This document shows, in pieces, positions 1 through 52,782 of a stretch of 52,782 nucleotides of DNA. Made by a program: the position numbers and the translations under genes. The stretch is from Escherichia phage vB_EcoM_swi3. Positions within the stretch are counted from its first letter, which is position 1; the number at the start of each line of letters is the position of its first letter. The stretch lies in the sequence record MT768059.1. One strand, written 5' to 3'. The notes below the pieces were generated by a model, which made no database searches, was not told where the DNA came from, and was given only the letters and a program-made list of their open reading frames with translations.

Positions 1-121
1 ACTTAGAGGTGTCTATATGTATGATCCGGTTTATCTCTTTATTAATATCAGAACCGGATGAAAAAAATTTACGCTGGCGAAAAAAATAAAAAAGCCGGAT
101 TGATAAATAAATCTGTAGACG

Positions 122-150
122 TTTACACTATAAAAAAGATGTGTTACAAT
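122..150 (+). promoter_or_regulatory. sigma70-like promoter (TTTACA-N17-TACAAT) upstream of 205..636
   Basis: Hexamers and 17-nt spacing read directly; 8-bp inverted repeat ATCCGGTT/AACCGGAT lies upstream at ~21..56. Confidence 0.45.
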
Positions 151-204
151 ATTTATCAATGTTGCTGATTACCAAATCTTTGGATTATATACGAGGCTGA
201 ATAA

Positions 205-636
205 ATGGTTAATATAAGACAGAAAGGACAGAACTTTGAGCGTAAAATGGCTAAGAAGTTCAATAGCTCGTTCGGATTAACTGTTGAGCGCAATCTTCAA
301 CAGTCTATTAATGGCGGGGATGACTTGCTGGGTGTACCGTTTTTCAGTGTTGAACTGAAGAAGCACAATACCAAGTCTATCGGAACATGGTGGAGACAGT
401 GTGCGGCATCGGCAAAGGCTCAGAACAAGATGCCGGTACTGATATACGAACTACCAAGAAAACAGCCTACCGTGGTGATGAATAAGGCTGATGTGATTGA
501 CTGTTTTCCAAGTGGCACGACTTTTAACGAGGCATCGAACCGCCTCTTTGTGGGTTTAGTAGAATTAACATGGGAACAATTTTGCCGGGTCTACAACTAT
601 TACGTTGCGCCCGGCACTCAATATCACGTCAATTAA
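205..636 (+). CDS. PD-(D/E)XK-fold nuclease, possibly Hjc/RecU-like Holliday junction resolvase
   Basis: 143 aa; N-terminal GQNFERK, then GGDDLL ... SVELKK matching D...(E)xK spacing of PD-(D/E)XK nucleases. Confidence 0.45.
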   Translation: MVNIRQKGQNFERKMAKKFNSSFGLTVERNLQQSINGGDDLLGVPFFSVELKKHNTKSIGTWWRQCAASAKAQNKMPVLIYELPRKQPTVVMNKADVIDCFPSGTTFNEASNRLFVGLVELTWEQFCRVYNYYVAPGTQYHVN

Positions 637-818
637 TCTTGTTTCAGCTCGTCACAAATGACACGCTGATTTTTGGCAGGGATAATACCAAGATTTAGCA
701 GGGTGTATGGACTATCAGCGACGCATTGTTCAACGGTAGTCCATTCAGGTTTGGATTCAACAATTTCGTAATTACAGTCGTGAGCTGCAATACATGTTGA
801 CAGTATTAAGCCAATCAC
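633..818 (-). CDS. hypothetical protein (GTG start)
   Basis: ORF continuing the leftward array; AGGTGA Shine-Dalgarno-like upstream; competes with antisense ORF 794..982. Confidence 0.25.
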   Translation of the reverse strand: MIGLILSTCIAAHDCNYEIVESKPEWTTVEQCVADSPYTLLNLGIIPAKNQRVICDELKQD

Positions 819-993
819 AAGTAATCACCTTCAACCAGGAACTCAAACAGCTGGTTGTAAACGTTGCAACCTTTAGCGAAAGAGCTTTCAGCAGGTTTAC
901 CGTCGCGGACGATCATCATATACTCACCGCCATGAATATCAACCCAGTATTGCATGCCACCTTTGACAGGGTTACGTTGTAAGAATTTAAACA

Positions 994-1239
994 TTATTTG
1001 CTCCTGATTCCAAGTTTATTCAATAACCAAATTGTCATGTCAACCCAGGTTAACGGTACAGTTTTCGGGGGTTGATAATCCCAGCAGCTTGCAGTTCTTT
1101 GTATTTCTGCTTGGCGCCGCTCCGCTTCGCGTAATACCGCATCGTCAGAAGTGCCGGCAGAAAAAAGATCGGTAACACCAGATAAATCGCGTTGATTAAC
1201 ACGTCGAGCAATGTCATATAAATCATCCTTAGAAAACAT
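994..1239 (-). CDS. hypothetical early protein
   Basis: 81-aa ORF downstream of minus-strand promoter at 1492..1520. Confidence 0.4.
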   Translation of the reverse strand: MFSKDDLYDIARRVNQRDLSGVTDLFSAGTSDDAVLREAERRQAEIQRTASCWDYQPPKTVPLTWVDMTIWLLNKLGIRSK

Positions 1240-1466
1240 AAGCCAATACCATAAGAATTATCAGAAAGACCACAACCAGCTTCCTCATCGCCCGACCTTC
1301 AGCATATGCAGGATTCACAACAGAATACTCAACAACATGTTTACAGCGGACCATAAGGCCTCCACTTGTGGGTTAATTCAAGCATGAGGACTTTCATCAA
1401 ATCCTCAGGATTGAATTAATTACCAGCTTTTAATCAAGCCCTGTCAGCGCCAGGACTTGACTAATA

Positions 1467-1670
1467 TCACTCTATCATTACCTGAACTACTATTATACAC
1501 TCTTTATTGAAGCGAGTAAACACTTTTCCACCATTAGTGCGTTTAGCCCCAGATTTTAGAGCTGACTGGCACCAGATATGCCACTCCTCAACTGTCAAGA
1601 ATTTTTGCTCAGCTTTGGGTGGCAATCCATTGGCAAGGTCTACCGTAGTAAATTTGACTAGTGGCATCAC
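1467..1670 (-). CDS. hypothetical early protein
   Basis: 67-aa ORF, 4-nt overlap with upstream ORF 1667..2056. Confidence 0.4.
   Translation of the reverse strand: MMPLVKFTTVDLANGLPPKAEQKFLTVEEWHIWCQSALKSGAKRTNGGKVFTRFNKECIIVVQVMIE
1492..1520 (-). promoter_or_regulatory. sigma70-like promoter (TTTACT-N17-TATAAT) on minus strand
   Basis: Reverse complement reads gTTTACTcgcttcaataaagagtgTATAAT; embedded in 3' end of ORF 1467..1670. Confidence 0.45.
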
Positions 1671-2056
1671 TTGACCTCAAATTTTGACTCGTCGTATTCC
1701 GGATCAGTCACGTCCCGGGTCGCACAATTTTTGATTGCTTCCCAGTAGCGTTGGGCGTCATCACCATCGACGTAAACCGTCCAGTGGCCGTAACCACCTT
1801 CAAATCTGTCCCAGGCTTGTTCCCAGACTTTGCCATCTTCCAGCTTGTACCAAGTTGGACGACTGTCAAACTCACGAATTGGATGGTACCCCATCAAGGG
1901 ATTCATCAGGTCGATAATGTCTTCCCGACTAATCTCCTGGTTCTCCCACAACACCGTCATGAATTGCTCAAACTTGAAGGCGTTTGGCAGAACTTTGAGT
2001 ACTTTACCGTCACAATATACGGTATAGATACCATCTTCGCATTTTGCACTGTACAT
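1667..2056 (-). CDS. hypothetical early protein
   Basis: 129-aa ORF in co-directional array. Confidence 0.5.
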   Translation of the reverse strand: MYSAKCEDGIYTVYCDGKVLKVLPNAFKFEQFMTVLWENQEISREDIIDLMNPLMGYHPIREFDSRPTWYKLEDGKVWEQAWDRFEGGYGHWTVYVDGDDAQRYWEAIKNCATRDVTDPEYDESKFEVK

Positions 2057-2129
2057 GTTTCTCTCTCCTGTTGATTGTGAATAATTTCAAAAATGAACTA
2101 TCACAACTTTGGACAGTTCATTGTTGAAA

Positions 2130-2318
2130 CTATGCTAACTTTGTTGCGATCTGAATTGTCAGCCGGAAATCTTCCATCAAGTTATCAAACTCTTTGGAAC
2201 CACCAACAGCATCAGATATTTGATCTTTCACAATTTGGGCATTTGATTCCAGTAATTCAATCAGGTGCGCCAATTCGTCTTCAGTCAATTTCAGATCTTT
2301 CATAATGCATCCACCCAA
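2130..2318 (-). CDS. hypothetical small acidic protein
   Basis: 62 aa, about 12 D/E vs 6 K/R. Confidence 0.4.
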   Translation of the reverse strand: MGGCIMKDLKLTEDELAHLIELLESNAQIVKDQISDAVGGSKEFDNLMEDFRLTIQIATKLA

Positions 2319-2557
2319 GCCATAACTTTTGCCAGTCTTACAACGTCTTCATGGTCCCGCTCGCCATCAGAAAATTCGCTGGCGATGATACCCATAATTG
2401 ACGCCAGATTCATGTTGATGATGTAGGCGTGTTGGCGCACTTCATCAATTCCTGAATCTATCACCAGTTCCGCAAATTCTTGTGAACCTTCATCCCATTC
2501 AGCCCAATACTGCTCAGCATAAAAGTCCAGTTCTTTTTTCATCTCAATGTCAGTCAT
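2300..2557 (-). CDS. hypothetical small acidic protein
   Basis: 85 aa, about 20 D/E vs 6 K/R. Confidence 0.45.
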   Translation of the reverse strand: MTDIEMKKELDFYAEQYWAEWDEGSQEFAELVIDSGIDEVRQHAYIINMNLASIMGIIASEFSDGERDHEDVVRLAKVMAWVDAL

Positions 2558-2562
2558 TTTGA

Positions 2563-2763
2563 TTACTCCTCAGAACCTGAAAATTTGTCGTCAATGGCTT
2601 CAACAATATAATCAAGAGTTGAAGTGTGAGAACTATCAGAAAAAGTGCCCATCTTCTCTAACTCAATCATCATATCACGCAAGGCCATCGCCTGGTCTTT
2701 GGTCAGTTTGATTTTAAGCATGTTTCTCTCCTGTTGATTGCGAATAACTTTCATTGATGGCAC
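2563..2763 (-). CDS. hypothetical small acidic protein
   Basis: 66 aa, acidic C-terminus. Confidence 0.4.
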   Translation of the reverse strand: MPSMKVIRNQQERNMLKIKLTKDQAMALRDMMIELEKMGTFSDSSHTSTLDYIVEAIDDKFSGSEE

Positions 2764-2785
2764 TACTTGAGCGCCATCTCAAAAA

Positions 2786-3355
2786 TTACTCTTCAGTTTC
2801 TTGTGCTTCAGTTTCAGGTTTTACTTCAGTATCAGGTTTTTTGCCAGTTACTGATTTGCCTTCGGTCACTTTACCAGATTTTACATCATTACGGTAGTAT
2901 GACATATATGACTGGATAACACGTTTTGCCTTAATATCATCCGCTTCCATTCCGCAAGCTTTCATCGCATCAGCGAGCGCCAATTTGGAGTCTTCCTTAT
3001 CCATCAGGTTGTAATCTTTGAACACCAGATAGCAGGTATCTTTAGTTGACGGACCAGATGACGATTTGCGAGAGCCACCAGCGGATGCTCGTGTTGTCGC
3101 AACTTTGACTTCTTCAACTTCCAGTTGGTTCAGCTCGTCAAACAAAGCCTTCACCAGCACTTCTTTGGAGTCTTTGACGCTTACAGTACTTTCATCATTA
3201 AGCGACTTAATCATCTTAATGATCTGGTTGTTGGCAAAGTACTGAAGACTATCCATCTGCACTACAATAGTGCCAAGACTTTCAGTAGTCAAACCAGATT
3301 TCACAGACTCGACAGAAAAAGCGGAAGTCAGGTAAACGTAGTTGATAGTTGTCAT
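2786..3355 (-). CDS. hypothetical protein with acidic C-terminal tail
   Basis: Start placed at internal ATG (3355) preceded by GAGGA; ORF-track start 3424 lies in palindrome GACAACTT..AAGTTGTC. Confidence 0.45.
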   Translation of the reverse strand: MTTINYVYLTSAFSVESVKSGLTTESLGTIVVQMDSLQYFANNQIIKMIKSLNDESTVSVKDSKEVLVKALFDELNQLEVEEVKVATTRASAGGSRKSSSGPSTKDTCYLVFKDYNLMDKEDSKLALADAMKACGMEADDIKAKRVIQSYMSYYRNDVKSGKVTEGKSVTGKKPDTEVKPETEAQETEE

Positions 3356-3450
3356 TTGATGTATCCTCGTTGATAGAATTTTTGATATGTGCCAATCCTT
3401 GGCAAGTAAGTCCAAACATGACAACTTTTGTCAAGTTGTCATGATTGAAA

Positions 3451-3753
3451 TCACTTCGCGCTTGCGTTTTCAACGGCTTGTACAACTTTCAACAAATGCC
3501 TGAAGTCATCATGATAGATTTCATTAAAGCCATCTGCCGCAAAGTTTTCGCCAATTAAGATCAGTCTTTCGCGGACCAAGTCAATCAATAGTTTATTGTC
3601 AGTTATTTCCGCACCTGTAACAAGTTCAACAAATAATTGCTGTACGTTATCGCAACGGATGTTACTTTCAATACACACTTGGCGCATGTCTTCAACTATT
3701 GACATGATTGTGACTTGCATTTCTACGTCAGAAGTGATGTTATTCAGTTTCAT
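3451..3753 (-). CDS. hypothetical small acidic protein
   Basis: 100 aa, about 17 D/E vs 9 K/R; first gene of leftward array next to control region. Confidence 0.45.
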   Translation of the reverse strand: MKLNNITSDVEMQVTIMSIVEDMRQVCIESNIRCDNVQQLFVELVTGAEITDNKLLIDLVRERLILIGENFAADGFNEIYHDDFRHLLKVVQAVENASAK

Positions 3754-3953
3754 AATAGTTACCTTTGTACTAGTTTCCAGGTGTGACTACTGTTACCAAT
3801 AGTCACTAGTTGAAACTACTACTTGTGTTACTATCAACAAGAAACATGTTACCAAATTGTTAAAGAGCAAAAGGTACCATTGACATCTACCAGATGTACC
3901 TGTTGACTGGTTAAGTACTACCTACCTAATCTAAACCATACCAATATCCTTTA

Positions 3954-3970
3954 GACCAGTTAGACTGGTC
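3954..3970. promoter_or_regulatory. perfect palindrome GACCAGT-TAG-ACTGGTC (putative operator)
   Basis: 7-bp arms with 3-bp spacer read directly; half-site GACTGGT recurs at 3905..3911. Confidence 0.4.
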
Positions 3971-4138
3971 AATCAGTCATCACATTCAATAAATATATAA
4001 TAGACCAATCGCTATTGATTGTACATAAAAGAATTGCAAGTTTATGCAAGTTTTTAGAAATGATAATCACTTGCGATTGATAGTGGTTCTCATATACAAT
4101 TGATATAGTTTCACATGTAATTATTCAACTCAAAATGG

Positions 4139-4370
4139 TCGGCAGGGGTTATAATAACATAGGGGTGCCACTTAAAGGAGCCGGCGAAATTATTTCTAAA
4201 AATATAATTTCAATCTGAATTATAGACGCTTTGTACTATAACGGCCGAAGTAGTTCACACGGTAATTGTACCAATCATAATAGTTACCAGAGTAATCATT
4301 TCAATTGAAATAGGTGCGGCGGGGGGTAATTTCGCAGGGGTGCTACCTGCCAGGAGCCAGCGGAATTTTT
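4139..4370. repeat. two copies of a ~57-bp GC-rich element, period ~176 bp
   Basis: 4139..4196 and 4315..4370 share GyCGGCrGGGG ... AGGGGTGCyAC ... AGGAGCCrGCGrAATT; flanked by AT-rich DNA. Confidence 0.5.
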
Positions 4371-4588
4371 TTATTTTTTGGTATTTTCTCCTTATCAGGA
4401 CCAATCATCATCAGAGTGATACGACAGGAGCTAACCTTTTGCCTAACACAATAATAAGTGAAGCCCCTCTAAAATTTTTTTATATTTTTCGGAAATTGTG
4501 TAGACACTCACTAAAAAGTGGTGTACTTTCTCTCCTCCACGCGCTATCATTAATGTGAATCATCAAACGGCCTCACGGTCTCCTACTT

Positions 4589-5086
4589 GTGGGTAACATT
4601 ATGAAAATTGTTCAATTAGAGCCATATCCGCCTCAATTGGCTATCGTTTGCAGCGAAAAAGAGCACGAAGAGCTCCAAAAACTGATGGATTTGCCTGATT
4701 TTGGCAACTGGAATGACCGAGAAACACGTACTGCATCTACCTTTACGTTCTCTCGCGTTAATTATCCGTACCTGTTAATTGTCGTCGAACTGTACCACCC
4801 GGACGACCTGAAGTACAACACCATTTCCCACGAAGGCATTCACGTAATGTCGTCGCTGATGAACTATGTTGGCCTTAAATACGACCCAGAAAACGATGAA
4901 TGGTACGCATATCAGCATGATTTCATCGTAAATGCCATTTGTAAGGCCCATGACGAGTACATTGAGCGCCAAAAAACGCCAAAAACTAAGCCAAAAATCG
5001 AAACAGGTAACCATCCTGCAATACTGCCACAAGACGTTATGAACTCGCTTTTGACTGACACTACTGGGGACTTTTTAGGTGATTAA
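4589..5086 (+). CDS. hypothetical protein with HExxH motif (possible small zinc metallopeptidase)
   Basis: 165 aa; motif ISHEGIHV; first gene of rightward block. Confidence 0.4.
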   Translation: MGNIMKIVQLEPYPPQLAIVCSEKEHEELQKLMDLPDFGNWNDRETRTASTFTFSRVNYPYLLIVVELYHPDDLKYNTISHEGIHVMSSLMNYVGLKYDPENDEWYAYQHDFIVNAICKAHDEYIERQKTPKTKPKIETGNHPAILPQDVMNSLLTDTTGDFLGD

Positions 5087-5753
5087 TATTATCTTTGCAA
5101 TGGGCCAAAATGGGGAATTCGGGTTATCTCCGGAGTTTATGAAGCATCAGGTTGACTCGTGCAAGACCATGGAAGAGGTTCGTGCACTTCCTAAATCGGG
5201 TCTACCCTGGAAATGTCAGTCAGACATGCTCTTTTTCAGGACTATGACTAATTCAATTGCGACAGAACCAGGCTATAATGCATATCAGCAACTACGTGGA
5301 CAATTCCCAAATGACCAGTTGCGAAACATGATAGCAGATGTAACGGTAAAAATGGTCGGACATAGTGTATTGTTAGCCGGTCGTAAAACGTATATGACTA
5401 TGAGTCTGCCTATGTCAGCCCACAGAATACTGCTGCCGGTATCTCGCCAGATTATGGCTTCAGAAGGCTACAATAATCTGGGTGAGATGGCCGCAGACCT
5501 TGAGTCCAGAGGTACTGACGTCTGGATTGTAGGGGGTGCCGAGTTGATACTTTCGGCCCTTGAAGAACACGCAAAAGACTTACTCCGTATCGACAACATG
5601 TTTATCAGTACGATCAAGCAATCAGGTCCAAGTGATATTTTAATGGATTGTAGCAAATTAATGATGTACATTGATAGCGACTTCACTTATAATGATGAAT
5701 ATGTTGATAACAAACAAGTGCTGATACAACGCTACAGGAGTTTACACAAATGA
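5079..5753 (+). CDS. dihydrofolate reductase-like protein
   Basis: 224 aa; LPW, GRKTY and VGGAEL blocks match DHFR conserved blocks (compare E. coli FolA, T4 Frd), with insertions; GTG start. Confidence 0.65.
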   Translation: MINIIFAMGQNGEFGLSPEFMKHQVDSCKTMEEVRALPKSGLPWKCQSDMLFFRTMTNSIATEPGYNAYQQLRGQFPNDQLRNMIADVTVKMVGHSVLLAGRKTYMTMSLPMSAHRILLPVSRQIMASEGYNNLGEMAADLESRGTDVWIVGGAELILSALEEHAKDLLRIDNMFISTIKQSGPSDILMDCSKLMMYIDSDFTYNDEYVDNKQVLIQRYRSLHK

Positions 5754-6256
5754 ACATCATAATCGAGGGGCCCGACAATGCTGGTAAAAGTACACTTATT
5801 GAGTTCCTTAAATCTCGTACTGGCCGCGATGTTATTCATAATACTGTTGATAAAGACCCCGAATCGGTCATGGCTAAACAGGCCAAAGAAAACGCGTTGG
5901 AAGGCAATTGCATTTATGACCGTAGCGCTGTTATATCTGAGTATATCTATTGTCTGGTTCTTCAACGTACGCCTGTCATCAATATTAATGTATCACATGT
6001 AGCAGATATGTGTGACAACGCCATCGTTATCTTTTGTATGCCACCTGTTGAAAAGGTACTGGCAACTACAAAAGACGAGATGCCTGGTGTTGTGGAAAAT
6101 CTTGAGGCGTTATACAATCAGTATGACAACCTCATTGACGAGCTGGTTATGATGAGTAAGCAGTTCTTCATTTACGACTGGACTGTTGAAGAAGACGGTC
6201 CTGAAGCAGTTCTCGAATATATCAACGAACGTATTAATAAGGAGTGGAACAAATGA
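5750..6256 (+). CDS. thymidylate kinase-like dNMP kinase
   Basis: 168 aa; P-loop IIIEGPDNAGKST and YDRS motif as in Tmk (IVIEGLEGAGKTT / DRH). Confidence 0.7.
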   Translation: MNIIIEGPDNAGKSTLIEFLKSRTGRDVIHNTVDKDPESVMAKQAKENALEGNCIYDRSAVISEYIYCLVLQRTPVININVSHVADMCDNAIVIFCMPPVEKVLATTKDEMPGVVENLEALYNQYDNLIDELVMMSKQFFIYDWTVEEDGPEAVLEYINERINKEWNK

Positions 6257-6972
6257 GCCCAGTATACAATACCTCAGTCACGCTGTCCGCAACCGTAGGG
6301 GACGTCAACAAGACAGTTACTGTGGGTTCAACTAACCCAAACCTGTCAGGTGAAGACCTGCTGCGCCTGGCCAAACGTGCTCTTGAAGATAATGAAGTGA
6401 CTGGTACTGAAGGCGTCAGCATTGAAATTAACGTCGAAGGATGTCCACACAGCATCAGTATTGCTACCTCTTCATTGCCGGATGATGAAACTCGTGAACA
6501 GCTGGAAACCAAAAAGTTCAACGATGAGCTGGAATATCGTACTGGTGAGATGTTCAGCAGTGCGTTAAACTGGTACTTGTGCAAGGCCTCGGGTTATACT
6601 GGTGCTCCTATGTCAGACCGCATGTTAGCTGATATGTCAGCTCGCGAAATTGCTAAAGGCTGGGCACATGTACAGATGCTGCAGGAGCATATCTGCAAAC
6701 TGGAAAGCTGCAATAAAGATGCGTCTGAGCTTATCACTGCCTATAAGCGACAGATTAACGACCTGCAGCAGTTGATGGGCAAACGTGCTGAAGAGTACGA
6801 GGCTGAGATTCGTAGCCTTAATGGTACAGCTGTTGCTAATAACCGTGCTTTCAGCGAAGAGCGTAAAGCGCTTATTGCCCAGCGTGACGCTGAAAAACGT
6901 CGTGCAGACGACCTGGCAGACCGTCTCAACTTTATCCGTAAGCATATGGATGCTATGGAAGGGGTAATCTGA
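6253..6972 (+). CDS. hypothetical protein with coiled-coil C-terminus
   Basis: ORF; start uncertain (6244 or 6253). Confidence 0.45.
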   Translation: MSPVYNTSVTLSATVGDVNKTVTVGSTNPNLSGEDLLRLAKRALEDNEVTGTEGVSIEINVEGCPHSISIATSSLPDDETREQLETKKFNDELEYRTGEMFSSALNWYLCKASGYTGAPMSDRMLADMSAREIAKGWAHVQMLQEHICKLESCNKDASELITAYKRQINDLQQLMGKRAEEYEAEIRSLNGTAVANNRAFSEERKALIAQRDAEKRRADDLADRLNFIRKHMDAMEGVI

Positions 6973-7262
6973 TGGACCTGTTCGATATGGTCGAACATCC
7001 TGAAGTAAACGGCTTGGCGGAAGCTAAGCCGTTTAGCTGGGATGAATTCGTAGCAGGCAAACCTGCTGTAACCCACAACGGGCAGATTGCATATTACGGA
7101 GGCCATAGCGAACATCCGATGTGCACTCACCTGTACAACGCTATCACAACCATATCCGACGAAAACGTTATTAAGTACGGAAAAGAGGTAATGCCTTTTC
7201 TTGTAGATGAACGCGGTTACTTCGAAGGTAAATGGTTCCCGTTTCTGGTAGAAATGGCCTAA
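6972..7262 (+). CDS. hypothetical protein
   Basis: 96-aa ORF, ATGA overlap with upstream gene. Confidence 0.45.
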   Translation: MDLFDMVEHPEVNGLAEAKPFSWDEFVAGKPAVTHNGQIAYYGGHSEHPMCTHLYNAITTISDENVIKYGKEVMPFLVDERGYFEGKWFPFLVEMA

Positions 7263-7378
7263 AAACCGGATAAATATAAAGGCGTCTAAGCTAGTTCTTC
7301 ATCTATATAAGCTACTTATTCGCCTTTCTACTGTAGACTTTCTCATCATCTCTCTAGACACTTCATTTTTATATTCTG

Positions 7379-7407
7379 TTTACTTACTTCGCGTAACTCG
7401 TTATAAT
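7379..7407 (+). promoter_or_regulatory. sigma70-like promoter TTTACT-N17-TATAAT(cc)
   Basis: Read directly; upstream of terminase small-subunit candidate. Confidence 0.5.
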
Positions 7408-7439
7408 CCCGACTATCCGGATTAACGAGGACGATACCC

Positions 7440-7730
7440 ATGGCAAAACCGAAAAAAACCCGTGAGGCAACAGAAGAGCTGTTGGCCACGATGCGACGTA
7501 TCCAACTGGACCCGTTGGAAGTTATGCAACGGGCTATCATACTTGCTGAACGTGAAGACGACTACAAAGCGATGATGGATGGTGCACTGGGCGTTATGCC
7601 GTACATGTATCCTAAACTGAAAGAATCCGTTGTCAAAGCAGACATCGACCAGAACCTGTCTGGTAATGGTGTCAACCTGAACATTACAATAGGCGACCAG
7701 AAAGTGGTAGATACTACTGGGGAAGAGTAA
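7440..7730 (+). CDS. putative terminase small subunit
   Basis: 96 aa, immediately upstream of terminase large subunit; position-based. Confidence 0.45.
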   Translation: MAKPKKTREATEELLATMRRIQLDPLEVMQRAIILAEREDDYKAMMDGALGVMPYMYPKLKESVVKADIDQNLSGNGVNLNITIGDQKVVDTTGEE

Positions 7731-7733
7731 TAA

Positions 7734-9182
7734 ATGAATCTTGACTTTCACCTGCATGACAGACAAGGTGCCGCTCTGCAGTCTCAGGCAACTGAGATTC
7801 TATACGGTGGTGCTGCTGGTGGTGGTAAGTCTCACCTTATGCGTGTAATGTCAATTATCATGTGCTGCATGATACCTGACTTGCAGATTTACCTTTTCCG
7901 CCGAAACTATAACGACCTTACGGCTAACCATATGGTTGGTCCCACAAGTTATCCTGCCTTGCTGGACGGTATGTGCAAAGCTGGCAAGTGCAAGATTAAC
8001 TACTCGAGCAACACGATTAAATTCTGGAACGGTGCGAACATCAAGCTCTGCCACCTCCAGTACGAAAAAGATATTTATACATACCAGGGTGCGGAGATTC
8101 ACGTTCTGCTGATGGATGAGCTTACTCACTTCACAGAAACGATGTACCGCTTCTTGCGTAACCGTGTCCGACTCGGTGCTCTCAAAGTCCCTGAGAACTT
8201 TTTCCGGCCACTGCCACTCATCTTTTGTGGGTCAAACCCCGGTGGGGTTGGTCACAACTGGGTTAAGCGCACTTTTGTAACTGCTGCTCCTCCGATGAAA
8301 ATCGTTAAGCAGGAAAAACGCGAAGGCGGTATGGCGCGTCAGTACATTCCGGCTAAGATGACTGATAACCCTACGCTGATGGAAAACGACCCTGACTACG
8401 GTGACCGTCTTGAAGGTCTTGGTGACCCGGCTCTTGTTGCTGCGATGAAAGAGGGTGACTGGGATATTGTTGCTGGTGGTGCGCTTGACGACGTATGGTC
8501 AACCAAGTGTATTCTGCCGCGTATGCGTATTCCGAAAGGCTGGACTATCGAACGTTCTCTCGACTGGGGGTCTACTCACCCGTTCTCTGTTGGTATCTGG
8601 GCTATTGCAAATGGTGCCTCGCTTACAGACGACGAAGGCAATGAGTACTTTATTCCGCGTGGTTCAATTATACGTATAGCTGAATGGTATGGGTGCTCTG
8701 AAAAAGAAGCTAACAGGGGTATTAAATTATCTGCTGCCGAAGTCGCTCAAGGTATTATTCGTCTACAGGAAAATCTGCAGGCTGGTGGCTGGATTCAAAG
8801 CAACGTTAATCCTGGTCCGGCAGATAGTCAGATTTATGCGTGCAAGGAAAAAGACGTCGAGACTATCGCGAAGAAAATGGAAGACGAAGGCGTAACCTGG
8901 GTCAAGGCCGACAAGTCGCAAGGTTCGAGAATAAATGGCTTAGAGCTATTCCGTCAGCTTCTGAAAAATGTTAAGATGGACGAAACGGAAAAGCCGGGCA
9001 TTTATTTCATGGAAAACTGTCCAGCAGCCATAAACACGTTGCCGGTTCTGCCGCGTGACAAGAACAACACGGAAGATGTCGACACGAACTCTGAAGACCA
9101 CGTATACGATGATTGTCGTTACATGGTGTTGCGTGGCATCAACCGTTATACTACCAAGCTCAAAATAAATATGGGACGGTAA
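7734..9182 (+). CDS. terL: terminase large subunit
   Basis: 482 aa; Walker A-like LYGGAAGGGKSH, Walker B-like LLMDELTH, C-terminal nuclease-sized domain. Confidence 0.8.
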   Translation: MNLDFHLHDRQGAALQSQATEILYGGAAGGGKSHLMRVMSIIMCCMIPDLQIYLFRRNYNDLTANHMVGPTSYPALLDGMCKAGKCKINYSSNTIKFWNGANIKLCHLQYEKDIYTYQGAEIHVLLMDELTHFTETMYRFLRNRVRLGALKVPENFFRPLPLIFCGSNPGGVGHNWVKRTFVTAAPPMKIVKQEKREGGMARQYIPAKMTDNPTLMENDPDYGDRLEGLGDPALVAAMKEGDWDIVAGGALDDVWSTKCILPRMRIPKGWTIERSLDWGSTHPFSVGIWAIANGASLTDDEGNEYFIPRGSIIRIAEWYGCSEKEANRGIKLSAAEVAQGIIRLQENLQAGGWIQSNVNPGPADSQIYACKEKDVETIAKKMEDEGVTWVKADKSQGSRINGLELFRQLLKNVKMDETEKPGIYFMENCPAAINTLPVLPRDKNNTEDVDTNSEDHVYDDCRYMVLRGINRYTTKLKINMGR

Positions 9183-9183
9183 A

Positions 9184-10746
9184 ATGTCGATAACCCCAAG
9201 CAGCACGCCGAACGTCGGATACCAGCGTCCTGAGCTGACTAAGAACGCTGGTAAGTACCGAATGATTAAGGACTGCATCGAGGGTCAGGAAGCTGTTAAA
9301 GCACGCGGTGATTTCTACTTGCCCCGACCTGACCCTACGAACTGCACAGAAGAAAACCTGATGCGGTACAATTCGTACCTGCGTCGCGCTGTGTTCTATA
9401 ACGTACTACAGCGAACTCTTTCGGGTATGACTGGCCTGGTATTCCAGCAGCAGCCTGAGATGCTGATGCCTGACGATATGGAAGTGCTGAAAGTAAATAT
9501 CGACGGTGCAGGCATTGGCGCTATTCAGCAAATGCGTAAGTGCTTCAAGTCTGTTCTGGCTTTTGGTCGCGCAGGTCTGCTGACTGACTTCCCTAAAGCA
9601 CGTATCGGTGAGTTTGGCGAGTCCATTGGCTTTACACGTAAAGAGCTGATGGATGGAGATGTACAGCCGACAGTAACGCTGTATATGCCATGGCAGATTA
9701 TAAACTGGCGGGAAGAGTATCGCAACGGTAAAGTGATGCTCACTCAGGTTGTCATTTGCGAACAGATACCGGGGGTTACTGATGGCTTTCAGCAAGACTA
9801 CACACCCGTGTGGCGTCACCTTTACCTGGATGAAGAAGGCAATTGCAACCAGTCTTTGTGGGTCAATAAGGGCGACAAGAATGCGCAGAACGTCTCCGGT
9901 GGTGCGTTGTATGTCACGCAAGAAAATGTTGTCTTACGCGACTCCAACGGCTTACCGCTGAAGTTTATTCCGTTCCAGTTTATTGGTTCTGAAACAAACA
10001 GCGCTGAGATTGACCCTCCGCCGATGTACGACTTAGCTGTGCTTAATATTGCACACTACCGTAACTCTGCTGACTACGAAGAGTCATGCTTCGTAACAGG
10101 TCAACCCACAGTATGGGCGTCTGGACTTACTGAGGCATGGGTTGAAGATGTTCTGAAGGGTGAATTGCGACTCGGTTCGTTTGGTGGTATTCCGCTGCCG
10201 GCTAACGCCGCTGTAGGTATTATCCAGACCAACCCTAACACCCAGCCGTTTGAAGCGATGAAGCAAAAAGAAGCACAGATGATTGCAATCGGTGCTCGTC
10301 TGATTCGTGAGAATGGTAAGGTAGAACGACGCGAAGTTGAGATTAAGAATGAAGCGGCGTCTGAAGCTTCGCTTATCGTAACTGTTGCGCAGAACGTTGA
10401 AGCTGCTTATCGTAAGGCAATCGAATGGTGTGGCCTGTTCTACGGACACCCTAAAGAAGAAATTACGATTAACCTCAGCTACAACTTCATCTATAGCCAG
10501 TTGACTTATCAAGAACGTCAGCAGCTGGTTAACGAATGGATTGCCGGTGCTATCACGTTTAGTGAAATGCGTAGCAATCTTAAACAAGCTGGCATTGCTA
10601 AGCTCACCGATGAAGAAGCCAAGAAGCTAATTGACGAAGAGCTGGCTGAACGCGATGCGCGTGAGGTAGCAAAAGAAGCAGAAAAGAACGCTCAAGCAGC
10701 TAAGAACAGCGATGGGCAGGAAAATAATCCAGAAAAAACTGAATAA
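9184..10746 (+). CDS. portal protein
   Basis: 520 aa directly after terL; size and position typical. Confidence 0.6.
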   Translation: MSITPSSTPNVGYQRPELTKNAGKYRMIKDCIEGQEAVKARGDFYLPRPDPTNCTEENLMRYNSYLRRAVFYNVLQRTLSGMTGLVFQQQPEMLMPDDMEVLKVNIDGAGIGAIQQMRKCFKSVLAFGRAGLLTDFPKARIGEFGESIGFTRKELMDGDVQPTVTLYMPWQIINWREEYRNGKVMLTQVVICEQIPGVTDGFQQDYTPVWRHLYLDEEGNCNQSLWVNKGDKNAQNVSGGALYVTQENVVLRDSNGLPLKFIPFQFIGSETNSAEIDPPPMYDLAVLNIAHYRNSADYEESCFVTGQPTVWASGLTEAWVEDVLKGELRLGSFGGIPLPANAAVGIIQTNPNTQPFEAMKQKEAQMIAIGARLIRENGKVERREVEIKNEAASEASLIVTVAQNVEAAYRKAIEWCGLFYGHPKEEITINLSYNFIYSQLTYQERQQLVNEWIAGAITFSEMRSNLKQAGIAKLTDEEAKKLIDEELAERDAREVAKEAEKNAQAAKNSDGQENNPEKTE

Positions 10747-10751
10747 AGCTA

Positions 10752-10780
10752 TTTACTTTCGGTTTACCTGGCTATATAAT
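10752..10780 (+). promoter_or_regulatory. sigma70-like promoter TTTACT-N17-TATAAT(cc)
   Basis: Read directly; followed by long structured leader. Confidence 0.5.
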
Positions 10781-10923
10781 CCTTCATGTCAACCGCGCAA
10801 CAGCCGGCCACGAGAGTCTGCAGGGCTCAGTGGATTTCGGATGGCTGGCTGCGCGGTTTGACCCAAACCTGTTCGGAGCCCACTTGAGTGGATTGAGCCC
10901 CTCTCATATAGGATTGTAAAATT

Positions 10924-11637
10924 ATGGCACTTAAAACAGTTGTAACTGACCTTAACGAAGTTGATGAAGGCTTCCGTGGCCTGTATATCAAAGACGACGC
11001 GTCCGGTGCGTTTCGTTTGGATGTTGAACCAGACGAAAAAACGCTGAAAGAATTAGAAGACCTGCGCAAAGAAAAACAGCGTATGGAGCAGCACACCAAA
11101 AAACTTCTCGAAGAGAAGAAAAAAGAAGCTGAACGTGCTCGCCTCGCTGAAGAAGAACGCGCACGTCGTGAGCGTGATGTTGAATCTCTTGAGCGTTCAA
11201 TCAAAGAGAAGCATCAGGCTGAACTTGAACAGTATACCAGTCGTCAGGCACAGCTGCAAGCACAGCTGGAAGCGCAGATGGTTGATAACATCGCGTTGAA
11301 CCTGGCTAACCAACTCTCTGACACCCCGGCATTAATTATGCCACACATCAAGGCCCGACTGCGCGCTCAGGAAATTGATGGTAAGTGGCGTACTATCGTC
11401 GTGGATGTTATGGGTAACCCGACTGCTACAACGCCAGATGAGCTAGTGGAGCATATGCGCGCTGATAAGCAGTTTGCACCTCTTGTGCGTGGAACCAAGG
11501 CTGGCGGTGGCGGTGCCAACGGCGGCGGAGCTAATCCTGGTGGGAACGGCGGTGGCGAACAGCACACTTTCGGGGGCGGGGATGACCGCATAGCACGTGC
11601 TCGTGCTAAAATCCAAAACACACAATGGGGCAAATAA
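10924..11637 (+). CDS. putative scaffolding protein
   Basis: 237 aa, highly charged coiled-coil (EEKKKEAERARLAEEERARRERD), Gly-rich C-terminus; between portal and capsid. Confidence 0.5.
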   Translation: MALKTVVTDLNEVDEGFRGLYIKDDASGAFRLDVEPDEKTLKELEDLRKEKQRMEQHTKKLLEEKKKEAERARLAEEERARRERDVESLERSIKEKHQAELEQYTSRQAQLQAQLEAQMVDNIALNLANQLSDTPALIMPHIKARLRAQEIDGKWRTIVVDVMGNPTATTPDELVEHMRADKQFAPLVRGTKAGGGGANGGGANPGGNGGGEQHTFGGGDDRIARARAKIQNTQWGK

Positions 11638-11640
11638 GTT

Positions 11641-12618
11641 ATGTCACTGTATATTTTTAACGAACAAGTACGTTCTACCGCCACCGAACTGGTCGACCAG
11701 GACGTACAGAAGTTCAACGAAGCTTCTGCAGGTACCCTTATCCTGGGTAACCAGTACGTAATTGGTGATTACGTTGAGCAGGCAATGTGGCAGCTGGTTG
11801 ACGGCATCGCTACCCGCCGTAATGCTTACGCTGGCACCAACAAAGTTGATGCGCAGACTCTGGGCCAGATTCTGGACCGCTCTGTTAAAATCGACGGCCG
11901 TGTTGGTCCTCTGAACATTACCGGTACTATGATGCGTCGCATCGGTGCAGGTGACACTGAACCAGCAGCTGTTGTTGCTGCACAGGCTTCTGCTGCAATG
12001 TTCCAGGATTACCTGAATACCACTGCTGCATGTCTGGTAGCTGCTATCGGCGCAAACGCTGATGTTGTTCTGGACGTAACTTCAGGCTCCGGTGCTGCTG
12101 CAAACATCACCATGCAGAACCTGAACAAAGTCAACGCGAAGATGGGTGACCGTTCTCAGCAGATTCGTGCGTACATCATGCACTCTACTGCGTTCCACTC
12201 CCTCATCGATCAGGCTATCAACAACACGGAACACCTGTTCCAGATTGGTGACCTGAACGTGTACAAAGACTTCCTGGGTCGTCGTTATGTCGTTTCTGAC
12301 ATCCCGGCTCTGGTTGATGGCGCCGGTGCTTCCGCTAAGTACCGCACTCTGGGTCTGACCCCGTCTGCTGCAATCGTTCAGGTCGGCGGCCTGTACGACA
12401 TGGTTACCTCCGAGCAAACCGGTGGTGAAAACATCCTGCGTCAGATGCAGGGTGAATACGACTTCAACGTGTCGCTGAAAGGCTACAGCTGGGTCGGTCA
12501 CAAAGCTGGTCAGTCTCCGACTGATGAAGACCTGGCTGCTCAGGCTTCCTGGTCTAAAGTTGCGACTTCCAACAAAGACACCGCTGGTGTTATGTTGCTG
12601 GCTAAGTCTGCAATCTAA
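11641..12618 (+). CDS. major capsid protein
   Basis: 325 aa after scaffold; followed by terminator. Confidence 0.6.
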   Translation: MSLYIFNEQVRSTATELVDQDVQKFNEASAGTLILGNQYVIGDYVEQAMWQLVDGIATRRNAYAGTNKVDAQTLGQILDRSVKIDGRVGPLNITGTMMRRIGAGDTEPAAVVAAQASAAMFQDYLNTTAACLVAAIGANADVVLDVTSGSGAAANITMQNLNKVNAKMGDRSQQIRAYIMHSTAFHSLIDQAINNTEHLFQIGDLNVYKDFLGRRYVVSDIPALVDGAGASAKYRTLGLTPSAAIVQVGGLYDMVTSEQTGGENILRQMQGEYDFNVSLKGYSWVGHKAGQSPTDEDLAAQASWSKVATSNKDTAGVMLLAKSAI

Positions 12619-12640
12619 CCCACAAACGGGACTAACAAAA

Positions 12641-12666
12641 GGCGAGCTGACGAGCTCGCCTTTTTT
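12641..12666 (+). terminator. rho-independent terminator
   Basis: GGCGAGCT-gacg-AGCTCGCC stem then TTTTTT. Confidence 0.7.
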
Positions 12667-12667
12667 A

Positions 12668-12696
12668 TTTACACGTATAAAGTTCTGGTATATAAT
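12668..12696 (+). promoter_or_regulatory. sigma70-like promoter TTTACA-N17-TATAAT
   Basis: Read directly after the capsid terminator. Confidence 0.55.
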
Positions 12697-12722
12697 CGGA
12701 CTAAACTTGCTGGAGGCTTTCT

Positions 12723-13223
12723 ATGGCATACACACTTGTTGTGGAAGACGGTTCAATTGTTCCGGGTGCTAACTCGTATGTTAGCGCAGCAGAAGTTGAT
12801 GAATTTATCACTAACGAAGGTATTCTCATTCAACCAGGAACTGACCCGTACTACCAGGCTGCCAAAGCAGCTATCCGACTTGATAACCAGTTTAACTGGC
12901 TAGGTCGTAAGGTCAGCAAAACACAGAGTATGGCTTGGCCCCGTACTGGTCTCGGTGCATGCAATGTTGACATCGCGGAGTCTGTAATTCCGCGAGAAGT
13001 TAAGCTGGCACAGCTTTATATGATGGCCAGTGTATTGAGCTACGACGGTGAAGAAGGTGTGCGTAGCGACCAGGCTTTGCGCCGTAAGAAAGTTGGTAAC
13101 CTGGAGATTGAATACTTCGACTCCAAATCAGGCGTTACCGGTGCAACTGACCTTTGGACGTCAGACGTCAAGGCCATGCTCAAGCACCTTGTGGGTGCAT
13201 CCCTGAGAACGCGGAGAGTATAA
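12723..13223 (+). CDS. putative head-tail connector/head completion protein
   Basis: 166 aa; position after capsid gene. Confidence 0.4.
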   Translation: MAYTLVVEDGSIVPGANSYVSAAEVDEFITNEGILIQPGTDPYYQAAKAAIRLDNQFNWLGRKVSKTQSMAWPRTGLGACNVDIAESVIPREVKLAQLYMMASVLSYDGEEGVRSDQALRRKKVGNLEIEYFDSKSGVTGATDLWTSDVKAMLKHLVGASLRTRRV

Positions 13224-13711
13224 TGATTCGTATACGCCTTGAACGTCGCGACAAACAAAAGTTCGAGTTCACCTACCGTGCCTTTAAGTCGTTTGAGGGT
13301 CAAGGCGTATCAGTAGGTGTTCATCCAGAACACAACAGACGTGTAAATCCCAGGGACCGTATAACAAACGCCGAGCTAGCAATGGTGCATGAGTACGGTC
13401 TTAACGGTCTGCCAGAACGAAGCTTTCTTCGTAGTGCTGTTGGTGGCAGGGGTAAAGGCCGACAGGCAATAAACAAAGCTTTCCGCGATAATGTGCCTGC
13501 TGTTCTCAGAGGAAGCATGACTGCGCATGAGCTCAACGACAAAATAGGTCGTATGCTTGTTGACGCTGTTCACGACAGAATGGACAGTGACGTACCACCT
13601 CCTAACACCGAGCTGACAGAAGAACGCAAACGCGGGCCAGGTACACTTAGAGAATCTATGCAGTTGTATGATTCGATAGGGTACAAAGTTGGCAGAAACT
13701 GGAGGCTATAA
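13223..13711 (+). CDS. putative head completion/neck protein
   Basis: ATG at 13223 overlapping upstream stop (TAATG); ORF-track start 13154 rejected. Confidence 0.4.
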   Translation: MIRIRLERRDKQKFEFTYRAFKSFEGQGVSVGVHPEHNRRVNPRDRITNAELAMVHEYGLNGLPERSFLRSAVGGRGKGRQAINKAFRDNVPAVLRGSMTAHELNDKIGRMLVDAVHDRMDSDVPPPNTELTEERKRGPGTLRESMQLYDSIGYKVGRNWRL

Positions 13712-14088
13712 TGCTCAAGATAACTTCGCTAATGAAGGATAAGACCTTTGTAGCATTAACAGATGTTCTTCTCCGAAATGATTCGCGCTTACCAAACGGC
13801 GACTTCGAAGACGAATATACAGCTGCAAAGTATCTGTGTAACATTCAACCTGGTGCAGCTACTAACCAGCCTAACCTGTTGACTAAAGATGATGGTGAGC
13901 ATGAGTTCCCACGTATTGCGATATACTGTGGACAAGAGCTGAAGCTCGGAGACTTCGTTATCTACGAAGACCAGCCATACCGTGTATTCCGTATCGACCC
14001 ATGGAGTCGTCATGGCCACTACTACGTTACAGCAATTCTCCATAAAGGACCTCAGGGAGCTCGTTCAGAAGCTTTTAACATTACCTGA
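13711..14088 (+). CDS. hypothetical structural protein
   Basis: 125-aa ORF. Confidence 0.4.
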   Translation: MLKITSLMKDKTFVALTDVLLRNDSRLPNGDFEDEYTAAKYLCNIQPGAATNQPNLLTKDDGEHEFPRIAIYCGQELKLGDFVIYEDQPYRVFRIDPWSRHGHYYVTAILHKGPQGARSEAFNIT

Positions 14089-14539
14089 CGGTTCATGCAT
14101 TATTGGTGAAGAGTCTGGTACAGTTGATGGTACACCGTATGTTTATCTGCGCCCTGGCGACGCATATGACTTCGGACCTCCTAGAACCAGACAAGGCTCT
14201 GACGGCTTTGAGTACGTCAGCAAGCCAATGATGACGGCTGTACGTATTACAGCTGTCGGTAAGAATGCTGCTGAGCTAATGCGTAAGCTACACATAGCAC
14301 TGGGTAGTTCACCAGCTAAGCAGTTTAACCGTTTACGACATTATGCAATAACCAAAATATCGAAGATTGATAATGTCGGTGGTGCTATTGGTGCAGGCTA
14401 TGCACAGAAGTCAATGATGACTGTTGACATTAGCTATGTGCATAAAGTTAAAATTGAGCAACCGTACATCTACAAGGTTGACATCACTTGTATGGATGAC
14501 AACGGTAACAAAGCGACTGGTACAGTAGAGGAACCGTAA
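14012..14539 (+). CDS. hypothetical structural protein
   Basis: ATG at 14012 preceded by GGAG; overlaps upstream ORF by 77 nt in another frame. Confidence 0.35.
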   Translation: MATTTLQQFSIKDLRELVQKLLTLPDGSCIIGEESGTVDGTPYVYLRPGDAYDFGPPRTRQGSDGFEYVSKPMMTAVRITAVGKNAAELMRKLHIALGSSPAKQFNRLRHYAITKISKIDNVGGAIGAGYAQKSMMTVDISYVHKVKIEQPYIYKVDITCMDDNGNKATGTVEEP

Positions 14540-15162
14540 TGGCAACTGGAGTAGACCCGGAACTGCAAGCGCAGCTGGATAAGCTAACAACTGCTGTCCA
14601 GCTCATTCATGACTTCGGTATGTCAGACGACCCAAATATCCCTAACCCGGAAGGTGGTGTCATACGCACACTCGAAGGCATTAACGCTGCAATCAATGAA
14701 GCTATACCAAACTTTGAAAACGCTAACGAAGCTGCTATACAGGCACGTGCTGCTCGTGATGCGGCTATTGCAGCCAAAGAAGCTGCAGAAACCGCAGCTG
14801 AACAGGCCACAGTAGCTTCGACGTCAGCAATCTATGAGTACGGCAACGTTGCAAGTGCAGCTACAGTGACTATACCAGCTGCAGCTAAAACAATTGTCAG
14901 CCTTACTCTTAACCAGCCAAACACCGTAATTAATATCGGTGGTGTATCTGACCCGTCTACTGTTGCGCGTCAGATTACTATTGCTATTAAGCAAGGCACT
15001 GGTTCTAACAAGGTGACTTCTTGGGATCCAAGAATAAAATGGGCCAACAACAGGAAGCCCGTTCTGTCATTCCTTGTGGGTTACACAGATGTTGTTACGT
15101 TGCTGACCTTTGACTCAGGCGCAACTTGGATGGGTTTCTTTAACGGTGGATGGATTAAATAA
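14539..15162 (+). CDS. hypothetical structural protein
   Basis: 207-aa ORF, Ala-rich helical N-terminus. Confidence 0.4.
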   Translation: MATGVDPELQAQLDKLTTAVQLIHDFGMSDDPNIPNPEGGVIRTLEGINAAINEAIPNFENANEAAIQARAARDAAIAAKEAAETAAEQATVASTSAIYEYGNVASAATVTIPAAAKTIVSLTLNQPNTVINIGGVSDPSTVARQITIAIKQGTGSNKVTSWDPRIKWANNRKPVLSFLVGYTDVVTLLTFDSGATWMGFFNGGWIK

Positions 15163-18119
15163 TGCACACGATGTTGCTTAAAGACGGATCAGACCATCGA
15201 GCTAATGTCGAAAGCCTTATCGAAGGTCACCACCATTTTCTTGAGCGCAATACTGGCAGAACTGACGACGCTACGCGTCAGCACTATATCTTCAACCCAG
15301 AAGGAGTAGTGTCGAACAACCGCCACTTTATTGCGCACACTATGATGGAGTACCAACCTAACGGTGATGCTCCGTCTGAAAGTCAGTCGCTGCTAATACT
15401 CGGTGAAATTCACGCGTACCTTGCTACTAAGGAACAGCGGTACCTGGACAAAGCAATTGAGTACTTCAATGCTTACGTCAAGTACTATTACGAGGGGGAC
15501 CCCATCCCTGATACTCCTCGTCGCTGGATCGCTAACTGGCTTTGTAACGGCAAAGAGCCTGTGCTAGCCAGCTTTCCTATCAACCCTGATTCACCAACAC
15601 AAGGCGGATATAAAAATGTGCCAGTTAAATTTGTTAACGGCAAAGCACAAATCCCTCATGGTTCTCCTTTCTGGGGCGAGTACCTGGATGTTGCTACTTG
15701 GGCCCACAGGGGACACATGGCTTGGCCTGCTATTAATGGTGGTGTCCGTGTTATTAAAAATAAAGTTGACTGGGACGATATTTACAACAATTATCGCATC
15801 ACTACCATGCCAGCTGACCCGTGGAATCAGTTAGCCTGGATTGACTGGCCGAGGTATCTGGGTGAACCAAGCTACACTGTGGACTGGTCAGCTGCTGAAC
15901 CTCCTGTACATCTCATCGAGTATATTGTTGCATGGACCAATAACAAGATTGGTGTTCTACCTGGCAAAAACGATGAGCTATGGGGAGGCGAGATTCTTGA
16001 GACTGGACTGCCTGACTCTCGCAGAGGTGAGATTCAACTCCGTGACCACACTGTTAACGGTGTGTATCTGCTTAACTATGCCGTTAAGCTTCCTGTTGAA
16101 CACGGTGGTTATTTGCTTAAGCGAAATGAAGTATGGCACAACAGACCTGTAAACGTTCCACTGTACGGCGAGCTTCAGCGAGGTAATGCTGCGGATGCTG
16201 AGTTGTGGTTCTGTGACTGCTGCTATATGCTGTGGCGAATTACTAACGAGCAAAAGTATTACAACGCTTGGCAAGCTGTCCTGTTTACACTGGAGGAGTA
16301 TATTGACATCGATAAACAAGACCAGTTCTTCCGACAAGACACTCACGCGTCGTCTCCGTTTACTGATGGCATCTCTTATGATTGGTCTTATCCTGAACTG
16401 GCACAAGCTATATATTCACGTGATGAAAATGGTTATATAGTTCTACGTCAGAACGAAAAAGCTCAGTCATCTCTGGAGCAACAGGCTGTATGGTTTAAGT
16501 GTAAGCCAACAGCTAAGATACGTACAGAGGTTGGTGGCAAAGATGATGCTGGTCAGAACATCAGTGTCAAAGTGGAAATGTACATGAACCGTGAAAAGGT
16601 TGACGTCGAGCAAAACATCTATCGTTTTGTAACACAGCTACCTGCTCTTGGTGCTTCGCCTGCTAACTACGACATTCCGTTAAGCGATTTTGTCGCAGGT
16701 ACTAAGCCAGACGGTTCTGAGTATATCTTAGCTGATATTCGTTCGTCCACTGATTACGGCAATGCCTCTATTGCAGTGTCTTACCGTACTGACATACTTG
16801 ACAACAGACGTGGCAACACTGTTCGTATGACAATACCGGATAGTTCGTCAGGTGCCATTATAGGCTTTTGGCTACTGGAATCTTCCCAGGCACCTTTAAA
16901 CTCGCTGACGTATACTTCTACAGGTCCGTTGTGCATCAAAGTAACTGACGCGCAAGGCTGGAGTTGGGTACGTGATTTACCTGCCGCGCCAGGCTGGGTA
17001 ACTCAGCAGATTCGCACATGGGAGTTCAGGCTGGCTTCATACCAGGAAAACACAGGTACACCACCAACTAGCCCACAATTCGGCGAGATTAAGCAGTTCT
17101 CGTTTGTACTGCCTGATGGTGTTAATACGTCGACAAGTATTAGCTGGTACTGTGTGAATGATGTTCCGCCTCGCTATAACTGGCCAATCGGCTATACGAT
17201 TAAGTATCGTCTTACTTTCTCGGCTGATAACCCGTACACAGCTAAGCTAGGCGACTGTACTGTGCTGGACTATGAGAATGATAACCTTGCTTACACGCCA
17301 GGTGTTATTCCGTTCTCCAACATTTATAACCCTGATTCTAAGCAGTTCGATGGTTGGCACGGTATACCTTACCCTGGTTATCAGTATCCGTTTGTCTTTA
17401 CGCATGACGATACTGCAGCAGGTACAATCAGGCTGAACAACATGGTTAACTTTTTGTACGATTCTCAGCAATGGTACTTTAAGAAGTTTGGTCAGCTAGG
17501 TCCTGGTGCATCTGCTTTTATCTGGAACCGTTGGGATAACTTTAAATACGGTGTACCTGATACGTTTACCATGTATCACTGGGGTAATGGTAGTGCATGG
17601 TCAGGTTACCAGCCTCGTGCTTATTTCTCCGCAGCACGTGGATGGTATGAGCTAGTAAACCGTGGTAAGCCAGTTCCGAGTAAGCTTATTGCTTATGTGG
17701 ATAACTGGTCAAAATGGTTGCTTGACTTCATGGAAAGGTCAGGAGGTGTGTCACCTTCTAACTTCCCACAAGAAGGTGTTGCTCTGCCAGTCCCTACAGA
17801 CTTCACAGGTCACATGTGCGGACTATGGCTTGCTGGTGCAGCTATGTCAGCCCTTTGTGGGTCAACAGTATCAGGACTTGATAAGCTGATGGACATGCTT
17901 GTCAATGAGCTGGAAGACCACTATGACATAACTGGTATTCCGGGGCACGTAATGGATGGTGGTTGGTCGCCAGCGTTACGCCTTGAAACTGGTACAGGAC
18001 CTGAAAGCAACGCCATGTACTATGGTTTTTACTCTGGCGAAATATTACGAGGGTTGGGCTTATACCTGCTGTACAAAAACAAAGGGGCTAAAGCAGATAT
18101 TTATGATTTAGGCCCGTAA
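15162..18119 (+). CDS. large Trp/Tyr-rich virion-associated protein (possible glycanase/depolymerase)
   Basis: 985-aa uninterrupted ORF; aromatic-rich composition typical of carbohydrate-active enzymes; function inferred only. Confidence 0.5.
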   Translation: MHTMLLKDGSDHRANVESLIEGHHHFLERNTGRTDDATRQHYIFNPEGVVSNNRHFIAHTMMEYQPNGDAPSESQSLLILGEIHAYLATKEQRYLDKAIEYFNAYVKYYYEGDPIPDTPRRWIANWLCNGKEPVLASFPINPDSPTQGGYKNVPVKFVNGKAQIPHGSPFWGEYLDVATWAHRGHMAWPAINGGVRVIKNKVDWDDIYNNYRITTMPADPWNQLAWIDWPRYLGEPSYTVDWSAAEPPVHLIEYIVAWTNNKIGVLPGKNDELWGGEILETGLPDSRRGEIQLRDHTVNGVYLLNYAVKLPVEHGGYLLKRNEVWHNRPVNVPLYGELQRGNAADAELWFCDCCYMLWRITNEQKYYNAWQAVLFTLEEYIDIDKQDQFFRQDTHASSPFTDGISYDWSYPELAQAIYSRDENGYIVLRQNEKAQSSLEQQAVWFKCKPTAKIRTEVGGKDDAGQNISVKVEMYMNREKVDVEQNIYRFVTQLPALGASPANYDIPLSDFVAGTKPDGSEYILADIRSSTDYGNASIAVSYRTDILDNRRGNTVRMTIPDSSSGAIIGFWLLESSQAPLNSLTYTSTGPLCIKVTDAQGWSWVRDLPAAPGWVTQQIRTWEFRLASYQENTGTPPTSPQFGEIKQFSFVLPDGVNTSTSISWYCVNDVPPRYNWPIGYTIKYRLTFSADNPYTAKLGDCTVLDYENDNLAYTPGVIPFSNIYNPDSKQFDGWHGIPYPGYQYPFVFTHDDTAAGTIRLNNMVNFLYDSQQWYFKKFGQLGPGASAFIWNRWDNFKYGVPDTFTMYHWGNGSAWSGYQPRAYFSAARGWYELVNRGKPVPSKLIAYVDNWSKWLLDFMERSGGVSPSNFPQEGVALPVPTDFTGHMCGLWLAGAAMSALCGSTVSGLDKLMDMLVNELEDHYDITGIPGHVMDGGWSPALRLETGTGPESNAMYYGFYSGEILRGLGLYLLYKNKGAKADIYDLGP

Positions 18120-18125
18120 CCACTA

Positions 18126-18154
18126 TTTACTTAACCGAGGCGCCAGCCTATAAT
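18126..18154 (+). promoter_or_regulatory. sigma70-like promoter TTTACT-N17-TATAAT flanked by inverted repeat
   Basis: GCGCCAGC (18141..18148) and GCTGGCGC (18157..18164) flank the -10. Confidence 0.5.
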
Positions 18155-28142: not shown

Positions 28143-29314
28143 TGGGCTCTGTAACTAGCACAGGCTATGTTCCCGTCAAGCTCGACGACTGGATCAGCAG
28201 ATTCGAAACGCTCTTCCGTCGTGTGTACGGCGCGGATATTGATTTGTCAGCTAAGTCTGCTGACGGACAAATGGTTGGTATTCTGGCGCAGATGTTTGCA
28301 GACCAGGACGAGCAAGTTGCAATTCTGTTTTCTATGCTTGACCCTAACCAGGCATCTGGTGTATACGTAGACCAGTTCCTTGCCTACGTAGCGCTTCAGC
28401 GTAAAGGCGAGATGTCAACGCTGTTGACCAGGGTTAAGATTGAAGGTGACCGTAACACTATTATACGTACTCCTTACTACGTAACTGACAGCTCGAATAA
28501 CGTGTACCAGCTTAACTCCACTGTTGCGCTGGATGATAACGGTGTAGTCGAAACAAGCTTCAGTTCTGTTAAGACTGGCCGCTTTGTCGTACTTGCAAAC
28601 GATGAGCTTAAACCACAGACCATCGTTTCTGGTGTGCGTAAAGTTACCAACATGCAAGTGTCGTCTGGCGGCGCGTCCACTGAGCTGGACTCTGAGGCAA
28701 TAGACCGTGCGTATAACTCTTACGGCAAACCTGGCACGAACAGCATAGACGGTATTGTTGCTGAGATTCGTCAGATGACTGATGTTATCGCGTGTAACGG
28801 TTACGAGAACGAAGAAGATACTCGGGACCCGTTAACAGGCTTACCTCCTCACAGTATGCAGATTGTTGTGGATGGTGGTTCGCCTGCTGCTATTGCTGAC
28901 TGTATCTTCCGCCGTAAGACTAATGGCTGTAAGCAGATTGGCACTGTGTCTTATCAGATTACGGATAAGTCAGGTACACAGCGCACAATGAAATGGAGTC
29001 AGCCTACTTATGTTGAGGCTTATGCTTCACTTGTTGTAGCCCGTAAGGAACTGTTTACCGACGTTTCCGAGGAACTTATTAAGAATGCTATTCTGTCCAA
29101 GGTATACAATATCGGTGAAGAGGTATCAACCTACGAACTGGGTCAGCTAATTCAAGAAGCGAATGGCGTAAGCCCTAACTTCTACATCAAGACTTTCTTT
29201 GTGGGTAAATCAGCTAATCCGTCGACAGATACGATTCTGCGTATCACTGCTCTTGAGCGTGCAATATTCGCTGCAGACCGTATCACTATTGCAGTGGTGA
29301 ATGCTGATGGCTGA
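28142..29314 (+). CDS. putative baseplate J-like protein
   Basis: 390 aa; position. Confidence 0.45.
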   Translation: MGSVTSTGYVPVKLDDWISRFETLFRRVYGADIDLSAKSADGQMVGILAQMFADQDEQVAILFSMLDPNQASGVYVDQFLAYVALQRKGEMSTLLTRVKIEGDRNTIIRTPYYVTDSSNNVYQLNSTVALDDNGVVETSFSSVKTGRFVVLANDELKPQTIVSGVRKVTNMQVSSGGASTELDSEAIDRAYNSYGKPGTNSIDGIVAEIRQMTDVIACNGYENEEDTRDPLTGLPPHSMQIVVDGGSPAAIADCIFRRKTNGCKQIGTVSYQITDKSGTQRTMKWSQPTYVEAYASLVVARKELFTDVSEELIKNAILSKVYNIGEEVSTYELGQLIQEANGVSPNFYIKTFFVGKSANPSTDTILRITALERAIFAADRITIAVVNADG

Positions 29315-29960
29315 ATATCATAAACTACTTATTCAACAGTACGCTGATAAACCAAAAGCTGTTGCAACTATTAAGGGCTTCGATGATGCAATTCAAGGTA
29401 TCTGGGACGGCGCCCAACAAGTTGTTGATAGCCTTAATATCGATAAAGCTTTTGGTAAAGGTCTTGATAATGTTGCAGCCCGCGTCGGCGCATCTCGTGT
29501 TCTCAAGAAAGGCGTAGACCGTAAGTTCTTCGGCTTTACTAACAAAGTACCAGACGTACTTGGCTTCGGTGGTTCGTCTGGTAATAAAGGTGGCCCGTTC
29601 TATCGCTACGGCGCATCAGTATGGGACCCGGTAATTCTTGACGACATTGACCTGCGTACTTACATCAAGATGAAAATCTGGAAGAACATGCAAGACGGTA
29701 CTATGCCGTATCTAATTGACTTCCTGATTGAATTCTTCGGAATGAATAACTTCGTTATAACTGACAACGAAGATATGACAATGACTCTGGAGATATACAG
29801 TACTCTGACACCACTTAAGCAAGTGCTGATTCAGAACTACGATATACTTCCGCGCCCCACAGGGGTGAAGATTGAACTTAACACGAGCGTTGACGTCACG
29901 GATAGTCTGTACCGTTACGCTACTGTAAACTTACCAGCACAGGTGAATGTATATGGCTGA
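29301..29960 (+). CDS. putative baseplate protein (gpI-like position)
   Basis: 219 aa. Confidence 0.4.
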   Translation: MLMAEYHKLLIQQYADKPKAVATIKGFDDAIQGIWDGAQQVVDSLNIDKAFGKGLDNVAARVGASRVLKKGVDRKFFGFTNKVPDVLGFGGSSGNKGGPFYRYGASVWDPVILDDIDLRTYIKMKIWKNMQDGTMPYLIDFLIEFFGMNNFVITDNEDMTMTLEIYSTLTPLKQVLIQNYDILPRPTGVKIELNTSVDVTDSLYRYATVNLPAQVNVYG

Positions 29961-31287
29961 TGTACAAACAAGACCCGATAACGACATCTTCGCCAGCTCT
30001 GCGGGTACTGGTGAACTGCTGCCGTTCGGTGACCTTGCTCGTGGCTGGGGTGCTACCCTTGGCTACTCAGAAGGTATTCCTCCTATGGAGTGGTTTAACT
30101 TTATCGGTAACCGTACTGACAAAGGTATCCACTACATCCTTCAGCAGGGTGTTGATATATGGGTAGAAACTGAGACCTACCCGGTTGGTGCACTGGTTAA
30201 AGTTAACGCCGACAATATGCTGTACCGTTGTCTGGTGCAGAACATTAATATGCCACCGTCTGCTAACCCTACTCAGTGGCGCCCTGTACTCGACCTGACT
30301 GCTGCAACTGCTGCAGCACGACAGGTTGGTAAAGCCTCTGGTAACGTAATCCAGGTCGGTGCATTTGGCTTAGGTGGCAACGCTGAGGTAGTTACTAATG
30401 CTAACAGCATTGTAAACGACGGTATCTACCAGCTTCCAGCATCAGGTACTGGCGGACCTACTAACGGCGTTGAGACTGAGATTCTGCATATCAACTGGGA
30501 TGCGAAAAACGCTTCACAGTGGGGACGCACCAAAGGTAAGCGCGTAATAGCCATGCGCGAGAAGGTTAATAATACCTGGGGAGAATGGTCGTACTCTTAC
30601 GGGCCTGATAATAAACCTACTGCCTCTGAGCTGGGTATTAATCAGGACTTCATCCCTATGGATGGTTCTGACTCAATCCGCGGCAACTTAGGTACTGTCG
30701 GCTGGTTACATATTGCACGTACTACTTCCGACTTGCTACGTGCTGCTAACTCCGCCGGAGTAGGTACTGTTGAGTATTCTGGTAACATCGCAGGTGGTAC
30801 TGCTGTTCAGGAGTTGCTGACTTCAGTTTCTGTCGCGGCTAACAGTAATGTTGTCACTGCTGCTCGCTGGGGATCTGTACCCATGTCGCACATCCAGCAC
30901 ATCCTTGTGGCTGGCGGTGCTACACAGATTAACATGGCGGTATGTCGCCCTGGTGGTATTGCCGACCGCCGTACAGTAGCTTTGCAGGTGGATGGTCTTA
31001 ATAGCCGAGTAACTACCACAAATAGCTTTATTTTATGCGAGAATGGTGTTAGAGTATATTCACCTAACAACCCGCAGCCTATCGATACTTCAGCCGGTAA
31101 CGTTCGGGGTATTCGACTCGGCGCTCGTATTGCTGCTGGCGTATCCGAGTCAACGTTCTACCCTGGGCATGTAATGACTGGCTGGCGCTTCGGCAATAAG
31201 AAAGAGCTGCGCGGTGGTACATACTGGTCAGCGCCGTTACAGTATTATATCAACGGCACTTGGATTAACGTAAGCAACGTATCGTAA
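29947..31287 (+). CDS. putative tail fibre protein
   Basis: 446 aa, Gly/Ala/Thr/Ser-rich; followed by two chaperone-like genes. Confidence 0.5.
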   Translation: MYMADVQTRPDNDIFASSAGTGELLPFGDLARGWGATLGYSEGIPPMEWFNFIGNRTDKGIHYILQQGVDIWVETETYPVGALVKVNADNMLYRCLVQNINMPPSANPTQWRPVLDLTAATAAARQVGKASGNVIQVGAFGLGGNAEVVTNANSIVNDGIYQLPASGTGGPTNGVETEILHINWDAKNASQWGRTKGKRVIAMREKVNNTWGEWSYSYGPDNKPTASELGINQDFIPMDGSDSIRGNLGTVGWLHIARTTSDLLRAANSAGVGTVEYSGNIAGGTAVQELLTSVSVAANSNVVTAARWGSVPMSHIQHILVAGGATQINMAVCRPGGIADRRTVALQVDGLNSRVTTTNSFILCENGVRVYSPNNPQPIDTSAGNVRGIRLGARIAAGVSESTFYPGHVMTGWRFGNKKELRGGTYWSAPLQYYINGTWINVSNVS

Positions 31288-31296
31288 AGGTTTATT

Positions 31297-31839
31297 ATGA
31301 CTAAGCATAAGGTGTTCCGTAACTTTACCATGTACCATCCCGAGGTAACAGAAGAGAACGAGAACATTGTAAATGCTGGTGCAATCTTCCTCAAGGATGA
31401 GGAAGGTCGCGACTGGTACAATCTCGCAAAAGAGTTCGCTGTCAAATACGAAGGCGCAACGTTCTTGCAGGTAGATAAGAACGGAGTTGTAATTGCGGCA
31501 CATACCGACCCAACTATGTTCCATCCTGTGGGTTGCGATATGGTTGTAACGTACGACCCGCCTTTCAACATCTTCGAGACTGTTGGCGAATGGCTGTTCG
31601 ACGGTAAAGAGTTTACGCTTAACGCACCAATGATGAAGGAGATTGCTCGTGAGCGTAAAGAACAAGCTCTGTCCATCGCTTCGACCAAGGTCAGTGTTTT
31701 ACGTGACACAGTTGATAGTGGCAATGCTACCGATGAAGAAAAAGAGCTATTTGCTAAATGGCGTGATTACAGGATTGCTGTCAATCGTCTTGACATTAAC
31801 CTTGGTTCCGCTATGGTTGTTCCACCTATGCCGGAGTAA
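31297..31839 (+). CDS. putative tail fibre assembly chaperone
   Basis: 180 aa; paralog of next gene. Confidence 0.45.
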   Translation: MTKHKVFRNFTMYHPEVTEENENIVNAGAIFLKDEEGRDWYNLAKEFAVKYEGATFLQVDKNGVVIAAHTDPTMFHPVGCDMVVTYDPPFNIFETVGEWLFDGKEFTLNAPMMKEIARERKEQALSIASTKVSVLRDTVDSGNATDEEKELFAKWRDYRIAVNRLDINLGSAMVVPPMPE

Positions 31840-31842
31840 ACC

Positions 31843-32346
31843 ATGCAACTGTCATTTTTCAACTTTACAGAATACAACCCACAAAGGACGGCGGAGACAC
31901 TTCCGCTGATTAAGCAAGGCGTTGTATTCATCAAGGATAACAATGGTAATGACTGGCGCAAGCTGGCTAAAGAGCTGGCTAAGAATAAAGAGCTGGTTCA
32001 TTACATTGTTGTGGATAAGTACAATGCTGTTGCCGCGTATGCTAACGATCCTACGCTACTGTTTCCTGTTAATTGCGATTTGCATATTGTTGAGTCTGTC
32101 CCTGTTGCTAAGTTTGCGGATTGCTATTACGAATGGTCGTACGTTAATGGCAAGTTTGTTAAGCACTCTGAACTGCAGAAGGTGATTGCAGAAGAACGCC
32201 TGCAGGAAGAACAGGCTTGGGTTGAAGGACAACTCGACACTGAAGAAGATGAGGAACGTATTATCGCTCTCCATAAATTCCGTGCCGATTTGTTGCTGCT
32301 TGTTATGTCAGATGCGCCGCATATCGACTGGCCTGTACGACCGTAA
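31843..32346 (+). CDS. putative tail fibre assembly chaperone (paralog)
   Basis: 167 aa; shares FxKDxxGxDWxxLAKExA ... VDKxxxV(I/A)A ... DPTxxFPVxCD with 31297..31839. Confidence 0.45.
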   Translation: MQLSFFNFTEYNPQRTAETLPLIKQGVVFIKDNNGNDWRKLAKELAKNKELVHYIVVDKYNAVAAYANDPTLLFPVNCDLHIVESVPVAKFADCYYEWSYVNGKFVKHSELQKVIAEERLQEEQAWVEGQLDTEEDEERIIALHKFRADLLLLVMSDAPHIDWPVRP

Positions 32347-32353
32347 CTAATTG

Positions 32354-32390
32354 CTACCAGCAAGCTTGTGCAGTTGCTGGTAGTGTTTCT
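32354..32390 (+). terminator. rho-independent terminator
   Basis: CTACCAGCAA-(10 nt)-TTGCTGGTAG then T-rich tract. Confidence 0.6.
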
Positions 32391-32414
32391 TTTACGCTTG
32401 AGTCGTGCTATAAT
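32386..32414 (+). promoter_or_regulatory. sigma70-like promoter (TTTCTT-N17-TATAATcc) for lysis cassette
   Basis: Read directly. Confidence 0.45.
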
Positions 32415-32448
32415 CCACTCTGGGTATACAATAAACCGGAGATATGGG

Positions 32449-32709
32449 ATGTTTGACTACAACGACAAGTCTTCCCTTATTGGCCAGTTTGTGGCTTGGG
32501 TAACAATAACAGTAAGTACTTTATCACTAAGTGATTGGGGTACTCTTATCGGTATACTCAGTTCCTTGGTGATGCTGATTGTTGTTACGTATAACCAAAC
32601 ACGGCGAACCAAAATTATGTCGGATTATTACAATCGTAAGAAGCCGATAGAGGATGAAGTCGCATCGAAAGAAGAGGTGTTGCGTGAGTCTGAAATCAGC
32701 AGCGACTAA
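32449..32709 (+). CDS. putative holin
   Basis: ~87 aa from ATG at 32449 with two hydrophobic segments and charged C-terminus; directly upstream of endolysin. Confidence 0.5.
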   Translation: MFDYNDKSSLIGQFVAWVTITVSTLSLSDWGTLIGILSSLVMLIVVTYNQTRRTKIMSDYYNRKKPIEDEVASKEEVLRESEISSD

Positions 32710-32722
32710 AGGAGGTTGTAGC

Positions 32723-33229
32723 GTGCTCGCTATCATCGGGCTTGTATTGTCGATGACAAGTACGCATGTACGTACTAATAAAGAAGGTCTTGAAATAATC
32801 GGTAATGCAGAAGGTTGTATGCGCAACCCGTATGTATGCCCTACTGGTTATTTAACAGTTGGCATTGGTAGCCGCATCTACAGCGATGAGCCCGCTGTAC
32901 GGCGCGAAGGCCTGACAGACCAGGAGATTGCTGACCGCTGGGTCAAGAATATTCAAGAGGCCGAAAAATGTGTTAATGACTGGTTCCACGGTAAAGATAT
33001 GAACACGAACCAGTTCAGCGCCATGACCTCTATGGTATTTAACCATGGTTGCACTAGACTCCGTAAGAACAAGGATGGTTCACCTACCAAAATATATACT
33101 GCTGCTCGTAAACAAAACTGGACTGAAATGTGTAACCGCATAACGGACTGGGATATGGGTGGTAAGTACAGGGGCTTGACAATACGTAAGCAAAAGGAAA
33201 AAGCGCTATGTCTAAAACCGGTGCAATAA
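32723..33229 (+). CDS. endolysin, T4-lysozyme-like (GH24) with hydrophobic N-terminus
   Basis: GTG start after AGGAGG; KEGLE ... YLTVGIG block resembling T4 lysozyme E11/T26 region with a Cys-containing insertion; N-terminal LAIIGLVLSMTS. Confidence 0.7.
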   Translation: MLAIIGLVLSMTSTHVRTNKEGLEIIGNAEGCMRNPYVCPTGYLTVGIGSRIYSDEPAVRREGLTDQEIADRWVKNIQEAEKCVNDWFHGKDMNTNQFSAMTSMVFNHGCTRLRKNKDGSPTKIYTAARKQNWTEMCNRITDWDMGGKYRGLTIRKQKEKALCLKPVQ

Positions 33230-33537
33230 TTGCAGTTATTCTCGGCCTCGCCATTGTGTTCCTGTCTTTGTGGGTACGTGAGCTGAAAGGAGATATTACC
33301 GACCGCGACGGTATAATCAAACAGCTTAACAAGACTAATGGCGAGTTGTCTGCTGCTAATCAAACGCTGATTAATTCTGTAAAGGATGAACGTGAGGCCT
33401 CAGCCAAACGCGCCAGTAAGATAACTGAACTTGAACAACAACTGCGTGATAAGAAGGGTAAATATGACGAAGCGACAAAATATGATTCGTGCGCTAATAC
33501 CGTTGCTCCTTCTGCCGTTCTTGAACTCATGCGCTGA
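33208..33537 (+). CDS. putative i-spanin
   Basis: 109 aa; N-terminal TM segment (AIIAVILGLAIVFLSLWV) then coiled-coil. Confidence 0.5.
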   Translation: MSKTGAIIAVILGLAIVFLSLWVRELKGDITDRDGIIKQLNKTNGELSAANQTLINSVKDEREASAKRASKITELEQQLRDKKGKYDEATKYDSCANTVAPSAVLELMR

Positions 33538-33739
33538 TAAACCTGAAGTTGTTTATGTTGACAGGGTAGTCAAGGTTTATCCGCCTGGTGCGTACCTGGT
33601 TAAATGCCATAAACCTGAATTAACAGGTAACACCTGGAAGGCAATAGGTCAGTTAGCTATTGAACGTGGAACAGCTCTTGATGATTGTGCAGACAAGATG
33701 GACAGCATAATTAACTGGAGTAACAAAGGGGCCGAGTGA
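33464..33739 (+). CDS. putative o-spanin (lipoprotein), overlapping i-spanin
   Basis: Signal-like MTKRQNMIRALIPLLLLPFLNSC with lipobox-like LNSC; starts in +1 frame inside i-spanin. Confidence 0.45.
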   Translation: MTKRQNMIRALIPLLLLPFLNSCADKPEVVYVDRVVKVYPPGAYLVKCHKPELTGNTWKAIGQLAIERGTALDDCADKMDSIINWSNKGAE

Positions 33740-33754
33740 TGGCCCCTTTATTTG
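33728..33754. terminator. rho-independent terminator between convergent blocks
   Basis: GGGGCC-gagtgat-GGCCCC then TTTATTT. Confidence 0.6.
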
Positions 33755-33755
33755 A

Positions 33756-34034
33756 TTAAGCCTGCAGGAAGCCTGGGAACATATCAGCGCGTAAAGCAGC
33801 GCCCTTCAGTAACCAGATTTGGTCTTTAGCCTGTGCAAGCGCATTGTCCTGAGCTACTTGTTTGCCGATGTCTGCATTGAACTCTGCAGGGTCAACACAA
33901 CCAGAAGTACCTACACCTAACTGGAAGCCATCCAGCGTTGCCACACATACAGTTACAGTTGTATTCGGTACCTGCCAGAAATGATACTCCAGTTTATCAA
34001 CAAGAGCATTAACTTCTTTAAAATCTACTTTCAT
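33756..34034 (-). CDS. hypothetical protein
   Basis: 92-aa ORF. Confidence 0.4.
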   Translation of the reverse strand: MKVDFKEVNALVDKLEYHFWQVPNTTVTVCVATLDGFQLGVGTSGCVDPAEFNADIGKQVAQDNALAQAKDQIWLLKGAALRADMFPGFLQA

Positions 34035-34258
34035 TATCGCTTTCCTTTCTTCTCGTTATACTGCGCGCAGGATGCACACAATACTGTACCGGGTAAGAGC
34101 TGACGTCGTTTCTCTTCAATGTCTTCCCCACACTGGTAGCACGTCAGCGGGCTTACGCCTGTGTATCTGACACGGTTCGACAGCGCTGCGTCCCGGGCAA
34201 CTTGCTCAGCTTCAGAAGCCATATCAGTAATGTCCGATGTGCGCATAGTCTCAATCAT
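34034..34258 (-). CDS. TraR/DksA-type C4 zinc-finger protein
   Basis: 74 aa; CxxC ... CxxC (CYQCGEDI ... CASCAQ). Confidence 0.55.
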   Translation of the reverse strand: MIETMRTSDITDMASEAEQVARDAALSNRVRYTGVSPLTCYQCGEDIEEKRRQLLPGTVLCASCAQYNEKKGKR

Positions 34259-34533
34259 TATTTTCCCTCTTCTTCACAATACAGGGTTTCTAATTCATCG
34301 CATAGCTGTTGCGTCCAGTAATCATCCTCACCACGTATCTGGAAGCACAGCACAGGAATATCCTGTCGTAAAATATCGCTCTTGTAAATCTTTTTGGCAA
34401 CAGCTTCTGGTTCTTCCTGGAATATCCTCATAAACCAGTCCAGGCCTGACGTGCAGCCTGAGGCGTCTAGTATCTCCTTCGCCCTTAACTTAAGCGTTTC
34501 ATCTACCTCATACTCTAAACCTATCTTAGACAT
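34258..34533 (-). CDS. hypothetical protein
   Basis: 91-aa ORF. Confidence 0.4.
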   Translation of the reverse strand: MSKIGLEYEVDETLKLRAKEILDASGCTSGLDWFMRIFQEEPEAVAKKIYKSDILRQDIPVLCFQIRGEDDYWTQQLCDELETLYCEEEGK

Positions 34534-34548
34534 ATTATAGACCTTTAA

Positions 34549-36516
34549 TTAGTGTGCCTCTGCCCAGTTACTTTCTATCTTAGCATCAGTAAGAACAGGT
34601 ACACGAAGCGGTAGTACAGTTTCCATGACCCGTACGAAATCATAGAATCCATCTTCTGCTTGCTTACCAGTTGGTAGAGAGAAGTTAAGCTCATCGTGTA
34701 CCGTCAGGCGAGGTACGCCAATCACGTCAAAGTAACCGTCTTCATACCCTTTCAGCATTGCAGACTTCATCTGGTCTGCTGACGACCCTTGCAGCACTCG
34801 GTTGATTGCTTTGTGGGTGTCTGCCAGTTTAATGTTTGGACCATACTCCTGACGTGCTTCTTCAAATGGTAAAGGCGTCTTCCCGAATCCACCACGTTTT
34901 GGTACCCATTTGTTGAACCACGTCTTCCGGCCCATAAATGTTTCTACATACCCCTGGCTATAACATAAATCTTCATAATGCTTCATGGTAGCACCAATGA
35001 ATGGTGCACCCTGATGGTACGCCTTCAGAACAGGTTCTGCTTCTTCAGGCGTCATTGCTAACTTACGGGCAAGAGCATTAAGCATCATGCCGTACAACAA
35101 ACCAAAGTTGATGGTCTTAGCCGGTTTACGCTCTATAACGTGACCTGAGGCTTCCTTGATAATATCGACCATAACATTGTGGTAATCTGCTTCCGGGTTA
35201 GCCGCGAAAATTGCTCGTAACTCATCAGCGCCCGGGCCGACTGCAAAATGCGCCATGAATCGATATTCAATTTGGGCGTAGTCTGCTGATCCCCATCTGT
35301 GTCCGACATCCGGTACGAAACAAGCACGAAGGAGTGGTCCCAGTATTTTGTGTCGAGACGGTATATTCTGCAGATTAGGGTCAGATGAGCTAAACCTACC
35401 ACTAACGGTTCCGCCGTCATCACCGCGCATTTGATGGAATTGACCGTGAAGGAAGCCATTTGTATTCATCCCCAATATATAGCCACGAATAAACGTGGAC
35501 TGGATTTTCTCATAAGACTTAATTTCAGACACCAGTTCCGCAAACGGATGGTGCAAGCCTGCTAAGAAGTCTGCCGTAAACGATGGATTGCCCGCCGCTG
35601 TTCTGAAGTACTCCAGACCTAAATGGTCAAATGCAAGAGCTAAGTCCGGACCTGAGTTAACGTTAATGTTAAAACCAATCTGGTCTTTAATCTGCTGGTG
35701 CATTTTCCTTATTTCAGCGCTAAGCGTATCATCCGCCTCTTTGGCTTTGTCAAGGTCAACACGCACACCTGCAAAACGCATCTTAAGCATTAATGGAATA
35801 AGCTTGCACTCCATATAGAATACGTCTGTTAAACACCAGCGACTTAACAATGGCCACTGGGCTTTGATAATGTGTATTGGTAAGTCGGCGTCAGATTCAG
35901 CATAGTAACCCACAAGACGAGGAGGCGTTTTGTAGATGTACTTTCTGGCTTCACCTGTTGGCTTACAGCCATAAGCATCTGAAATCCATTGGTACATCTC
36001 GGCTGAGTCTTTACCTTCGCCTACATACTTTCGTCCAAGTCCTTCAAGTGCAACACGCGCGCCTGGGTCGAGTAATGCTTCCGCGAATTGTACATCCATG
36101 CACAATCCTTTAACTTCCACGCCTTCTGCTGCAAGCCAGCCCAAGTCATATGTGATGTTAGCACCGACTTTAACTTGGTTAGGTCGCGAGAGTTCGAGCC
36201 GAAGCCAACCAAGTACTTCCTCAGCTGGAAGGTTATCCTCTTCGCCGAGCTCGTGTCTGATTGGGTAGTAAGCTTTGAAGCCGTTGTCCGTAGCGATACT
36301 AACTCCAACGATATGACCCTCCCTCCTGGCCCAACCACTACCATTTGTATCCATCCCTGGGTCGTATGTTTCACAGTCAAGACCGATAATCTTTGCAGAA
36401 GACAAGTCCGGGTAATGCGCGCGCGGCCGCCATCCAGTATCCCTGACGTATGGTATAGGACGGTTGATAGGTTTAACATTCTTTGCACCTTCGAAGCTAT
36501 CGAATAAAAAGCTCAT
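34549..36516 (-). CDS. DNA polymerase, family A, with 3'-5' exonuclease domain
   Basis: 655 aa; exo motif GLDCETYDP; Pol A motif A DYAQIEYR, motif B RKPAKTINFGLLYGM, motif C VHDEL. Confidence 0.9.
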   Translation of the reverse strand: MSFLFDSFEGAKNVKPINRPIPYVRDTGWRPRAHYPDLSSAKIIGLDCETYDPGMDTNGSGWARREGHIVGVSIATDNGFKAYYPIRHELGEEDNLPAEEVLGWLRLELSRPNQVKVGANITYDLGWLAAEGVEVKGLCMDVQFAEALLDPGARVALEGLGRKYVGEGKDSAEMYQWISDAYGCKPTGEARKYIYKTPPRLVGYYAESDADLPIHIIKAQWPLLSRWCLTDVFYMECKLIPLMLKMRFAGVRVDLDKAKEADDTLSAEIRKMHQQIKDQIGFNINVNSGPDLALAFDHLGLEYFRTAAGNPSFTADFLAGLHHPFAELVSEIKSYEKIQSTFIRGYILGMNTNGFLHGQFHQMRGDDGGTVSGRFSSSDPNLQNIPSRHKILGPLLRACFVPDVGHRWGSADYAQIEYRFMAHFAVGPGADELRAIFAANPEADYHNVMVDIIKEASGHVIERKPAKTINFGLLYGMMLNALARKLAMTPEEAEPVLKAYHQGAPFIGATMKHYEDLCYSQGYVETFMGRKTWFNKWVPKRGGFGKTPLPFEEARQEYGPNIKLADTHKAINRVLQGSSADQMKSAMLKGYEDGYFDVIGVPRLTVHDELNFSLPTGKQAEDGFYDFVRVMETVLPLRVPVLTDAKIESNWAEAH

Positions 36517-37511
36517 CAGTCCCCTCTAACATACGCAATTACAACTGTACGAGTTGAGTTTTCCATTTTGAGCGCCTGACTACCCAGTCCTATTCTTTCC
36601 ATGCCTTTAGCCAGTTTACTCATCTGACTAATAACACAGTTGAACGGTTTACTAAACTTAGTCGACTGGAACTTAATGTCGACGGACATCTTTGGAATAA
36701 TCTTATCTGGTAAGTCTGCCTTTGCAGTTGACTCGCCTGTTATCTCCAGAATAGCCTGACCTTCGTCGTACCCAGTAAGCTGGTCCATGACTTCCAGGAA
36801 CTCAGGAGTGATGGCCTGCATATCCATTTCCATATTGAAGAACTTCGATACGTCTGGCCATTTGGCTGCTAGTACCGGAGCATCCATCTGTACACCATCC
36901 GCAAAGCCGAAGAACATCTGGCCGCGGGCGTATCCTACACTTGTGGGTTCCATCTTCAGCTTAACCAGAGCCTCAAGCATTGGTTTGGCTATGGCACATT
37001 CAAATTCAAAATCTACGTTCAACTTCTCGCGTATCATATACTTACCGTTAGTGGCGTAAGCATAACCATCGCGCAGAAGTAAAGATGTCGCCCATACCTG
37101 CGGTGCTTCGTTAGGTACCCACTTGGCTAAGGCAGTTAATACCGGGAGTAATTCGCCATGCGCTGAATACCAGTTGTTAACTGTAGCAAGTGGCGGTATT
37201 GGTTCATTAAGCGCTTGCATTCTTGTTTTAAGTACACCTGCTGTGACTGTGAGGTTTCCAGCGGCTGTAATGTTAAAAGTAATCTGTTCAGTTCTTGCCG
37301 CATTAACGGCCTTACGAAATGATTCAGCATCCACTTGCAGGTCTGGAAATCCTTTACATGGCGCTCGTAGTAATACGTTCTTGTAGTATGAATGGATTGT
37401 TCCGTCTGCAATCCATATTTTGCCCATAAGACCACTATCAGTATACTTGATGGGACGAGCTTGTTGAACGGCAGTCTGTATTTGTTTGGTGTCATAGTTA
37501 AACTTGCTCAT
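36516..37511 (-). CDS. hypothetical protein (replication/modification accessory candidate)
   Basis: 331-aa ORF between polymerase and TS homolog; no motif recognised. Confidence 0.5.
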   Translation of the reverse strand: MSKFNYDTKQIQTAVQQARPIKYTDSGLMGKIWIADGTIHSYYKNVLLRAPCKGFPDLQVDAESFRKAVNAARTEQITFNITAAGNLTVTAGVLKTRMQALNEPIPPLATVNNWYSAHGELLPVLTALAKWVPNEAPQVWATSLLLRDGYAYATNGKYMIREKLNVDFEFECAIAKPMLEALVKLKMEPTSVGYARGQMFFGFADGVQMDAPVLAAKWPDVSKFFNMEMDMQAITPEFLEVMDQLTGYDEGQAILEITGESTAKADLPDKIIPKMSVDIKFQSTKFSKPFNCVISQMSKLAKGMERIGLGSQALKMENSTRTVVIAYVRGD

Positions 37512-37541
37512 AGTATAACGGGGCCGAAGCCCCGCTCCATC

Positions 37542-38426
37542 TTATACGGCCATTTGGAGTTTGATGTTTGGCATTGGTTTGTACTTCTCAACCATTGGCG
37601 TAACATCGGCAGGAGTGAAGTCAAACACTGACACGTCATAAATTGCATTAATGTCAGGACGACCTTCAAAGTTAGTGTCCAGTGTAGTATCAGAATTGCT
37701 TACGATACGTTGCAGGAAAATCTTTGCCGCATCGATATGATTCTGATAGATGTGATAATCACCCAGCGTAACAGTCATATCACCTACCCCAGTACCCAGC
37801 TCAGCAGCAATGGTAATCTGCAACATCTGATGCAACAGAATATCGTGAGGCAGACCAAGGATAACATCCGCGCTACGCATGTGGAACATCAGCTCTAATT
37901 CATTACGGTTGTTAATGAACAGCTGAAAACCATGGTAACAAGGCGGAAGGGCCATGGCGTCCATCTCTTGTGGGTTCCATGCCGTAATGTATGCCCGGCG
38001 GTCAGTAGGCTTAACCTTCAGCGTTTCAATAACGTCTTTAAGCTGGTTAGTAAGAACACCATTCTTATAGAATGGCTTAATCCATTGCACGCCGTACACA
38101 GGACCTAAGTCACGATTGTCTGGTGTACCCCAACGTTTGTTTGCATCCTGCAGGTTACCTTCCCACCAGTTGCAGCCAAAGCCTTTGAGTGTGTCGACGT
38201 TTGAAATGCCGTTGATAAAGCAGTAAAGCTCAGCAGCAACAGCTTTGATGTTAACAGGTTTAAATACCGGCACCATCAGTTTGTTGTCGTTAAAAGCCAG
38301 CTTAAACGCTGTACCAAAACAACGGCGTGTACCAACACCTGTACGGTCTACAACATCCTCGCCTTTACGCAGGATAAAAGAAATGATGTCGCTGTAAAGA
38401 GAATCGACAGTGCTGTATGTTTTCAT
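37542..38426 (-). CDS. thymidylate synthase-family enzyme with Asp at uracil-specifying position (putative dCMP C5-hydroxymethylase or -methyltransferase)
   Basis: 294 aa; DRTGVGT, DLGPVYG, catalytic-Cys motif ALPPCY, RSADVILGLPHD, GDYHIYQNH; ThyA N177 equivalent is D195 (codon at 37842..37844). Confidence 0.8.
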   Translation of the reverse strand: MKTYSTVDSLYSDIISFILRKGEDVVDRTGVGTRRCFGTAFKLAFNDNKLMVPVFKPVNIKAVAAELYCFINGISNVDTLKGFGCNWWEGNLQDANKRWGTPDNRDLGPVYGVQWIKPFYKNGVLTNQLKDVIETLKVKPTDRRAYITAWNPQEMDAMALPPCYHGFQLFINNRNELELMFHMRSADVILGLPHDILLHQMLQITIAAELGTGVGDMTVTLGDYHIYQNHIDAAKIFLQRIVSNSDTTLDTNFEGRPDINAIYDVSVFDFTPADVTPMVEKYKPMPNIKLQMAV

Positions 38427-39019
38427 TAAAACAGTTCCTTTTGAGCCGGGTTAACGTGTGCGTCGATGATGGCCTGGATGTCAGGTGCTTTCCATCCTTC
38501 AGGCTTAACAATATCCTGACCAGACTTATGCTTGCTGTTGCTTGCATCAGGCTTAGCGCGTTCTTTCGCCATGTTAGCAGCCTGTACAGCATCCCATGCT
38601 GCGTCAAGTGGCCAGTTGTTGTTTGCACACCAGGTAATCAGGTGGATAATTAACTGGGCCAGACGGTCGCAATGAGTGTCTTCAGTATCCTTAACGTATA
38701 CAATAAGGCCATCAGCATCGAAACGGTCCATAAATCCGCATGGCGTAGTTAACAGAATAGGATACTCAAATTCGTTGGTGAACCATGCAGTCTGGTCATA
38801 CAGGTATAACGTACCTGCAGCGATGTAAATTAAATCTACAATACCGTCTAAGAATCCAGCTTTATCGCCGTCCTTCTTAGCTTGTTTAATTTCTTCCATC
38901 TCCTCAATAAGACGGTCGTAGCGAAGCTTGAACTCAGGTTTACCGCCTTGACTAACAGGCTTGAGGTCAAACTTCTCATGAAAAGCGGTAACGCCTGCAG
39001 CAATTTTACTGAATCGCAT
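38426..39019 (-). CDS. putative MazG-like (all-alpha) nucleoside triphosphate pyrophosphohydrolase
   Basis: ~197 aa from ATG at 39019 after GGAG; EExxE motif (LIEEMEEI) and downstream acidic helix (DGIVDLIY). Confidence 0.45.
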   Translation of the reverse strand: MRFSKIAAGVTAFHEKFDLKPVSQGGKPEFKLRYDRLIEEMEEIKQAKKDGDKAGFLDGIVDLIYIAAGTLYLYDQTAWFTNEFEYPILLTTPCGFMDRFDADGLIVYVKDTEDTHCDRLAQLIIHLITWCANNNWPLDAAWDAVQAANMAKERAKPDASNSKHKSGQDIVKPEGWKAPDIQAIIDAHVNPAQKELF

Positions 39020-39404
39020 TTCGTAACTCCTTACAAACAGTTTCGATAAACTTACGTTTAATTTCTGTAGACCAGATAACATGACGAGCCTGTTCTAAAG
39101 TGTCCCAACGTTCTTTACCCACAGGAAAGGGAACAATGAAAAGGCCGGTACGGGATATGCGCTTGATAAACGGGAATTTACATCGCATGGTTGTTTCAAA
39201 CTTGATAAAGTTGGTTTGCACTTCGCGTGTAAACTTGACCTTATCAAATTCATGTTCAAGAGTTTGAGCAAGGTTGCATACTTCCTGGAAAGAAGATGTG
39301 GGTAAGTAATCTTCGCGGCCGACGGTGTTCACGTAGTCGATTTGGCCTTCGAGTCGAAGTATCCAAATCCTGTAATAAGCTTCAGCAACACGTTGTAGGT
39401 TCAT
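39006..39404 (-). CDS. hypothetical protein
   Basis: 132-aa ORF downstream of promoter 39431..39459. Confidence 0.45.
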   Translation of the reverse strand: MNLQRVAEAYYRIWILRLEGQIDYVNTVGREDYLPTSSFQEVCNLAQTLEHEFDKVKFTREVQTNFIKFETTMRCKFPFIKRISRTGLFIVPFPVGKERWDTLEQARHVIWSTEIKRKFIETVCKELRNAIQ

Positions 39405-39430
39405 TGTATCTCTCCTCTAAAAGATAACTT

Positions 39431-39459
39431 ATTATACCACATCACTCTCTAGTGGTAAA
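39431..39459 (-). promoter_or_regulatory. sigma70-like promoter with extended -10 (TTTACC-N17-TATAAT, TGG upstream of -10)
   Basis: Reverse complement reads cTTTACCACtagagagtgatgTGGTATAAT. Confidence 0.5.
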
Positions 39460-39480
39460 GCACTTTTTACGCTTCTGGTA

Positions 39481-39515
39481 AAATAAAAAGGACCAGCGTT
39501 AACTGGTCCTTTTGG
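39481..39515 (-). terminator. rho-independent terminator
   Basis: GGACCAG-cgttaa-CTGGTCC hairpin; minus strand reads TTTTTATTT after the stem. Confidence 0.6.
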
Positions 39516-40079
39516 CAGGGTGGCGTAAGGAGATACAAGGCATCGTAACTATGCAACCAGGCAGCGCATATGAGATTGGCCAAAAGACTTACCATTTTAA
39601 TCCCCGCGACGAGACGAAAGGAGGTGTTATCGAGTAGCCAATCACATATGCGTTACTTGCTGTGTGCTCTTACCGCGGAAAGTATAGAGCGTTGCACTTA
39701 TCACACCGATGGAGTGGCAAAAGCACACAGCGAGTACAACCTTAGTTGTGGTGTCTTAGCACCTGAGTTATTGTGGATAACCTGCACCCGACGGGTGTCA
39801 AAAAGATACGCCAAAACACCACAACTAAAATTGTGACCGCCGTCTACACCAGGCGCCTGGGGTCAAGGTAGCGAGCCAATACCCTTTTCAGCGTCGGAGG
39901 AATCGAACCTCACACATCACGGCTTTTACCAAATCTCGGTCAGCGAGCAGAATTGAACTGCATTCACTGGACACCCTCACTGTTTCAACACACCAGGCTT
40001 AATTGATTGTTGATAAGAAGAGAGATGTAAGGATGTCCATTGAATGCACCTCCGTAGAGGTGCGTTCAGATCAGCGCTA

Positions 40080-40547
40080 TTATTCAGCAACTTCTTCGTT
40101 GTCGCCTTCGATCGCGCCAGCCAGTTTAGCAGCTTCAGCTTTAGCAGCTTCTGCTTTCTGGCGAGCTTTTTCAGCTTTCTCTTCAGCTTTGCGAATCTGC
40201 TCAGCAGCTTTCGCTTCGGCTTTTTCAGCTTTGATGCGAGCACGCTCTTCAGCTTTACGCTGTTTTTCAGCGGCTTTAGCAGCATCGCGTTCTGCTTTAG
40301 CGGTATCAACACGCTTAGCCAGAACCTTACCAGTGGCTTTACGCCAGTAGGTCAGCTGGGAAGAAACAGTACCACGGGACATTTCGGTAGTGGCAACAAC
40401 TTCGTCCATAACGTCAGAGCTGGACTTGCCTTCTTCATGGGCTTTATCAGCCAGGTCCCATACATAACGTGCACCAGTACCAGCTGCCGGATACAGTACG
40501 CCGTTAACTTCTTCTTTACCAGTTACAAAAGTCAGTTTCTCGCTCAT
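40080..40547 (-). CDS. protein with Ala/Lys/Glu-rich repetitive C-terminal tail (histone H1-like low complexity)
   Basis: ATG at 40547 after GAGGAA; C-terminal ~70 aa of AKAEK/AEKA-type repeats with acidic end. Confidence 0.5.
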   Translation of the reverse strand: MSEKLTFVTGKEEVNGVLYPAAGTGARYVWDLADKAHEEGKSSSDVMDEVVATTEMSRGTVSSQLTYWRKATGKVLAKRVDTAKAERDAAKAAEKQRKAEERARIKAEKAEAKAAEQIRKAEEKAEKARQKAEAAKAEAAKLAGAIEGDNEEVAE

Positions 40548-40653
40548 AATTTTTTCCTCGTCTACAGGGCTTAATGTTTGTTCGTTACGTGAGTTAATAT
40601 ACGTCATTTAAAAGAGTGTGTAAACACCTTTTTTAAACTTTTTTCATTAGTGT

Positions 40654-40875
40654 CTAGAAAGGCACATCATAGTCAAAAAGTTTACATCCGGAAGACAGGA
40701 CTGCCGGCGGTGGTGTTTTGCCTCCGGATAACAGGCAACCTCCTGCCTGAAAACTACGGCAGTTCGCACAGCTCATATCCTGCAAGTATATAATAAGCTG
40801 TCGGCGAACATGCCGGGGTAAAGCTTTAGCCTGGGTTGCTACCCGTTCAAATAGTTCTCTGTCATCGAGCGCCAT
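40654..40875 (-). CDS. hypothetical small Cys-containing protein
   Basis: 73-aa ORF with CANC...GGC...GC. Confidence 0.35.
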   Translation of the reverse strand: MALDDRELFERVATQAKALPRHVRRQLIIYLQDMSCANCRSFQAGGCLLSGGKTPPPAVLSSGCKLFDYDVPF

Positions 40876-42532
40876 AACCGTTTCCCCAGTCGTAGTTCAT
40901 GATTTGTGGGTAGGGTCGTTTAATCCATACCTTGATGCGCTTAGGAATAGCCAGCTCACCCTTACGGCGAATAAACTCATCGCATGTTTCAGGCGGTTCT
41001 GTTCCTGCAGCATTACGCCACCAGGCATCTGCCATTTGCTTAGCATTGCCATGGGCCTCTATATTTACCCAGGTTGTATACACTTCCAGGTTTGAGTAAT
41101 ACACAACCTTTATACTGTCAGGTCGTCCCTGCTTCTGGAATAAAGAATAGTTTACCAGCGTAACATCTTTATCCACAACACGAAGCTGACCGTTAGTCAT
41201 TACCTCTTCTTCTGATGAAGTGAAGGCAATGGCAGGTCCGTTAACTGTAAACTCAAATTCATGTCCGCACATCGGATATACACCATTCTCGTCTGGCGTA
41301 CTTCCTTTAGCCGGATGCTTACATGTACGGGCTGCATAGCCACTTACCTGGTGACAGATAGGGCACTCTTTACCGCCAGGTGTTTTCTCTGACCGTTTCT
41401 TTTTCTTCTTACCAAGACGAGGTGGAACAGCCGGGTCGTCAATAGGCCCAAGGTCAATGGTGTTAGATGTAAAGTCCATAACAAGACAGTCATGCTTGCC
41501 AGGCGCTGTACGTAATCCTCGACCAAGTATCTGCACCCACAAAGCAACAGACGTGGACGGGCGCAAGATGCCGAGCATATCAATCTCAGGATAGTCAAAT
41601 CCTGTAGTCAATACGTTTACGTTTACACAGACCCGTGCTCGTCCGCTTGTAAACTCTTCCAGTGCGGCTTCACGTTCTTTCTTTGTAAGACCGCCATGCA
41701 CAACTACAGTCTGCCACCCTCGCAGATTAAATTCGTCTGCTATGTTGTGGGCGTGCTCAACACTTGTGGCAAATACAAGAACGTGGTTCCTGTCTTTACC
41801 GTAGTGCATCATCTCACGAATAGCCGCGACTGTTATACTATGCTGGTTGGCTACCTTCTCAAGCTCTGACGGGATGTAGTCACCCATCCTTTCGCCAACA
41901 TTACTGGTGTCAATCTTGGTTAACACTTTCTTGTTGACCAGGCGCGACAGGAAGCCTTCATTTACCAGTCGGGTGAATGCGTCAGGTGTTGTAAGGTCAT
42001 AGCAGATGTCGGTAAATATACCACAGTCCAGCAAGTGACCACCTGCCAGGCGATACGGAGTTGCTGTGAGTCCTGTTACCTTTACCTTAGGATTAAGCTC
42101 TTTGAAGTGAGCAATAACCTTACGGTATGTTGTTTCAGACTTCTCAGGAACAAGATGGGCTTCGTCAATGAATATAAGATTGAACTTACCTGCTTCTTCC
42201 AGGTTCTTAATAATTGACTGTACAGATGCTACAACGATACGGCCTGAAAAGTCTTTATGTCCTGCACCTGAAGAGTATATTGATACTGGTGCTTGTGGCC
42301 AGTGACGAACAATCGCTTTGGCGTCTTGTTCAACCAGCTCCTTGACATGTGTCAATATAAGAATGCGCTGACGGGGATAGCTGGTAAGAATATCCTTCAT
42401 CAGCATACCAAGCACAGGTGATTTACCTGAACCTGTCGGCATGACAATAAGTGGATTACCACTATAAGAATTGAAGTACGACCACCAGGCTGTGACCGCT
42501 TCTTGTTGATACCAGCGAGCTTCAAAAGCCAT
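40862..42532 (-). CDS. superfamily 2 DNA helicase (DEAH box)
   Basis: 556 aa; Walker A PTGSGKS, DEAH (FIDEAHLV), C-terminal Cys pairs (CPICHQ ... CKHP). Confidence 0.8.
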   Translation of the reverse strand: MAFEARWYQQEAVTAWWSYFNSYSGNPLIVMPTGSGKSPVLGMLMKDILTSYPRQRILILTHVKELVEQDAKAIVRHWPQAPVSIYSSGAGHKDFSGRIVVASVQSIIKNLEEAGKFNLIFIDEAHLVPEKSETTYRKVIAHFKELNPKVKVTGLTATPYRLAGGHLLDCGIFTDICYDLTTPDAFTRLVNEGFLSRLVNKKVLTKIDTSNVGERMGDYIPSELEKVANQHSITVAAIREMMHYGKDRNHVLVFATSVEHAHNIADEFNLRGWQTVVVHGGLTKKEREAALEEFTSGRARVCVNVNVLTTGFDYPEIDMLGILRPSTSVALWVQILGRGLRTAPGKHDCLVMDFTSNTIDLGPIDDPAVPPRLGKKKKKRSEKTPGGKECPICHQVSGYAARTCKHPAKGSTPDENGVYPMCGHEFEFTVNGPAIAFTSSEEEVMTNGQLRVVDKDVTLVNYSLFQKQGRPDSIKVVYYSNLEVYTTWVNIEAHGNAKQMADAWWRNAAGTEPPETCDEFIRRKGELAIPKRIKVWIKRPYPQIMNYDWGNGYGAR

Positions 42533-42553
42533 TTATAATCTCCTCATTAACTT

Positions 42554-42582
42554 TATATATTATACCACTTCCTTGTGGTAAA
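42554..42582 (-). promoter_or_regulatory. sigma70-like promoter on minus strand
   Basis: Reverse complement reads TTTACCACaaggaagTGGTATAATatataa; exact -10 choice ambiguous. Confidence 0.4.
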
Positions 42583-42590
42583 GTATACTT

Positions 42591-43469
42591 TTATTTTAAG
42601 GAAAGTTTAACGGGCTTCTCATCCTGCGGGAAGACATCAGCAGGGCGATAATCATCACAAGCTGCTAATTGCTCTTCGATTGTTTCGAGTTCTTTCTGGT
42701 GCTTGTTGCAATACCACACTTTGCCCTGAAGCGGTTTACTGTAATGGCAGGTTCTGCAGTTCCTGTCTGGCATTGCCCCTTTGTGGCACAGGTGATGGTA
42801 TTCGCACATCCCTGGTTTGCACTCCCACCAAATAGGCGATTCAGAAATCTTCGGCATATCCAAACCAGATTCCGCATATACAACAGCCTCCGCTTTACTC
42901 AGTTGTATGTCGCTTTCCAGTAAGTCAATCTCGACCACTTCAAAATACATCTCGTCAGTGTTCTTATTGATTGCAATGTACACAGCTTGATTCAGCTTAA
43001 GCTTCCGCATGTATACCTGCATCTGGGCGTAGTGTACCGGCTTACTTGCTTTAACAGACTTGAGCTTGACTAACTCCTTAAACGACTTATCGCCATGCGT
43101 CTTGAACTCAGCAAGTGCCCATACGCCTTTGTATTTAATTACACAGTCACAAGACCCAGAGAAGATGTCATTGAATTCGTGTATGCGCCACTGCTTACCA
43201 GTCTTGGGATTGACGTCCAGCACTTCGTCACATACGGTGCGAAGCCACTTTACAATTCTGCTTTCTTCAAGGTTACCACGTTCAAACAGACGAAGTTGCT
43301 TAGCCGAAAACTTCTCCTTGAACGACCAGTGCAGAACGTGCCAAAGATAGCGATAGCAGTTGTGTCCTATCTGCGATGCTCCAAGATGCCCGCGTCGTTC
43401 TTCTCTTTCGTGGGCTTCGACTATCTTGATGTCAATACGTTTCTGCAGGTCGTCAAACGGACTTGGCAT
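42591..43469 (-). CDS. PD-(D/E)XK nuclease, Cas4/RecB-like, with C-terminal Cys cluster
   Basis: Start at ATG 43469 after GGAG; motif D ... EFK (DCVIKYKGVWALAEFK); C-terminal CKPGMCEYHHLCHK ... CRTCH. Confidence 0.55.
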   Translation of the reverse strand: MPSPFDDLQKRIDIKIVEAHEREERRGHLGASQIGHNCYRYLWHVLHWSFKEKFSAKQLRLFERGNLEESRIVKWLRTVCDEVLDVNPKTGKQWRIHEFNDIFSGSCDCVIKYKGVWALAEFKTHGDKSFKELVKLKSVKASKPVHYAQMQVYMRKLKLNQAVYIAINKNTDEMYFEVVEIDLLESDIQLSKAEAVVYAESGLDMPKISESPIWWECKPGMCEYHHLCHKGAMPDRNCRTCHYSKPLQGKVWYCNKHQKELETIEEQLAACDDYRPADVFPQDEKPVKLSLK

Positions 43470-43938
43470 TGTTAAACTCCTCAACGCTGAATTCATCGTA
43501 TACAATATTATGTGCCCACAAATGGGCGACGGCATTTGCCATACTGTCTTTCCATTTGGATTGTGAAGCTGTATGAGCCAATGCAACTACCCGAACCAGG
43601 TTAAGGTTGGCTATCAGCATATCTGCACAATGTTCGCACGGCGGGTAGGTTATGTAGATGGTAACCGGGCCTAATGAAGGAGTGTCTAACTCTCTCCTTA
43701 TATTAGCTAAGGTGTTTATCTCGCTATGAATAGTTAGAGCGTTCTTAAGGCTATTAGGCACTATTCTTATAGAGTCTAACTGCGTAGGCAGACCATTATA
43801 TCCAGTGGAAATAATACGCTTGTTCTGGTCCACAAGAACGCTACCGACTTGACGTTTCGGGTCCTTCGACCAGCTCGCAACTTCACAAGCTATGCGCATA
43901 AACCGCCTGTCCCACTTGTCCATCTTCTTCTTTTGCAT
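43453..43938 (-). CDS. dCMP deaminase
   Basis: 161 aa; zinc-binding HSE and PCEHC motifs of CMP/dCMP deaminases. Confidence 0.8.
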   Translation of the reverse strand: MQKKKMDKWDRRFMRIACEVASWSKDPKRQVGSVLVDQNKRIISTGYNGLPTQLDSIRIVPNSLKNALTIHSEINTLANIRRELDTPSLGPVTIYITYPPCEHCADMLIANLNLVRVVALAHTASQSKWKDSMANAVAHLWAHNIVYDEFSVEEFNNAKSV

Positions 43939-43999
43939 GGTAGTCTCCGTATACGAAAATAGGGGCCGAAGCCCCTATTGAATATCTACTCGGCAGGGA

Positions 44000-44527
44000 T
44001 TATTCTTCCCAAGGAGCTGCTGCACCATCGTCAGCACCAGGTGCCGTTGCAGTAGCACTCGCACCTGCACCTACTTTCTTCGTCGTCGATGCAGTTGCTT
44101 GAGAATGACCACCTACTGCAGTAGTTGCTTCAGTTGACGCTTTGTATTCGCGAATATCGTTTTGTGGGTCGTACTCACCGGTCTTGTCGATACGAACACC
44201 AACTTTACCAGCTACAATACGGTTTTCCAGTAAGTCGGTAGAAGTCAGTTCAACAATACCCAGCGCACGACACAACGCAGACAGTTTGCGATGACCGATT
44301 TCAACAGCTTGTGCATTAGGGTTGGAGTAGGTAATCATGTCAAATACAACACGGTTAGCGAACTCACCTTCCTGCACTTTCAGACGCAGGGACAGGTAAG
44401 AACCAGTGCCTGCTTTAGTCGGCTTCAGCTCAACCTCTTCAATCATGAAGTTGTACCAGCCTTTCGGGATCGGGTCAAAAGACTGTTGCGGTTCGACGGT
44501 AGAGCTGTTGAAGTTTAATTCAGCCAT
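44000..44527 (-). CDS. putative single-stranded DNA-binding protein
   Basis: 175 aa; Ala/Thr/Gly-rich flexible C-terminal region ending in acidic residues; adjacent to Sak4-like ATPase. Confidence 0.35.
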   Translation of the reverse strand: MAELNFNSSTVEPQQSFDPIPKGWYNFMIEEVELKPTKAGTGSYLSLRLKVQEGEFANRVVFDMITYSNPNAQAVEIGHRKLSALCRALGIVELTSTDLLENRIVAGKVGVRIDKTGEYDPQNDIREYKASTEATTAVGGHSQATASTTKKVGAGASATATAPGADDGAAAPWEE

Positions 44528-44634
44528 TGTTTGGTATCCTGTTTAAGTTTAGTTTAATTTCGTTTAACGCTTTACCGGCAGCGTTCGGCCGTGATGCTTA
44601 TTATACGCCACTTTTTATCATGGCGTAAACACTT

Positions 44635-45519
44635 TTATTCGCTGGTTCCTTTCTCAGCTTGAGCGGCTTTCTTCGCCATCCAGGCTTGGTGCTTCTCTTT
44701 CGATTCGTCCGAACCGATTTTAGTGAGCTGCACGTTCGGGTCGTCGTTCTGCATCTGTTCTGCAGCTCGACCTGTCAGGAGCAGGTAGCTGTCTGACTCC
44801 GGATGATAGTACCACAGCTGGTAAGGATGATAGCCTTGCAGCTTGTCATAAATCCAGCCCAGGTCAGCAGGTTCACGTGCATCCAGTTCACGGCCTGGTG
44901 CGTTACGGCACTTAGCTTCCCATTGATAGTCGGGCTGTGTCTGGATGTAGCGCTCGCTGTTACCATTTGCATCAGGTGCAGTCATACGTAAAGCAAGCAC
45001 CGCATCCATAAGATACGGCAGTTGTTTAGGTAACTGCTGACCAGGCATAAGTGGTGAATACAACATTGCACCACTAACCTCGTCCTTGTTCTTCTCAAGC
45101 TTGCAAAGGTATGCAACGCTGAAAGGCAAGTCACGGAACTGACGCATGATATACATCATCTTGTCGTTGGTGTTACCATACGCCTGTCGTTTGTCGTTGA
45201 CCTGCGACTTCTCATAGTCCAGACAAACTTCAGCCACATCTGACAGCGAGTCGAAAATCAGATGCTCATACTTCTGCGCATCCTTACTTTCGGTAAGCCA
45301 TTTGTACAGCGCCAGAATGTCGTTGAACGTATTGATTGGCGTAGAGTCGATGTCAGCATCTGCGATCGACATCAAACCGCCTTCAGCGTTAATGACAAGA
45401 ACCTTATCGTGAGGCAAGGTCTTAGCCAGGCTGGTTTTACCAACACCTGATGCGCCGTAAATAGCGACCTTAGGTCGCTTATTTTCTACGGCTTGTTTAG
45501 TAGATACAATCTGAACCAT
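44635..45519 (-). CDS. RecA-fold P-loop ATPase, Sak4-like
   Basis: 294 aa; Walker A KVAIYGASGVGKTS near N-terminus, Walker B-like LIFDSLSD. Confidence 0.5.
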   Translation of the reverse strand: MVQIVSTKQAVENKRPKVAIYGASGVGKTSLAKTLPHDKVLVINAEGGLMSIADADIDSTPINTFNDILALYKWLTESKDAQKYEHLIFDSLSDVAEVCLDYEKSQVNDKRQAYGNTNDKMMYIMRQFRDLPFSVAYLCKLEKNKDEVSGAMLYSPLMPGQQLPKQLPYLMDAVLALRMTAPDANGNSERYIQTQPDYQWEAKCRNAPGRELDAREPADLGWIYDKLQGYHPYQLWYYHPESDSYLLLTGRAAEQMQNDDPNVQLTKIGSDESKEKHQAWMAKKAAQAEKGTSE

Positions 45520-45749
45520 TAATGATAGTCCTCGTAAAGTGATTCTTCATCGCAGTACATACGATAAAGAGCTTCTTCGGCTTCTTCCAGGGTGTCAAAC
45601 TCCTCGCCACAGACGGAGTATTTTGTGGGTTCATCGAATGACTCGACGATGTGCCAGTCATGATGAATACCGTATGTCCACAAGTCGCAGTCGTCTTTTG
45701 CAACAAGCTTACGTGTGGAACGAAATTGTGCTAGAGTATTGATGCTCAT
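45519..45749 (-). CDS. hypothetical protein
   Basis: Start moved to ATG 45749 after GAGGAGAGAG because promoter-like TATAAT lies at 45777..45782. Confidence 0.4.
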   Translation of the reverse strand: MSINTLAQFRSTRKLVAKDDCDLWTYGIHHDWHIVESFDEPTKYSVCGEEFDTLEEAEEALYRMYCDEESLYEDYH

Positions 45750-45809
45750 ATTCTCTCTCCTCATGTGTATAGAGGTATTATACACCACTTACATGGGGTA
45801 AGTACACTA

Positions 45810-46292
45810 CTATTTTACACTAACAGCTTGACACGATAGCCGTGACAAACCGAGGTTGGCTATGACACCATCGAGCAATACTCCTGCATGTTCTTCATTG
45901 TATGCTTCTACCCACAAAGGGATGGTGACGCCCTTCAGGTGGTCGCTGTACACGTTGTACCTATATACCTGTTTGTGTGCTTTGTCAACACGTACAACAG
46001 TAAGGTTACCATCCTCGTAAGGAGGAAGCTCAACGCCTTTCTTACTCCAGAAGTTACGGAACTCAGCACTATTAACAATGCCGTGTACAACACGCTCAGT
46101 AAGTTCTGTTTTGAGGTCAGCACGTGCCTTTGTACTGATAAAGAAACGACAAGAGAAGAAAGCATTGACGTTTATCACATCAACCGCATACACAACGTTA
46201 TGCTCTTCAGTAGTTGGTGCTTTATAAACAATGTATTTAGTTTTGAACAGGTCCATAGTACTCTCCAGGGAGGAAGACTGGCGGGCTTGCAC
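45810..46292 (-). CDS. hypothetical protein
   Basis: 160-aa ORF. Confidence 0.4.
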   Translation of the reverse strand: MQARQSSSLESTMDLFKTKYIVYKAPTTEEHNVVYAVDVINVNAFFSCRFFISTKARADLKTELTERVVHGIVNSAEFRNFWSKKGVELPPYEDGNLTVVRVDKAHKQVYRYNVYSDHLKGVTIPLWVEAYNEEHAGVLLDGVIANLGLSRLSCQAVSVK

Positions 46293-46304
46293 CCGCCTAA
46301 GTTA

Positions 46305-47210
46305 TTACAGCAGTTCTGCTTTCAATGCAGCGATACCATCGAGCAATGCTTTGATGTCCGGATTAGATGCCGCCAGGTCAGCAACAACTGACTGACGACG
46401 ACGTTCCAGCTCTTTCTCAACTTCCAGGTCGAGGCGTGCTGACGCTTCACGCAGTAAGTCTTCAACCTGCTGACGACGCTGATACTTGTTAAAGTCAGGC
46501 ACATCAACCAGCCATTTGAGAGTTGCAGTGTTGTAGCCAGAAGTATTGGCTGCACTTACAGACACAACATCAACGAGCTTGGTGCCATTCAGCTCCGGAT
46601 AGTTAACATTGCGAACGTCAACAACCGCTTTGTCACCTACACTTACTTTGCCGATGTACTTGTAAGTGTACACACGACCAGTCGGTTCAAACTTAACACC
46701 AACAAACTTCAGTTTGTCGTCTGCAATAACCTCTTCCTCAACTTTGAAGTTGATTGCAGTGTTCTTGACAGGTGCAGCCGCTTTGAGCTTAGCGACCATG
46801 TACTGTTCTGAATGAGACGGACGGCACAGACGGAAGACGTCCTCATTGTAGGTCAGCCAGTTACCGGTCTCATCCACGCATGCAATCTGATTAGTGCCAT
46901 CCAGTGAACGAACACCCGGGCGATTCTTCTCAATACGATACAGCTTACCTTCTTTCAGGTTAGCGTAAGAACGGCGGGCGATACCCCAGTTGTGTTTTTC
47001 AGATTCGTACTTAGCGAAACGGTCAACGCTGAAGTTCTGCTTCAGACCACGGTCGTCGATTACCCATAAGTTATCGTAAGCACCGCCGAAAGAGCCGAGG
47101 TTGGCATACACTTTGCCCTGCGTCAACAGGGAAGTGTTTCCCTCGTCAACACAGATAACAAAACCCAGAGCTTCGTGTGCTTTACCGCTGCGGTCAAATA
47201 CTGTAGTCAT
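46305..47210 (-). CDS. hypothetical protein
   Basis: 301-aa ORF with coiled-coil C-terminus. Confidence 0.5.
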   Translation of the reverse strand: MTTVFDRSGKAHEALGFVICVDEGNTSLLTQGKVYANLGSFGGAYDNLWVIDDRGLKQNFSVDRFAKYESEKHNWGIARRSYANLKEGKLYRIEKNRPGVRSLDGTNQIACVDETGNWLTYNEDVFRLCRPSHSEQYMVAKLKAAAPVKNTAINFKVEEEVIADDKLKFVGVKFEPTGRVYTYKYIGKVSVGDKAVVDVRNVNYPELNGTKLVDVVSVSAANTSGYNTATLKWLVDVPDFNKYQRRQQVEDLLREASARLDLEVEKELERRRQSVVADLAASNPDIKALLDGIAALKAELL

Positions 47211-47324
47211 TTCTTGTTTCCTTGTATACCAGTTTGATTGTATGCCAGAGATATTCCCTGCGCATGTGCTTTATTGCTTAACCGTTAAAGACATTATATC
47301 ATTAGTGAGTGGTGACGTACACAT

Positions 47325-47615
47325 TTATTTTAAGGCAGAAGTGCAAATAGCATCACACAAACAATAATGAGCACGGTCGTAGTCTTCAAACAAGAACACT
47401 TCGCCATTGGCGACAACTTCATTGCTGTTGACCTGCAGGCTAATACCTGAATGCAGAAGCACATCCATAGCCTGGTCCTTGTTCTTGTACGGGTCCCAAA
47501 TAAGCTGGAAGCCTGACCCGCAAAGGAGACATCCCTTGAGCTCCGGAAGAGTTGACTCCTTCACAGTCACATTACAAATCTTAGCCAGTTTAGCACGAGA
47601 ATCGAGAGTACTCAT
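47325..47615 (-). CDS. hypothetical protein
   Basis: 96-aa ORF. Confidence 0.4.
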   Translation of the reverse strand: MSTLDSRAKLAKICNVTVKESTLPELKGCLLCGSGFQLIWDPYKNKDQAMDVLLHSGISLQVNSNEVVANGEVFLFEDYDRAHYCLCDAICTSALK

Positions 47616-47902
47616 TTACGTTTACCTTTACGTTTGTGTAGCGGAGTATATGTTTTCTTTGGTACGCCAAACATGGCCGCATATGTACCGACTTCTTTCT
47701 TTGTTGGCTTATCCACAATTTCGTCAATCACGATTAAGTCATGGTCGATATTGCGAAAGACTTCAGCCGCTCTTTTCTCAACAGGAGTAAAGTCAATAAC
47801 CAGCTCTTTGCCTATCAGGCTTTCTTTGAGCTTGTCAAATAGCCATTTGTCACGCGGACCAGGATTGCCCATAAACATAACACGCATCTGCTTATTGTCC
47901 AT
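47612..47902 (-). CDS. hypothetical protein
   Basis: 96-aa ORF, basic C-terminus. Confidence 0.4.
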   Translation of the reverse strand: MDNKQMRVMFMGNPGPRDKWLFDKLKESLIGKELVIDFTPVEKRAAEVFRNIDHDLIVIDEIVDKPTKKEVGTYAAMFGVPKKTYTPLHKRKGKRK

Positions 47903-47992
47903 GGATGATATACCCCGTTATTTGTGTTGCCAGGTACAAACCGTATACCACACACCCAACTAGTATGGCATCAAGAATCAGATGAGCTATCT

Positions 47993-48307
47993 TCACGTTT
48001 GATCACCGGCCTTGACTGTAACGTTACGGCTGTTAACAACTTCCAGGCTGGTGCCATCCTTTTTGTGGGTTACACGAATAAATGCAACACCCTCAGCCTG
48101 TGCCTGTTCAATAGCTTTATTCAGCACAACATTATCCTGTACCATATGACGTACGCGAGGAAGGATATTGCAAAGAGGTTCCATCTCATCCATTCCTGCA
48201 GTACGCATGACTGACTTGAGAATGCCAAGATGATGCTTATAACGGTCTTCAAGATTGTACTTCTTGCCGTTATCACGAAAACGTTCTGATGCCATGTAAG
48301 TCTCCAA
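47993..48307 (-). CDS. hypothetical protein
   Basis: 104-aa ORF. Confidence 0.4.
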   Translation of the reverse strand: METYMASERFRDNGKKYNLEDRYKHHLGILKSVMRTAGMDEMEPLCNILPRVRHMVQDNVVLNKAIEQAQAEGVAFIRVTHKKDGTSLEVVNSRNVTVKAGDQT

Positions 48308-48339
48308 AAGTCAAGGGGCTTGTGCTAAGCCCCGTCTAA

Positions 48340-48789
48340 TTACTCGGCTTCTTCCGTAGCCGCCGGGGTGAATGTTACAGTCGGAATACCAGGCGAGGTC
48401 TTCACAACAGGGTCGACGATAGCCAGTTGTTCTGGTGTCAGGTTACGGTATGCAGTAACTGACATTTCATACTTGGTTTTAAACAGCTTGGCAACAACAG
48501 TCTTCGGTAACTTCTTCATTACATCAGGCACAAGCTTCTGGTCTAGTGAGCGGTTAACCTTCTGCTCAACCTTGAGTTTACCAGGTACGCCATGCATGCT
48601 GAACTCAACCGTTTGTGTACCTTCTTTACCACGATTGATAATCATGTCACGTTCAAGACGTGCTTTAATGGTCCGGCGCAACGTCTCCTGGTCAGCTTTC
48701 GCTTGTGCCATCCAGCGGTTCAGATTCGCCAGCTTGTCGTACAGCTGTTCCGTATCCATCGATTCCAGTTCTTGTGGGTTCAATGCCAT
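48340..48789 (-). CDS. hypothetical protein
   Basis: Start at ATG 48789 after GAGGAA; ORF-track start 48825 is GTG without RBS. Confidence 0.45.
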   Translation of the reverse strand: MALNPQELESMDTEQLYDKLANLNRWMAQAKADQETLRRTIKARLERDMIINRGKEGTQTVEFSMHGVPGKLKVEQKVNRSLDQKLVPDVMKKLPKTVVAKLFKTKYEMSVTAYRNLTPEQLAIVDPVVKTSPGIPTVTFTPAATEEAE

Positions 48790-49060
48790 CAGTTGTTTCC
48801 TCAGGTTGCATGTGCATAGTTGCACCTATTAGTAGACAATAGTTATTGAACATTGTACGTAGTGCTTGGCCCGCAACAATATCCGTTATGTCTATTATAC
48901 CACTTTTAGTGGTGACGCGTAAAGCTTTTTCTTTCTTTGTTTTCTCCACAAATGCAATGCTGATGATTTCTTCCGCATGAATTACGTGGATGGTACCTGC
49001 AAACTCACCAGTCTTAGCTGGTGCCTGGTACACTAACGACATAGACGGTTGGTTACTCAC
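48692..49060 (-). CDS. hypothetical protein (doubtful extent)
   Basis: GTG start after AGGAG; contains promoter 48894..48923 and overlaps next gene by ~98 nt. Confidence 0.25.
   Translation of the reverse strand: MSNQPSMSLVYQAPAKTGEFAGTIHVIHAEEIISIAFVEKTKKEKALRVTTKSGIIDITDIVAGQALRTMFNNYCLLIGATMHMQPEETTDGIEPTRTGIDGYGTAVRQAGESEPLDGTSES
48894..48923 (-). promoter_or_regulatory. sigma70-like promoter with extended -10
   Basis: Reverse complement reads TTTACGcgtcaccactaaaagTGGTATAAT. Confidence 0.45.
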
Positions 49061-49070
49061 TTAATTACTC

Positions 49071-49508
49071 CTATTTATATAAGTCCATCCAGTTACGATA
49101 CTCGTCATAAAACCGGTCAAACTCGTTTTTGGTGAGTGCAATAGCAACACCATTTACCAGATGCATGGTTCGTGTTTTGATGTTGACATACATGACGTTG
49201 CTGTACGGGAACAGACTACCGTCATTGTCAGTAAAGTAAGTCGGTGTGATATGAAGCGCATCACGCAATGCAACCAGTGATTCAACAGCTTCAGCGTGCC
49301 ATTCACGTCTGAAGGTCATGCAAGGCGGTGCACCGTCTTCGTCCTGGGTACCGCGCAAAGTAAGATATACAATTTCGGCAGTATCATTGTGTACAATTAC
49401 GCTAATGTCAACGATGTCGCTGGTACGGAAGGTAACAAAGTGCTCTTCAATTACTTGTTCGTCGGTATTAGGGCTGACGCCCTGAAAGGTCTTGAGTGTG
49501 TGAAACAT
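49071..49508 (-). CDS. hypothetical protein
   Basis: Start at ATG 49508 after AGGAG. Confidence 0.4.
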   Translation of the reverse strand: MFHTLKTFQGVSPNTDEQVIEEHFVTFRTSDIVDISVIVHNDTAEIVYLTLRGTQDEDGAPPCMTFRREWHAEAVESLVALRDALHITPTYFTDNDGSLFPYSNVMYVNIKTRTMHLVNGVAIALTKNEFDRFYDEYRNWMDLYK

Positions 49509-49661
49509 TGGTTGTATCTCCTTAACAGAATGTAAGTCTATTATGTATATAAAGGAGGGGAAAGTAAATAGATATAAATGTATAAAATACATAAAAGTCT
49601 ATTTACTCTGGTTTAATAACGTGTATATAATGAGAGCCCCACAAACAAGAGGAGAGACTCA

Positions 49662-49994
49662 ATGATAAAGCCAAAACTGTTGCGGCATATTCGCAACGGT
49701 ATTAAGCTACTCGCCGAAGGCAATGAATATGCCTGCAAGCAACGCGGTATTACAAAAGTCGGCCTGTTCAATAAAGAGTTACCGACTCGCTACTTTACCA
49801 AATCACCATTAACACTCGTACCTGCAGCGGAGTATTATAAAGACCCCGAAGCAGCTCGGGCTAAAATCAAGGAAGGTCTTGACCGACTTGTAGAGGAAGG
49901 CTATTTGACAGTACGTCAACACACTGAATCATCTTATTACTACAAGCCAACTTCTAAGGTAACCAGCAATGACAATGACGAGTCAGCCGAGTGA
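49662..49994 (+). CDS. hypothetical protein
   Basis: 110-aa ORF upstream of primase gene. Confidence 0.45.
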   Translation: MIKPKLLRHIRNGIKLLAEGNEYACKQRGITKVGLFNKELPTRYFTKSPLTLVPAAEYYKDPEAARAKIKEGLDRLVEEGYLTVRQHTESSYYYKPTSKVTSNDNDESAE

Positions 49995-52503
49995 TATTCT
50001 TGGTCTGAAATACTTTAAGCCAGAAGGGATTCCCCAAGTCTTCAAAGATATGAAGCGCTGGGCTATTTTTGAGCTGACGTACGAAGACGAGACCCTCGAA
50101 GTTCAGTCCAAACCTAAGAAACCTGCAAGAGCGCCATCAGGCCGTTCCTTCAGCACAACTGTGCCTGAAGAGTGGATGACTTTCGACGACGCCCTGACAC
50201 GTTGTATTCGCAATCGTGAAATGAAGATTAAAGCTGTACAGGGTAATATCACCTTTGTGCCGGCTTTGATTGTTCCTCGCCAGTGGTACTTTGTTGACCT
50301 GGACAACCATGATGATAATCCAGACATTGAAGCAACCCACAAAGCGATAATTGAGGGGACCCGTGGTGCTTATGCTGAGACGTCAATCTCTGGCAAAGGG
50401 CAACACATTGCAATCCCTTTACCCTGGACTGCAGCAACATCTAAAGAGAAAGACGAACAGCTGGACATCAAAATCCAGAAGGCTGAGATGTTCCTGGTAA
50501 TGACAGGCAATGTATTGAGCGAGTTCAATGCTAATCCTGTTTCAGCCCGTGAATGGCATGCAGCAATTGAGAAGTTCTTTCTTGAAGCAAGCGCACCTGA
50601 TATTGATGTTGAGTTTGAGCAAGACGAAGACCGTGGCGAAGAGTATGACAAAGAGCTGTACGAACAGTTAGCCGACAATACTCGCTGGGCTTTAGAGCAC
50701 TATCTGAATGAGCATGCACCAGACGGTGTTGGTGTAAGTAATGACGGTTCTGAACGTTTGAGCCGCATACTCAAAGACTTGCTTCGTGTAACCCGTAACT
50801 ACGAAGTTACACAACGCATCTTCATGGCCAGCAAAGCTGCAGCATATGAAGGTCGCAGACCAAGTCGACACAACCTGTCTGTTGATAAGTACCATCAGTG
50901 GTTCAGTCGTGTCGGTAAGACTGTGCTGAAAGAAATGCAACGTGACGGCTTATTCGTTAAGACCAAGTTTGCTCTTGACATCAACAAAGAGTTAGCCAAG
51001 AATTCAGGTGTCTCCCTGGCTGAGAATGTTGAGTTCAAGGTCAACGATGACATTCTGCCTTCTGATGTATTCGTCAGAACGGCCCCGTCTGGGTTTAAAC
51101 GGCTTATTGCTGAGATACAGGATAACATATCTCCGGCTAACAGGGTTAACGACTATGCCATCGGCACAGCTCTTAACATCCTGAGCAACTGCGCTGGTCG
51201 CAAGTATGTTTGTCCAGTAGGCGGTCATGCTAACTTCCTGGTAACCAACATCATTCTTGTGGGTGGTTCGTCAATCGGTAAATCGCTGTATACCGAGTTG
51301 TTCCCACAAATCCAGGCAAGTGTGCCAGACACATCGCCTATCAGTCTTAACCGTATCCCAAGGGAACAGACTTTTGCAACCAGGACGTTTGCTGAACTGA
51401 TGTCCAACCCGTCATACCATTCAGTCCAGTTGTTCTACCCTGAATTTGGTCTGGCTTTAGGTTCTGGCTTACGCATGAATCCTAACAACCCGGACAACTT
51501 TCAGAAAGCTCTGATGGACGCTTCAACCAAGCGTAAGGTTGGTGGTATACTGACAGGTATCAAACGTGCTAATGCTGACAATGATGTCAAGACAGTAAGC
51601 GAACCATGCTACTCTATCCTGGGCGACTCAACTCAAGAGCTTATCCTTGACAACACCCGGAAGCAAGACTTCTCAAGTGGCTTTTTGCCCCGCTTCCTGT
51701 TCATCCCTAACTATGAACGAGCGGAGTTTGCCAAACCTGAGAAGGTAGGACGTCGCCAGCAGATTCGCCGTACTCAATTCTCCAAAGAGTTGATTGAGAA
51801 GCTGGAAGCAATCGCTTATGTGAATGCTATCCCGCCTAACGGTAAACTAAGGCACGACCCGATTCCTATTTACGACGAATCGGACGATGATGACTTCCTG
51901 TACGAGTACCAGTGCAATATTAATGACATGCGCAAGTATTACAGGGATAACGAAGTAGCATCTGCCTTTGTGGGCCGAATGGGTGAGTATGTATTCAATA
52001 TAGCAGCACTGATTGGATTACTCGACAACTGGGATACTCCTGTAATGACCAGGGACAACATCGAATGGGCTTACAAATATGTGCTTCGTTGTATAACCGC
52101 TTGGGTCAATAACACAAGCAGGATAGTCGCACCACCAACTACCAACGCCGAAGTAGTGGACGGCTTCCTAAAAGTCTACAGGGACATTTTGGCCCTTTAC
52201 GCCAAAAGCGGATGGAACGGTATTGTTAAGCATTATCCTGAGGGTGTTGTGAGAAGTATCCGGGAAGAACACCTCCAGATGAATGGTTTAAGCATATATG
52301 CTATTCGTCAGTCTTTGAGCTGGTTTAAATCGAATTACGGTTTTAATATCACAGCTAACAACAAAGTCATTGACGGTATGCTGCAGGATATGATTGACCA
52401 GGACTATTTAGCAGTTCAAATATATAAGCCCACAAGAGGCCGATCTGCTAACATTTACTGCCTGACAGAGCGAGGATATGACACTGCTAAGAAGTTAAAA
52501 TAA
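49969..52503 (+). CDS. primase-polymerase (AEP-type) fused to P-loop NTPase/helicase domain
   Basis: 844 aa; N-terminal YFVDLDNHDD and SISGKGQHIAIPL (prim-pol DxD and sGxGxH-like); C-terminal Walker A VGGSSIGKS. Confidence 0.65.
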   Translation: MTMTSQPSDILGLKYFKPEGIPQVFKDMKRWAIFELTYEDETLEVQSKPKKPARAPSGRSFSTTVPEEWMTFDDALTRCIRNREMKIKAVQGNITFVPALIVPRQWYFVDLDNHDDNPDIEATHKAIIEGTRGAYAETSISGKGQHIAIPLPWTAATSKEKDEQLDIKIQKAEMFLVMTGNVLSEFNANPVSAREWHAAIEKFFLEASAPDIDVEFEQDEDRGEEYDKELYEQLADNTRWALEHYLNEHAPDGVGVSNDGSERLSRILKDLLRVTRNYEVTQRIFMASKAAAYEGRRPSRHNLSVDKYHQWFSRVGKTVLKEMQRDGLFVKTKFALDINKELAKNSGVSLAENVEFKVNDDILPSDVFVRTAPSGFKRLIAEIQDNISPANRVNDYAIGTALNILSNCAGRKYVCPVGGHANFLVTNIILVGGSSIGKSLYTELFPQIQASVPDTSPISLNRIPREQTFATRTFAELMSNPSYHSVQLFYPEFGLALGSGLRMNPNNPDNFQKALMDASTKRKVGGILTGIKRANADNDVKTVSEPCYSILGDSTQELILDNTRKQDFSSGFLPRFLFIPNYERAEFAKPEKVGRRQQIRRTQFSKELIEKLEAIAYVNAIPPNGKLRHDPIPIYDESDDDDFLYEYQCNINDMRKYYRDNEVASAFVGRMGEYVFNIAALIGLLDNWDTPVMTRDNIEWAYKYVLRCITAWVNNTSRIVAPPTTNAEVVDGFLKVYRDILALYAKSGWNGIVKHYPEGVVRSIREEHLQMNGLSIYAIRQSLSWFKSNYGFNITANNKVIDGMLQDMIDQDYLAVQIYKPTRGRSANIYCLTERGYDTAKKLK

Positions 52504-52514
52504 GTAGGTAAATC

Positions 52515-52556
52515 AAGGGCTTGGGTAATTGTAAAAATCCTAAGCCCTTATTTTTT
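52515..52556 (+). terminator. rho-independent terminator
   Basis: AAGGGCTT ... AAGCCCTT stem then TTTTTT. Confidence 0.55.
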
Positions 52557-52724
52557 AAGCTTATTTTACAAACTGATTAATATTTAAACTATAATTAAAT
52601 ATATGGACCCTAAGAGTATGATTTTATTACTCTTTTACAAATCATAATATATGGGCTCCCTATAAAAAGATTAAGGGGGTAATAAGGGGATCCAAGTACC
52701 GGATAAAAGGGGTATATATTTATT

Positions 52725-52745
52725 TTATTATTATTATTATTATTA
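52725..52745. repeat. (TTA)7 microsatellite in AT-rich terminal region
   Basis: Seven tandem TTA units read directly. Confidence 0.7.
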
Positions 52746-52782
52746 TATATTATTAATTATATTAGAAGTAATAAAAACAGCT

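Follow-up and report, generated by a model that had tools for sequence, protein, structure and literature searches.

A run of small, mostly acidic genes in the terminal-repeat region of a Rosemountvirus genome and its possible role early in infection

The window analysed here (the whole 52,782-base stretch of MT768059.1) is a Rosemountvirus genome, from a myovirus group of Salmonella and E. coli. It is base-for-base collinear with Escherichia phage vB_EcoM_IntR (OM313460.1), with 2,051 substitutions and 0 indels over the first 50 kb, and about 40 further isolates show 93-99% identity across positions 600-4600. The first-pass annotation had described five net-negative open reading frames (ORFs) between 2130 and 3753. 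All five are present on the minus strand, and all are net negative by ORF, charge and pI computation (Table 1). The ORFs themselves are real, but two of the bounds first given, at 2318 (TTG) and 2763 (GTG), are longest-ORF extensions and not likely starts; the likelier ones are ATG 2303 (57 aa) and ATG 2721 (52 aa), both with a Shine-Dalgarno-like sequence and both used in the annotation of relatives. The early estimate of about 20 acidic against 6 basic residues for 2300..2557 turned out to be exact, and the isoelectric-point check that had been proposed gives values of 4.1-4.6 for 2130-2303, 2300-2557, 2563-2721 and 3451-3753. Substitutions in comparison with relatives concentrate at the third codon position in every ORF (examples, for positions 1/2/3, are 3/1/11, 11/4/44, 2/0/8, 21/11/38 and 3/2/8), which indicates real genes under purifying selection. 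In all records every gene of the cluster is annotated as 'hypothetical protein'. The next gene downstream in the run, g129, lies beyond the range first considered and is included here.

Table 1. Genes and features of the small-ORF cluster, in window coordinates
Feature	Coordinates	Strand	Properties
g129	1667..2056	-	129 aa, net -11, pI 4.54
g57	2130..2303	-	57 aa, net -6, pI 4.42
g85	2300..2557	-	85 aa, 20 D/E vs 6 K/R, net -14, pI 4.10
g52	2563..2721	-	52 aa, net -5, pI 4.59
g189	2786..3355	-	189 aa, net -5, pI 5.04
g100	3451..3753	-	100 aa, net -8, pI 4.54
Non-coding control region	3754..4358	-	candidate sigma-70 promoters and ~240-nt 5' leader of the leftward operon
Direct terminal repeat (DTR) equivalent	76..4358	.	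whole small-ORF cluster inside; single copy in the assembly

The genes are closely spaced. The start of g57 shares 4 nt (ATGA) with the stop of g85, an arrangement suggestive of translational coupling, and both the adjacency and the overlap are kept in phage S144 (ORF78/ORF77). The g52 gene, with an ATG start and an AGGAGAG Shine-Dalgarno sequence, ends 5 nt before the start of g85, and g100 is the first gene after the leader, in a slot that can be swapped. The families of the cluster are mutually unrelated. A common origin of g57 and g52, both of which begin with 'M-K-x-x-KLT-x-D', was considered and is unsupported (BLASTP E = 0.15). They belong to PHROG 29626 and PHROG 35350, respectively, both of unknown function. 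The C-terminal 75 aa of g129 correspond to a domain that stands alone in phages KM and fHy-Eco03.

The whole cluster lies inside a long direct terminal repeat, as judged from the repeats of vB_SalM_Sz and fHy-Eco03. In the Sz record (PP236111, 57,020 bp), which includes both ends, bases 1-4263 equal bases 52758-57020 with 100% identity, and this repeat maps to the window segment given in Table 1. For fHy-Eco03, a DTR of 3,699 bp was determined by PhageTerm, with 11 small genes in syntenic order (PMC8145870), and the restriction map of S144 has a physical end in the interval that separates the cluster from the rightward genes (PMC7432712). The GC content is 0.39-0.40 in the repeat region vs about 0.46-0.49 elsewhere. 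As the repeat is found at both genome ends, the cluster should be in the first DNA that enters the cell, whichever end leads.

A non-coding region of ~836-840 nt (3754-4588) precedes the leftward operon, with the cluster downstream of it. In a five-genome alignment spanning two genera this region shows 82% mean column identity with long invariant blocks, and it is conserved better than the flanking genes. A promoter scan finds sigma-70-like sites in it, for example TGTACA-17-TATTAT at 4025..3997, for a predicted transcript start near 3990; these are consensus matches only, and the S144 record has a same-strand promoter annotated at the equivalent place. The leader (3754-3995) has a folding z of -2.67, with a hairpin that covers the Shine-Dalgarno sequence and start codon of the first gene. 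No terminator-like site was found by scanning the operon strand between 1203 and 4660. A non-coding RNA in the cluster was also considered and rejected, the Rfam search of 1-5200 giving no relevant match.

The acidity of the cluster has to be read against the rest of the genome. The proteome as a whole (72 CDS) is acidic, with a median pI of 5.5 and a pI <7 in 71% of the proteins, and among proteins of <=130 aa the pI is <5 in 52%, so that net negative charge is by itself unremarkable. The clustering of acidic proteins that had been claimed is nevertheless above chance, with permutation P values of about 0.005-0.05. A pI <4.6 is observed for 10 proteins genome-wide, five of them in the six-gene run 1667-3753. 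Permutation of the gene order gives P = 0.005 for the low-pI count and 0.012 for the mean charge density; restricted to proteins of <=190 aa, the values are 0.015 and 0.046, respectively. The net charge per residue is -0.165 for g85, -0.105 for g57, -0.096 for g52, -0.080 for g100 and -0.026 for g189. For comparison, the values computed from T7 are -0.239 for Ocr and -0.078 for Gp2. The only individual outlier of the cluster is g85 (z = -2.96), the second most acidic protein per residue genome-wide, and a gene outside the cluster (45519-45749) equals it in acidity. At -0.03 to -0.105 per residue, the remaining four of the original ORFs have charge densities like those of numerous unexceptional small phage proteins, T7 Gp2 being an example, and are far from Ocr. 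The acidity runs on into the rightward nucleotide-metabolism genes, in a run of 17 net-negative genes, which makes charge a weak functional marker. The acidic bias does not extend over the whole operon, whose downstream genes (1229-1667) are basic. AT-richness is unlikely to explain the acidity, since Lys gains from AT-rich codons no less than Asp/Glu does.

The composition usual for DNA mimics (D+E of roughly 20-30% or more, few K/R, low pI) is found in g85, with 24% D/E and 7% K/R. It is borderline for g57 and g52, which have 21% D/E but 11-12% K/R, and is not seen in g100 (17% D/E) or g189 (16%). The AlphaFold2 model of g85, built from a small alignment, is a compact five-helix bundle (pLDDT 95.8, pTM 0.85) in which acidic helices surround a central helix (44-63) that bears no charge. 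A Foldseek comparison of this model with viral models returned only the BP63 orthologue and no specific structural relative. In the homologues, which are 44-53% identical, the net charge stays between -10 and -14 throughout, while the individual acidic positions drift, only 9 of the 20 being acidic in both divergent homologues. The invariant acidic residues cluster in 'WDE' (21-23) and 'EFxDGERDxxD' (61-71). The family is an orphan: it amounts to about three sequence clusters among 5.8 billion proteins, and two protein-database searches with g85 returned nothing beyond the family of these phages themselves. It is possible that g85 is a DNA mimic, and it is the only credible candidate for one in the cluster, the one piece of positive evidence being its composition.

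The largest protein, g189, is of another kind. It is predicted to consist of two folded domains (1-85 and 100-162), a disordered linker (86-99) and a disordered tail of mixed charge (163-189). The 145-aa core is near neutral (N-domain -5, linker +3, C-domain +1) and holds several invariant basic residues; it is possibly nucleic-acid-binding. The acidic tail noted in the first-pass annotation is indeed net negative (-4, with 8 D/E vs 4 K/R) but is mixed-charge, not purely acidic. It is missing in distant homologues and unconserved outside close relatives, being specific to the Rosemount/Loughborough phages. The near-neutral two-domain core and the lineage-specific disordered tail of g189 speak against the acidic DNA-mimic type in which it had been placed. 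It matches PHROG 9997 / VOG4470 over its full length (E = 8e-58 over residues 2-160), a family without known function whose members share the core at about 30% identity and carry the charged tail only in the Rosemount/Loughborough phages. The members include ORFs in the accessory region of the T4-like Gaprivervirus, and the ~30%-identical relatives have uncharacterised ORFs as neighbours, in the vicinity of the T4-like phages' genes for tRNAs and internal proteins. An exhaustive phmmer search with g189 found only the family of these phages. Mass spectrometry of purified S144 and fHy-Eco03 particles revealed homologues of g189; obvious non-structural enzymes are also present in these virion protein lists, so the detection shows abundance more than packaging.

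The gene content of the cluster differs among relatives. The g100 protein is restricted to 19 Rosemountvirus records and forms one protein cluster; in Sz and S144 its place is taken by a 49-aa ORF (net -8/-9), with the swap exactly at the start codon, and Sz has a second ORF of 57 aa (net -7) in the same slot. The g52 gene is present in 44 phage records and absent in S144 and KM, g85 is apparently absent in fHy-Eco03, and the g189 homologue is at a different place within the cluster in KM and fHy-Eco03. Other acidic cassettes are S144 ORF74 (101 aa, net -21) and KM_79 (99 aa, net -16); overall, the alternative ORFs of Sz, S144 and KM in this cluster have net charges of -7 to -21. As the replacement genes are again acidic, acidity is a lasting property of the locus and not of one gene lineage. 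The very narrow distribution of the gene families is typical of accessory genes. In these comparisons, the cluster behaves as a cassette array in which genes are swapped among relatives and acidity is kept.

Known families were searched for in several ways. No cluster ORF has a match in Pfam or NCBIfam at E <= 1, and phmmer and hmmsearch against the PDB gave chance-level matches only for all of them. For the Ocr (T7 gp0.3) family there is no model match, no match to solved chains and no Ocr-like fold, and the charge density of Ocr (34 D/E, 6 K/R in 117 aa) is reached by none of the cluster proteins. Likewise, ArdA and ArdB-KlcA gave no Pfam/NCBIfam match at E <= 1 and no PDB sequence match. 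For g100 there is no PHROG, Pfam, NCBIfam or PDB match, and a protein-database search returned its own family only. The suggestion that these are DNA-mimic anti-restriction or anti-CRISPR proteins is therefore borne out in its context (the terminal repeat, the conserved upstream region and the acidic cassettes) and not by any sequence or fold relation to a known DNA mimic or anti-CRISPR protein.

The literature holds no characterisation of these genes, and the functional data consist of a toxicity screen of fHy-Eco03 genes and the two virion proteomes. In that screen the fHy-Eco03 homologue of g57 (g10) was not clearly toxic in E. coli (NGS ratio 1.50, plating 0.46), g09 (75 aa, homologous to the C-domain of g129) was non-toxic, and so was g11 when cloned in E. 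coli. The product of another repeat gene, g05 (Gp05; window 994-1239), was strongly toxic. The non-toxic homologues of g57 and of the g129 C-domain are more in keeping with inhibitors of host functions that the cell can do without than with proteins that kill the host. The DNA of fHy-Eco03 and S144 withstands most restriction enzymes in vitro (PMC8145870; PMC7432712). The window encodes a thymidylate-synthase-family enzyme, a dCMP deaminase, a MazG/PRA-PH-like pyrophosphohydrolase, a DHFR and a nucleotide kinase, and these enzymes of nucleotide metabolism, together with the restriction resistance of the relatives' DNA, make a modified base likely. A modified base would lessen the need for a protein of the Ocr type and would make modification-dependent nucleases and repair enzymes more relevant as targets.

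We tentatively favour, at somewhat below an even chance, an accessory operon of the DTR that enters early and whose small soluble products bind host factors. Together with its conserved promoter and leader, the operon would arrive at the head of the incoming DNA, and host RNA polymerase would probably transcribe it at once. The products, which are small, mostly helical, negative and presumably soluble, would most likely be stoichiometric binders of host proteins; probable targets are those with positive nucleic-acid-binding surfaces, such as restriction and defence nucleases, repair and recombination enzymes, or RNA polymerase. They would condition the cell for a phage with a modified base in its DNA. 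Within the operon, g85, perhaps together with the coupled g57, would be the only protein to near the charge density of true DNA mimics, g100 the occupant of the swappable first slot, and g189 a different protein type. The location in the DTR, the conserved promoter-bearing upstream region and the acidic cassette array would fit early accessory host-interaction genes. Against this stand the acidity of the whole proteome and the lack of homology or fold likeness to characterised anti-defence or host-takeover proteins, and classical anti-restriction is less needed where, as in the relatives, the DNA itself is refractory to most restriction enzymes in vitro.

The proteins could instead be host-takeover factors, which bind the host's RNA polymerase or replication proteins so as to redirect them or shut them off, and which take no part in anti-defence; the models would be T7 Gp2, T4 AsiA/Alc and the terminal-repeat genes of SPO1 and T5. 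We regard this as unlikely. The DTR location parallels the pre-early module of T5 and the host-takeover module of SPO1, and the cluster resembles them further in its numerous small ORFs, which share one strand and have no known function, in the long direct terminal repeat and in the host-toxic product of a repeat gene in a relative. It differs from them in having no homologous genes and a shorter repeat, of about 4.3 kb, and the likeness is one of gene organisation and not of homology; early expression in Rosemountviruses, and any two-step DNA transfer, are hypothetical. With regard to size and charge, T7 Gp2 (64 aa, -0.078 per residue) is similar to g57, g52 and g100 (-0.08 to -0.105), but there is no sequence similarity to Gp2 or AsiA, and the fHy-Eco03 proteins tested in E. 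coli (the homologues of g57 and of the g129 C-domain, and g11) were non-toxic. A phage RNA polymerase was not identified in S144, and temporal control is thought for this reason to act on the host polymerase (PMC7432712), which speaks for takeover; gene content that differs among close relatives, however, is unexpected for essential takeover functions. Slightly less probable still is genuine DNA mimicry by at least one of the proteins, g85 above all, which would occupy the DNA-binding groove of a DNA-targeting defence enzyme, in the manner of Ocr on type I R-M and BREX, T4 Arn on McrBC, T7 gp5.9 on RecBCD, or Ugi on a glycosylase. It is favoured by the composition, pI and charge density of g85, by the net charge kept in its homologues, by its compact and confidently predicted fold and by the position of its gene in the terminal repeat; moreover, a phage with probably modified DNA would be exposed to modification-dependent nucleases or repair enzymes. 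Known DNA mimics have unrelated folds, so the missing fold similarity does not disqualify g85. As with Ocr, a small, acidic, helical protein is encoded near a genome end that would enter first, downstream of candidate host-type promoters, with g100 in the analogous first-gene slot and g85 nearest in composition. Unlike these two, Ocr has 29% D/E and a charge of -0.239 per residue (vs -0.165 for g85 and -0.08 for g100), and its dimer is elongated, in contrast to the compact bundle of the g85 model. T4 Arn and T7 gp5.9 are likewise acidic and of 50-90 aa, and come from phages whose modified DNA or linear ends have to be protected; by analogy, they would be the functional counterparts that best fit a phage with modified DNA.

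More doubtful again, by a little, is that the acidity reflects no common function and that these are unrelated small accessory ORFs in a generally acidic set of small proteins. The low median pI, the share of proteins of <=130 aa at pI <5, the small-protein permutation P of only 0.015-0.046 and the mutually unrelated families (as for g57 and g52) would be expected in this case. The strongly acidic replacement cassettes of the relatives, the conserved net charge of the g85 family and the basic genes at 1229-1667 of the same operon argue against it. Anti-CRISPR proteins, which are also small, acidic and narrowly distributed and are encoded at variable loci, are very improbable here. The type I-E systems of the hosts are usually silent and the phage is virulent, which sets a low prior, and there is neither a match to any solved Acr nor an HTH aca-like gene in the repeat.

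A more specific proposal, which we put forward as a speculation with little weight, goes beyond the favoured early accessory operon: g85, possibly with g57, would found a family of DNA or nucleic-acid-surface mimics with a new fold in the Rosemount/Loughborough phages, shielding base-modified DNA from a modification-dependent nuclease or repair enzyme. If this were true, the terminal-repeat operon would serve as an array of exchangeable anti-defence cassettes under the control of a conserved and structured leader. Any anti-defence inhibitor among the proteins would represent a new family whose orphan fold is predicted with confidence, from phages already used in Salmonella and E. coli biocontrol, and could explain why isolates that are nearly identical except for these cassettes differ in host range. 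At present, the cluster is another block of uncharacterised small acidic phage proteins, which are common and unsurprising to specialists; the families are uncharacterised orphans in a known kind of genomic situation, that of small acidic early or accessory phage proteins. New here are the terminal-repeat location, the conserved upstream region and the cassette turnover with acidity retained. The position in the terminal repeat offers a simple, testable model of what this phage group expresses first. A terminal repeat is also a place where host-interaction or anti-defence genes would be expected.

The terminal-repeat operon of S144 and KM, equivalent to that of the window, contains an acidic cassette of ~100 residues, which resembles the DNA mimic Ocr (T7 gp0.3) in charge (23 D/E versus 2 K/R, net -21, for S144 ORF74). 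This cassette has no counterpart in the window, and it is a better DNA-mimic candidate than any of the window proteins. The 76-aa product of the replication module (19 D/E versus 6 K/R, net -13, -0.171 per residue) equals in acidity g85, the 85-aa protein of the operon, and no Pfam match was found for it. The 162-aa protein is encoded by the first rightward gene past the conserved spacer; its S144 homologue carries the annotation 'putative Ku/Gam-like protein', but neither Pfam Ku nor Gam was matched by the window protein at E ≤ 1.

Coordinates of the features described (window positions, except for the S144 and KM loci)
Feature	Position	Strand	Remarks
S144 ORF74, ~100-aa cassette	L007 4476-4781
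KM_79, ~100-aa cassette	L008 3053-3352
76-aa acidic protein	45519-45749	minus	replication module, adjoins AAA_24 ATPase gene
162-aa protein	4598-5086	plus	net -12; PHROG 1365 (unknown function)
Intergenic region, 836 nt	3754-4597		column identity across Rosemountvirus and Loughboroughvirus
Putative operon 5' leader	3754-3995	minus	folding versus shuffled sequence, conservation
GC-rich direct repeats (n=2)	4138-4195 and 4310-4371		core AGGAGCC(G/A)GCG(A/G)AAT
AAAAAAATTnCGCTGGC motif	62-80		related to the GC-rich repeats, inverted orientation
81-aa ORF	994-1239	minus	homologue of fHy-Eco03 Gp05
58-aa ORF	1050-1226	minus	different frame, overlaps 81-aa ORF; strong transmembrane helix (KD19 2.42)
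Nucleotide-metabolism gene set	37542-38426, 38426-39019, 43453-43938, 5079-5753, 5750-6256

The intergenic region shows a mean column identity of 82% in the alignment of Rosemountvirus versus Loughboroughvirus, with near-invariant blocks at ~3755-3900 and ~3990-4110. Since this conservation exceeds that of the adjoining genes, the sequence suggests a functional non-coding element (promoters/operators, an origin, or a packaging signal). Within the region, the putative leader folds more stably than shuffled sequence (z = -2.67), and in the predicted fold the first gene has its Shine-Dalgarno and start region base-paired within a long hairpin (~3755-3834). The leader sequence is kept even in relatives with a different first gene, and it may act as a translational control element.

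The two GC-rich repeats lie in an AT-rich spacer. The right boundary of the vB_SalM_Sz terminal repeat maps to window position 4358, within the second copy, while the left boundary (~76) carries the AAAAAAATTnCGCTGGC motif, inverted relative to the direct repeats. The repeats and the inverted motif could be end-formation signals.

Toxicity has been reported for Gp05 of fHy-Eco03, the homologue of the 81-aa ORF. The annotated frame at this locus differs between records. In comparisons with S144 and KM, respectively, substitutions are biased to the third position in the 58-aa frame (5/7/14 and 9/7/17) and not in the 81-aa frame (20/7/14 and 23/13/20), for which reason the 58-aa membrane peptide, rather than the 81-aa ORF, may be the real and toxic product.

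The products of the nucleotide-metabolism set are a member of the thymidylate synthase family, a PRA-PH/MazG-like pyrophosphohydrolase, a dCMP deaminase, a DHFR, and a nucleotide kinase. A modified base in the phage DNA is likely, because most restriction enzymes fail on the DNA of the relatives (PMC8145870, PMC7432712).

The window and phage IntR (OM313460.1) agree in length and gene coordinates, and differ by 2,051 substitutions and 0 indels in the first 50 kb. Several window proteins are nearer to those of other isolates than to those of IntR; for instance, the 57-aa acidic operon protein, g57, shows 100% identity with BP63 versus 93% with IntR.

Follow-up and report, generated by a model that had tools for sequence, protein, structure and literature searches.

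We propose that the tandem pair of G-rich units in the control region of Escherichia phage vB_EcoM_swi3 forms the inner edge of a long direct terminal repeat, and is part of the cis-acting packaging signal that generates the ends of the virion DNA. This reading is predicted from comparison of the sequence with that of related phages, and we assign it a probability of about 0.6. In relatives with mapped DNA ends, the direct terminal repeat stops on its right side within the second unit, which is the basis on which we favour packaging over regulation. Binding sites for a regulator had been suggested for the units by an earlier, sequence-only reading of this DNA; the notion of a protein-recognised DNA site holds in kind, but our results speak for the genome terminus and the machinery of packaging and not for a regulator. 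The elements are conserved and cis-acting, and they would belong to a kind that is already known, the phage terminus or packaging signal, without the need for a new category.

The control region and its tandem units

The DNA analysed (52,782 nucleotides, hereafter the window) is the complete 52.8-kb genome of a Rosemountvirus-type myophage, and over the region shares 95–99% identity with Escherichia phages SD350 and IntR and with Salmonella phages Sz, triss, zoltan and BP63. Its non-coding control region (Table 1) holds both units and is bordered on the left by a cluster of small, leftward genes, and on the right by a rightward operon, of which the first genes encode a 161-aa HExxH protein and then dihydrofolate reductase. 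The gene for TerL was assigned by gene content analysis, and directly upstream of it small proteins are encoded at 6972-7262 and 7440-7730. No small terminase subunit was recognised, and no initiator-like family was found among the genes neighbouring the units.

Table 1 Features of the window. Positions are counted from its first letter, and a caret marks a DNA boundary or the equivalent position.
Feature	Position	Strand	Details
Left-terminus site L	61..95	+	AAAAAAATTTACGCT^GGCGAAAAAAATAAAAAAGCC; near-palindromic core TTTACGCT^GGCGAAAA
Predicted direct terminal repeat	76..4358		4283 bp; both boundary sequences identical with those of Sz
Non-coding control region	3754-4600		848 bp
Rigidly spaced terminal module	4054..4358	+	AT-rich conserved blocks, unit 1, inter-unit GTAAT repeats, unit 2
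Unit 1, full repeat copy	4105..4196	+	G-rich body 4137-4182; box GCC^GGCGAAATTATT at 4180-4194
Three short repeats containing (G/A)TAAT, between the units	4261..4296	+	15-bp spacing; read from the sequence and the clade alignment
Unit 2, full repeat copy	4280..4372	+	G-rich body 4313-4358; box GCC^AGCGGAA at 4356-4365
T7AT6 tract directly outside the predicted repeat	4366..4379	+	together with 4359-4365, the inverted counterpart of the outer flank of the left terminus
TerL	7734-9182		gene content analysis

Two islands with a common core had been described at 4139..4196 and 4315..4370, and both sequences were found there. The tandem arrangement with a period of about 176 bp was confirmed, whereas the length of about 57 bp given for the elements was not, since the repeat actually extends over about 92 bp, the 5′ part of which is AT-rich (ATAGTT..GTAAT..TTCAA..AAAT.GGT). 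When the two halves of the region were aligned locally, the score was 44, compared with 17.2 ± 2.4 (maximum 29) for composition shuffles and no more than 27 for randomly paired 200-nt segments of the genome, and a third copy of the whole unit was not found anywhere in the 52.8-kb window. The G+C of the surrounding region is ~0.25–0.35, and that of the 46-nt bodies preceding the box is 0.52 in unit 1 and 0.70 in unit 2, with a G>C skew of ~+0.3 on the + strand. The T-tract reported after the second island is real (Table 1).

The islands were described as non-coding, which agrees with our results. A small protein was considered for the 27-codon ORF across unit 1 (4135-4218) and for the 46-codon ORF with a GTG start that begins in unit 2. 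It was rejected because SOI901, KE25 and fHy-Eco03 lack the start codon, because the reading frame differs between the two units, and because there is no ribosome-binding site; the ORF across unit 1 is not conserved.

Virion DNA ends in relatives and a candidate terminus motif

Terminal repeats have already been reported for two relatives of the phage. In fHy-Eco03, direct terminal repeats of 3699 bp were determined by PhageTerm and confirmed by restriction digests in the paper describing this phage, and the annotated boundary (record position 3699) falls within the homologue of unit 2 (AAGCCCC^GGCAAATTTTTT); the right boundary of its left repeat reads ...GGGGTGTTAATTTAAGCCCC^GGCAAATTTTTTATTTTTTT. 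The repeat published for AEV23 is 3915 bp long (PhageTerm), and in the AEV23 record the left-terminus breakpoint and the unit 2 cut (GCC^GACGG) are exactly this far apart. The AEV23 record was expected to carry the repeat at its ends, which was ruled out: the sequence is homologous to ZCSE2 from the left-terminus site onwards, whereas that beyond the site is foreign DNA bearing IS5, from which we conclude that the assembly is a chimera joined at a physical end. The record of a third phage, Sz, which is 99% identical to the window in this region, has an identical 4263-bp sequence at both ends, starting with GGCGAAAAAAATAAAAAAGCC (window position 76) and ending with ...CCTGCCAGGAGCC (window position 4358), at GGAGCC. 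In all three relatives, with repeats of 3.7–4.3 kb, the right boundary lies inside the 3′ box of unit 2 (GGAGCC^AGCGGAATTTTTTT), where boundaries placed by PhageTerm may err by a few bases and do not distinguish a nick from a double-strand break. None of these mapped relatives ends at unit 1 (0/3). For S144, a physical end had been located less precisely, by restriction mapping, between clusters E and A, and the gap separating these clusters is the present intergenic region.

Among the ~30 records examined, termini are annotated in fHy-Eco03 alone, and both repeat copies are present in Sz and fHy-Eco03 alone. It was fHy-Eco03, a distant relative, that provided the decisive lead to the terminus reading.

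The coincidence of the signal with a physical end of the virion DNA is observed in the relatives, and for the window we infer it from the identical boundary sequences. Because these are shared with Sz, and because of the homology with the two other phages, the repeat was assigned to 76-4358. The left end of the virion DNA is accordingly predicted at base 76 and the right end at base 4358, within unit 2, the body of which would constitute the last 46 bp of the molecule. The predicted repeat represents ~7.5% of an estimated 57,065 bp of virion DNA. It contains a RusA-like gene, the cluster of leftward, small early genes and the larger part of the non-coding control region.

A related sequence is present at both termini and is rare elsewhere. 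The pattern GCYRGCGRAA has three sites in total on the two strands of the 52.8 kb, at 73 (L), 4180 (unit 1) and 4356 (unit 2), and AAAWWTTNCGCYGGC with at most one mismatch matches only at 64–78 (+ strand, L), 4180–4194 (− strand, unit 1) and 4356–4370 (− strand, unit 2), compared with 0.05 matches expected in the genome, a chance statistic that is optimistic since the patterns were written from sites already seen. The uniqueness of the motif sites in the genome is real. Read from the outside inwards, the top strand of L (AAAAAAATTTACGCT^GGC) nearly equals the bottom strand of unit 2 (AAAAAAATTCCGCT^GGC), and the left box ACGCT^GGCGAAA has the same outer flank as unit 2 in inverted form (A-run, TT, N, CGCY^GGC). 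A site of this type occupies the homologous place at the mapped or inferred left ends of yarpen, ZCSE2, AEV23, fHy-Eco03 and SOI901, and within each clade its flank resembles that of unit 2 (TTGCC^GG in fHy-Eco03, CGCY^GGC in Rosemountvirus and CG(C/T)C^GGCG in Loughboroughvirus). Apart from the A-run and the box, the left terminus showed no significant similarity to a G-rich body or a third unit. Since L possesses the box without the body, the G-rich bodies are unnecessary for cutting as such, and they could have another function sited at the same place.

Position and internal spacing of the units are both conserved. The two units are located in the same place in all relatives examined, which belong to five clades: Rosemountvirus, Loughboroughvirus (S144, ZCSE2, SE4, AEV23 and S1 were compared), Erwinia phage SOI901, KE25, and fHy-Eco03/KM. 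The distance from unit 1 to unit 2 is 175–177 bp in 13 phages from the five clades, and the non-coding blocks are conserved far better than the neighbouring protein, which is merely 37–40% identical between the extreme clades. In nine phages, again covering five clades, the unit 1 cut is 129–130 from conserved block A and 83–84 from block B, whereas the distance from unit 2 to the next downstream conserved block varies between 154 and 180. Given that the upstream and inter-unit distances are constant, the last ~305 bp of the right end of the virion DNA represent a length-invariant module, which suggests one defined nucleoprotein complex and not a set of independent sites.

The 15-mer box of unit 1 is identical in Rosemountvirus, Loughboroughvirus, SOI901 and KE25, with variants in renfri (GCCAGCG) and in fHy-Eco03 and KM (CCCCGGCGCAATTTTT / CCTCGGCGCAATTTTT). 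Conserved blocks of the G-rich bodies lie at about −33 (the G-run; 4145-4148 in unit 1 and 4321-4326 in unit 2), −15 (GGTG) and 0 (CC^RGC). Across 21 unit copies, invariant columns are found in the G-run ~33 bp before the cut, at isolated places in the body, among them one G of GGTG, at the C just before the cut, and in the A/T flank past it; base pairing does not account for these columns.

Protein-anchored scans of viral and metagenome contigs returned matches solely from this phage lineage. A scan of viral contigs with the 15-mer gave 118 matches, eight of which were kept by the filter as relatives, and the unit pattern matched four relatives and one unrelated sequence in the same type of contig. 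Among genome contigs, the unit pattern had 39 matches, of which one, a Rosemountvirus contig binned in a MAG, has both units 178 bp apart; the other 38 are single matches and are assumed to be due to chance.

A candidate packaging signal and competing explanations

We hypothesise that the right end of the virion DNA is made at the 3′ box of unit 2 (GGAGCC^AGCGGAA, then T7AT6). Since the same outer flank is present in inverted form at the left and right boundaries, a single enzyme, presumably the terminase, could recognise both. On each strand it may nick the DNA where the repeat has its 5′ end, so that the nicks are staggered, and strand-displacement synthesis would then duplicate the repeat. 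An oriented site that is inverted at the two boundaries, each copy lying ahead of the repeat's 5′ terminus on the strand concerned, would by analogy have the geometry of the staggered-nick/strand-displacement model. This model is established for T7, and its staggered-nick scheme is said to go back to Watson in 1972. We infer its application to the present phage, together with the identity of the enzyme and the choice between nicking and double-strand cutting. Unit 1 and the G-rich bodies may represent accessory recognition elements for the packaging machinery, comparable to pacB, cosB/cosQ and the pac repeats of P1 and SPP1, and could either bind packaging proteins or give a polar cut signal as a packaging run ends.

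A more elaborate mechanism, which we put forward as a tentative and rather speculative extension, is a polar 'measure-and-cut' device for long terminal repeats that has not been described before, whereby the motor would stop at the units and cut at the unit 2 box. A motor packaging rightwards would meet unit 1 and then, at the fixed distance of 176 bp, unit 2, and the G-rich bodies would halt or remodel it. Unit 1 might serve as a programmed nick or an alternative end, as in T5, and the staggered nicks by which the 4.3-kb repeat is duplicated would arise through the same oriented site, present at the left boundary.

Transcription signals are less likely to explain the units. According to this alternative, a host sigma-70 promoter (TTGAAA, a GC-rich spacer and TAATTT/TATAAT) would occupy the 5′ half of each unit or lie just upstream of the unit, and the T-tract would be a terminator, attenuator or UP element for rightward transcription out of the repeat. 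Such promoters have some basis, since TTGAAA-16-TAATTT fits unit 2, most copies have a −10-like TAWWWT after the G-run, and −10-like ATAGT/GTAAT elements are located upstream of each body within the repeat. A consensus scan also found TTGCGA-18-TACAAT upstream of unit 1 and TTCACA-16-CATAAT upstream of unit 2, and the PhagePromoter-based annotation of S144 puts promoters over both units. However, the −35 element and spacing of unit 1 are poor or unconserved (a 14–15-bp spacer in S144; TTGAAA absent in the window), and for the promoter-like sites in and upstream of the units both the spacing and the −35 quality differ between clades. In line with the original description, the units are probably not ordinary sigma-70 promoters. 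The sigma-54, sigma-32 and sigma-28 consensus sequences, compared by eye, were rejected owing to misfitting spacing on both strands. Although a U-tract is present at 4366-4379, a scan of the + strand from 3400 to 4900 found no intrinsic terminator and no terminator-like hairpin before the tract. The minimum-free-energy hairpin of unit 2 stops several bases short of it, and candidate stems are broken in relatives, for instance the corresponding pairing GGCGGG/CCUGCC, which was checked by hand and is mismatched in SE13-type and IntR-type copies. Transcription signals also leave the left-terminus box, the uniqueness of the box and the fixed 176-bp spacing unexplained. As the promoter-like hexamers overlap the units, a transcriptional role may nevertheless coexist with the terminus function.

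We consider it improbable that the conserved untranslated block at the inner edge of the repeat is an injection-stop or end-handling signal like that of T5, as opposed to a terminase signal. In T5, the left terminal repeat includes the untranslated Repeat Region 3, or injection stop signal, and has site-specific nicks (10.1101/866236; PMC10644984). The two are parallel in layout: the predicted repeat takes up ~7.5% of the genome here and ~8% in T5, with small early or pre-early genes in both, and an untranslated region of the repeat that is more conserved than the adjacent ORFs overruns the inner boundary. Unit 2 would also supply the final 46 bp of the virion DNA. Paired DnaA boxes within conserved inverted repeats, which have been proposed to characterise the T5 signal, are lacking here, however, as 3754-4601 contains no consensus DnaA boxes. 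In addition, the region is ~0.85 kb long compared with 1.2 kb plus other regions in T5, and two-step transfer and nicks have not been reported for phages of this group.

An origin or iteron-like element, another of the initial suggestions, received no specific support, given that there are two copies only, 176 bp apart, with neither a DnaA box in 3754-4601 nor an initiator among the neighbouring genes; AT-rich DNA is present but unspecific. Very improbable, in our estimation, is an origin primed by rightward transcription, in which G-clusters on the non-template strand would lead to RNA–DNA hybrids beside meltable AT-rich DNA. Priming from persistent RNA–DNA hybrids is known from ColE1, oriF and oriG of T4 and mitochondrial CSBII, and these provide the comparison. 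The units have the G>C skew on the + strand (~+0.3), an invariant run of G4–G7 followed by AT-rich tracts, and promoter-like sites upstream of each, and the cumulative GC skew of the genome is minimal at ~4–5 kb. This minimum coincides with the switch in gene orientation (divergent transcription), however, and is thus not specific evidence for an origin. The two copies, the lack of DnaA boxes and of an initiator gene nearby also weigh against it, and an origin would explain neither the coincidence with the terminus nor the box at the left end.

Structured RNA, the leading idea of the sequence-only reading, is the weakest option and hardly credible, whether in the form of two small paralogues or of a riboswitch-like leader in tandem: GC-rich islands within AT-rich DNA, a possible closing stem in unit 1 (GUCGGC/GCCGGC) and the U-tract after unit 2 speak for it, but Rfam, folding, consensus structure and covariation tests did not support it. 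At gathering thresholds, Rfam had no match in the whole window, and at E<=10 no match within 3750-4650 overlapped either unit; ARAGORN found no tRNA or tmRNA. Folding energies are ordinary, with z-scores near 0 against shuffled sequences when both strands of each unit were folded (−0.07, +0.10, −0.46 and +0.16). RNAalifold predicted 0 pairs for 21 aligned units from five clades. Applied to each unit separately, it gave only the 6-bp closing stem for the unit 1 copies and almost nothing for the unit 2 copies, with weak energies, and the closing stem pairs in 39.7% of cells, compared with 40.3% in shuffles, without gain over slid controls. Hairpins built by hand (UAGG/CUUA, GCAGG/CCUGC, GGCGGG/CCUGCC and GUCGGC/GCCGGC) were rejected because each fails in relatives. 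In renfri, SOI901, KE25, IntR and SE13, stems are disrupted by changes for which nothing compensates, such as GCCGGC to GCCAGC (renfri), GTCGGC to GTCGAC (SOI901 and KE25) and three substitutions affecting the unit 2 hairpin (IntR).

Known packaging systems and meaning for the phage group

As a candidate packaging signal, the unit pair shares features with several characterised systems. The concatemer-junction signals of T7 and T3 include pacB and the pacC sites, where the DNA is cleaved at the limits of the terminal repeat. As in these phages, the ends would be sequence-specific and would lie on either side of a direct terminal repeat that each concatemer junction contains a single time, cis elements are situated within the repeat beside a boundary, and both boundaries would be cut and the repeat duplicated. 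Unlike the 160–230-bp repeats of T7 and T3, the repeat here would be 4.3 kb, and there is no sequence similarity. The present phage relies on the host RNA polymerase, whereas T7 and T3 have a phage enzyme, and the tandem G-rich units with their 176-bp spacing have no counterpart in T7.

The cos site of lambda (cosQ-cosN-cosB) is likewise multipartite, combining a nicking site with accessory binding and termination elements within ~200 bp in an arrangement polar to packaging. In contrast to the present case, lambda has 12-nt cohesive ends and no terminal repeat, and its R sites and IHF site are without equivalent here, as no IHF consensus was found in the module. The pac sites of P1 and SPP1 are bipartite, extend over ~160-250 bp and contain repeated elements that flank or adjoin the cut, and their spacing is thought to be set by protein-induced looping or wrapping, which is comparable with the fixed 176 bp between the units. 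However, P1 and SPP1 package by the headful and have imprecise, permuted ends, whereas both ends appear to be precise here.

The tandem units, the terminus box common to both ends and the fixed spacing are undescribed in the published accounts that we found for these phages. The sequence-level definition and the duplication of kilobase-long direct terminal repeats are poorly understood in phages, and should the 'measure-and-cut' device prove true, it would explain for the first time, at the level of sequence, how a phage with a long terminal repeat defines it. If the packaging reading is correct, the virion DNA of this phage would be ~57.07 kb long with defined ends at window positions 76 and 4358, as opposed to 52.8 kb with arbitrary ends, and a 4.3-kb block of early genes would be present twice per virion. 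The group, comprising >60 sequenced phages of Salmonella, E. coli, Klebsiella and Erwinia, many of them proposed for biocontrol, gains a candidate terminus motif at both ends together with a conserved, rigidly spaced accessory module. These could be used to correct the genome ends in this phage group, and would provide a tractable case for the formation of long terminal repeats.

Records of related phages and the DNA ends

In the record of the related phage AEV23 (OR810919.1, 54074-54683), foreign DNA with an IS5 transposase is joined exactly at the phage left terminus, the predicted left end of the virion DNA. This junction is an assembly chimera at the physical DNA end, and the layout of the record does not follow its reported terminal repeat. 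The record of another relative, LPSEYT (MH181876.1), opens at about window position 4362-4366, at the start of the T-tract and a few bases from the unit 2 cut, the predicted right end; this start could mark the physical end, or the assembly could have broken off at the homopolymer. Units 1 and 2, the related G-rich repeat copies, are both present, 178 bp apart, in an 18.5-kb Rosemountvirus contig (JAEWIF010000040.1), which was binned within a 'Proteobacteria bacterium' MAG.

The window and IntR (GenBank OM313460.1) are of equal length (52,782) with identical gene coordinates, and are separated by 52 substitutions that are clustered in 3972-4986, with zero in 3500-3971. This pattern looks like a mosaic, or like another version of the IntR genome.

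Genes and short ORFs near the units and the left end

Some automated annotations (vB_SenM-1, KE24, SPHG1) call genes at the two short ORFs that overlap the units; these ORFs are not conserved across clades. The rightward genes begin with one for a 161-aa protein, which carries an HExxH motif, belongs to PHROG 1365 (unknown function) and has no Pfam match; it is named 'Ku' in the S144 annotation, and was found by mass spectrometry in fHy-Eco03 virions. At the other predicted end, a RusA-like resolvase gene lies downstream of a sigma-70-like promoter.

Positions of features near the predicted DNA ends
Feature	Position	Sequence or length	Location
Inverted repeat, 8 bp	24-59	ATCCGGTT ... AACCGGAT, spacer 20 nt	just outside left terminus
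Strong sigma-70-like promoter	122-150	TTTACA, 17 bp, extended -10 TGtTACAAT	just inside left end
RusA-like resolvase gene	205-636		
TGCAAGT, direct copies	4035, 4045		block 4035-4075
TGCAAGT, inverted copy	4069	ACTTGCG	block 4035-4075
Short ORF	4135-4218	27 codons	across unit 1
Short ORF	4314-4454	46 codons, GTG start	begins in unit 2
First rightward gene	4601-5086	161 aa	
G-run element	52675	GGGGGTAATAAGGGG	region 52675-52764
A+T-only run	52713-52764	52 nt	~90 nt outside left terminus

Repeats and composition around the termini

The block that holds the three TGCAAGT copies is almost invariant across all clades, and these repeats are candidates for an operator, or for a site of protein binding, in the terminal module, the rigidly spaced block that includes both units. 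An element that contains CCGG and is comparable to the inverted repeat outside the left terminus occurs in fHy-Eco03 and SOI901. Further out, an element that echoes the G-run/TAAT/GGGG of units 1 and 2 precedes the sole A+T-only run of at least 25 nt genome-wide. This run could help to unwind or bend the concatemer junction.

Follow-up and report, generated by a model that had tools for sequence, protein, structure and literature searches.

Dihydrofolate reductase and small kinase genes of a Rosemountvirus genome as candidate parts of a 5-methylcytosine pathway

Background

The 5-hydroxymethylcytosine (5hmC) pathway of phage T4 comprises a dCTPase (gp56), a dCMP hydroxymethylase (gp42), a dNMP kinase (gp1), a deaminase (cd), a dihydrofolate reductase (DHFR; frd) and a thymidylate synthase (TS; td). 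In Xp12 and PaMx74, which are known 5-methylcytosine (5mC) phages, a hydrolase, a TS homolog with Asp at position 177 (D177), a deaminase and a DHFR are encoded in one operon. The N177D substitution has been established experimentally as a switch of TS to dCMP, yielding 5-methyl-dCMP (PMC8670742), and deaminases encoded close to D177 TS and PRA-PH genes are reported to convert 5-methyl-dCTP to dTTP (NEB preprint 10.1101/2024.12.05.627091). Hydroxymethylases are recognized by an acidic residue at position 143 and 5-hydroxy-dCMP synthases by D169N (PMC13326640).

The window analyzed here, the 52,782-nucleotide record MT768059.1, is the genome of a Rosemountvirus, a Salmonella/E. coli myophage. 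Of nine restriction enzymes tried on DNA of S144, from the sister genus, SspI and PacI alone cut it and the seven C-containing enzymes did not, leading its authors to suspect cytosine modification (PMC7432712). A literature search for measured DNA modification in Rosemountvirus and Loughboroughvirus yielded these restriction data only, and no chemical analysis of Rosemountvirus DNA. Rosemountvirus and Loughboroughvirus are widely isolated and repeatedly proposed for Salmonella/E. coli biocontrol, and current annotation assigns their TS, DHFR and kinase genes to ordinary thymidylate metabolism. We describe a DHFR gene and an overlapping kinase gene that would form the rightward-encoded portion of a pathway for nucleotide modification, the remainder of which would lie in the leftward replication block. 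Our leading explanation, to which we give about an even chance on sequence grounds, is a pathway replacing cytosine with 5mC. This kind of pathway is already known from Xp12 and is not yet reported for this phage group.

Results

Both open reading frames of the original prediction were recovered on the plus strand, at 5079-5753 (224 aa, starting with GTG) and 5750-6256 (168 aa, starting with ATG). Their 4-nt overlap was confirmed at the junction, CAAATGAACA, where the ATG at 5750-5752 and the TGA at 5751-5753 form an ATGA (5750-5753, plus strand) through which kinase translation is coupled to that of the DHFR. The pair sits within a translationally coupled block of five plus-strand genes (4589-7262) directly upstream of the packaging genes, namely a terS-like gene, TerL and portal. 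The block opens with a PHROG 1365 gene (4589-5086) that encodes an HExxH motif and shares its last 8 nt with the start of the DHFR gene (5079-5086). Downstream of the kinase, a PHROG 37540 gene (6253-6972) is coupled to it via a second ATGA (6253-6256) and is joined by a TGATG at 6970-6974 to the last member, a PHROG 29999 gene (6972-7262).

This packing suggests that the block is co-transcribed. Between positions 3400 and 7800 we found no terminator-like sites on the plus strand (three were found versus a shuffle expectation of 3.0, all on the minus strand) and 12 promoter-like sites, which is not above the 9.7 ± 2.9 found in shuffles. An Rfam scan of 3500-7800 returned just two sub-threshold snoRNA-like chance matches, and the intergenic region at 3700-4650 held only short two-copy repeat families. 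The DHFR and kinase genes were neighbors in every relative examined, even on a contig with only 42%/51% identity. This adjacency, together with the PHROG matches, homolog clusters and invariant catalytic residues given below, excludes chance open reading frames, and both are to be regarded as real, conserved genes whose identities we assign with high confidence.

The 224-aa protein matched PHROG 316 'dihydrofolate reductase' in a full-length alignment (E = 3e-26). It also scored 29.1 bits with Pfam DHFR_1 (PF00186), above the curated cut-off of 25, in an alignment covering residues 94-163 only. A DHFR fold was present in its predicted structure. When aligned with E. coli FolA and the Xp12 DHFR, it was identical at W22, D27 (the catalytic acid), F31, T35, R57 and G95-G96 in E. 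coli FolA numbering, with G43 and T46 likewise conserved. In its own numbering, W44, D49, F53, T57, R116 and G152-G153 were invariant in 17 clade homologs, and homologs overall formed 19 clusters with 42-98% identity. The original description of this protein as DHFR-like is therefore upheld, with its folate- and NADPH-motif residues intact and no loss of folate-binding positions, and the sequence and structure model together predict a catalytically intact DHFR. For the E. coli ThyA and FolA references, numbering was confirmed via known residues appearing as invariant columns.

The window DHFR shares its fold and its catalytic and binding residues with bacterial and phage enzymes such as FolA and T4 Frd, but has two extra, clade-specific insertions of ~22 aa in the Met20-loop region and ~38 aa after Thr35. 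These insertions contribute four predicted extra helices, and the window DHFR is 60-70 aa longer than those of Xp12 and PaMx74. In E. coli DHFR, the Met20 loop controls catalysis. The GTG start is backed by an N-terminal strand, MINIIFAMG, that aligns with E. coli MISLIAALA, and by the colinear record OM313460.1, which has ATG at the same position.

The 168-aa protein matched PHROG 761 'thymidylate kinase' over its full length (E = 4e-27), and its homologs formed 22 clusters (29-98% identity) with invariant catalytic residues. PHROG 761 represents a family of YorR-like small phage kinases of ~170 aa comprising 1,647 clusters at E ≤ 1e-10. All positions of the family signature (EGxDNxGKST / DR..S..Y / CxP / (R/K)xQMxGV / Y / YD) were present in the window kinase, and the P-loop, the DR motif and the LID-like (R/K)xQMxGV motif were conserved family-wide. 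The structure model was confident, and its top matches were YorR followed by thymidylate and deoxynucleoside kinases, pointing to a Tmk/dNK fold with a P-loop and a DR(Y/H) motif.

At the level of fold, the protein is thus the Tmk-like P-loop kinase that had been predicted, but the likeness did not extend to Tmk at the level of sequence. Scores with Pfam Tmk (PF02223; 16.8 bits, only residues 5-50 aligned) and Pfam dNK (PF01712; 20.9 bits) both fell below the cut-off of 27, and hhalign against E. coli Tmk aligned the P-loop alone at a probability of 58%. Because the alignment with Tmk is limited to the P-loop, substrate-binding residues are not transferable. The window kinase is also ~40 residues shorter than these two Pfam families, and the CxP and QMxGV motifs of its own family are not recognized Tmk motifs. 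Searching PDB sequences with the single sequence gave P-loop matches only, while a profile search reached the closest solved structure, YorR of the B. subtilis SPβ prophage (PDB 2axp/3kb2), to which the kinase is only 16% identical. The YorR entry, titled 'hypothetical protein' / 'uncharacterized protein yorR', gives no substrate information. To our knowledge, YorR has no assigned function, and no published activity was found in the literature for any member of the kinase family. The protein is predicted to be a dNMP kinase, possibly for a modified dNMP, whose substrate is not readable from its sequence.

Three genes on the minus strand would supply the other half of the pathway. The TS homolog (37542-38426; Pfam Thymidylat_synt, 211 bits) is a predicted dCMP C5-methyltransferase, or 5-methyl-dCMP synthase, with Leu143, the catalytic Cys146, Asp169, Asp in place of Asn177 and a C-terminus ending in ...MAV. 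It had been called cytosine-type, with which D177 agrees; this residue marks dCMP as its predicted substrate. Neither the acidic residue 143 of hydroxymethylases nor the Asn169 of 5-hydroxylases is present, and a 5-hydroxy-dCMP synthase was rejected on account of the Asp at position 169; these residue rules are correlative. Across the 31 clusters of the TS clade, the ...MAV C-terminus was universal and D177 occurred in 29, accompanied by H147Y, Q165M, F176H and Y181H. Next in similarity come bacterial ThyA sequences (~37% identity; 36% for E. coli ThyA), in which Leu, Asp and Asn occupy positions 143, 169 and 177 in 89 of 89 cases. As the original prediction had it, there is no second, canonical Asn-type TS, with phmmer finding one TS homolog only in the window. 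ThyX was considered as a hidden second TS and rejected, as no ThyX motif occurred in any open frame of the window.

Asn177 was found in two members of the TS clade, with the remaining signature residues unchanged, an observation that runs against a 5mC reading.

Adjoining the TS homolog, a MazG/PRA-PH-type NTP pyrophosphohydrolase (38426-39082, minus strand; PHROG 671) is a predicted dCTPase. It scored 31.4 bits with Pfam PRA-PH (cut-off 21.3) and is homologous to the 'hydrolase' beside the TS gene in Xp12 and PaMx74 (phmmer/blastp E ~1e-8 to 1e-14). The third gene (43453-43938, minus strand) encodes a dCMP-deaminase-family protein (Pfam dCMP_cyt_deam_1, 76 bits) that is 34-36% identical to its Xp12 and PaMx74 counterparts. 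It is predicted to turn 5-methyl-dC nucleotides into dT nucleotides, or dCMP into dUMP.

Of 31 distant loci, 28 had genes for an NTP-PPase and a TS homolog, and in most cases a deaminase, after the kinase gene. All 28 of these TS homologs had D177, which ties the kinase family to cytosine-type TS. The D177 homologs beside the kinase in these loci were nearly always short or truncated and dCMP-hydroxymethylase-like. The complete genomes of Mayweather and Muddy, both with this truncated TS type and the kinase, yielded no DHFR. The argument that the presence of DHFR helps to tell methyl from hydroxymethyl chemistry hence gained support, given that DHFR is present in the TS operon of the two known 5mC phages and absent from Mayweather and Muddy, a correlation across four complete genomes.

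Neither Xp12 nor the first 50 kb of PaMx74 encodes a member of the kinase family, whose links are otherwise to truncated hydroxymethylase-like TS homologs; both points count against a 5mC reading.

Comparison with Xp12 and PaMx74 revealed a shared module consisting of a TS with D177 and Cys146, an adjoining MazG/PRA-PH-type hydrolase, a deaminase homolog and DHFR, with no canonical TS. However, the window genes are split over two divergent blocks rather than forming one operon, and the YorR-like kinase is an addition relative to Xp12. The window TS falls in a separate clade, is 28% identical to the Xp12 enzyme and nearer to bacterial ThyA, and retains Leu143 and the TS C-terminus, whereas Xp12 TS has Asn at position 143. 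The phage also differs in host and virion type, being an enterobacterial myovirus. The overall logic would be that of T4, in which dCTP is broken down, a TS homolog modifies dCMP at C5, and the phage supplies a kinase for the modified dNMP as well as a deaminase and DHFR. Unlike T4, the window phage lacks a td-type TS, and its TS homolog is full-length with Leu143 rather than short with an acidic residue at that position. No glycosyltransferases, such as the glucosyltransferases of T4, or other hypermodification enzymes were detected among the early genes scanned.

Discussion

The DHFR and kinase probably take part in a pathway to C5-modified deoxycytidine, and we consider it about an even call that the modification is 5-methyl specifically. 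Under the favored 5mC pathway, the MazG-like pyrophosphohydrolase would break down dCTP to dCMP, which the TS homolog would reductively methylate with methylene-tetrahydrofolate to give 5-methyl-dCMP and dihydrofolate. DHFR would then regenerate tetrahydrofolate; it could also serve host ThyA, as noted in the original prediction. The kinase would phosphorylate 5-methyl-dCMP, and probably dTMP as well, to the diphosphate, with host NDP kinase completing the triphosphate. Part of the 5-methyl-dC nucleotide pool would be turned into dT nucleotides by the deaminase, which would account for the missing canonical TS. The expected outcome is virion DNA with cytosine replaced by 5mC, as in Xp12. The restriction pattern of S144, whose TS is 73.5% identical to that of the window, is an experimental hint in favor.

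A T4-like 5hmC pathway, without glucosylation or with unrecognized further modification, is less likely than 5-methyl-dC, and we regard it as an unlikely alternative. The TS homolog would in that case hydroxymethylate dCMP and release tetrahydrofolate, the kinase would act on 5-hydroxymethyl-dCMP, and DHFR would merely support host ThyA, fed with dUMP by the phage deaminase. The company that the kinase family keeps, nearly always short hydroxymethylase-like D177 homologs, argues for this pathway, and the restriction resistance of S144 cannot tell 5mC from 5hmC. On the other side are the retained Leu143, in place of Asp or Glu, and the complete C-terminus throughout the TS clade, as well as the lack of detected hypermodification enzymes among the early genes scanned. 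The distribution of DHFR, found with both known methyl-type modules and missing from the two complete genomes with hydroxymethylase-like TS, also speaks against 5hmC. T4, which has frd together with gene 42, shows that DHFR and a hydroxymethylase can coexist in one phage, and this counts against 5mC. The choice between methyl and hydroxymethyl rests on correlative residues, Xp12 itself having Asn143, and 5-methyl-dC is our best reading of them.

Ordinary dTTP supply appears more doubtful still. Here, the deaminase would make dUMP, the TS homolog dTMP, a true thymidylate kinase would follow, DHFR would recycle folate, and the DNA would be unmodified or modified by another route. This interpretation was proposed in the S144 paper (PMC7432712) and agrees with GenBank annotations of relatives ('thymidylate synthase', 'thymidylate kinase', 'dihydrofolate reductase'), the otherwise very TS-like character of the TS homolog and the two Asn177 clade members. 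It is opposed by the near-universal D177 of the TS clade and its accompanying substitutions, set against invariant Asn in the next-closest ThyA, and by the experimentally established effect of N177D. The resistance of S144 DNA to every C-containing enzyme tried and the sub-threshold Pfam Tmk score of the kinase also oppose it. That the 168-aa protein is instead a polynucleotide kinase, nucleoside kinase or NTPase, with its adjacency to DHFR incidental, we consider very improbable. In its favor, 'polynucleotide kinase' and 'guanylate kinase' appear among homolog annotations, and no published activity was found for the family. Against it, thymidylate and deoxynucleoside kinases come directly behind YorR among the fold matches, the conserved DR motif and the LID-like basic residue agree with an NMP/dNK-type kinase, and distant phages keep the order kinase, NTP-PPase, TS and deaminase.

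A broader and more tentative reading, to which we give somewhat less than an even chance, joins these elements. Rosemountvirus and Loughboroughvirus would fully replace cytosine with 5mC, their TS clade having evolved into dCMP methylases separately from the Xp12 lineage, and would obtain dT nucleotides by 5-methyl-dC deamination. Within a modified-dCMP kinase family of more than 1,600 clusters, the window kinase would be the first to which a function can be assigned, giving this large family a testable function. Its occurrence beside a D177 TS would then predict C5-modified cytosine in many phages, including Gordonia phages and the therapeutic mycobacteriophage Muddy. Retained DHFR could likewise serve as a genomic marker distinguishing reductive (methyl) from non-reductive (hydroxymethyl) TS-homolog chemistry. 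If the DNA is fully C5-modified, the unexplained restriction resistance of S144 would be accounted for, and sequencing and cloning of these genomes would be affected. Host-range expectations would also change, both for McrBC-type sensitivity and for evasion of restriction-modification and CRISPR. It counts against 5mC that McrBC/McrA attack DNA in which all cytosine is 5mC or 5hmC. With E. coli K-12 among the listed hosts of some relatives, an inhibitor or mcr-deficient hosts would be required.

Gene organization of the DHFR and kinase pair

The DHFR gene (5079-5753, + strand, GTG start, 224 aa) and the kinase gene (5750-6256, + strand, ATG start, 168 aa) share the tetranucleotide ATGA at their junction, confirming the 4-nt overlap in the original prediction. 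Within a compact run of five genes (4589-7262), with junction overlaps of 8, 4, 4, and 1 nt in order, they take second and third place; the block is flanked by a ~0.8-kb divergent intergenic region on one side and by terS-like, TerL, and portal genes on the other. The block contains no terminator-like site on the + strand, and from its tight packing co-transcription can reasonably be inferred. DHFR-kinase adjacency was retained in every relative examined, including a metagenomic contig with a DHFR and kinase only 42% and 51% identical to those of the window, where the pair again lies just upstream of TerL and portal.

Promoter-like matches around the block were no more frequent than expected from shuffling; one (TGTACA-17-TATAAT, 5665-5693, + strand) falls within the DHFR gene, ~60 nt before the kinase gene begins. 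In the divergent intergenic region, a 28-nt sequence (TCATAATAGTTACC...) is directly repeated at 3750-3777 and 4275-4302 with 79% identity, the latter copy overlapping the promoter-like site TTCACA-16-CATAAT (4254-4281). The first gene in the block (4589-5086, + strand; PHROG 1365, function unknown) had zero Pfam matches and encodes the sequence S-HEGIH-V, which includes an HExxH motif of the kind usual in zinc metallopeptidases.

Conserved features of the DHFR and kinase

The DHFR scored above the Pfam DHFR_1 threshold (29.1 bits, cut-off 25) with only residues 94-163 aligned, and matched PHROG 316 over the whole protein (E = 3e-26). Its homologs formed 19 clusters, all within this phage group. 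Folate-binding residues were checked by alignment to E. coli FolA and the DHFR of Xp12, a known 5mC phage, and their presence upholds the DHFR-like call: FolA W22, D27, F31, T35, G43, T46, R57, and G95-G96 are kept as W44, D49, F53, T57, G101, T104, R116, and G152-G153, which are invariant in 17 homologs (42-98% identity). The extra length of the protein comes from two clade-conserved insertions, predicted to be helical, of ~22 aa within the Met20-loop region and ~38 aa after Thr35.

The predicted Tmk-like P-loop kinase held up in part. The protein has a Tmk/dNK fold and matched PHROG 761 'thymidylate kinase' (E = 4e-27), but scored under the Pfam cut-off of 27 bits for both dNK (20.9) and Thymidylate_kin (16.8), and only the P-loop aligned with E. 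coli Tmk in a profile comparison. A full HMMER scan (E ≤ 1e-10) placed it in a family of 1,647 clusters, with proteins mostly 160-190 aa long; the family signature in 134 representatives (EGxDNxGKST, DR....S...Y, CxP, (R/K)xQMxGV, Y, YD) is complete in the window's protein. Given the full signature and the limited Tmk match, it belongs, as a typical member, to a large and biochemically uncharacterized family of small phage kinases rather than a demonstrable thymidylate kinase.

A cytosine-type TS homolog and its associated genes

As originally noted, the window has no second, canonical TS: its sole TS homolog (37542-38426, - strand) scored 211 bits against Pfam, and no ThyX motif occurs in any open frame. 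In E. coli ThyA numbering, this protein has Cys146, Leu143, and Asp169, with Asp replacing Asn177, in agreement with the earlier description of a cytosine-type enzyme; further changes are H147Y, Q165M, F176H, and Y181H, and its C-terminus (...KLQMAV) is TS-like. The signature is common to a clade of 31 clusters (50-99% identity), with D177 in 29 and N177 in two. Beyond the clade, identity falls to ~37%, and Leu143, Asp169, and Asn177 occur in 89/89 bacterial ThyA sequences. The N177D change gives a TS that methylates dCMP (PMC8670742). Hydroxymethylation correlates with an acidic residue at 143, and Asn in place of Asp169 is the mark of 5-hydroxy-dCMP synthases (PMC13326640). Under these published rules, D177, Leu143, and Asp169 predict 5-methyl-dCMP as the product. 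Two clade members on short contigs (P0054 and P0061) have Asn177 yet keep Y147, M165, H176, and H181, which weakens the case for those other substitutions being cytosine-specific; reversion, an ancestral state, or sequencing error might explain these two members.

A PRA-PH/MazG-type pyrophosphohydrolase gene (38426-39082, - strand) lies immediately upstream of the TS gene, and a dCMP-deaminase-family gene (43453-43938, - strand) ~5 kb away. In Xp12, a 'HAD hydrolase', TS, dCMP deaminase, and DHFR form one operon, and a second known 5mC phage, PaMx74, has the same gene set. Asp177 is present in the TS of Xp12 (by alignment) and of PaMx74 (the same RSSDVFVGLPYD motif). Their 'hydrolase' beside the dCMP methylase (L002 46207-46980 in Xp12; L041 41389-42126 in PaMx74) is homologous to the window's pyrophosphohydrolase, and the 'HAD' label given in Xp12 is probably wrong. 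Their deaminases and DHFR cores are 34-36% and 32-34% identical to the window's, respectively. The window thus has a homolog of every component of the known 5mC module, plus the kinase. An NEB preprint reports that deaminases of this kind, typically near D177 TS and PRA-PH genes, turn 5mdCTP into dTTP, making a canonical TS unneeded (10.1101/2024.12.05.627091).

Genomic context of distant kinase homologs

The neighbors of distant kinase homologs were compared at 31 loci: 29 from IMG/VR and one each in Pseudomonas phage Lebethron and Gordonia phage Mayweather. At 28 of these a TS homolog follows the kinase, most also having an NTP pyrophosphohydrolase and a deaminase beside DNA polymerase A. 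Asp177 is found in 28/28 of the kinase-linked TS homologs, most of which are short with Arg143, and two of which have Asp143. The conserved order is helicase, kinase (YorR-like, after the B. subtilis SPβ protein with the closest solved structure), NTP pyrophosphohydrolase, unknown gene, TS homolog (Asp177), deaminase, and DNA polymerase A (loci L005, L006, L014-L040, and L043; e.g., L006 7971-13046 and L043 34731-37942), in Gordonia phages, Mycobacterium phage Muddy (L016), Lebethron, and many IMG/VR contigs. This module predicts C5-modified cytosine in its carriers, whose annotations list these genes as plain thymidylate synthase and kinase. The link to Asp177 TS homologs, though contextual, gives the best support at hand for the YorR-like family phosphorylating C5-modified dCMP.

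The conserved unknown gene between pyrophosphohydrolase and TS (~260-300 aa; L005 10127-10915 in Lebethron, L006 9973-10848, L043 36046-36939) has in its Lebethron copy a faint TS-like similarity (15% identity) with an RS-containing motif, and is possibly a degenerate second paralog of TS.

DHFR is absent from the complete genomes of Mayweather and Muddy. It is present, and the YorR-like kinase absent, in Xp12 and in the first 50 kb of PaMx74. In this small sample DHFR tracks methyl-type modules, which fits the earlier argument that its presence bears on methyl versus hydroxymethyl chemistry.

Proposed pathway and alternatives

The predicted gene pair was thus confirmed and its interpretation largely borne out computationally. 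Alongside the gene structures, folds, conserved catalytic residues, D177 signature, and conserved gene associations established here, we propose that the pyrophosphohydrolase would convert dCTP to dCMP, the TS homolog would yield 5-methyl-dCMP and dihydrofolate, DHFR would recycle the folate, and the kinase followed by host NDP kinase would produce 5-methyl-dCTP, with the deaminase turning some of the pool into dT nucleotides. The main uncertainty is whether the modification is hydroxymethyl instead of methyl, as the residue rules are correlations, with Asn143 present in Xp12, and in other phages the kinase family is found beside hydroxymethylase-like enzymes. Either modification would come under attack in McrBC-proficient E. 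coli hosts.

Conventional dTTP supply is a less likely reading, and was how the TS, Tmk, and DHFR genes were read in S144 (PMC7432712), a phage of the sister genus Loughboroughvirus with a TS 73.5% and a kinase ~70% identical to the window's. However, dTTP supply must explain away both D177 and the S144 restriction data, in which SspI and PacI alone, out of nine enzymes, cut the DNA; the same authors suspected cytosine modification and did not find the responsible gene (PMC7432712). The searchable literature yielded no chemical analysis of DNA from a Rosemountvirus. Rosemountvirus and Loughboroughvirus are said to be without extensive nucleotide-modifying repertoires, and share DNA-polymerase ancestry with the family containing Xp12 (PMC11946847).

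Relatives already carry annotations for these genes, and Xp12 and T4 provide known examples of this type of pathway. What is new here is that the pathway is assigned to this phage group, together with the independent TS clade, the DHFR with its insertions, and a function, drawn from gene context, for the family of YorR-like kinases.

Relatives of the window

Rosemountviruses (BP63-like) are myophages infecting Salmonella and E. coli, with genomes of about 52-53 kb. Many are 95-99% identical to the window across 4500-7300, and gene order is the same in SPLA12, an annotated relative. OM313460.1 (vB_EcoM_IntR) is colinear with the window, with identical length (52,782) and gene coordinates, and differs across 4000-8000 by 238 substitutions and zero indels; position 5079 begins ATG in IntR versus GTG in the window. 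The two look like sequences in one coordinate frame, e.g., from reference-guided assembly. PP583539.1 (match H20) carries the label 'Listeria phage 220426122051' and shares 95% identity with the window, an enterobacterial Rosemountvirus, so its 'Listeria' host label looks doubtful.

Follow-up and report, generated by a model that had tools for sequence, protein, structure and literature searches.

A putative Glu-zincin-type metal-dependent hydrolase of a phage-borne protein family, encoded by the first rightward gene of Escherichia phage vB_EcoM_swi3

In Escherichia phage vB_EcoM_swi3 (MT768059.1; the window is the whole stretch of 52,782 nucleotides analyzed here), two divergent gene blocks are separated by a non-coding region of 847 bp, and the first plus-strand open reading frame (ORF) past this region encodes a small acidic protein with the motif HEGIH (Table 1). 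A sequence-only reading had proposed a first rightward gene encoding a 165-residue HExxH protein; its place, its ORF and its motif stand, while its start almost certainly does not. The longest mechanical ORF (4589 to 5086, plus strand) reaches 165 residues when counted from GTG 4589, but every homolog has its first residue at the aligned Met of MKIVQLEPYP and this GTG falls within the conserved TTGTGGGT, just 5' of that Met, so that the true start is almost certainly ATG 4601, giving the 161 residues used for numbering here. The gene is real, since it is conserved in 59 of 59 related phage genomes and its substitutions relative to the IntR record are distributed 5/5/19 over the codon positions; by these comparisons it is a core gene in its lineage and is under purifying selection. 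The protein has a pI of 4.9 (family median, 5.7) and no obvious N-terminal hydrophobic or membrane stretch when its sequence is inspected by eye. It is the only member of its family in the window, and the genes next to it on the 3' side are a DHFR-like gene and a dNMP kinase gene.

Table 1. Features of the first rightward gene and of the region upstream of it (window coordinates)
Feature	Position	Strand	Description and basis
Non-coding control region, 847 bp	3754..4600	.	Separates the leftward block (633-3753) from the rightward block; from the ORF map and the annotation of IntR
A/T-rich tract TAAAATTTTTTTATATTTTT	4470..4489	+	Directly 5' of the promoter-like element; conserved in the five-phage alignment; possibly UP-like
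Promoter-like element	4501..4552	+	TAGACA (4501-4506); 18-mer TAAAAAGTGGTGTACTTT (4512-4529); TGTACT (4522-4527), 17 nt, TATCAT (4545-4550)
TTGTGGGT	4587..4594	+	7-14 nt 5' of ATG 4601; TGTGGGT kept in all five phages; contains GTG 4589; probable ribosome-binding region
HExxH protein CDS	4601..5086	+	161 aa, stop codon within the range; ORF list, translation, homolog starts
Putative catalytic core domain, residues 1-125	4601..4975	+	AlphaFold2 with the 131-sequence alignment; part common to the whole family
H77-E78-G-I-H81 (HExxH) codons	4829..4843	+	Proposed two zinc ligands and catalytic base; 100% conserved, n = 131
N98-D99-E100-W-Y-A103-Y104 codons	4892..4912	+	E100, proposed third metal ligand; Y104, proposed active-site Tyr
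C-terminal tail, residues 126-161	4976..5083	+	Clade-specific; pLDDT 59-71

The promoter-like element, including its 18-mer, is invariant in five phages whose HExxH proteins are 37-65% identical, and we infer that this conserved sigma-70-like element acts as a promoter. The 18-mer occurs once in the window, and the pattern TGTAC[AT]-N16-18-TATNAT occurs 4 times, versus 0.21 expected. In a generic sigma-70 scan, the control region yields 9 sites versus 6.2 +/- 2.8, which is not above chance; the conserved element came to light only through comparative alignment. The probable ribosome-binding region resembles a canonical Shine-Dalgarno sequence weakly by sequence reading. A putative conserved hairpin in the 5' untranslated region, 3' of the -10 box and ahead of the start codon, looked compensatory by eye but was dropped because its folding energies are indistinguishable from those of shuffled sequences (z of -0.3 to -1.0). 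By alignment, the end of the 3.7-kb direct terminal repeat of phage fHy-Eco03 (DTR, 1-3699) lies near window position 4358. A scan of 20 proteins revealed no phage RNA polymerase domain, and none of the papers listed for these phage genera describes the HExxH gene or its transcript timing.

The protein matches phrog_1365, a family of unknown function, over residues 1-127 (E = 1.1e-27), as do all 131 of the 131 aligned relatives; the cr128_1 and sortregn homologs are labelled VOG3488. An exhaustive protein search yields 128 family clusters at 50% identity, and a scan of viral contigs for the signature finds the family in at least 120 of them. It spans phages of Proteobacteria, among them those of Enterobacteria, Pseudomonas and Acinetobacter, phages of Bacteroidota, among them those of gut Bacteroidota and marine Flavobacteriia, crAss-like phages and an Eggerthella phage. 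All members seen are in phage genomes or viral contigs except one, carried by a 53.5-kb record that was submitted as a plasmid of E. coli. By this distribution, phrog_1365 is core in Rosemount-/Loughborough-type myoviruses and a scattered accessory gene in at least 73 other viral lineages. A literature search under the family identifiers found nothing.

By itself, the occurrence of HExxH is not significant. The motif is found exactly once in the window's 118 stop-to-stop frames of at least 100 residues (23,469 residues), with 0.024 expected from the composition of the protein itself and, by a rough estimate, fewer than one in a genome of such size, which is roughly chance level. It is conservation across relatives, not the motif count, that marks HEGIH (residues 77-81) as non-random. 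Of the 137 relatives collected, 136 have HExxH, and in an alignment of 131 relatives at about 20-30% identity, with a mean column identity of 15%, H77, E78, H81 and E100 are invariant, followed in conservation by Y104 (99%), A103 (92%), N98 (89%) and D99 (82%). This broad alignment holds no conserved stretch of 7-10 columns. The invariant Glu sits 19 residues past the second His and the near-invariant Tyr comes after it, giving a family signature, HExxH-x18-E-x3-Y, of the Glu-zincin type, in which the spacing HExxH-x18-E is constant in nearly all of the 137 proteins. A DNA pattern for this spacing retrieves at least 120 stretches from viral contigs, and 119 of the 120 matches listed are true family members. 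On this comparative evidence, HExxH is here a truly conserved catalytic-type motif and not a chance string.

An AlphaFold prediction with 11 close homologs (pLDDT of 51) was set aside for an AlphaFold2 run with the 131-sequence alignment, which gave a mean pLDDT of 90.8, with 10-residue blocks at 92-98 across residues 1-130. The predicted core consists of beta1 (2-5), beta2 (12-16), two helices (19-28 and 37-42), beta3 (45-51), beta4 (58-64), the HExxH helix (72-90) and the Glu helix (100-125), so that a four-strand sheet with helix lies N-terminal to the HExxH helix. HEGIH falls within the HExxH helix at a pLDDT of about 98, with H77 and H81 one helical turn apart, and E100 opens the second long helix. 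The HExxH helix runs on for 9 residues past H81 and the Glu helix begins with E100 itself, so that the 9-residue loop between the two helices must fold back for E100 to reach a metal. At the least, a zincin is described as having an HEXXH subdomain, whose mixed sheet has three or more strands, followed by a C-terminal subdomain carrying the third ligand; in minimal zincins of about 110 residues, often acidic, the latter may be a single helix (PMC3890501). The predicted order, b-b-a-a-b-b-helix(HExxH)-helix(E100), fits such a minimal Glu-zincin, and the median family length is 131 residues.

Structure prediction had been suggested as a check for a fold of metzincin or gluzincin type. The element order is compatible with a Glu-zincin, while the protein is not metzincin-like: metzincins are defined by HExxHxxGxxH and a Met-turn, and this extended motif is absent, since HEGIH is followed by HEGIHVMSSLMNY, which lacks both a Gly at +3 and a His at +6, neither of which is conserved in the family. 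Moreover, a Foldseek search against 350,542 PDB chains returned nothing at an E of 0.001 or below (best E of 0.085, TM of about 0.25), and the 50 matches listed include no zincin. The PDB matches returned, including an alarmone synthetase, SucA and GTPases, are generic alpha/beta proteins with a TM of about 0.25 and were read as noise. Thus, of the minimal zinc metallopeptidase first proposed, the conserved HExxH, Glu and Tyr and a compatible predicted element order hold up, but no solved zincin could be matched to its fold in this search.

Scans of Pfam and NCBIfam with the query, with 50 and 131 members and with the family consensus found nothing above threshold, and a PDB profile search found no true match for the family. 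Matches to PDB sequences were rejected as spurious: designed SAKe repeat proteins sharing 'YDPExDEW', the AdoMetDC prozyme and ApoA-IV. An HHpred search with the fHy-Eco03 homolog had likewise given 'no significant hits' (supplement of PMC8145870). Below threshold, among 50 members, Pfam matches are to SprT-like (E = 3e-4), Peptidase_M78 (E = 4e-4) and, in 6 members, DUF5700. Weak matches to DUF5700 and Peptidase_M91 cover the stretch from the HExxH helix through the Glu helix, and two members match phrog_87, 'metallo-protease', at 2.8e-5. As far as these sub-threshold sequence links go, they lead to zincin or peptidase families only.

Compared with known systems, the family shares with the Glu-zincins (MEROPS clan MA, subclan MA(E), including thermolysin of M4 and aminopeptidase N and LTA4 hydrolase of M1) a predicted HExxH helix, a Glu on the following predicted helix, here the candidate third ligand, and a conserved Tyr near the putative site (class definition from PMC3890501). 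It differs in its core of about 125 residues, versus more than 300; in the predicted position of E100 at the first turn of its helix, whereas the Glu of Glu-zincins lies inside the helix; and in its N-D-E-x-x-A-Y context, the ExxSD/NExxSD-type context being absent. No sequence or Foldseek similarity to solved Glu-zincins was found (50 Foldseek matches listed). The spacing HExxH-x18-E is itself the M1 signature spacing and is near that of thermolysin. In size and build, the family resembles the mini-zincins Acel_2062/DUF1025 (PDB 3E11) and M95 (proabylysin), which are soluble acidic proteins of about 105-130 residues with a reduced mixed sheet, a helix, an HExxH helix and a minimal C-terminal subdomain. 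However, the motif of DUF1025, an Asp-zincin, is HEXXHXXGXXD, where the family protein reads HEGIHVMSSLM, and the third ligand of M95 is a His. There was no Pfam or PDB profile match to DUF1025 (PF06262), and 3E11 is absent among the 50 Foldseek matches listed. Moreover, the mini-zincin families are bacterial or archaeal, whereas the members of phrog_1365 seen here, with one exception, come from phages or viral contigs. No peptidase activity was detected for M95, a mini-Glu-zincin (PMC3890501), and thus a zincin motif does not guarantee such activity.

Two groups of metalloproteases from mobile elements were also compared. The ImmA/IrrE proteins (Peptidase_M78, COG2856), repressor-cleaving proteases whose genes pair with an XRE/HTH repressor gene, are, like the family, of the HExxH and Glu type, similar in core size and encoded by mobile elements, but their His-to-Glu spacing differs from that of the family. 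Matches to Peptidase_M78 (PF06114) are confined to 3 of 50 members at an E of at least 4e-4, below threshold. No XRE/HTH gene is annotated beside the family gene in 11 contexts, and no HTH family is among the 25 most frequent of 51 Pfam families matched by 149 pooled neighbors. The zincins of polyvalent proteins and ArdC (MPTase-PolyVal) are metallopeptidase domains of mobile elements in conflict with hosts, and the C-terminal metalloprotease domain of ArdC reportedly can serve anti-restriction. One structural neighbor in BFVD is labelled a PolyVal metallopeptidase, but this match is weak (E = 0.1, TM of 0.39), and the family protein stands alone without an ssDNA-binding domain, whereas PolyVal zincins are parts of giant multidomain proteins.

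A more specific proposal is a DNA-dependent protease of the SprT/Spartan/Wss1 type (PF10263, WLM), clearing protein obstacles from replicating phage DNA. These are also small HExxH domains, and the label is attached automatically to some members and structural neighbors: two BFVD neighbors are called 'SprT-like', and 4 of 50 members match the SprT-like Pfam model weakly, at an E of at least 3e-4 and below the cut-off, while the query has no match. One family member is fused to a WYL_2/Sm-like barrel, and in four unrelated phages the family gene is adjacent to, or overlaps, the gene for a family-A DNA polymerase. However, we rejected the SprT label because an hhalign comparison of the profile of the family with E. 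coli SprT (YggI) gave a probability of 5.7% over 21 columns in the motif region alone. Sites of the SprT type take as third ligand a His soon after HExxH; the family has no conserved His there and conserves E100 instead. In addition, no Spartan or Wss1 structure is among the 50 Foldseek matches listed, and SprT-type proteins are basic and bind DNA, whereas the acidity of the family protein makes it unsuited to DNA binding. This proposal is disfavored and, in our judgment, very improbable. A Ku-like or SPOC-domain protein binding DNA ends is effectively refuted: the S144 record calls ORF01 a 'putative Ku protein' after an InterPro match to the SPOC-like superfamily, but the 50 Foldseek matches listed contain neither a Ku nor a SPOC structure, Pfam gives no Ku match, the protein is acidic and its conserved residues are those of a metal hydrolase.

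Because the family keeps the active-site residues of zinc proteases, its members are probably tiny metal-dependent enzymes. Our main reading, to which we assign a probability of roughly 0.55, is that the protein is a metal-dependent hydrolase, soluble, acidic and acting alone, whose site is of the Glu-zincin type, and that it is most likely a small zinc peptidase; metal binding, hydrolysis, a peptide substrate and the time of expression are what we infer. The protein would be made in the infected cell, its gene being read by host RNA polymerase from a conserved sigma-70-like promoter of its own where the rightward block begins. The metal would be bound by two His residues of one helix, H77 and H81, and by E100, which opens the following helix; E78 would activate a water molecule, and Y104, one turn past E100, would contribute to transition-state stabilization. 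As in minimal zincins, the substrate cleft would have its upper wall in the four-strand sheet and helix of the N-terminal part, and a protein or peptide substrate would be attacked without a dedicated partner gene.

The gene neighborhoods bear both on this reading and on what else the site could do. Homologs in other phages are surrounded by replication (DNA polymerase), lysis or packaging (terminase) genes, and among 149 neighbors from 73 clusters no partner gene recurs: there are 5 portal genes, 5 large terminase genes, 1 PolA gene and 1 ligase gene. Neither 'upstream of terminase' nor 'next to DNA polymerase' holds as a general rule in this sample. A metal enzyme that is not a peptidase could use the same His-Glu-His-Glu-Tyr site on a small molecule, a nucleotide, or an amide linked to nucleic acid or cell wall, with a role in DNA or nucleotide metabolism. 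Consistent with this, the gene lies directly 5' of the DHFR-like and dNMP kinase genes, adjoins DNA polymerase genes in the four phages mentioned above and is found near exonuclease, SSB or NinG genes in others, and the DNA of fHy-Eco03 withstands many restriction enzymes, suggesting modified DNA (PMC8145870). HExxH also occurs in enzymes that are not peptidases, three members match TIGR04267 weakly (E of at least 0.018), and the Foldseek search matched no solved peptidase fold. However, adjacency to replication genes is not general in the pooled neighbors, the weak profile links all lead to peptidase families, and HExxH followed by a Glu is the arrangement classically seen in peptidases (PMC3890501). 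We therefore regard a non-peptidase enzyme as unlikely.

The sequence-only reading had suggested cleavage of a host factor such as a defense or stress regulator, which is pure conjecture as to the target. An early counter-defense or host-takeover protease in just this sense is a tentative and rather unlikely possibility. In its favor, the gene comes first after the control region, with a conserved promoter-like element ahead of it; in other phages it is patchily distributed in the manner of an accessory gene, where modules meet and between small genes that lack annotation. Moreover, KP34-like podoviruses carry it in the DNA-metabolism region just 5' of the DNA polymerase gene, which we take to be the class II (middle) region of T7-like phages; in T7, that region holds several host-takeover genes. 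Against this, the gene follows lysis genes in Serratia phage Eta and in the crAss-like cr128_1, a position that suggests late expression, no match to PADLOC defense components or known anti-defense families was found, and the toxicity screen of fHy-Eco03 left out the homolog. In the PADLOC scan, the query had no match, and among 131 members there were scattered single-member matches at an E of at least 5e-4. We would entertain, with similar reserve, the wider idea that phrog_1365 comprises phage-specific minimal metalloproteases with a fold absent from solved structures, a widely distributed and hitherto unrecognized 'takeover protease' class cleaving a conserved bacterial protein (a defense, stress or replication-control factor) to favor infection.

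The particle offers another place for the protein, which could be structural, or packaged and ejected, instead of an intracellular enzyme acting after infection. The fHy-Eco03 homolog, gp12, was found by LC-MS/MS in purified particles and is annotated as a 'putative structural protein', and the commonest recognizable neighbors across viral contigs are portal and terminase genes. This virion reading is weak, since the same study called 48 of 81 proteins particle-associated under a loose threshold, including a DHFR-like protein and a resolvase, and since the member in fHeKpn01 (gp20), whose annotations are also based on LC-MS/MS, was not flagged. Moreover, an invariant catalytic Glu would be unexpected in a purely structural role, and we consider a particle protein quite unlikely.

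Phage genomes are rich in small genes of unknown function, few of which have as clear a mechanistic handle as phrog_1365, whose sequence diverges to about 20% identity around five residues that vary little or not at all, in a family with no Pfam or NCBIfam model in the copies searched and no solved structure. If it is an active protease, it would be a new minimal scaffold among zincins, and its substrate could expose a common bacterial pressure point exploited by very different phages. If instead it has no activity, or none on proteins, it would serve as a useful warning against inferring function from HExxH. Since Rosemountviruses are under development for biocontrol of Salmonella and E. coli, a core gene for a probable protease deserves characterization.

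Beyond the core, residues 126-161 form a tail that most family members, judged by length, do not have and that is probably disordered according to the structure prediction. Whether it is a docking or an auto-inhibitory segment is a guess; two tail motifs, IETGNHP (4997-5017) and DFLGD (5069-5083), are kept in homologs down to about 37% identity.

The HExxH gene is a real gene in a roughly 52.8-kb myovirus genome of the Rosemountvirus type, whose hosts are Salmonella and E. coli. When the surrounding 4 kb served as query, 59 phage records matched, 43 of them across 80% or more of its length and 45 with 90-99% identity, and a homolog of the gene was detected in 59 related genomes. Relative to the vB_EcoM_IntR GenBank record, where the ORF was left unannotated, its substitutions number 5/5/19 at codon positions 1/2/3; the window holds no paralog. 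The ORF map and translation agree with the sequence-only reading on an ORF at 4589-5086 (+) that encodes HEGIH, and on its place as the first plus-strand gene past the non-coding control region, at the head of a long rightward block. Of the 165-aa protein claimed there, the ORF stands and the start does not: 165 aa is the longest mechanical ORF, counted from GTG 4589, but every homolog start aligns at the Met of MKIVQLEPYP. Since GTG 4589 lies inside a conserved TTGTGGGT immediately upstream of this common Met, the true start is almost certainly ATG 4601, giving a 161-aa product.

The HExxH motif by itself is not more than chance, and conservation carries the evidence. The window's long reading frames contain one HExxH in 23,469 residues, by our own estimate about the number that composition would yield in a genome of such size; the expectation for the 161-aa protein alone is 0.024. 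A word-indexed search returned only 10-11 close homologs, while a profile search run exhaustively over 1.84 billion cluster representatives gave 128 proteins (E<=1e-3), most of them 115-145 aa long; the hits align across the entire core (residues 1-125). In a 131-sequence alignment with a mean column identity of 15%, H77, E78, H81, and E100 are invariant, followed by Y104 (99%), A103 (92%), N98 and G91 (89% each), and D99 (82%), and HExxH is present in 136 of 137 collected proteins, with a Glu exactly 19 residues past the second His in nearly all, these counts being partly circular because the search profile itself favours motif columns. The one protein lacking the motif, an 870-aa repeat protein, was treated as a false match. 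A degenerate DNA pattern for H-E-x2-H-x16-N-x-E-x2-A-Y found at least 120 stretches in viral contigs, and 119 of the 120 listed hold an ORF matching the family HMM full-length, so the conservation is independently backed; the members among the matches listed form 73 clusters at 50% identity.

The protein matches phrog_1365, labelled function unknown (E=1.1e-27), as do all 131 relatives. Searches of Pfam, NCBIfam, PADLOC, and PDB sequences gave no match for the query, the members, or the family consensus, and HHpred found nothing for the homolog in phage fHy-Eco03. Weak profile links lead to zincin families only: SprT-like (4 of 50 members, best E 3e-4), Peptidase_M78 (3 of 50, best E 4e-4), the “putative zinc peptidase” DUF5700 (6 members), and the “metallo-protease” phrog_87 (2 members, 2.8e-5), with faint DUF5700 and Peptidase_M91 matches running from the HExxH helix through the Glu helix. 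Tests of metzincin, Asp-zincin/DUF1025, SprT-like, and M78 membership all failed; the first of these sets aside the metzincin half of the metzincin/gluzincin-like fold named in the sequence-only reading. A SprT-type DNA-dependent protease is very improbable, being disfavoured by ligand type, acidic charge, and an hhalign comparison of the family with authentic E. coli SprT (5.7% over 21 columns). The protein is not demonstrably in any curated family and is best filed as a new family among HExxH metallohydrolases, a known kind, with the caveat that its fold could not be paired with any solved structure. The family is unstudied, yet large and spread over a broad range of phages, and it offers a tractable mechanism; nothing so far points to a surprising function.

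AlphaFold2 modelled the protein poorly from a shallow alignment (pLDDT 51) and confidently from the 131-sequence alignment (mean pLDDT 90.8, pTM 0.77; 92-98 over residues 1-130). Minimal zincins combine an N-terminal subdomain, consisting of a mixed sheet with three or more strands and the HEXXH helix, with a C-terminal subdomain that can be a single helix bearing the third ligand, in about 110 aa that are often acidic (PMC3890501). The predicted elements (see table) follow the order described for these proteins (PMC3890501), and the similarity to mini-zincins extends to size. Foldseek against the PDB gave no significant match (best E 0.085, TM about 0.25), with no zincin among the best 50 matches listed. 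The element order of the confident model is compatible with the proposed zincin-like fold. In BFVD, 26 viral predicted structures match at E<=1e-3, nearly all “uncharacterized”, two labelled SprT-like, and a weaker match is a PolyVal metallopeptidase.

On the best-supported reading, the protein is a stand-alone metal-dependent hydrolase, soluble and acidic (its pI is 4.9, the family median 5.7), with a putative Glu-zincin-type site, and we predict a small peptidase with a probability of about 0.55. By analogy, it would work like the Glu-zincins, among which the M1 family has the same x18 spacing: metal binding would fall to H77, H81, and E100, E78 would act as general base, and Y104 would assist the transition state. 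Cleavage of a host factor, as proposed from the sequence, is a sub-case of this hydrolase model and a tentative one, rather unlikely as it stands. The clade-specific C-terminal tail (residues 126-161, pLDDT 59-71) holds two short conserved motifs, IETGNHP and DFLGD; our guess is that it might bind a partner or cover the cleft, in the manner of the C-terminal segments of mini-Glu-zincin zymogens. In the Salmonella phage SPHG1 homolog, TKPKIETGNH lies near residue 37 and is gone from its usual tail position, probably an assembly or rearrangement artefact of that 47-kb record. Fusions are rare: in one distant member the HExxH core is joined to a C-terminal WYL_2/Sm-like beta-barrel (E=1.5e-9), and in another, of 388 aa, to a long extension with a Cys4 ribbon (CxxC...CxxC) at its end. 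They may hint that some lineages couple the core to ligands or nucleic acids.

Eleven annotated homologs, HMM-verified at 61-106 bits and all bearing the signature, occupy varied positions. The homolog lies immediately upstream of, and overlaps, the family-A DNA polymerase gene in KP34-like podoviruses of Klebsiella and Enterobacter, immediately downstream of the DNA polymerase gene in Guernseyvirinae, close to a DnaQ-like exonuclease or to SSB and NinG in Flavobacterium and Tenacibaculum phages, after lysis genes in Serratia phage Eta and a crAss-like phage, upstream of endolysin and terminase in FpV4, and in E. coli phage sortregn over the start of a 541-aa gene that precedes portal. A non-peptidase metallo-enzyme of nucleotide or DNA metabolism is an unlikely alternative to the hydrolase of peptidase type. 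Among 149 neighbours from 73 viral-contig clusters, most without annotation, no family recurs (portal 5, large terminase 5, small terminase 2, endolysin-type 2, PolA 1, ligase 1), suggesting that the protein functions without a dedicated partner. The gene behaves as an accessory one, at module boundaries, in most lineages and is core in the Rosemount/Loughborough lineage.

Two database labels suggest other roles. A packaged or particle protein is improbable: fHy-Eco03 gp12 (L004 3967-4461) was called a “putative structural protein” from particle LC-MS/MS, but that analysis flagged 48 of 81 proteins, including a DHFR-like protein and a resolvase (PMC8145870), and the homolog gp20 of fHeKpn01 (L009 3330-3686) is unflagged in a record that carries LC-MS/MS-based annotations. 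The S144 homolog, 65% identical (L015 2501-3010, MT663719.1), is labelled “putative Ku protein” via a SPOC-like superfamily match; nothing found here supports this scarcely credible label, which could spread to related records.

Features in and around the HExxH gene (window positions, or residues of the 161-aa protein where stated)
Feature	Position	Strand	Basis or remark
Leftward block of small genes	633-3753	-	
Non-coding region, 847 bp	3754-4600		ORF map
TGTACT-17 nt-TATCAT	4522-4550		Five-phage comparison; within conserved blocks, A/T tract precedes; one of the four TGTAC[AT]-N16-18-TATNAT sites
Conserved promoter-like element around TGTACT-17 nt-TATCAT	4501-4552	+	Five-phage comparison
TGTAC[AT]-N16-18-TATNAT site	3997-4025	-	Pattern scan
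TGTAC[AT]-N16-18-TATNAT site	5665-5693	+	Pattern scan
TGTAC[AT]-N16-18-TATNAT site	45777-45806	-	Pattern scan
HEGIH codons	4829-4843	+	Residues 77-81 from ATG 4601
DHFR-like gene	5079-5753	+	Rightward block
dNMP kinase	5750-6256	+	Rightward block
Large terminase	7734-9182	+	Rightward block
Portal	9184-10746	+	Rightward block
Predicted strands	residues 2-5, 12-16, 45-51, 58-64		AlphaFold2
Predicted helices	residues 19-28, 37-42		AlphaFold2
Predicted long helix carrying HExxH	residues 72-90		AlphaFold2
Predicted 9-residue loop	between helices 72-90 and 100-125		AlphaFold2
Predicted long helix, first residue E100	residues 100-125		AlphaFold2

A generic sigma-70 scan of the control region was not above chance. 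Five phages, with HExxH proteins that share no more than 37-65% identity, have invariant non-coding blocks in common 50-100 nt upstream of the start: TAGACA, the 18-mer TAAAAAGTGGTGTACTTT, which occurs once in the window, and GCTATCATTA. The loose pattern TGTAC[AT]-N16-18-TATNAT has 4 window occurrences against 0.21 expected, in a post hoc test whose pattern was suggested by two of its four sites; one copy points leftward within the control region, and the one at 45777-45806 has AAGTGGTGTA in common with the 18-mer. From such sequence patterns, a phage-specific promoter class is possible, and the 18-mer may also be an operator, since its conservation exceeds the need of a -35 box. Because the upstream blocks are conserved and no RNA-polymerase domain was found in 20 proteins scanned, largest ORFs included, a dedicated host-RNAP promoter upstream of the HExxH gene is plausible; we infer the “early” expression.

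In fHy-Eco03, a direct terminal repeat of 3,699 bp takes in the leftward block, and the first gene after its end is gp12 (PMC8145870); the repeat end aligns at about window 4358. Three similar modules, in each of which a long T-run comes after a G-rich segment (such as GGGGTGC..GCC.GCG.AATTTTTTTATTTTTT), lie at about 4161-4200, 4336-4380, and 4463-4489. Both S144 and fHy-Eco03 conserve them, and the repeat end falls within the second. They might be repeat-boundary marks, a packaging cut site, or terminators; by eye they form no convincing hairpin.

Downstream, three genes without assigned function separate dNMP kinase from large terminase. The Pfam DHFR_1 match of the DHFR-like product is limited to residues 94-163 of 224 (E=9.5e-7), making it an atypical protein with a long N-terminal extension. 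The nucleotide-metabolism genes may serve DNA modification, since DNA of the related fHy-Eco03 is reported to withstand many restriction enzymes (PMC8145870). In the structural block, a 985-aa ORF (15162-18119) has no Pfam match.

Several records deserve care. The IntR record (OM313460.1) contains Ns and is identical in length to the window despite 5% divergence, which suggests that one of the two assemblies is reference-guided. The 4-kb query that matched the Rosemountviruses of Salmonella and E. coli also matched PP583539.1, by name a phage of Listeria monocytogenes (“Listeria phage 220426122051”), which has a 96% identical homolog; its host label looks doubtful, with contamination or mislabelling possible. 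The sole plasmid-database match to the family, the non-mobilizable E. coli “plasmid” NZ_CP067310.1, has at 53,474 bp the length of a Rosemountvirus genome. This plasmid record may instead represent a phage genome, or a phage kept in a carrier or pseudolysogenic state.

Follow-up and report, generated by a model that had tools for sequence, protein, structure and literature searches.

The scaffold and major capsid genes of this phage are preceded by a long, structured 5′ leader that folds into two domains, and the loops of the two domains are complementary to each other. We analyzed the leader in the window, the whole 52,782-nucleotide stretch of Escherichia phage vB_EcoM_swi3 (sequence record MT768059.1), a complete genome-sized piece from a Rosemountvirus-like enterobacterial phage. 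The leader is best regarded as a structured 5′ motif that had not been described before. Its general kind, the cis-acting structured leader, is already known, and what is unusual is the two-domain kissing-loop architecture together with strong sequence constraint. An earlier note on this DNA had pointed to a long, structured leader before the scaffold and capsid genes, and the comparison with relatives bears this out: purifying selection on the leader is strong, and compensatory changes of base pairs occur. Absent from that note were the second domain, the complementarity of the loops, and the strength of conservation compared to neighboring genes. As to function, we see about an even chance that the leader is a cis-acting, post-transcriptional element that combines a 5′-terminal stabilizer of the message with a module setting translation.

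The leader occupies the 177-nt gap between the portal and scaffold genes. See Table 1 for the coordinates of all features. The promoter reported in the earlier note, a sigma-70-type site, is present as described. All four lineage groups, and all relatives, retain both hexamers and their 17-bp distance, and the spacer sequence drifts. Transcription is predicted from the promoter position to start at about 10786–10788, which is the foot of stem P1. A terminator scan found no terminator between the portal stop codon and the promoter. About a dozen GenBank records (birk, brunost, ciri, emiel, and others) are linearized at window position 10748, which is 2 nt past the portal stop and just upstream of the promoter; this point may be either a physical end or a convention.

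At the other end of the region, the intrinsic terminator is followed directly by a near-consensus promoter, TTTACA-17-TATAAT. Therefore, the scaffold and capsid genes appear to be carried on their own message of ~1.9 kb. The predicted unit comprises the promoter, the leader (10788–10923), the two genes, and the terminator (12637–12664). Five other promoters of the same type stand before structural genes in the window with much shorter leaders, and the scaffold leader alone reaches 143 nt. Upstream of the capsid ATG there is just a weak purine run (window 11635–11643). This, together with the 3-nt distance from the scaffold stop to the capsid ATG, suggests that the two genes are translationally coupled and that the leader governs both. 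The earlier note had proposed that the leader controls the scaffold-to-capsid ratio. This does not fit the gene arrangement, because a leader shared by both genes on one predicted message would tune both of them and not their ratio.

Table 1. Features of the scaffold-capsid leader region and of related promoters (window coordinates)
Feature	Position	Strand	Evidence or remarks
Portal gene	9184–10746		
Sigma-70-type promoter, TTTACT-17-TATAAT	10752–10780	+	Promoter scan; conserved hexamers and spacing
Hairpin H1	10788–10862	+	Fold energy, covariation
P1	10788–10798 with 10851–10862	+	Bulged U
A-rich bulge in H1	10799–10801	+	
P2	10802–10810 with 10842–10850	+	
P3	10814–10821 with 10830–10837	+	Core UCUGC/GUGGA
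Apical loop L3, AGGGCUCA	10822–10829	+	
P5 5′ strand, CCUGU	10868–10872	+	Pairs with 10908–10912 in all lineages
Hairpin P4	10885–10906	+	UGAG-U-GG (10885–10891), loop, CC-U-CUCA (10900–10906); RNAalifold
Loop L4, AUUGAGCC	10892–10899	+	
P5 3′ strand, AUAGG	10908–10912	+	Overlaps Shine-Dalgarno-like element
A/U-rich unconstrained spacer before start codon	10913–10923	+	1 of 11 positions invariant
Scaffold protein gene, first gene behind the leader	10924–11637	+	ORF list; annotation of relatives
Major capsid protein gene	11641–12618	+	Capsid ATG 3 nt past scaffold stop
Intrinsic terminator closing the predicted scaffold-capsid unit	12637–12664	+	12-bp stem, then T-run
TTTAC[AT]-17/18-TATAAT promoters before structural and packaging genes	7379–7407, 12668–12696, 18126–18154, 20992–21020, 49602–49631		Leaders 25–35 nt

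The first domain is hairpin H1, a 75-nt structure that starts ~7 nt past the promoter. The inverted-repeat arms described in the earlier note, GTCAACCGCGCAACAGCC (10788–10805) and GGCTGGCTGCGCGGTTTGAC (10843–10862), are present and enclose 37 nt. H1 folds to −42.2 kcal/mol, compared with −25.9 ± 2.8 kcal/mol for 200 dinucleotide shuffles (z = −5.78), and none of the shuffles folded as well. P1 and P2 together form 19–20 bp, interrupted by a bulge of 1–4 nt. In every lineage, P1 starts 4–7 nt past the −10 element, which corresponds to 0–2 unpaired 5′ nucleotides at the predicted start site. The earlier note had also raised the possibility of an attenuator. We find no sign of one, as H1 is followed by CCCAAACC with no U-run, and the terminator scan returned nothing in 10781–10923.

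Six of the 12 pairs of P1 change on both sides. The stem is nearly wholly rewritten in relative L020, where UAUCAG-UU-GUGCGG pairs with CCGCAC-UU-CUGAUA, and in L021–L028 it switches from C-G to A-U and from G-C to A-U. One pair of P2 occurs as G-U, G-C, and A-U across lineages. In P3, one pair is changed on both sides, namely the closing pair (C-G to U-A), and this compensated change comes from one clade and represents a single evolutionary event. In relative L023 (about 1870–1925), the register of P2 is shifted by 4 nt via an AGCC-AGCC repeat, and the long hairpin is retained despite the changed 3′ strand. In this pattern of substitutions, P1 behaves as a structure-only helix, and P2, P3, and the loops are constrained in sequence as well.

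The second domain, formed by P5 and P4, lies between H1 and the start codon. P4 and P5 are paired in 15 of 15 sequences with several compensated changes, counted in a hand-curated alignment that is less neutral than the automatic one. RNAalifold returned both stems on the curated alignment and P4 on the uncurated alignment. The distant group of relatives has P4 in the form UU(U)AGG [YUGAACC] CCUAA(A), with three pairs changed on both sides, and compensated variants of P5 include GCUUGUU/AAUAAGC in L021 and CCAAUU/AAUUGG in L023. The covariance-model alignment left P4/P5 of the distant group and the bulged P1 strand of the window group unrealigned. Minimum-energy folds of single sequences recover P4 and P5 inconsistently.

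P5 is closely associated with the ribosome-binding site. In the window, the only Shine-Dalgarno-like element, UAGGA, ends at 10913, 10 nt before the ATG at 10924, and is overlapped by the 3′ strand of P5. The only such element is held in P5 in three of the four lineage groups. However, the distant group (L021–23 and L028) has a separate AGGAG, UAGGA, or GAGGA 1–6 nt downstream of P5, so sequestration of the Shine-Dalgarno element cannot be the conserved mechanism. The ribosome-binding site is predicted to be of intermediate accessibility (0.2–0.5 unpaired in three sequences), which is uninformative. A second small hairpin before the start codon had been proposed in the earlier note. The sequence CCACTTGAGTGG is indeed present in this window, but the hairpin it would form (CCACTTGAGTGG/CCACUUGAGUGG, 10880–10891) is broken in sister lineages (CCAGTTGAGCGG/CCAGUUGAGCGG) and overlaps the 5′ strand of the conserved P4. 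A candidate small hairpin at the corresponding position in the distant group was likewise rejected, as it is not conserved and conflicts with P4 or P5.

The loops of the two domains match each other. L3 carries GGCUCA (10824–10829), which is complementary to UGAGCC in L4 (10894–10899) over six Watson-Crick pairs, and these are 100% paired in 16 sequences. By chance, two 8-nt loops would share six or more contiguous Watson-Crick pairs with a probability of ~0.002–0.004. One pair of this helix (41:115) is C-G in 12 sequences and U-A in 4, all from one clade, and L3 is changed to AGGGUUCA where L4 is changed to UUGAACC; this compensated switch represents a single evolutionary event. The stems flanking L3 and L4 are both backed by covariation. 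Since the loops are complementary in every lineage and show a compensatory C-G to U-A change, L3 and L4 probably kiss, which would lock the H1 and P5/P4 domains together. Pairing of L3 with the first GAGCCC (10876–10881) was rejected as a conserved feature, since this GAGCCC is absent from L020–L028. No conserved alternative, mutually exclusive pairing was found across the lineages.

We measured conservation on the region aligned from seven genomes, namely Rosemountvirus, Loughboroughvirus S144 and SE4, fHy-Eco03, Erwinia phage SOI901, and two metagenomic contigs; the structure of the leader rests on 15 distinct relatives. Over 10788–10912, 78% of positions are invariant, compared with 20–22% of third codon positions and 82% of second codon positions in the flanking genes. 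In other words, the noncoding leader is as constrained as second codon positions. Invariance reaches 92% in the apical core (10813–10837) and 82% in the 3′ domain. Two short stretches behave like neutral sequence: just 9% of the 11 nt directly preceding the ATG are invariant, and 20% of the 5 nt that separate the portal stop from the −35 element.

Pairing was compared with slid and shuffled controls in the model-based alignment of 16 sequences. In H1 and the loop-loop helix, 95.3% of cells are paired, versus 25–40% when the partners are slid by 1–3 columns, and 8 pairs have changed on both sides, versus 0–3 in the slid controls. None of 500 shuffles matched the observed paired cells, double changes, or covariation score. 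The plus strand folds more stably than the minus strand in nine of nine lineages tested, and the covariance model scores 97–147 bits on the plus strand and 15–31 bits on the minus strand. Together with the G-U pairs, the better fold of the plus strand places the structure in plus-strand RNA and not in DNA.

The constraint on the leader differs from that on the genes beside it. The coding flanks show 3-base periodicity of substitutions with saturated third positions, and no such periodicity is seen in 10788–10912. A small protein gene in the leader was rejected, as indels of 1–2 nt between lineages break every frame on both strands, including a 33-codon ATG frame at 10786 and the minus-strand ORFs. 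One annotated CDS, SOI901_45 of the Erwinia phage (L003, 652–786), and two possible small ORFs in the window, at 10712–10861 (+) and 10827–11204 (−), overlap the leader. Their reading frames are not maintained through the indels that distinguish the lineages, so all three are most likely spurious.

Taken together, the searches restrict the leader motif to a single clade of enterobacterial myoviruses, along with metagenomic relatives of these phages. Positions 10600–11100 are 97–100% identical to Salmonella phages 8-19 and BP63, Escherichia phage IntR, and many others. The useful distant relatives were obtained by searching with the scaffold protein and fetching the encoding contigs. This search returned metagenomic relatives at 76–84%, 52–57%, and 32–38% identity. 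Relatives down to 52% scaffold identity share a gap of ~175 nt, a TTTACA hexamer, 17 bp, TATAAT or TATATT, and a long hairpin 4–7 nt past the −10 element. The clades at 32–38% have either 37–42 nt before the scaffold gene, as in L025 and L027, or an unrelated 237-nt region, and the covariance model built here had no match in them. The 237-nt region (L026, 1764–2000; scaffold 38% identical) is non-homologous and contains a terminator, a promoter-like site, and two hairpins; it may be an analogous but independent long leader.

The covariance model matches the window exactly once. Outside this phage clade, motif scans of IMG/VR and 185,579 reference genomes returned only chance matches and a single MAG contig that is probably mis-binned, and an exact-motif scan of IMG/VR gave five known relatives only. 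Two chance matches to genome contigs lacked flanking similarity, and a degenerate L3 pattern gave two extra chance matches that were rejected by the covariance model. Protein-guided searches of IMG/VR and metagenomes added one new lineage. The MAG contig (L017, JAEWER010000021.1, "MAG: Bacillota bacterium"), 34 kb in length, carries a near-identical portal end and leader of this phage, and its presence in a Bacillota MAG is probably contamination or mis-binning. PP583539.1, "Listeria phage 220426122051," is 97% identical over 10600–11100, and its host assignment looks doubtful. Two RefSeq "complete" E. coli assemblies (NZ_JBVNBN010000003.1 and NZ_CP067310.1) contain ~53-kb contigs filed as plasmids that match the 501-nt probe 10600–11100. 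These contigs are the size of the whole phage genome and may reflect either a carrier state or contamination.

The leader corresponds to no family in the RNA collections searched. Rfam 15, with its riboswitches, ribozymes, leaders, and phage RNAs such as phi29 pRNA, had no match in the whole window at the gathering score and none on 10700–10960 at E values up to 10, and L020 and L021 gave no leader match at E values up to 1. ARAGORN found 0 tRNA or tmRNA genes in the whole window. The characterization paper for phage S144 annotates the region with a predicted promoter and ribosome-binding site only and no leader structure (PMC7432712).

How might such a leader work? H1 begins at the predicted first transcribed nucleotide, which suggests 5′-end protection: the hairpin would shield the 5′ end from 5′-end-dependent decay by RppH and RNase E, as in the ompA and T7 gene 10 leaders. 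A 5′-terminal position is the defining geometry of stabilizer hairpins such as those of ompA and T7 gene 10. The P5/P4 domain is adjacent to the ribosome-binding site, which in this phage falls within it, and we infer that the domain sets or gates ribosome access. The products gated in this way would be the two head proteins needed in the highest copy number. Kissing of L3 and L4 would then lock H1 to the P5/P4 module. However, a pure stabilizer should vary freely in sequence, and P1 does so, but P2, P3, L3, and L4 do not. Their near-invariance points to partner recognition or an intricate tertiary fold beyond plain protection.

Recognition of a partner is central to another reading, which we consider possible but clearly less probable than a stabilizer with a translation module. 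Here the leader would be a regulated translational operator or riboswitch-like sensor, whose invariant P3/L3/L4 core binds a trans factor and thereby switches ribosome access to the scaffold gene and the coupled capsid gene. The factor could be a protein (free scaffold protein, by analogy with P22, or some other protein of phage or host), a small RNA, or a metabolite, and its binding would make or break the kissing fold. The apical core and loops are more conserved than second codon positions, and the outer P1 covaries freely, which is the pattern of an aptamer or operator core. The placement of the only Shine-Dalgarno-like element inside P5 in three of the four lineage groups fits as well. 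There is also precedent, as the P22 scaffold gene is reportedly autoregulated post-transcriptionally. To our knowledge, the target site of that autoregulation was never defined as an RNA structure of this sort. Against an operator, the Shine-Dalgarno element lies outside P5 in the distant group, there is no conserved alternative pairing, and the GAGCCC at 10876–10881, a second copy in this window, is lost in L020–L028. Furthermore, Rfam gave no riboswitch match even at E values up to 10, and the S144 annotation shows no candidate RNA-binding regulator, just a DksA/TraR-type zinc-finger protein and many hypothetical proteins.

In its strongest form, the leader would represent a new class of phage riboregulator, in which the invariant P3/L3-L4 kissing core senses free scaffold or capsid protein, another protein of phage or host, or a small molecule and switches scaffold-capsid translation. 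Sensing of scaffold or capsid protein would couple the synthesis of head proteins to assembly, a link that genetics suggested for P22 without a defined site in the RNA. We put this forward tentatively and regard it as doubtful at present. A more remote version is that the loops pair between molecules and that the RNA has its own role in head assembly.

Processing by RNase III is unlikely. Cleavage of H1 would split the scaffold-capsid message from read-through terminase-portal transcripts and would leave protective hairpin ends or unmask the ribosome-binding site, like the T7 R sites or the lambda N leader. The shape of H1 (11 bp, a bulge, 8–9 bp, an internal loop, and P3) does resemble phage RNase III sites, and the 19–20 bp of P1 and P2 compare with the roughly two turns of (coaxial) double-stranded RNA that such a site calls for. 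Since no terminator separates the portal stop from the promoter, the element would lie inside any read-through transcript. However, RNase III sites need little sequence conservation, which misfits the invariant loops, the second domain, and the loop-loop pairing. The placement of P1 at the start site of the promoter would also be left unexplained.

It is very improbable that the nascent leader acts as a put-like cis antiterminator that binds host RNA polymerase and makes it resist pausing and termination. The put RNA of phage HK022 is likewise a cis-acting folded phage RNA just downstream of a sigma-70 promoter, and the strong sequence constraint on our leader would accord with an invariant host enzyme as binding partner. 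However, put is ~70 nt and V-shaped, with two stem-loops and a triplex, and putL has a −10-like pause element (PMC9378689). This architecture is unlike that of H1 and P5/P4: put is without a loop-loop helix, and no −10-like hexamer was seen in the early transcribed region of our leader (10788–10830). The strong terminator followed by a fresh promoter also argues against a need for read-through. The least probable reading of all, excluded for practical purposes, is that of an element acting in the DNA (an operator palindrome or a signal for packaging or replication) or of an inverted repeat that arose by chance: although the inverted repeat is GC-rich and near the packaging genes, its conserved G-U pairs and its A-U, G-U, and G-C histories work only in plus-strand RNA, the plus strand outfolds the minus strand, covariation in P1, P4, and P5 keeps pairing and not sequence, and a z score of −5.8 together with conservation excludes chance.

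The analysis defines a compact, covariation-backed RNA motif, with a putative loop-loop contact, in front of the genes for the two head proteins that are made in the largest amounts. Rosemountvirus and Loughboroughvirus phages are widely isolated as biocontrol agents for Salmonella, E. coli, and Klebsiella. If the leader is a stabilizer with a translation module, it would be a ready-made high-expression leader for enterobacteria that is driven by the host polymerase. If the invariant core instead binds a partner, the long-standing proposal of a coupling between assembly and the synthesis of scaffold and capsid would gain a defined RNA target.

Among known systems, the thrS operator and the T4 gene 32 5′ pseudoknot are similar in that they are structured modules by the ribosome-binding site with conserved loops, and P22 shows that scaffold synthesis can be controlled post-transcriptionally. 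However, none of the three has homology to this leader, whose binding partner would be hypothetical. Intramolecular kissing loops are known from L2-L3 of the purine riboswitch. There, too, two loops are joined by a short Watson-Crick helix into a compact fold, and the loops are conserved and the stems covary. The junction topology differs, and our leader is without an Rfam match or known ligand.

The leader of T7 gene 10, which encodes the major capsid protein, is carried on the phi10 transcript and has a 5′-terminal stem-loop and a strong ribosome-binding site. It shares with the scaffold-capsid leader a dedicated promoter, a hairpin at the 5′ terminus, and a terminator behind the capsid gene, and the logic would be that of a very stable, heavily translated late message. 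The T7 hairpin is simple, ~21 nt long, and made by the phage polymerase, whereas the leader described here is six times longer, has two domains, and follows a host-type promoter. The 5′ UTR of E. coli ompA reportedly has a 5′-terminal hairpin, hp1, and a second hairpin, hp2, near the ribosome-binding site. The two leaders are alike in length (~133 nt in ompA and ~136 nt here), in the stem-loop at the 5′ end, in the second structured element directly upstream of the Shine-Dalgarno sequence, and in serving a very abundant protein. They share no sequence or model similarity, and the ompA hairpins are sequence-independent and do not kiss, whereas the core and loops of the phage leader are near-invariant and complementary.

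Follow-up and report, generated by a model that had tools for sequence, protein, structure and literature searches.

Upstream start codon of a predicted P1-type SAR endolysin gene in the lysis region of a Rosemountvirus-like phage

Organization of the lysis region

The window that was analyzed comprises 52,782 nucleotides of Escherichia phage vB_EcoM_swi3 (MT768059.1). Four open reading frames are present on the plus strand at positions 32449 to 33739, and all of them match lysis families, in accordance with the compact lysis cassette that had been described for this span in an earlier note made from the sequence. The genes, their motifs, and the flanking elements are the following:

32353..32393, plus strand: terminator-like hairpin with T-tract, closing the upstream tail-fibre-assembly genes (fold)
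32406..32414, plus strand: extended -10 element TGcTATAAT resembling a promoter, some 35 nt ahead of the holin gene
32449..33739, plus strand: lysis unit of the four ORFs for holin, endolysin, i-spanin, and o-spanin
32449..32709, plus strand: holin, 86 aa, class II (phrog_1350 match, hydropathy, gene position)
32684..33229, plus strand: endolysin, 181 aa, predicted class I (P1 Lyz-type) SAR muramidase (corrected GTG start, match to 1XJT)
32711..32764, plus strand: predicted SAR domain, residues 10-27, GGCSVLAIIGLVLSMTST, following K4 and K9 (hydropathy, P1 Lyz alignment)
32717..32719, plus strand: codon of Cys12, the predicted activating SAR thiol, upstream of the start in the earlier note and in RefSeq
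32723..32725, plus strand: internal GTG (Val14), called as the start in the earlier note and in several GenBank/RefSeq records
32810..32857, plus strand: catalytic/regulatory loop E43-G-C45-MRNPYV-C52-PTGYL-T58 (conservation, ungapped GH24 alignment)
33208..33537, plus strand: i-spanin, 109 aa (DUF2570, phrog_214, hydropathy)
33464..33739, plus strand: o-spanin precursor, 91 aa, +1 frame (PF23793 LysC, phrog_456)
33521..33532, plus strand: lipobox L-N-S-C with Cys23 as the predicted lipidation site (conserved in 12 relatives)
33725..33749, plus strand: intrinsic-terminator-like hairpin over the o-spanin stop codon (stem, fold, BP63 annotation)

The four genes overlap serially, by 26 nt (holin/endolysin), 22 nt (endolysin/i-spanin), and 74 nt (i-spanin/o-spanin), and the unit is flanked by terminator-like hairpins on both sides. 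Over this span, 45 Rosemountvirus genomes share an identity of 95% or more with the window, and the records of BP63, IntR, SPLA11, and LPSEYT list the genes in the order holin-endolysin-spanin-spanin. Taken together, it is very probable that the four genes represent the late operon for lysis in a BP63-like Rosemountvirus myophage, encoding a holin, a P1-type SAR endolysin, and spanins.

The upstream hairpin folds at -18.9 kcal/mol (z -2.55), and the alignment revealed that a divergent clade has a hairpin of another sequence, also followed by a T-run, at the equivalent place; a consensus scan missed the hairpin of the window. At the extended -10 element, 11 related loci have the identical sequence TATAATCC despite diverging flanks, which is consistent with a putative promoter function. 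A good -35 hexamer is missing, and a scan of the region with the sigma-70 consensus did not call a plus-strand promoter. The downstream hairpin has a 10-bp stem with six G-C pairs and a T-rich tail (-17.5 kcal/mol, z -2.42). As the gene that follows is convergent, this hairpin probably acts in both directions, and the BP63 record lists its counterpart as a terminator for either strand.

The holin gene

The first gene of the unit encodes a protein that matches the phrog_1350 holin family with an E-value of 2e-15. Hydropathy analysis placed the two transmembrane domains (TMDs) approximately at residues 10-27 and 30-48, ahead of a charged C-terminal tail. The small size, the two TMDs, the charged tail, and the location of the gene directly upstream of the endolysin gene represent the layout of holin superfamily II. 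For the orthologue of phage S144 an N-in/C-in topology with two TMDs was predicted by its authors with TMHMM and Phobius. The Shine-Dalgarno sequence GGAG of the holin gene is conserved in the related loci.

A direct comparison of the holin with Pfam and NCBIfam yielded sub-threshold matches only, and no threshold of a Pfam holin family was reached; PF16080 gave an E-value of 0.13 with the holin of the window and PF04971 one of 0.019 with the S1 orthologue, both below the gathering threshold. A word-indexed protein search retrieved only close relatives. When a profile of eight orthologues was compared exhaustively with 1.84 billion proteins, the proteins P0103 (E 1.2e-5) and P0104 (E 3.8e-4) were retrieved, both of which pass PF16080, and P0104 passes PF04971 as well. 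This exhaustive profile search is the sole bridge between the holin and the two Pfam families. The similarity to the pinholin S21 is weak, with 35% identity over 54 aa around TMD2 (pairwise E 7e-4), and hhalign assigned a probability of 3.7% to the comparison of a four-sequence holin profile with S21.

The start codon of the endolysin gene

The endolysin gene starts with GTG 32684, and not with GTG 32723, the start codon chosen in the earlier note. All 15 related loci have GTG or ATG at position 32684, and GTG 32684 is preceded by the sequence GAGG at a distance of 6 nt. Within the overlap with the holin gene, three states were found at site 32692, all of which are synonymous Leu codons for the endolysin, while the holin residue changes between E, K, and Q. 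The 13 codons between 32684 and 32723 are conserved as protein and include the codon of the invariant Cys12. At position 32723 the relatives have GTG, ATG, GTA, or GTT, and in 7/15 loci the codon is GTA or GTT (GTA in S1 and ZCSE2, GTT in KM, KE25, and L011, among others); IntR has ATG. The hydropathy fits only the long form of the endolysin. A product starting at 32723 would have 14 uncharged N-terminal residues and would be devoid of a basic N-terminus and of the SAR-domain cysteine, while the corrected N-terminus MSLKSAATKGGCSVLAIIGLVLSMTST regains two lysines, a weakly hydrophobic segment of 18 residues, and Cys12. The stretch SLKSAATKGGCS would distinguish the product of GTG 32684 from the form starting at 32723. 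On the basis of the conservation of 32684, the loss of the internal start codon in seven relatives, and the invariance of Cys12, GTG 32723 was rejected as the main start. ATG 32654, which would yield the longest ORF, was rejected because it is not conserved; the frame has an in-frame stop in S1 and ZCSE2, KM and SE4 have no ATG at this site, and in the window the sequence AGAGG directly abuts the ATG.

The position of the start has consequences for the interpretation of the protein. The earlier note had proposed a SAR endolysin that is regulated by disulfide isomerization, yet its start codon removes the very cysteine that such a regulation requires. A form starting at 32723 would thus fail the note's own model, and the support for a SAR endolysin depends on the corrected start.

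Some initiation at GTG 32723 may nevertheless occur, given the strong Shine-Dalgarno sequence AAGGAGG. It is conceivable, but improbable, that the Rosemountvirus clade uses both starts, and that translation from 32723 yields a truncated cytoplasmic isoform, for example as a holin-released back-up or modulator, alongside the SAR endolysin made from 32684. Each of the two sites has, in this clade, a start-capable codon that follows an SD-like sequence at a suitable spacing, and secondary translation products are known in other endolysins, e.g., CTP1L (PMC4777826). However, seven of the 15 related loci have lost the internal start codon and retained the same cassette, and therefore a short isoform, if made at all, would not be conserved. 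We know of no described SAR endolysin with such a dual start.

An exclusive use of GTG 32723, the start given in the records of BP63 (RefSeq), IntR, and SPLA11 and in the earlier note, is very unlikely; it would result in a 168-aa endolysin of the canonical type, cytoplasmic and holin-dependent. Gene callers have picked this start in several records, the AAGGAGG is a near-perfect Shine-Dalgarno sequence 6 nt upstream of the GTG, and IntR even has an ATG at this place. However, the AAGGAGG is explained by the codons for Lys-Gly-Gly within the SAR domain, and the GTA and GTT codons of S1, ZCSE2, KM, KE25, and L011, the conserved 13 codons upstream, and the uncharged N-terminus without basic residues all argue against the short form. 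In the periplasm, moreover, it would be devoid of a thiol for the uncaging of Cys52.

Similarity of the endolysin to P1 Lyz

The protein contains a GH24 (T4-lysozyme-type) muramidase domain and matches Phage_lysozyme (PF00959, 71.9 bits at a cutoff of 22.3, E 7.7e-20). The best match among solved structures is Lyz of phage P1 (PDB 1XJT), with an E-value of 1.6e-42 and 175 residues aligned at about 47% identity. An AlphaFold model (pLDDT 88.4) was compared with known structures using Foldseek, and the best superposition was obtained with 1XJT, titled "active form of P1 Lyz" (TM 0.81, 175 columns), while the TM score with the SAR-less inactive form 1XJU was 0.57. The match to HP1 Lys starts at residue 35 of the 191-aa ORF that was used as query, and the N-terminus of the endolysin has no similarity to HP1 Lys.

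The predicted SAR segment consists of 18 uncharged residues with a mean Kyte-Doolittle value of 1.67 and a content of 50% Gly/Ala/Ser/Thr, as judged by hydropathy. It aligns with the SAR domain of P1 Lyz, and the AlphaFold model predicts a helix at residues 14-24 (block pLDDT 90 for residues 11-20). Homologues with about 40% identity begin with M-x-K/R...GACSV(L/I/V)AV(I/V)G. Cys12 corresponds in the alignment to the cysteine in the P1 Lyz SAR domain, and it is present without exception in 63 homologues with identities of 33-88%, P1 Lyz among them; in IMG/VR it was found in 79 of 80 loci, i.e., in every locus with a recovered N-terminus. E43, C45, C52, C150, and C176 are also invariant in the 63 homologues, and T58, C96, and C123 are present in at least 90% of them. 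In an alignment of six sequences including P1 Lyz, nine positions are identical, namely the seven cysteines that P1 Lyz contains and, in addition, E43 and T58.

The strings LAIIGLVLSMTS, GCMRNPYVCP, and YLTVGIG, which had been quoted in the earlier note, are indeed present in the sequence. The view that GCMRNPYVCP is an insertion had to be abandoned, as alignments to Asp-containing GH24 enzymes, among them the lysozyme 6ET6, are ungapped, and the spacing is the canonical E-8-(D/C)-5-T. As in P1 Lyz, Cys45 is located at position E+2 and Cys52 at the position of the catalytic Asp, so that the protein has the cysteine pair expected for caging together with an E-8-C-5-T triad. The distance from Cys12 to the V-R-T-N motif is 17 residues versus 15 in P1 Lyz, and therefore the geometry is not identical in the two proteins.

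Read from GTG 32684, the protein has all features by which a class I SAR endolysin is recognized at the sequence level. Because it is a close homologue of P1 Lyz, its proposed identity as a SAR enzyme of the disulfide-isomerization type is supported, with the evidence from homology comprising the match to 1XJT, the superposition of the AlphaFold model, and the conservation of the P1 Lyz cysteines. Secretion of the endolysin by Sec with cleavage of a signal peptide, as in Lys44 of phage fOg44, would be compatible with the n-region and h-region layout of the N-terminus and with small residues (S, T) after the hydrophobic core, but it is hardly credible as an alternative to a tethered SAR enzyme, since cleavage would discard the invariant cysteine within the segment, an A-x-A-type cleavage motif is missing, the segment aligns with a P1 Lyz SAR domain that is present in the 1XJT chain (with a model match over 175 columns), and the SAR helix is confidently modeled.

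The spanin genes

The third gene encodes a protein with an N-terminal TMD at residues 5-23 (Kyte-Doolittle value 2.71), a predicted periplasmic helical domain, and one periplasmic cysteine (C95), which is the architecture of an i-spanin. It matches PF10828 (DUF2570) with 30.7 bits (cutoff 26.6) and the Rz-like spanin family phrog_214 with an E-value of 4.9e-14, and a weak match to LysB (TIGR03495) was also found. The product of the fourth gene matches PF23793 (LysC; 71.2 bits, E 6.6e-20) and phrog_456 (2.5e-21). Its N-terminus, MTKRQNMIRALIPLLLLPFLNSC, comprises a predicted signal peptide, a lipobox, and the predicted lipidated cysteine, as expected for an o-spanin. The lipobox context (L/M/S)(N/T/A)SC is kept in the 12 relatives, and the Asn at position -2 is unusual. 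The ATG at the MT(K/Q/R) position is common to most relatives; the KM/KE25/SOI901 clade has a differently spaced Met. The NCBIfam equivalog thresholds for P2 LysB and LysC were not reached by the two spanins of the window.

The coordinates confirm that the o-spanin gene is in the +1 frame relative to the i-spanin gene and begins within it, as had been noted before. However, the two genes had also been called nested, and this does not hold: they are overlapped rather than embedded, because the o-spanin stop (33739) lies 202 nt beyond the i-spanin stop (33537). This excludes a nested arrangement and is the P2 LysB/LysC type of organization. All in all, the earlier reading of a holin, a SAR endolysin regulated by disulfide isomerization, and a two-component spanin whose o-spanin is read in the +1 frame is supported on the condition that the start codon is corrected; the ORFs, the quoted strings, and the o-spanin frame were described accurately, while the endolysin start, the inserted loop, and the nested spanins were not.

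Discussion

By analogy with the biology of P1 Lyz, S21, and Rz/Rz1, the following course of lysis can be proposed, with the residue numbering of the P1 mechanism taken from PDB titles and secondary summaries. The holin with its two TMDs would build up in the inner membrane, trigger at a programmed time, and collapse the proton-motive force; the timing and size of its lesion are likewise judged by analogy. The endolysin translated from GTG 32684 would be exported by Sec, with the SAR domain acting as an uncleaved signal anchor, and the tethered periplasmic enzyme would be inactive because a disulfide to Cys45 blocks the catalytic Cys52. Upon depolarization the SAR domain would leave the bilayer, and Cys12 could then attack the Cys45-Cys52 bond, so that a Cys12-Cys45 disulfide would be formed and Cys52 would be freed. 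The endolysin would refold to an active GH24 muramidase with the triad E43/C52/T58, and after degradation of the murein the i-spanin and the lipoprotein o-spanin would disrupt the outer membrane.

The endolysin shares with P1 Lyz the GH24 fold, an N-terminal SAR domain with one cysteine, the E-G-C-x6-C-x5-T loop, and the seven cysteines. The two differ in the loop after the SAR helix, which is MTSTH in the window and GNGN in P1, and in gene context, as the endolysin gene of the window belongs to a compact holin-endolysin-spanin cassette and overlaps the holin gene, whereas P1 lyz is unlinked from lydA/lydB. The order of holin, SAR endolysin, and spanins and a two-TMD class II holin are also found in phage 21. 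Its R21 is, however, a class II SAR endolysin with an E-D-T triad, which is devoid of a SAR cysteine and is regulated by refolding only (bioRxiv 10.64898/2026.09.09.750462), and its spanins are embedded and not overlapped. The formation of small pinholes of about 2 nm, which depolarize the membrane but let no soluble endolysin pass, is the trait of pinholins such as S21 and a candidate trait of the holin of the window. A likeness to P2 LysB/LysC extends beyond gene layout, with an o-spanin that starts in the +1 frame inside the i-spanin and extends past it, to the families PF23793 (LysC) and DUF2570. Phage HP1 is linked via the remote relatives of the holin, which belong to the HP1 holin family PF16080.

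The cassette has little biological novelty, as it is a textbook set of holin, SAR endolysin, and spanins, with a mechanism that is known from phage P1. The Loughboroughvirus phages S144 and S1 and the Rosemountvirus phage LPSEYT have the same four genes with a 181-aa endolysin annotated from the upstream GTG. The curated S144 record contains this GTG, the ribosome-binding site, and a match to the P1 SAR endolysin, the product is named "SAR-endolysin" in the S1 record, and the endolysin of LPSEYT is annotated with 181 aa; the link to SAR endolysins is thus already known from the annotations of S144 and S1. A literature search for Rosemountvirus together with SAR endolysin retrieved no papers, and a search for Cys13/Cys44/Cys51 yielded nothing relevant. 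The only new point is the endolysin start, which lies 39 bases upstream of that in the earlier note and in several database records.

The practical value is a correction of annotations. IntR, the closest record in genome coordinates, the RefSeq reference BP63, and SPLA11 have the shortened endolysin of 168 aa, and that of ZCSE2 (RefSeq) is shorter still, so that all four annotated proteins lack a part of the SAR domain and the essential cysteine. Rosemountvirus and Loughboroughvirus phages are under development for the biocontrol of Salmonella and E. coli, and if the "lysozyme" of 168 aa in these annotations were cloned for use as an enzybiotic, the form expressed is predicted to remain caged, or at least to be mis-regulated. 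The o-spanin is also affected, and in the records of IntR, BP63, S1, and ZCSE2 it is shortened or omitted, with several records shortening or omitting its signal peptide.

The lysis cassette and its annotation

The lysis cassette at 32449-33739 is already known. A publication on phage S144 (PMC7432712) described it as made up of a holin of type II, an endolysin, an i-spanin and an o-spanin, the last of these in the +1 frame, and in the record and paper of phage S1 the endolysin gene was called SAR-endolysin (signal-anchor-release). The residual value of the present analysis lies in annotation correction, and the public records disagree on the endolysin start. The four lysis ORFs of the earlier note proved to be real: all are on the + strand, and each matches a lysis family. 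All peptide strings that it had quoted were found in the sequence. The label "compact" was also apt: the overlaps between neighbouring genes are 26, 22 and 74 nt.

Features of the lysis cassette
32353-32393: hairpin with T-tract, -18.9 kcal/mol, z -2.55
32406-32416: invariant TGnTATAATCC, after the 32353-32393 hairpin
32449-32709, + strand: holin, 86 aa; phrog_1350, E 2e-15
32654-33229, + strand: endolysin, longest ORF, 191 aa; PF00959, E 7.7e-20
33208-33537, + strand: i-spanin, 109 aa; DUF2570, phrog_214
end at 33739, + strand: o-spanin in the +1 frame, 91 aa; PF23793 LysC, 71.2 bits
33725-33749: 10-bp G+C-rich hairpin, overlapping the o-spanin stop

A conserved GGAG precedes the holin ATG. 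The two hairpins are the predicted boundaries of the transcription unit, and in the BP63 record the one at 33725-33749 is marked as a terminator for both strands. Across 1.5 kb around the cassette, 45 phage genomes show identities of at least 95%; almost all of them belong to Salmonella/Escherichia phages of the genus Rosemountvirus (BP63-like), and Loughboroughvirus phages exhibit 80-90% identity in this region.

The predicted start of the endolysin

The endolysin had been proposed to start at GTG 32723. This was not upheld, and five lines of evidence place the predicted start at GTG 32684 instead. The ORF stays open upstream of GTG 32723, with the translation ...V-S-L-K-S-A-A-T-K-G-G-C-S-V(32723)-L-A-I-I-G.... 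The codon at 32684 is GTG or ATG in 15 of 15 related loci from three clades, and it is ATG in the divergent clade of KM, KE25, SOI901 and the related locus L011. At 32723 the relatives have GTG, ATG (IntR), GTA (S1, ZCSE2) or GTT (KM, KE25, L011), and because GTA and GTT occur there, this position cannot be the start of the family. ATG 32654 was rejected as well; it is not conserved either, and S1 has a stop codon at that position.

The 26-nt overlap of the holin and endolysin genes, (A/G)TGAGTCTNAAATCANCAGCGACTAA, is almost invariant, even in loci where the adjacent upstream part of the holin tail is unalignable. Site 32692 within the overlap has three states, which are all synonymous (Leu) in the endolysin frame, whereas in the holin frame they specify Glu, Lys or Gln; therefore, the endolysin frame is under purifying selection there. 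Homologues from IMG/VR with about 40% identity begin with M-x-(K/R)...G-A-C-S-V-(L/I/V)-A-V-(I/V)-G, the counterpart of K-G-G-C-S-V-L-A-I-I-G in the window, and Cys12 (numbered from GTG 32684) is invariant in an alignment of 63 homologues with 33-88% identity. GTG 32684 has a GAGG 6 nt upstream. The AAGGAGG before 32723, which is attractive to gene callers, simply encodes Lys-Gly-Gly in the SAR domain. A protein starting at 32723 would begin with 14 uncharged residues, with no basic N-terminus and no SAR-domain cysteine. That start (168 aa) is annotated in BP63 RefSeq, IntR and SPLA11, an even more downstream start in ZCSE2 RefSeq, and the upstream start in LPSEYT, S1, S144, SOI901, KE25 and KM. 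That the Rosemountvirus clade also uses a second, internal start has a low probability.

The last eight holin codons, ES(E/K/Q)I(S/N)SD* (32684-32709), are kept even in the related loci L004, L005, L087 and L088, where the rest of the holin C-terminal tail is unrelated to that of the window and six residues shorter. The simplest explanation is that the endolysin N-terminus and its initiation region, which overlap these codons, constrain them. Translational coupling is possible.

The endolysin resembles P1 Lyz

The best match among solved structures was the SAR endolysin Lyz of phage P1 (1XJT, E 1.6e-42), and the alignment opens within the N-terminal hydrophobic segment of the endolysin. An AlphaFold model based on the 63-sequence alignment (mean pLDDT 88.4) has a confident helix at residues 14-24 and superposes best on the "active form of P1 phage endolysin Lyz" (TM 0.81, 175 columns), while the fit to the SAR-less "secreted inactive form" 1XJU was poorer (TM 0.57). 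The key residues C12, E43, C45, C52 and T58 are aligned with their P1 Lyz equivalents, reportedly C13, E42, C44, C51 and T57 in the work of Xu et al. from 2005. Four more cysteines (C96, C123, C150, C176) likewise line up with P1 Lyz. Thus the suggested likeness to SAR endolysins regulated by disulfide isomerisation is supported at the sequence level by the homology and the aligned cysteines.

At the N-terminus, K4 and K9 are followed by 18 uncharged residues, GGCSVLAIIGLVLSMTST, with a mean Kyte-Doolittle value of 1.67, half of which are Gly, Ala, Ser or Thr. The i-spanin TMD is far more hydrophobic (2.7 in the best 19-residue window). Such a weakly hydrophobic, Gly/Ala/Ser/Thr-rich segment after basic residues is the signature expected of a SAR domain.

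GCMRNPYVCP had been regarded as inserted, which was wrong, as E43-T58 aligns ungapped with Asp-containing GH24 enzymes such as 6ET6. The triad spacing is the canonical E-8-(D/C)-5-T, with Cys52 at the catalytic Asp position and Cys45 at E+2, which is how class I SAR endolysins are arranged. In contrast, class II SAR endolysins (R21) have an E-D-T triad and lack a SAR cysteine (bioRxiv 10.64898/2026.09.09.750462), whereas the window endolysin has Cys52 and Cys12.

Holin and spanins

The holin contains two hydrophobic segments, residues 10-27 (KD 1.62, Ser/Thr-rich) and 30-48 (KD about 2.0), followed by a charged tail. In the second, the small residues G31, G35 and S39 are four apart and invariant among eight orthologues. 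A direct search against the Pfam holin families reached no threshold. An exhaustive search of 1.84 billion proteins with a profile of eight orthologues matched P0103 (E 1.2e-5) and P0104 (E 3.8e-4), both bona fide members of PF16080 (HP1 holin), the latter passing PF04971 (phage 21 holin S) as well. A pairwise BLASTP aligned 54 aa with S21 at 35% identity (E 7e-4, single comparison), but hhalign was weak (3.7%). We therefore place the protein in superfamily II as a putative divergent class II holin. Either holin type, pinholin or not, would depolarise the membrane, and therefore both would trigger a SAR endolysin; P1 Lyz functions with both (PMC9025707; PMC6116005).

In the i-spanin, a strong N-terminal TMD spans residues 5-23, and there is a single conserved cysteine in the periplasmic part (C95). 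The o-spanin indeed begins inside the i-spanin in the +1 frame, most likely at ATG 33464, 74 nt before the i-spanin stop. It extends 202 nt beyond that stop, so that "nested" was incorrect: the spanins are overlapped, like P2 LysB/LysC, and not embedded, as in lambda Rz/Rz1. Most relatives also have an ATG at this MT(K/Q/R) position. The precursor is MTKRQNMIRALIPLLLLPFLNSC; 12 relatives retain its lipobox cysteine C23 along with two other cysteines (C48, C75). The IntR and BP63 records start the o-spanin at an internal TTG 33521, at the lipobox Leu, and therefore lose the signal peptide; in the S1 and ZCSE2 records it is unannotated.

The prerequisites can be read in the sequence; for the dynamic steps of lysis, P1 Lyz, S21 and Rz/Rz1 are the models from which they are inferred. 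Triggering of the holin would collapse the proton-motive force, and the SAR domain would then leave the membrane. Cys12 would displace Cys52 from the Cys45-Cys52 disulfide, the freed active muramidase would degrade the murein, and lastly the spanins would disrupt the outer membrane.

Neighbourhood and related genomes

At 52,782 bp, Escherichia phage vB_EcoM_IntR (OM313460.1) matches the window in length, and its gene coordinates are the same too. Between 30800 and 35300, 80 of 4,501 positions differ, all by substitution and without indels. Many of the differing sites lie a multiple of three apart, and position 32723 is one of the differences (GTG in the window, ATG in IntR). According to megablast, SD350 and brunost (about 99.3%) are nearer than IntR (97.9%).

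Two tandem tail-fibre-assembly (Tfa/U-like) genes (31297-31839 and 31843-32346, + strand) lie directly upstream of the cassette; the Caudo_TAP match of the second is weak and below threshold (E 0.0042). The KM/KE25/SOI901 clade has one such gene. Between the cassette terminator and a DksA-like zinc-finger gene lies a 92-aa gene (33756-34034, - strand) of the PF13876 family (N4 gp49 / Sf6 gp66, E 9.5e-16). It is a presence/absence polymorphism, since IntR, SPLA11, LPSEYT and KM carry it and BP63 and S1/ZCSE2 do not. Its label in LPSEYT, "ryanodine receptor", looks like a mis-annotation.

A holin 100% identical to that of the window is encoded by "Listeria phage 220426122051" (PP583539.1; host Listeria monocytogenes), the genome of which is Rosemountvirus-sized (53,072 bp). 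The assignment to Listeria as host seems questionable; alternatively, the sample may be contaminated.

Follow-up and report, generated by a model that had tools for sequence, protein, structure and literature searches.

We consider it likely that the 331-aa protein encoded directly upstream of the DNA polymerase in Escherichia phage vB_EcoM_swi3 is a highly diverged DnaN-type sliding clamp that confers processivity on the family-A polymerase encoded by the phage itself. The stretch analyzed, referred to here as the window, is the 52,782-nucleotide record MT768059.1, the genome of a BP63-like Rosemountvirus. The assignment is carried by the fold of the protein, its homology to bacterial DnaN, its synteny with the polymerase gene, and a conserved peptide of predicted disorder at the polymerase N-terminus. 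With it, the "hypothetical protein" of OM313460.1, as the copy in that record is labeled, can now be confidently assigned as a replication protein, and the 331-aa gene drops off the list of candidate DNA-modification enzymes. The features of the locus are collected in Table 1.

Table 1. Features of the clamp-polymerase locus and its surroundings in the window.
Feature	Position	Strand	Remarks
Bidirectional terminator-like hairpin	33725..33749	.	found by scan; closes the leftward clamp/polymerase operon
655-aa family-A DNA polymerase CDS (3'-5' exonuclease and polymerase domains)	34549..36516	-	Pfam; presumed clamp partner
N-terminal 'LF' peptide, polymerase codons 1-14 (MSFLFDSFEGAKNV)	36475..36516	-	conserved, predicted disordered; proposed clamp-binding motif
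TGATG stop/start overlap, clamp/polymerase	36514..36518	-	one base in common; read from the sequence
331-aa beta-type (DnaN-like) sliding-clamp homolog CDS	36516..37511	-	ATG start; three clamp domains
TS-clamp intergenic spacer, 30 nt	37512..37541	-	sequence and folding
Thymidylate-synthase (TS) homolog	37542..38426	-	30 nt upstream of clamp gene
Sigma-70-like promoter candidate, TTTACC-17-TATAAT with TG	39431..39459	-	consensus match only

Homology and fold of the 331-aa protein

The initial annotation had recognized no motif in the protein, a fair description given that neither Pfam nor NCBIfam returned a match even at E≤1, the models DNA_pol3_beta, DNA_pol3_beta_2, DNA_pol3_beta_3 and dnaN included. 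A single-sequence phmmer search of the PDB was likewise empty at E≤10. The relationship to DnaN, at a sequence identity of 9-14%, is visible only to profiles and structure and not to single-sequence searches. With hmmsearch, a 16-sequence clamp profile found Deinococcus DnaN (4trt) at E=1.3e-5, and hhalign aligned the clamp with E. coli DnaN over 288 columns (91.5% probability, E=8.7e-7). The view that the protein belongs to no described family was mistaken. PHROG 947, "DNA polymerase processivity factor", matches it with E=1.9e-47 (163 bits) over nearly the full length, residues 1-328 being aligned with profile positions 2-351 of 368. GenBank proteins 99-100% identical to it are named "DNA polymerase beta subunit" or "DNA polymerase processivity factor"; the proteins of BP63, brunost and SPLA11 show this degree of identity, and in a published genome description from the sister genus the gene is likewise named polymerase beta subunit (PMC7432712). 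Since close relatives already carry such names, the gene is, judged by sequence, an ordinary and already known annotation. The annotations in this family rest on similarity, and we found no biochemical study of it. The literature that we found on phage DnaN-like clamps paired with family-A polymerases consists of genome annotations and a computational survey from 2011, with no experiment.

Structure prediction, which had been proposed as the way to look for a clamp-like ring fold, gave a confident AlphaFold2 (AF2) model (pLDDT 90.7, pTM 0.83) built from six beta-alpha-beta-beta-beta units. Two units each make up the domains at residues ~1-110, 111-225 and 226-331, which gives three tandem DNA-clamp domains in one polypeptide, as in the DnaN superfamily. 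The best 50 PDB matches of this model in Foldseek were all bacterial DnaN proteins (E ~1e-18, TM 0.74-0.81), and its structural matches in BFVD were phage beta clamps. The earlier idea of a processivity factor was supported with respect to fold, homology (PHROG 947 and the DnaN profile matches) and gene context. A structural virion protein was rejected as well, the clamp fold being unambiguous and the gene lying inside a replication operon.

Conservation within the family is highest in A153-T154-N155-G156, in W218-P219-D220 and in the region of W140; the columns of the first two motifs are invariant or near-invariant across the phage clamp family. These residues align with A171-T172-D173-G174, F241-P242-D243 and R152-Y154 of E. 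coli, respectively, which line the protein-binding cleft of beta. The cleft residues expected between domains II and III of a DnaN protein are therefore found in the phage clamp. Compared with the bacterial beta clamps of E. coli (2POL) and Eubacterium rectale (3T0P), the phage protein is ~35 residues shorter, and its isoelectric point is near-neutral whereas DnaN is acidic. Its partner is a family-A polymerase instead of Pol III alpha, and the phage genome holds no cognate loader gene.

The initial annotation had offered an accessory base-modification enzyme as a second candidate, for instance a kinase or transferase whose substrate would be a modified pyrimidine supplied by the adjacent TS homolog. 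What speaks for such an enzyme is position, the neighboring TS homolog being a probable dCMP-acting enzyme, along with the report that DNA of S144, a phage of the sister genus, is cytosine-modified, with no gene assigned to this modification (PMC7432712). However, the structural matches of the confident model included no enzyme, be it a glycosyltransferase, a kinase, a methyltransferase or one of any other fold, all strong ones being sliding clamps, and the protein has neither a nucleotide-binding or catalytic motif nor a Pfam or NCBIfam enzyme match. Moreover, the family adjoins polymerases in phages with quite different modification genes or none at all. Because of the predicted clamp fold, we regard the enzyme reading as effectively refuted.

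Gene arrangement and operon signals

The locus contains exactly one long open reading frame according to the ORF listing. Compared with OM313460.1 the gene differs at 9 nucleotides, all nine of them synonymous, and 13 nucleotide differences to BP63 change just two amino acids. As differences are mostly synonymous, homologs are known at 17-86% identity and the family comprises 3437 clusters at E≤1e-3 in an exhaustive profile search, these sequence comparisons indicate that the reading frame is a genuine gene and not a chance ORF. The TS homolog ends 30 nt upstream on the coding strand, and the clamp gene is therefore located downstream of it and upstream of the polymerase, giving the transcription order TS homolog, clamp, polymerase. 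The ORF listing and the junction sequence also confirmed the overlap with the polymerase gene that had been noted before: the clamp TGA occupies 36518-36516 and the polymerase ATG 36516-36514 (coding strand ...GGGGAC-TGATG-AGC). The clamp ORF contains a Shine-Dalgarno sequence, GAGGGG, in its 3' end. This arrangement suggests translational coupling of clamp and polymerase, and the junction overlaps or abuts also in ZCSE2, 9g, Skure, VpKK5, Ssp-JY38 and L006.

The polymerase itself was identified by Pfam (DNA_pol_A, 4.7e-63; DNA_pol_A_exo1, 6.9e-8). A clamp homolog followed by a polymerase homolog was present in 14 of 14 phage and metagenome loci checked by hand (this window and 13 others), which represent at least 11 genera. 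Likewise, a polymerase homolog was encoded downstream on the same strand in all 77 usable IMG/VR clamp loci, i.e. those having sequence downstream of the clamp homolog. These loci were gathered with a sub-alignment of eight clamp sequences; a single-protein query yielded only three. Hence the context of PHROG 947, directly upstream of and co-oriented with a polymerase gene, was observed here, in the 13 other loci and in 77/77 IMG/VR loci. The members BP63 gp54, 9g gp2, Ab26 ORF27 and RHEph04 gp47 belong to the same HMM family and occupy the same site directly 5' of the polymerase. Within PHROG 947, the Rosemountvirus-like clamps are only 17-25% identical to those of Queuovirinae and Septimatrevirus. 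The clamp family is large, and in it a bacterial-type beta clamp is combined with a polymerase of family A, a clamp loader of the phage being absent.

The spacer between TS homolog and clamp consists of GGAG (37535-37538), a GC-rich hairpin with a UUCG loop (37519-37534) and 7 nt preceding the ATG, and folds with −16.3 kcal/mol (z=−3.4). This layout recurs in six distinct lineage sequences with stems differing in sequence; the comparison was made on individual folds, the MAFFT alignment being out of structural register. The hairpin might be part of a structured ('split') ribosome-binding site or might act as a weak terminator or attenuator. Further upstream, the candidate promoter would drive a gp57-like gene, a MazG-like gene, the TS homolog, the clamp and the polymerase, and the equivalent place in BP63 carries an annotated promoter. 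The hairpin at the other end of the operon is annotated in BP63 as a rho-independent terminator.

The polymerase N-terminus and clamp loading

The extreme N-terminus of the swi3 polymerase is hydrophobic and reads MSFLFDSFE. MSFLF[DE]xFE is kept in seven Rosemountvirus-like lineages, and an eighth has MLFENF. Rosemountvirus-like polymerases thus have MSFLFDxFE and not DxxG[MLF]FW; among the IMG/VR polymerases, 75 of 77 have a corresponding N-terminal motif, [DP]xxG[MLFI]FW, and graded intermediates exist. In the AF2 model of the polymerase, residues 1-14 are the sole segment with pLDDT below 50. As this is the only disordered segment of the model, we infer that it is a candidate clamp-binding motif. 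Agreement with the bacterial QL[SD]LF consensus is limited to the 'LF' core, so that conservation alone argues for such a role. The type of N-terminal peptide tracks the clamp subfamily; identity to VpKK5 is ~50% for the polymerase and only ~21% for the clamp.

By analogy to DnaN, the clamp would assemble head to tail into a homodimeric ring that encircles duplex DNA, and it would stimulate the processivity of the family-A polymerase, which is encoded immediately downstream and probably translationally coupled to it. The polymerase may dock through the flexible MSFLFDSFE... peptide, which would enter the hydrophobic cleft that lies between domains II and III of the clamp, a Lys/Pro-rich linker joining the putative 'LF'-type tether to the exonuclease domain. 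There is precedent for a beta clamp acting on a family-A enzyme, as beta stimulates E. coli Pol I (cited in PMC3201878). Similarly, T4 and RB69 gp45 with gp43 represent a phage clamp that tethers a phage polymerase by a short terminal hydrophobic peptide, as the swi3 peptide is proposed to do. The clamp-binding peptide of gp43 is C-terminal.

A cleft of this kind could bind 'LF' motifs of host as well as phage proteins, and nowhere is the clamp better conserved than in its cleft motifs. It is thus conceivable, although in our view quite improbable, that the protein mimics the beta clamp for a purpose other than processivity, as a decoy or hub that takes over the host by capturing Pol III, the delta subunit, MutS/L or Hda, or as a mobile activator of late transcription; T4 gp45 is annotated with a second, transcriptional role (PMC2988020). 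Neither the near-universal linkage to the polymerase gene, in synteny and in translational coupling, nor the variation of the polymerase peptide with the clamp subfamily would be expected for a host-directed decoy.

No phage clamp loader was detectable by PHROG, Pfam and Walker A scans, hypothetical early ORFs included, and no ORF resembled an AAA+ gamma/delta protein. Walker A motifs were limited to an uncharacterized 212-aa ORF (2786..3424), a TMP-kinase-like protein, the putative terminase large subunit (a 482-aa ORF), a Sak4-like protein and the primase. Since no loader is recognizable in the phage, a clamp ring would have to be loaded by the host clamp-loader complex, by threading over DNA ends or by spontaneous ring opening. 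The theoretical pI of the clamp is 7.6 with a net charge of +1, compared with 5.25 for E. coli beta and 4.89 for gp45, and domain I alone has a pI of 9.6. The wider clamp family is acidic (median pI 5.6). Viral clamp homologs lacking loaders tend to have a raised pI, and direct DNA binding has been proposed for them (PMC3201878). Judged in this way, the pI of the clamp points weakly to a protein that binds DNA directly and needs no loader. Together with the lack of a recognizable loader gene, these charges would fit an arrangement in which a clamp-fold processivity subunit contacts DNA through a basic face as a UL42/UL44-like monomer or C-shaped dimer and keeps the polymerase on DNA, loader-free and never closing into a ring. 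We consider this unlikely, and the DnaN-like closed ring is our preferred reading. Loader-free viral routes to processivity are those of T7 gp5-thioredoxin, gp5 being also a family-A polymerase, and of herpesvirus UL42/UL44.

On a wider scale, it is possible, and we put it forward tentatively, that phages of 40-65 kb carry a minimal replicase of just two genes, in which a clamp of the beta type and a family-A polymerase are held together by a co-evolving 'LF' tether at the extreme N-terminus of the polymerase, the clamp doing without a dedicated loader and either loading itself or exploiting the gamma/tau complex of the host. If true, this would be a mechanistically undescribed and widespread (>3400 protein clusters) assembly route to a processive replicase. 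As putative tether, Queuovirinae-like phages would use DxxGhFW, the phage studied here MSFLFDxFE, and Septimatrevirus- and Titanvirus-like phages a C-terminal ...SFF/SLF. Both the loading route and the N-terminal LF tether have now become simple, testable questions. Apart from this, some clamp relatives end in an SSB-like DDIPF tail, which hints at recruitment of host proteins that bind the SSB tip.

The adjoining thymidylate-synthase homolog

The initial annotation had described the TS homolog as a modification enzyme. This is plausible, but it is uninformative about the 331-aa gene. The TS homolog carries Asp at the N177-equivalent position, the site that determines whether thymidylate synthases use dUMP or, once switched, dCMP, and the enzyme probably acts on dCMP. 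Further enzymes encoded in the window are a DHFR, a TMP-kinase-like enzyme, a dCMP deaminase and a MazG-like protein. In combination with the Asn-to-Asp switch, this set of genes puts a concrete genetic explanation on offer for the modified cytosine described from the sister genus, and this side lead may be more useful than the clamp assignment.

Fold and identity of the 331-aa protein

The gene between the TS homolog and the family-A polymerase gene, found in the ORF listing with exactly the coordinates, strand and length of the initial annotation, probably encodes the processivity clamp of this polymerase. Its PHROG family, profile matches to DnaN, predicted fold and synteny with the polymerase gene support the earlier proposal of a processivity factor. 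The protein belongs over its full length to phrog_947, "DNA polymerase processivity factor" (E=1.9e-47, PHROGs), and GenBank entries 99-100% identical to it are called polymerase beta subunit or processivity factor; the claim that it has no described family was thus wrong. It has no match at E<=1 in Pfam and NCBIfam and no phmmer match in the PDB, and a word-indexed search returned only 20 homologs. A profile of 16 of these sequences matched Deinococcus DnaN (4trt; E=1.3e-5) and was aligned by hhalign with E. coli DnaN over 288 columns covering all three domains (91.5% probability, E=8.7e-7). Identity to cellular clamps is 9-14%. The AlphaFold2 model built with this alignment (pLDDT 90.7, pTM 0.83) comprises six successive strand-helix-strand-strand-strand units, equivalent to three clamp domains. 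All of the top 50 Foldseek matches in the PDB were bacterial beta clamps (E ~1e-18, TM 0.74-0.81), and the matches among viral models were phage beta clamps, including Rosemountvirus entries "DNA polymerase beta subunit". Judged from the model, the protein almost certainly adopts the three-domain DnaN-type clamp fold and would be a functional phage analogue of DnaN and gp45. No enzyme fold occurred among the PDB top 50 or the viral-model matches, which leaves the alternative proposal of a modification enzyme without support.

Positions that are invariant or nearly so across the phage family include A151, A153, W218, P219, W140 and A141; the distant subfamily has "ATNN", "WPD" and "DASRPWA" as counterparts of the conserved columns. 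In the hhalign alignment, A153-T154-N155-G156 corresponds to A171-T172-D173-G174 of E. coli DnaN, W218-P219-D220 to F241-P242-D243, and the W140 region to R152-Y154, segments that line the hydrophobic protein-binding cleft of domains II/III in E. coli beta. Thus, the partner-binding site appears to be the part kept over very long evolutionary distances, which fits a tethering function.

The identity of the clamp is already known as an annotation, and a paper on the sister genus also gives it the name polymerase beta subunit (PMC7432712). Our literature search turned up neither biochemical nor structural work on this family. Searched exhaustively with an HMM, 1.84 billion representatives yielded 3437 clusters at E<=1e-3, of which 551 reach E<=1e-30; almost all are 310-330 aa long. 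Family members occur in cultured Rosemountvirus, Loughboroughvirus, Nonagvirus, Seuratvirus, Septimatrevirus, Titanvirus and Kleczkowskavirus as well as in Vibrio, Xanthomonas, Stenotrophomonas, Synechococcus and Achromobacter phages, annotated as "DNA polymerase beta subunit", "replicative clamp" or "processivity factor". In view of these counts, the 2011 picture that phages in this genome-size range typically lack clamp homologs (PMC3201878) is outdated. What keeps the gene of interest is that a beta-type clamp is paired here with a family-A polymerase, that no loader was found and that the N-terminal peptide is conserved.

Gene neighbourhood

The window is a Rosemountvirus genome similar to Salmonella phage BP63. 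Its region 34000-39500 is 96.7-98.6% identical to the 20 Salmonella and Escherichia phage records listed by megablast (99-100% query coverage). The coordinates of OM313460.1 (vB_EcoM_IntR, 52,782 bp), where the clamp gene is a "hypothetical protein", match those of the window. Despite equal length and coordinates, the two differ at 234/7501 positions over 33000-40500, with 0 indels and a cluster of differences at 38000-39999, and several other phages are nearer to the window (98.6%); the IntR record is described as a draft (PMC9343928). The clamp gene differs from that of IntR at 9 nucleotides, all nine synonymous, and from that of BP63 at 13, resulting in 2 amino-acid changes, a pattern indicating that it is under purifying selection.

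On the coding strand, a gp57-like gene is followed by the MazG-like pyrophosphohydrolase gene, the TS homolog, a 30-nt spacer, the clamp and polymerase genes and three small genes; a promoter candidate and a terminator flank this whole block. The mechanically called MazG-like ORF overlaps its upstream neighbour by 77 nt, and the shorter start used in GenBank records is probably correct.

Features of the window discussed in this part
Feature	Coordinates (strand)	Remarks
ORF of unknown function	2786..3424	212 aa; Walker-A
DHFR, TMP-kinase-like protein, dCMP deaminase, MazG-like enzyme	5079-5753 (+), 5750-6256 (+), 43453-43938 (-), 38426-39082 (-)	also encoded in the window
Presumed terminase large subunit	7734..9182	482 aa; Walker-A
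Bidirectional terminator	~33725-33749	flanks block from gp57-like gene to three small genes
Polymerase gene	34549..36516 (-)	655 aa, family A
Clamp gene	36516..37511 (-)	331 aa, ATG start
TS-clamp spacer	37512-37541 (-)	
TS homolog	37542-38426 (-)	
MazG-like ORF, mechanical call	38426-39082 (-)	218 aa, start 39082; GenBank start 39019 (197 aa)
Gene upstream of MazG-like ORF	39006-39404 (-)	
Sigma-70-like promoter candidate	~39459-39431	flanks block from gp57-like gene to three small genes

The clamp TGA and the polymerase ATG have one base in common (TGATG), and a Shine-Dalgarno sequence, GAGGGG, sits within the 3′ end of the clamp gene. The spacer sequence offers no Shine-Dalgarno at normal distance from the clamp ATG; it consists of GGAG, a GC-rich C(UUCG)G hairpin and 7 nt before the start codon. 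This layout, with 7-11 nt before the ATG, recurs in six distinct lineage sequences with differing stems (fold energy −14.5 to −17.1 kcal/mol, z −2.5 to −4.2), four of which have a U-tract 3′ of the stem. Its role may be that of a structured 'split' ribosome-binding site, known from T4 genes 38 and 25, or of a terminator causing attenuation.

The clamp gene lay directly 5′ of a polymerase gene (655-720 aa) in all 14 loci inspected by hand, often with overlapping stop and start codons, and the same order was found in 4 further metagenomic Rosemountvirus-like loci. Among 80 IMG/VR loci collected via a sub-alignment, 77 had usable downstream sequence, and in every one a homolog of the polymerase follows on the same strand. 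It was the next ORF in 59/77; the other loci show small ORFs inserted between the two genes or an ORF that was called too long. Small ORFs fill gaps of 300-1100 nt in about 15 IMG/VR loci; one of them (locus L091, ~4505-5060), beginning MRVITGIYCIRNTITGSVYIGSSKNI, looks like a GIY-YIG homing endonuclease.

Polymerase terminal peptides

Polymerases paired with these clamps carry a conserved peptide at their extreme N-terminus. In the IMG/VR set, [DP]-x-x-G-[MLFI]-F-W is present in 75/77 polymerases, with G, F and W invariant over 48 distinct peptides. Between it and the ExoI motif lie a variable linker rich in Lys/Pro and then a conserved anchor, RPxPxIPxTGW. Rosemountvirus-like polymerases begin with MSFLF[DE]xFE in seven lineages (clamp identity down to 48%) and with MLFENF in an eighth. 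The 120 closest polymerase homologs form a graded series (MRFDSIGMFWED, MGLFWDEDEK, MSLFWDLNDK, MLFEDFINQ, MSFLFDSFEG), and the window peptide, with its "LF" core, therefore appears to have been derived from this element. Polymerases of Septimatrevirus, Titanvirus and Pfeifenkraut type lack the N-terminal peptide and end in ...ALSFF, ...ASLF or ...ATMFF instead. The window and Vibrio phage VpKK5 polymerases are ~50% identical, whereas their clamps share only ~21%. By these comparisons, peptide type and clamp subfamily vary jointly.

When the window polymerase was modelled with AlphaFold2 from an alignment of 48 sequences (pLDDT 88.7), residues 1-14 were the sole segment with pLDDT <50. Short linear binding motifs typically show up as strongly conserved yet unstructured peptides at a protein end, attached through a flexible linker, and those that bind bacterial clamps are of the LF type (QL[SD]LF). 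Since the N-terminal peptide combines conservation, predicted disorder and an LF core, we propose that polymerase residues 1 to ~9 would dock in the clamp cleft; as a clamp-docking motif the peptide is a candidate with an even chance of being right.

Longer, distant clamp homologs (363-408 aa) in Ab26 (L011, 3842-5005), RcTitan (L014, 3845-5071) and locus L064 (3420-4511) end in ...EDDIPF, ...DDEIPF or ...PDDIPF, which resemble the tip of the SSB C-terminus in E. coli (DDDIPF). Such tails could recruit host SSB-tip binders, e.g. the clamp-loader subunit chi. In Ab26 and RcTitan, the polymerases have no N-terminal motif and end in ...ALSFF and ...ASLF; the L064 polymerase retains the motif. The window clamp has no SSB-like tail.

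Clamp loading and possible nucleotide modification

A clamp loader was found neither among the replication and early ORFs of the window, searched against PHROG and Pfam, nor by a Walker-A scan of all ORFs. The PHROG and Pfam searches identified a primase, an SF2 helicase, a Cas4-like exonuclease, a Sak4-like ATPase, RusA, dCMP deaminase, DHFR, a TMP-kinase-like protein and ORFs without known function; an SSB is also among the replication genes according to the BP63 annotation. Walker-A occurs in only five ORFs, namely the TMP-kinase-like protein, the Sak4-like protein, the primase and two tabulated ORFs. A ring could be loaded by the host gamma/tau complex or threaded over DNA ends. It is also possible that the clamp is a partly open, direct DNA binder: loader-less viral clamp homologs tend to have raised pI and may be non-ring factors binding DNA directly (Kazlauskas and Venclovas, PMC3201878). 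The pI of the window clamp is 7.6 (net charge +1), above the values of E. coli beta (5.25) and gp45 (4.89); its wider family, in contrast, is acidic (median pI 5.6, 9% above pI 7).

The TS homolog has Asp ('GLPHDI') at the position of E. coli ThyA Asn177 and Tyr in place of His147; its catalytic Cys is kept, and its C-terminus (…QMAV) is TS-like. Asp is found in six of seven Rosemountvirus-like lineages and Asn in the seventh. An Asn177-to-Asp exchange moves the substrate from dUMP to dCMP (PMC8670742), and DNA of the sister-genus phage S144 resists cleavage at C-containing restriction sites, the responsible gene not having been identified (PMC7432712). Together with the accompanying nucleotide-metabolism genes (table), this suggests that the TS homolog is a dCMP methylase or hydroxymethylase and that virion DNA is C-modified; of the two, methylation would be favoured by the DHFR gene and by the TS-like C-terminus.

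In many phages (loci L004, L006, L012, L013, L015, L016 and L017), DNA-modification genes lie directly upstream of the clamp-polymerase pair, comprising the 7-deazaguanine set FolE, QueD, QueE and QueC and a DpdA/tgt-like gene. The TS homolog occupies this position in Rosemountvirus-like phages, and the arrangement looks like a recurring module of modified-nucleotide supply followed by the replicase.
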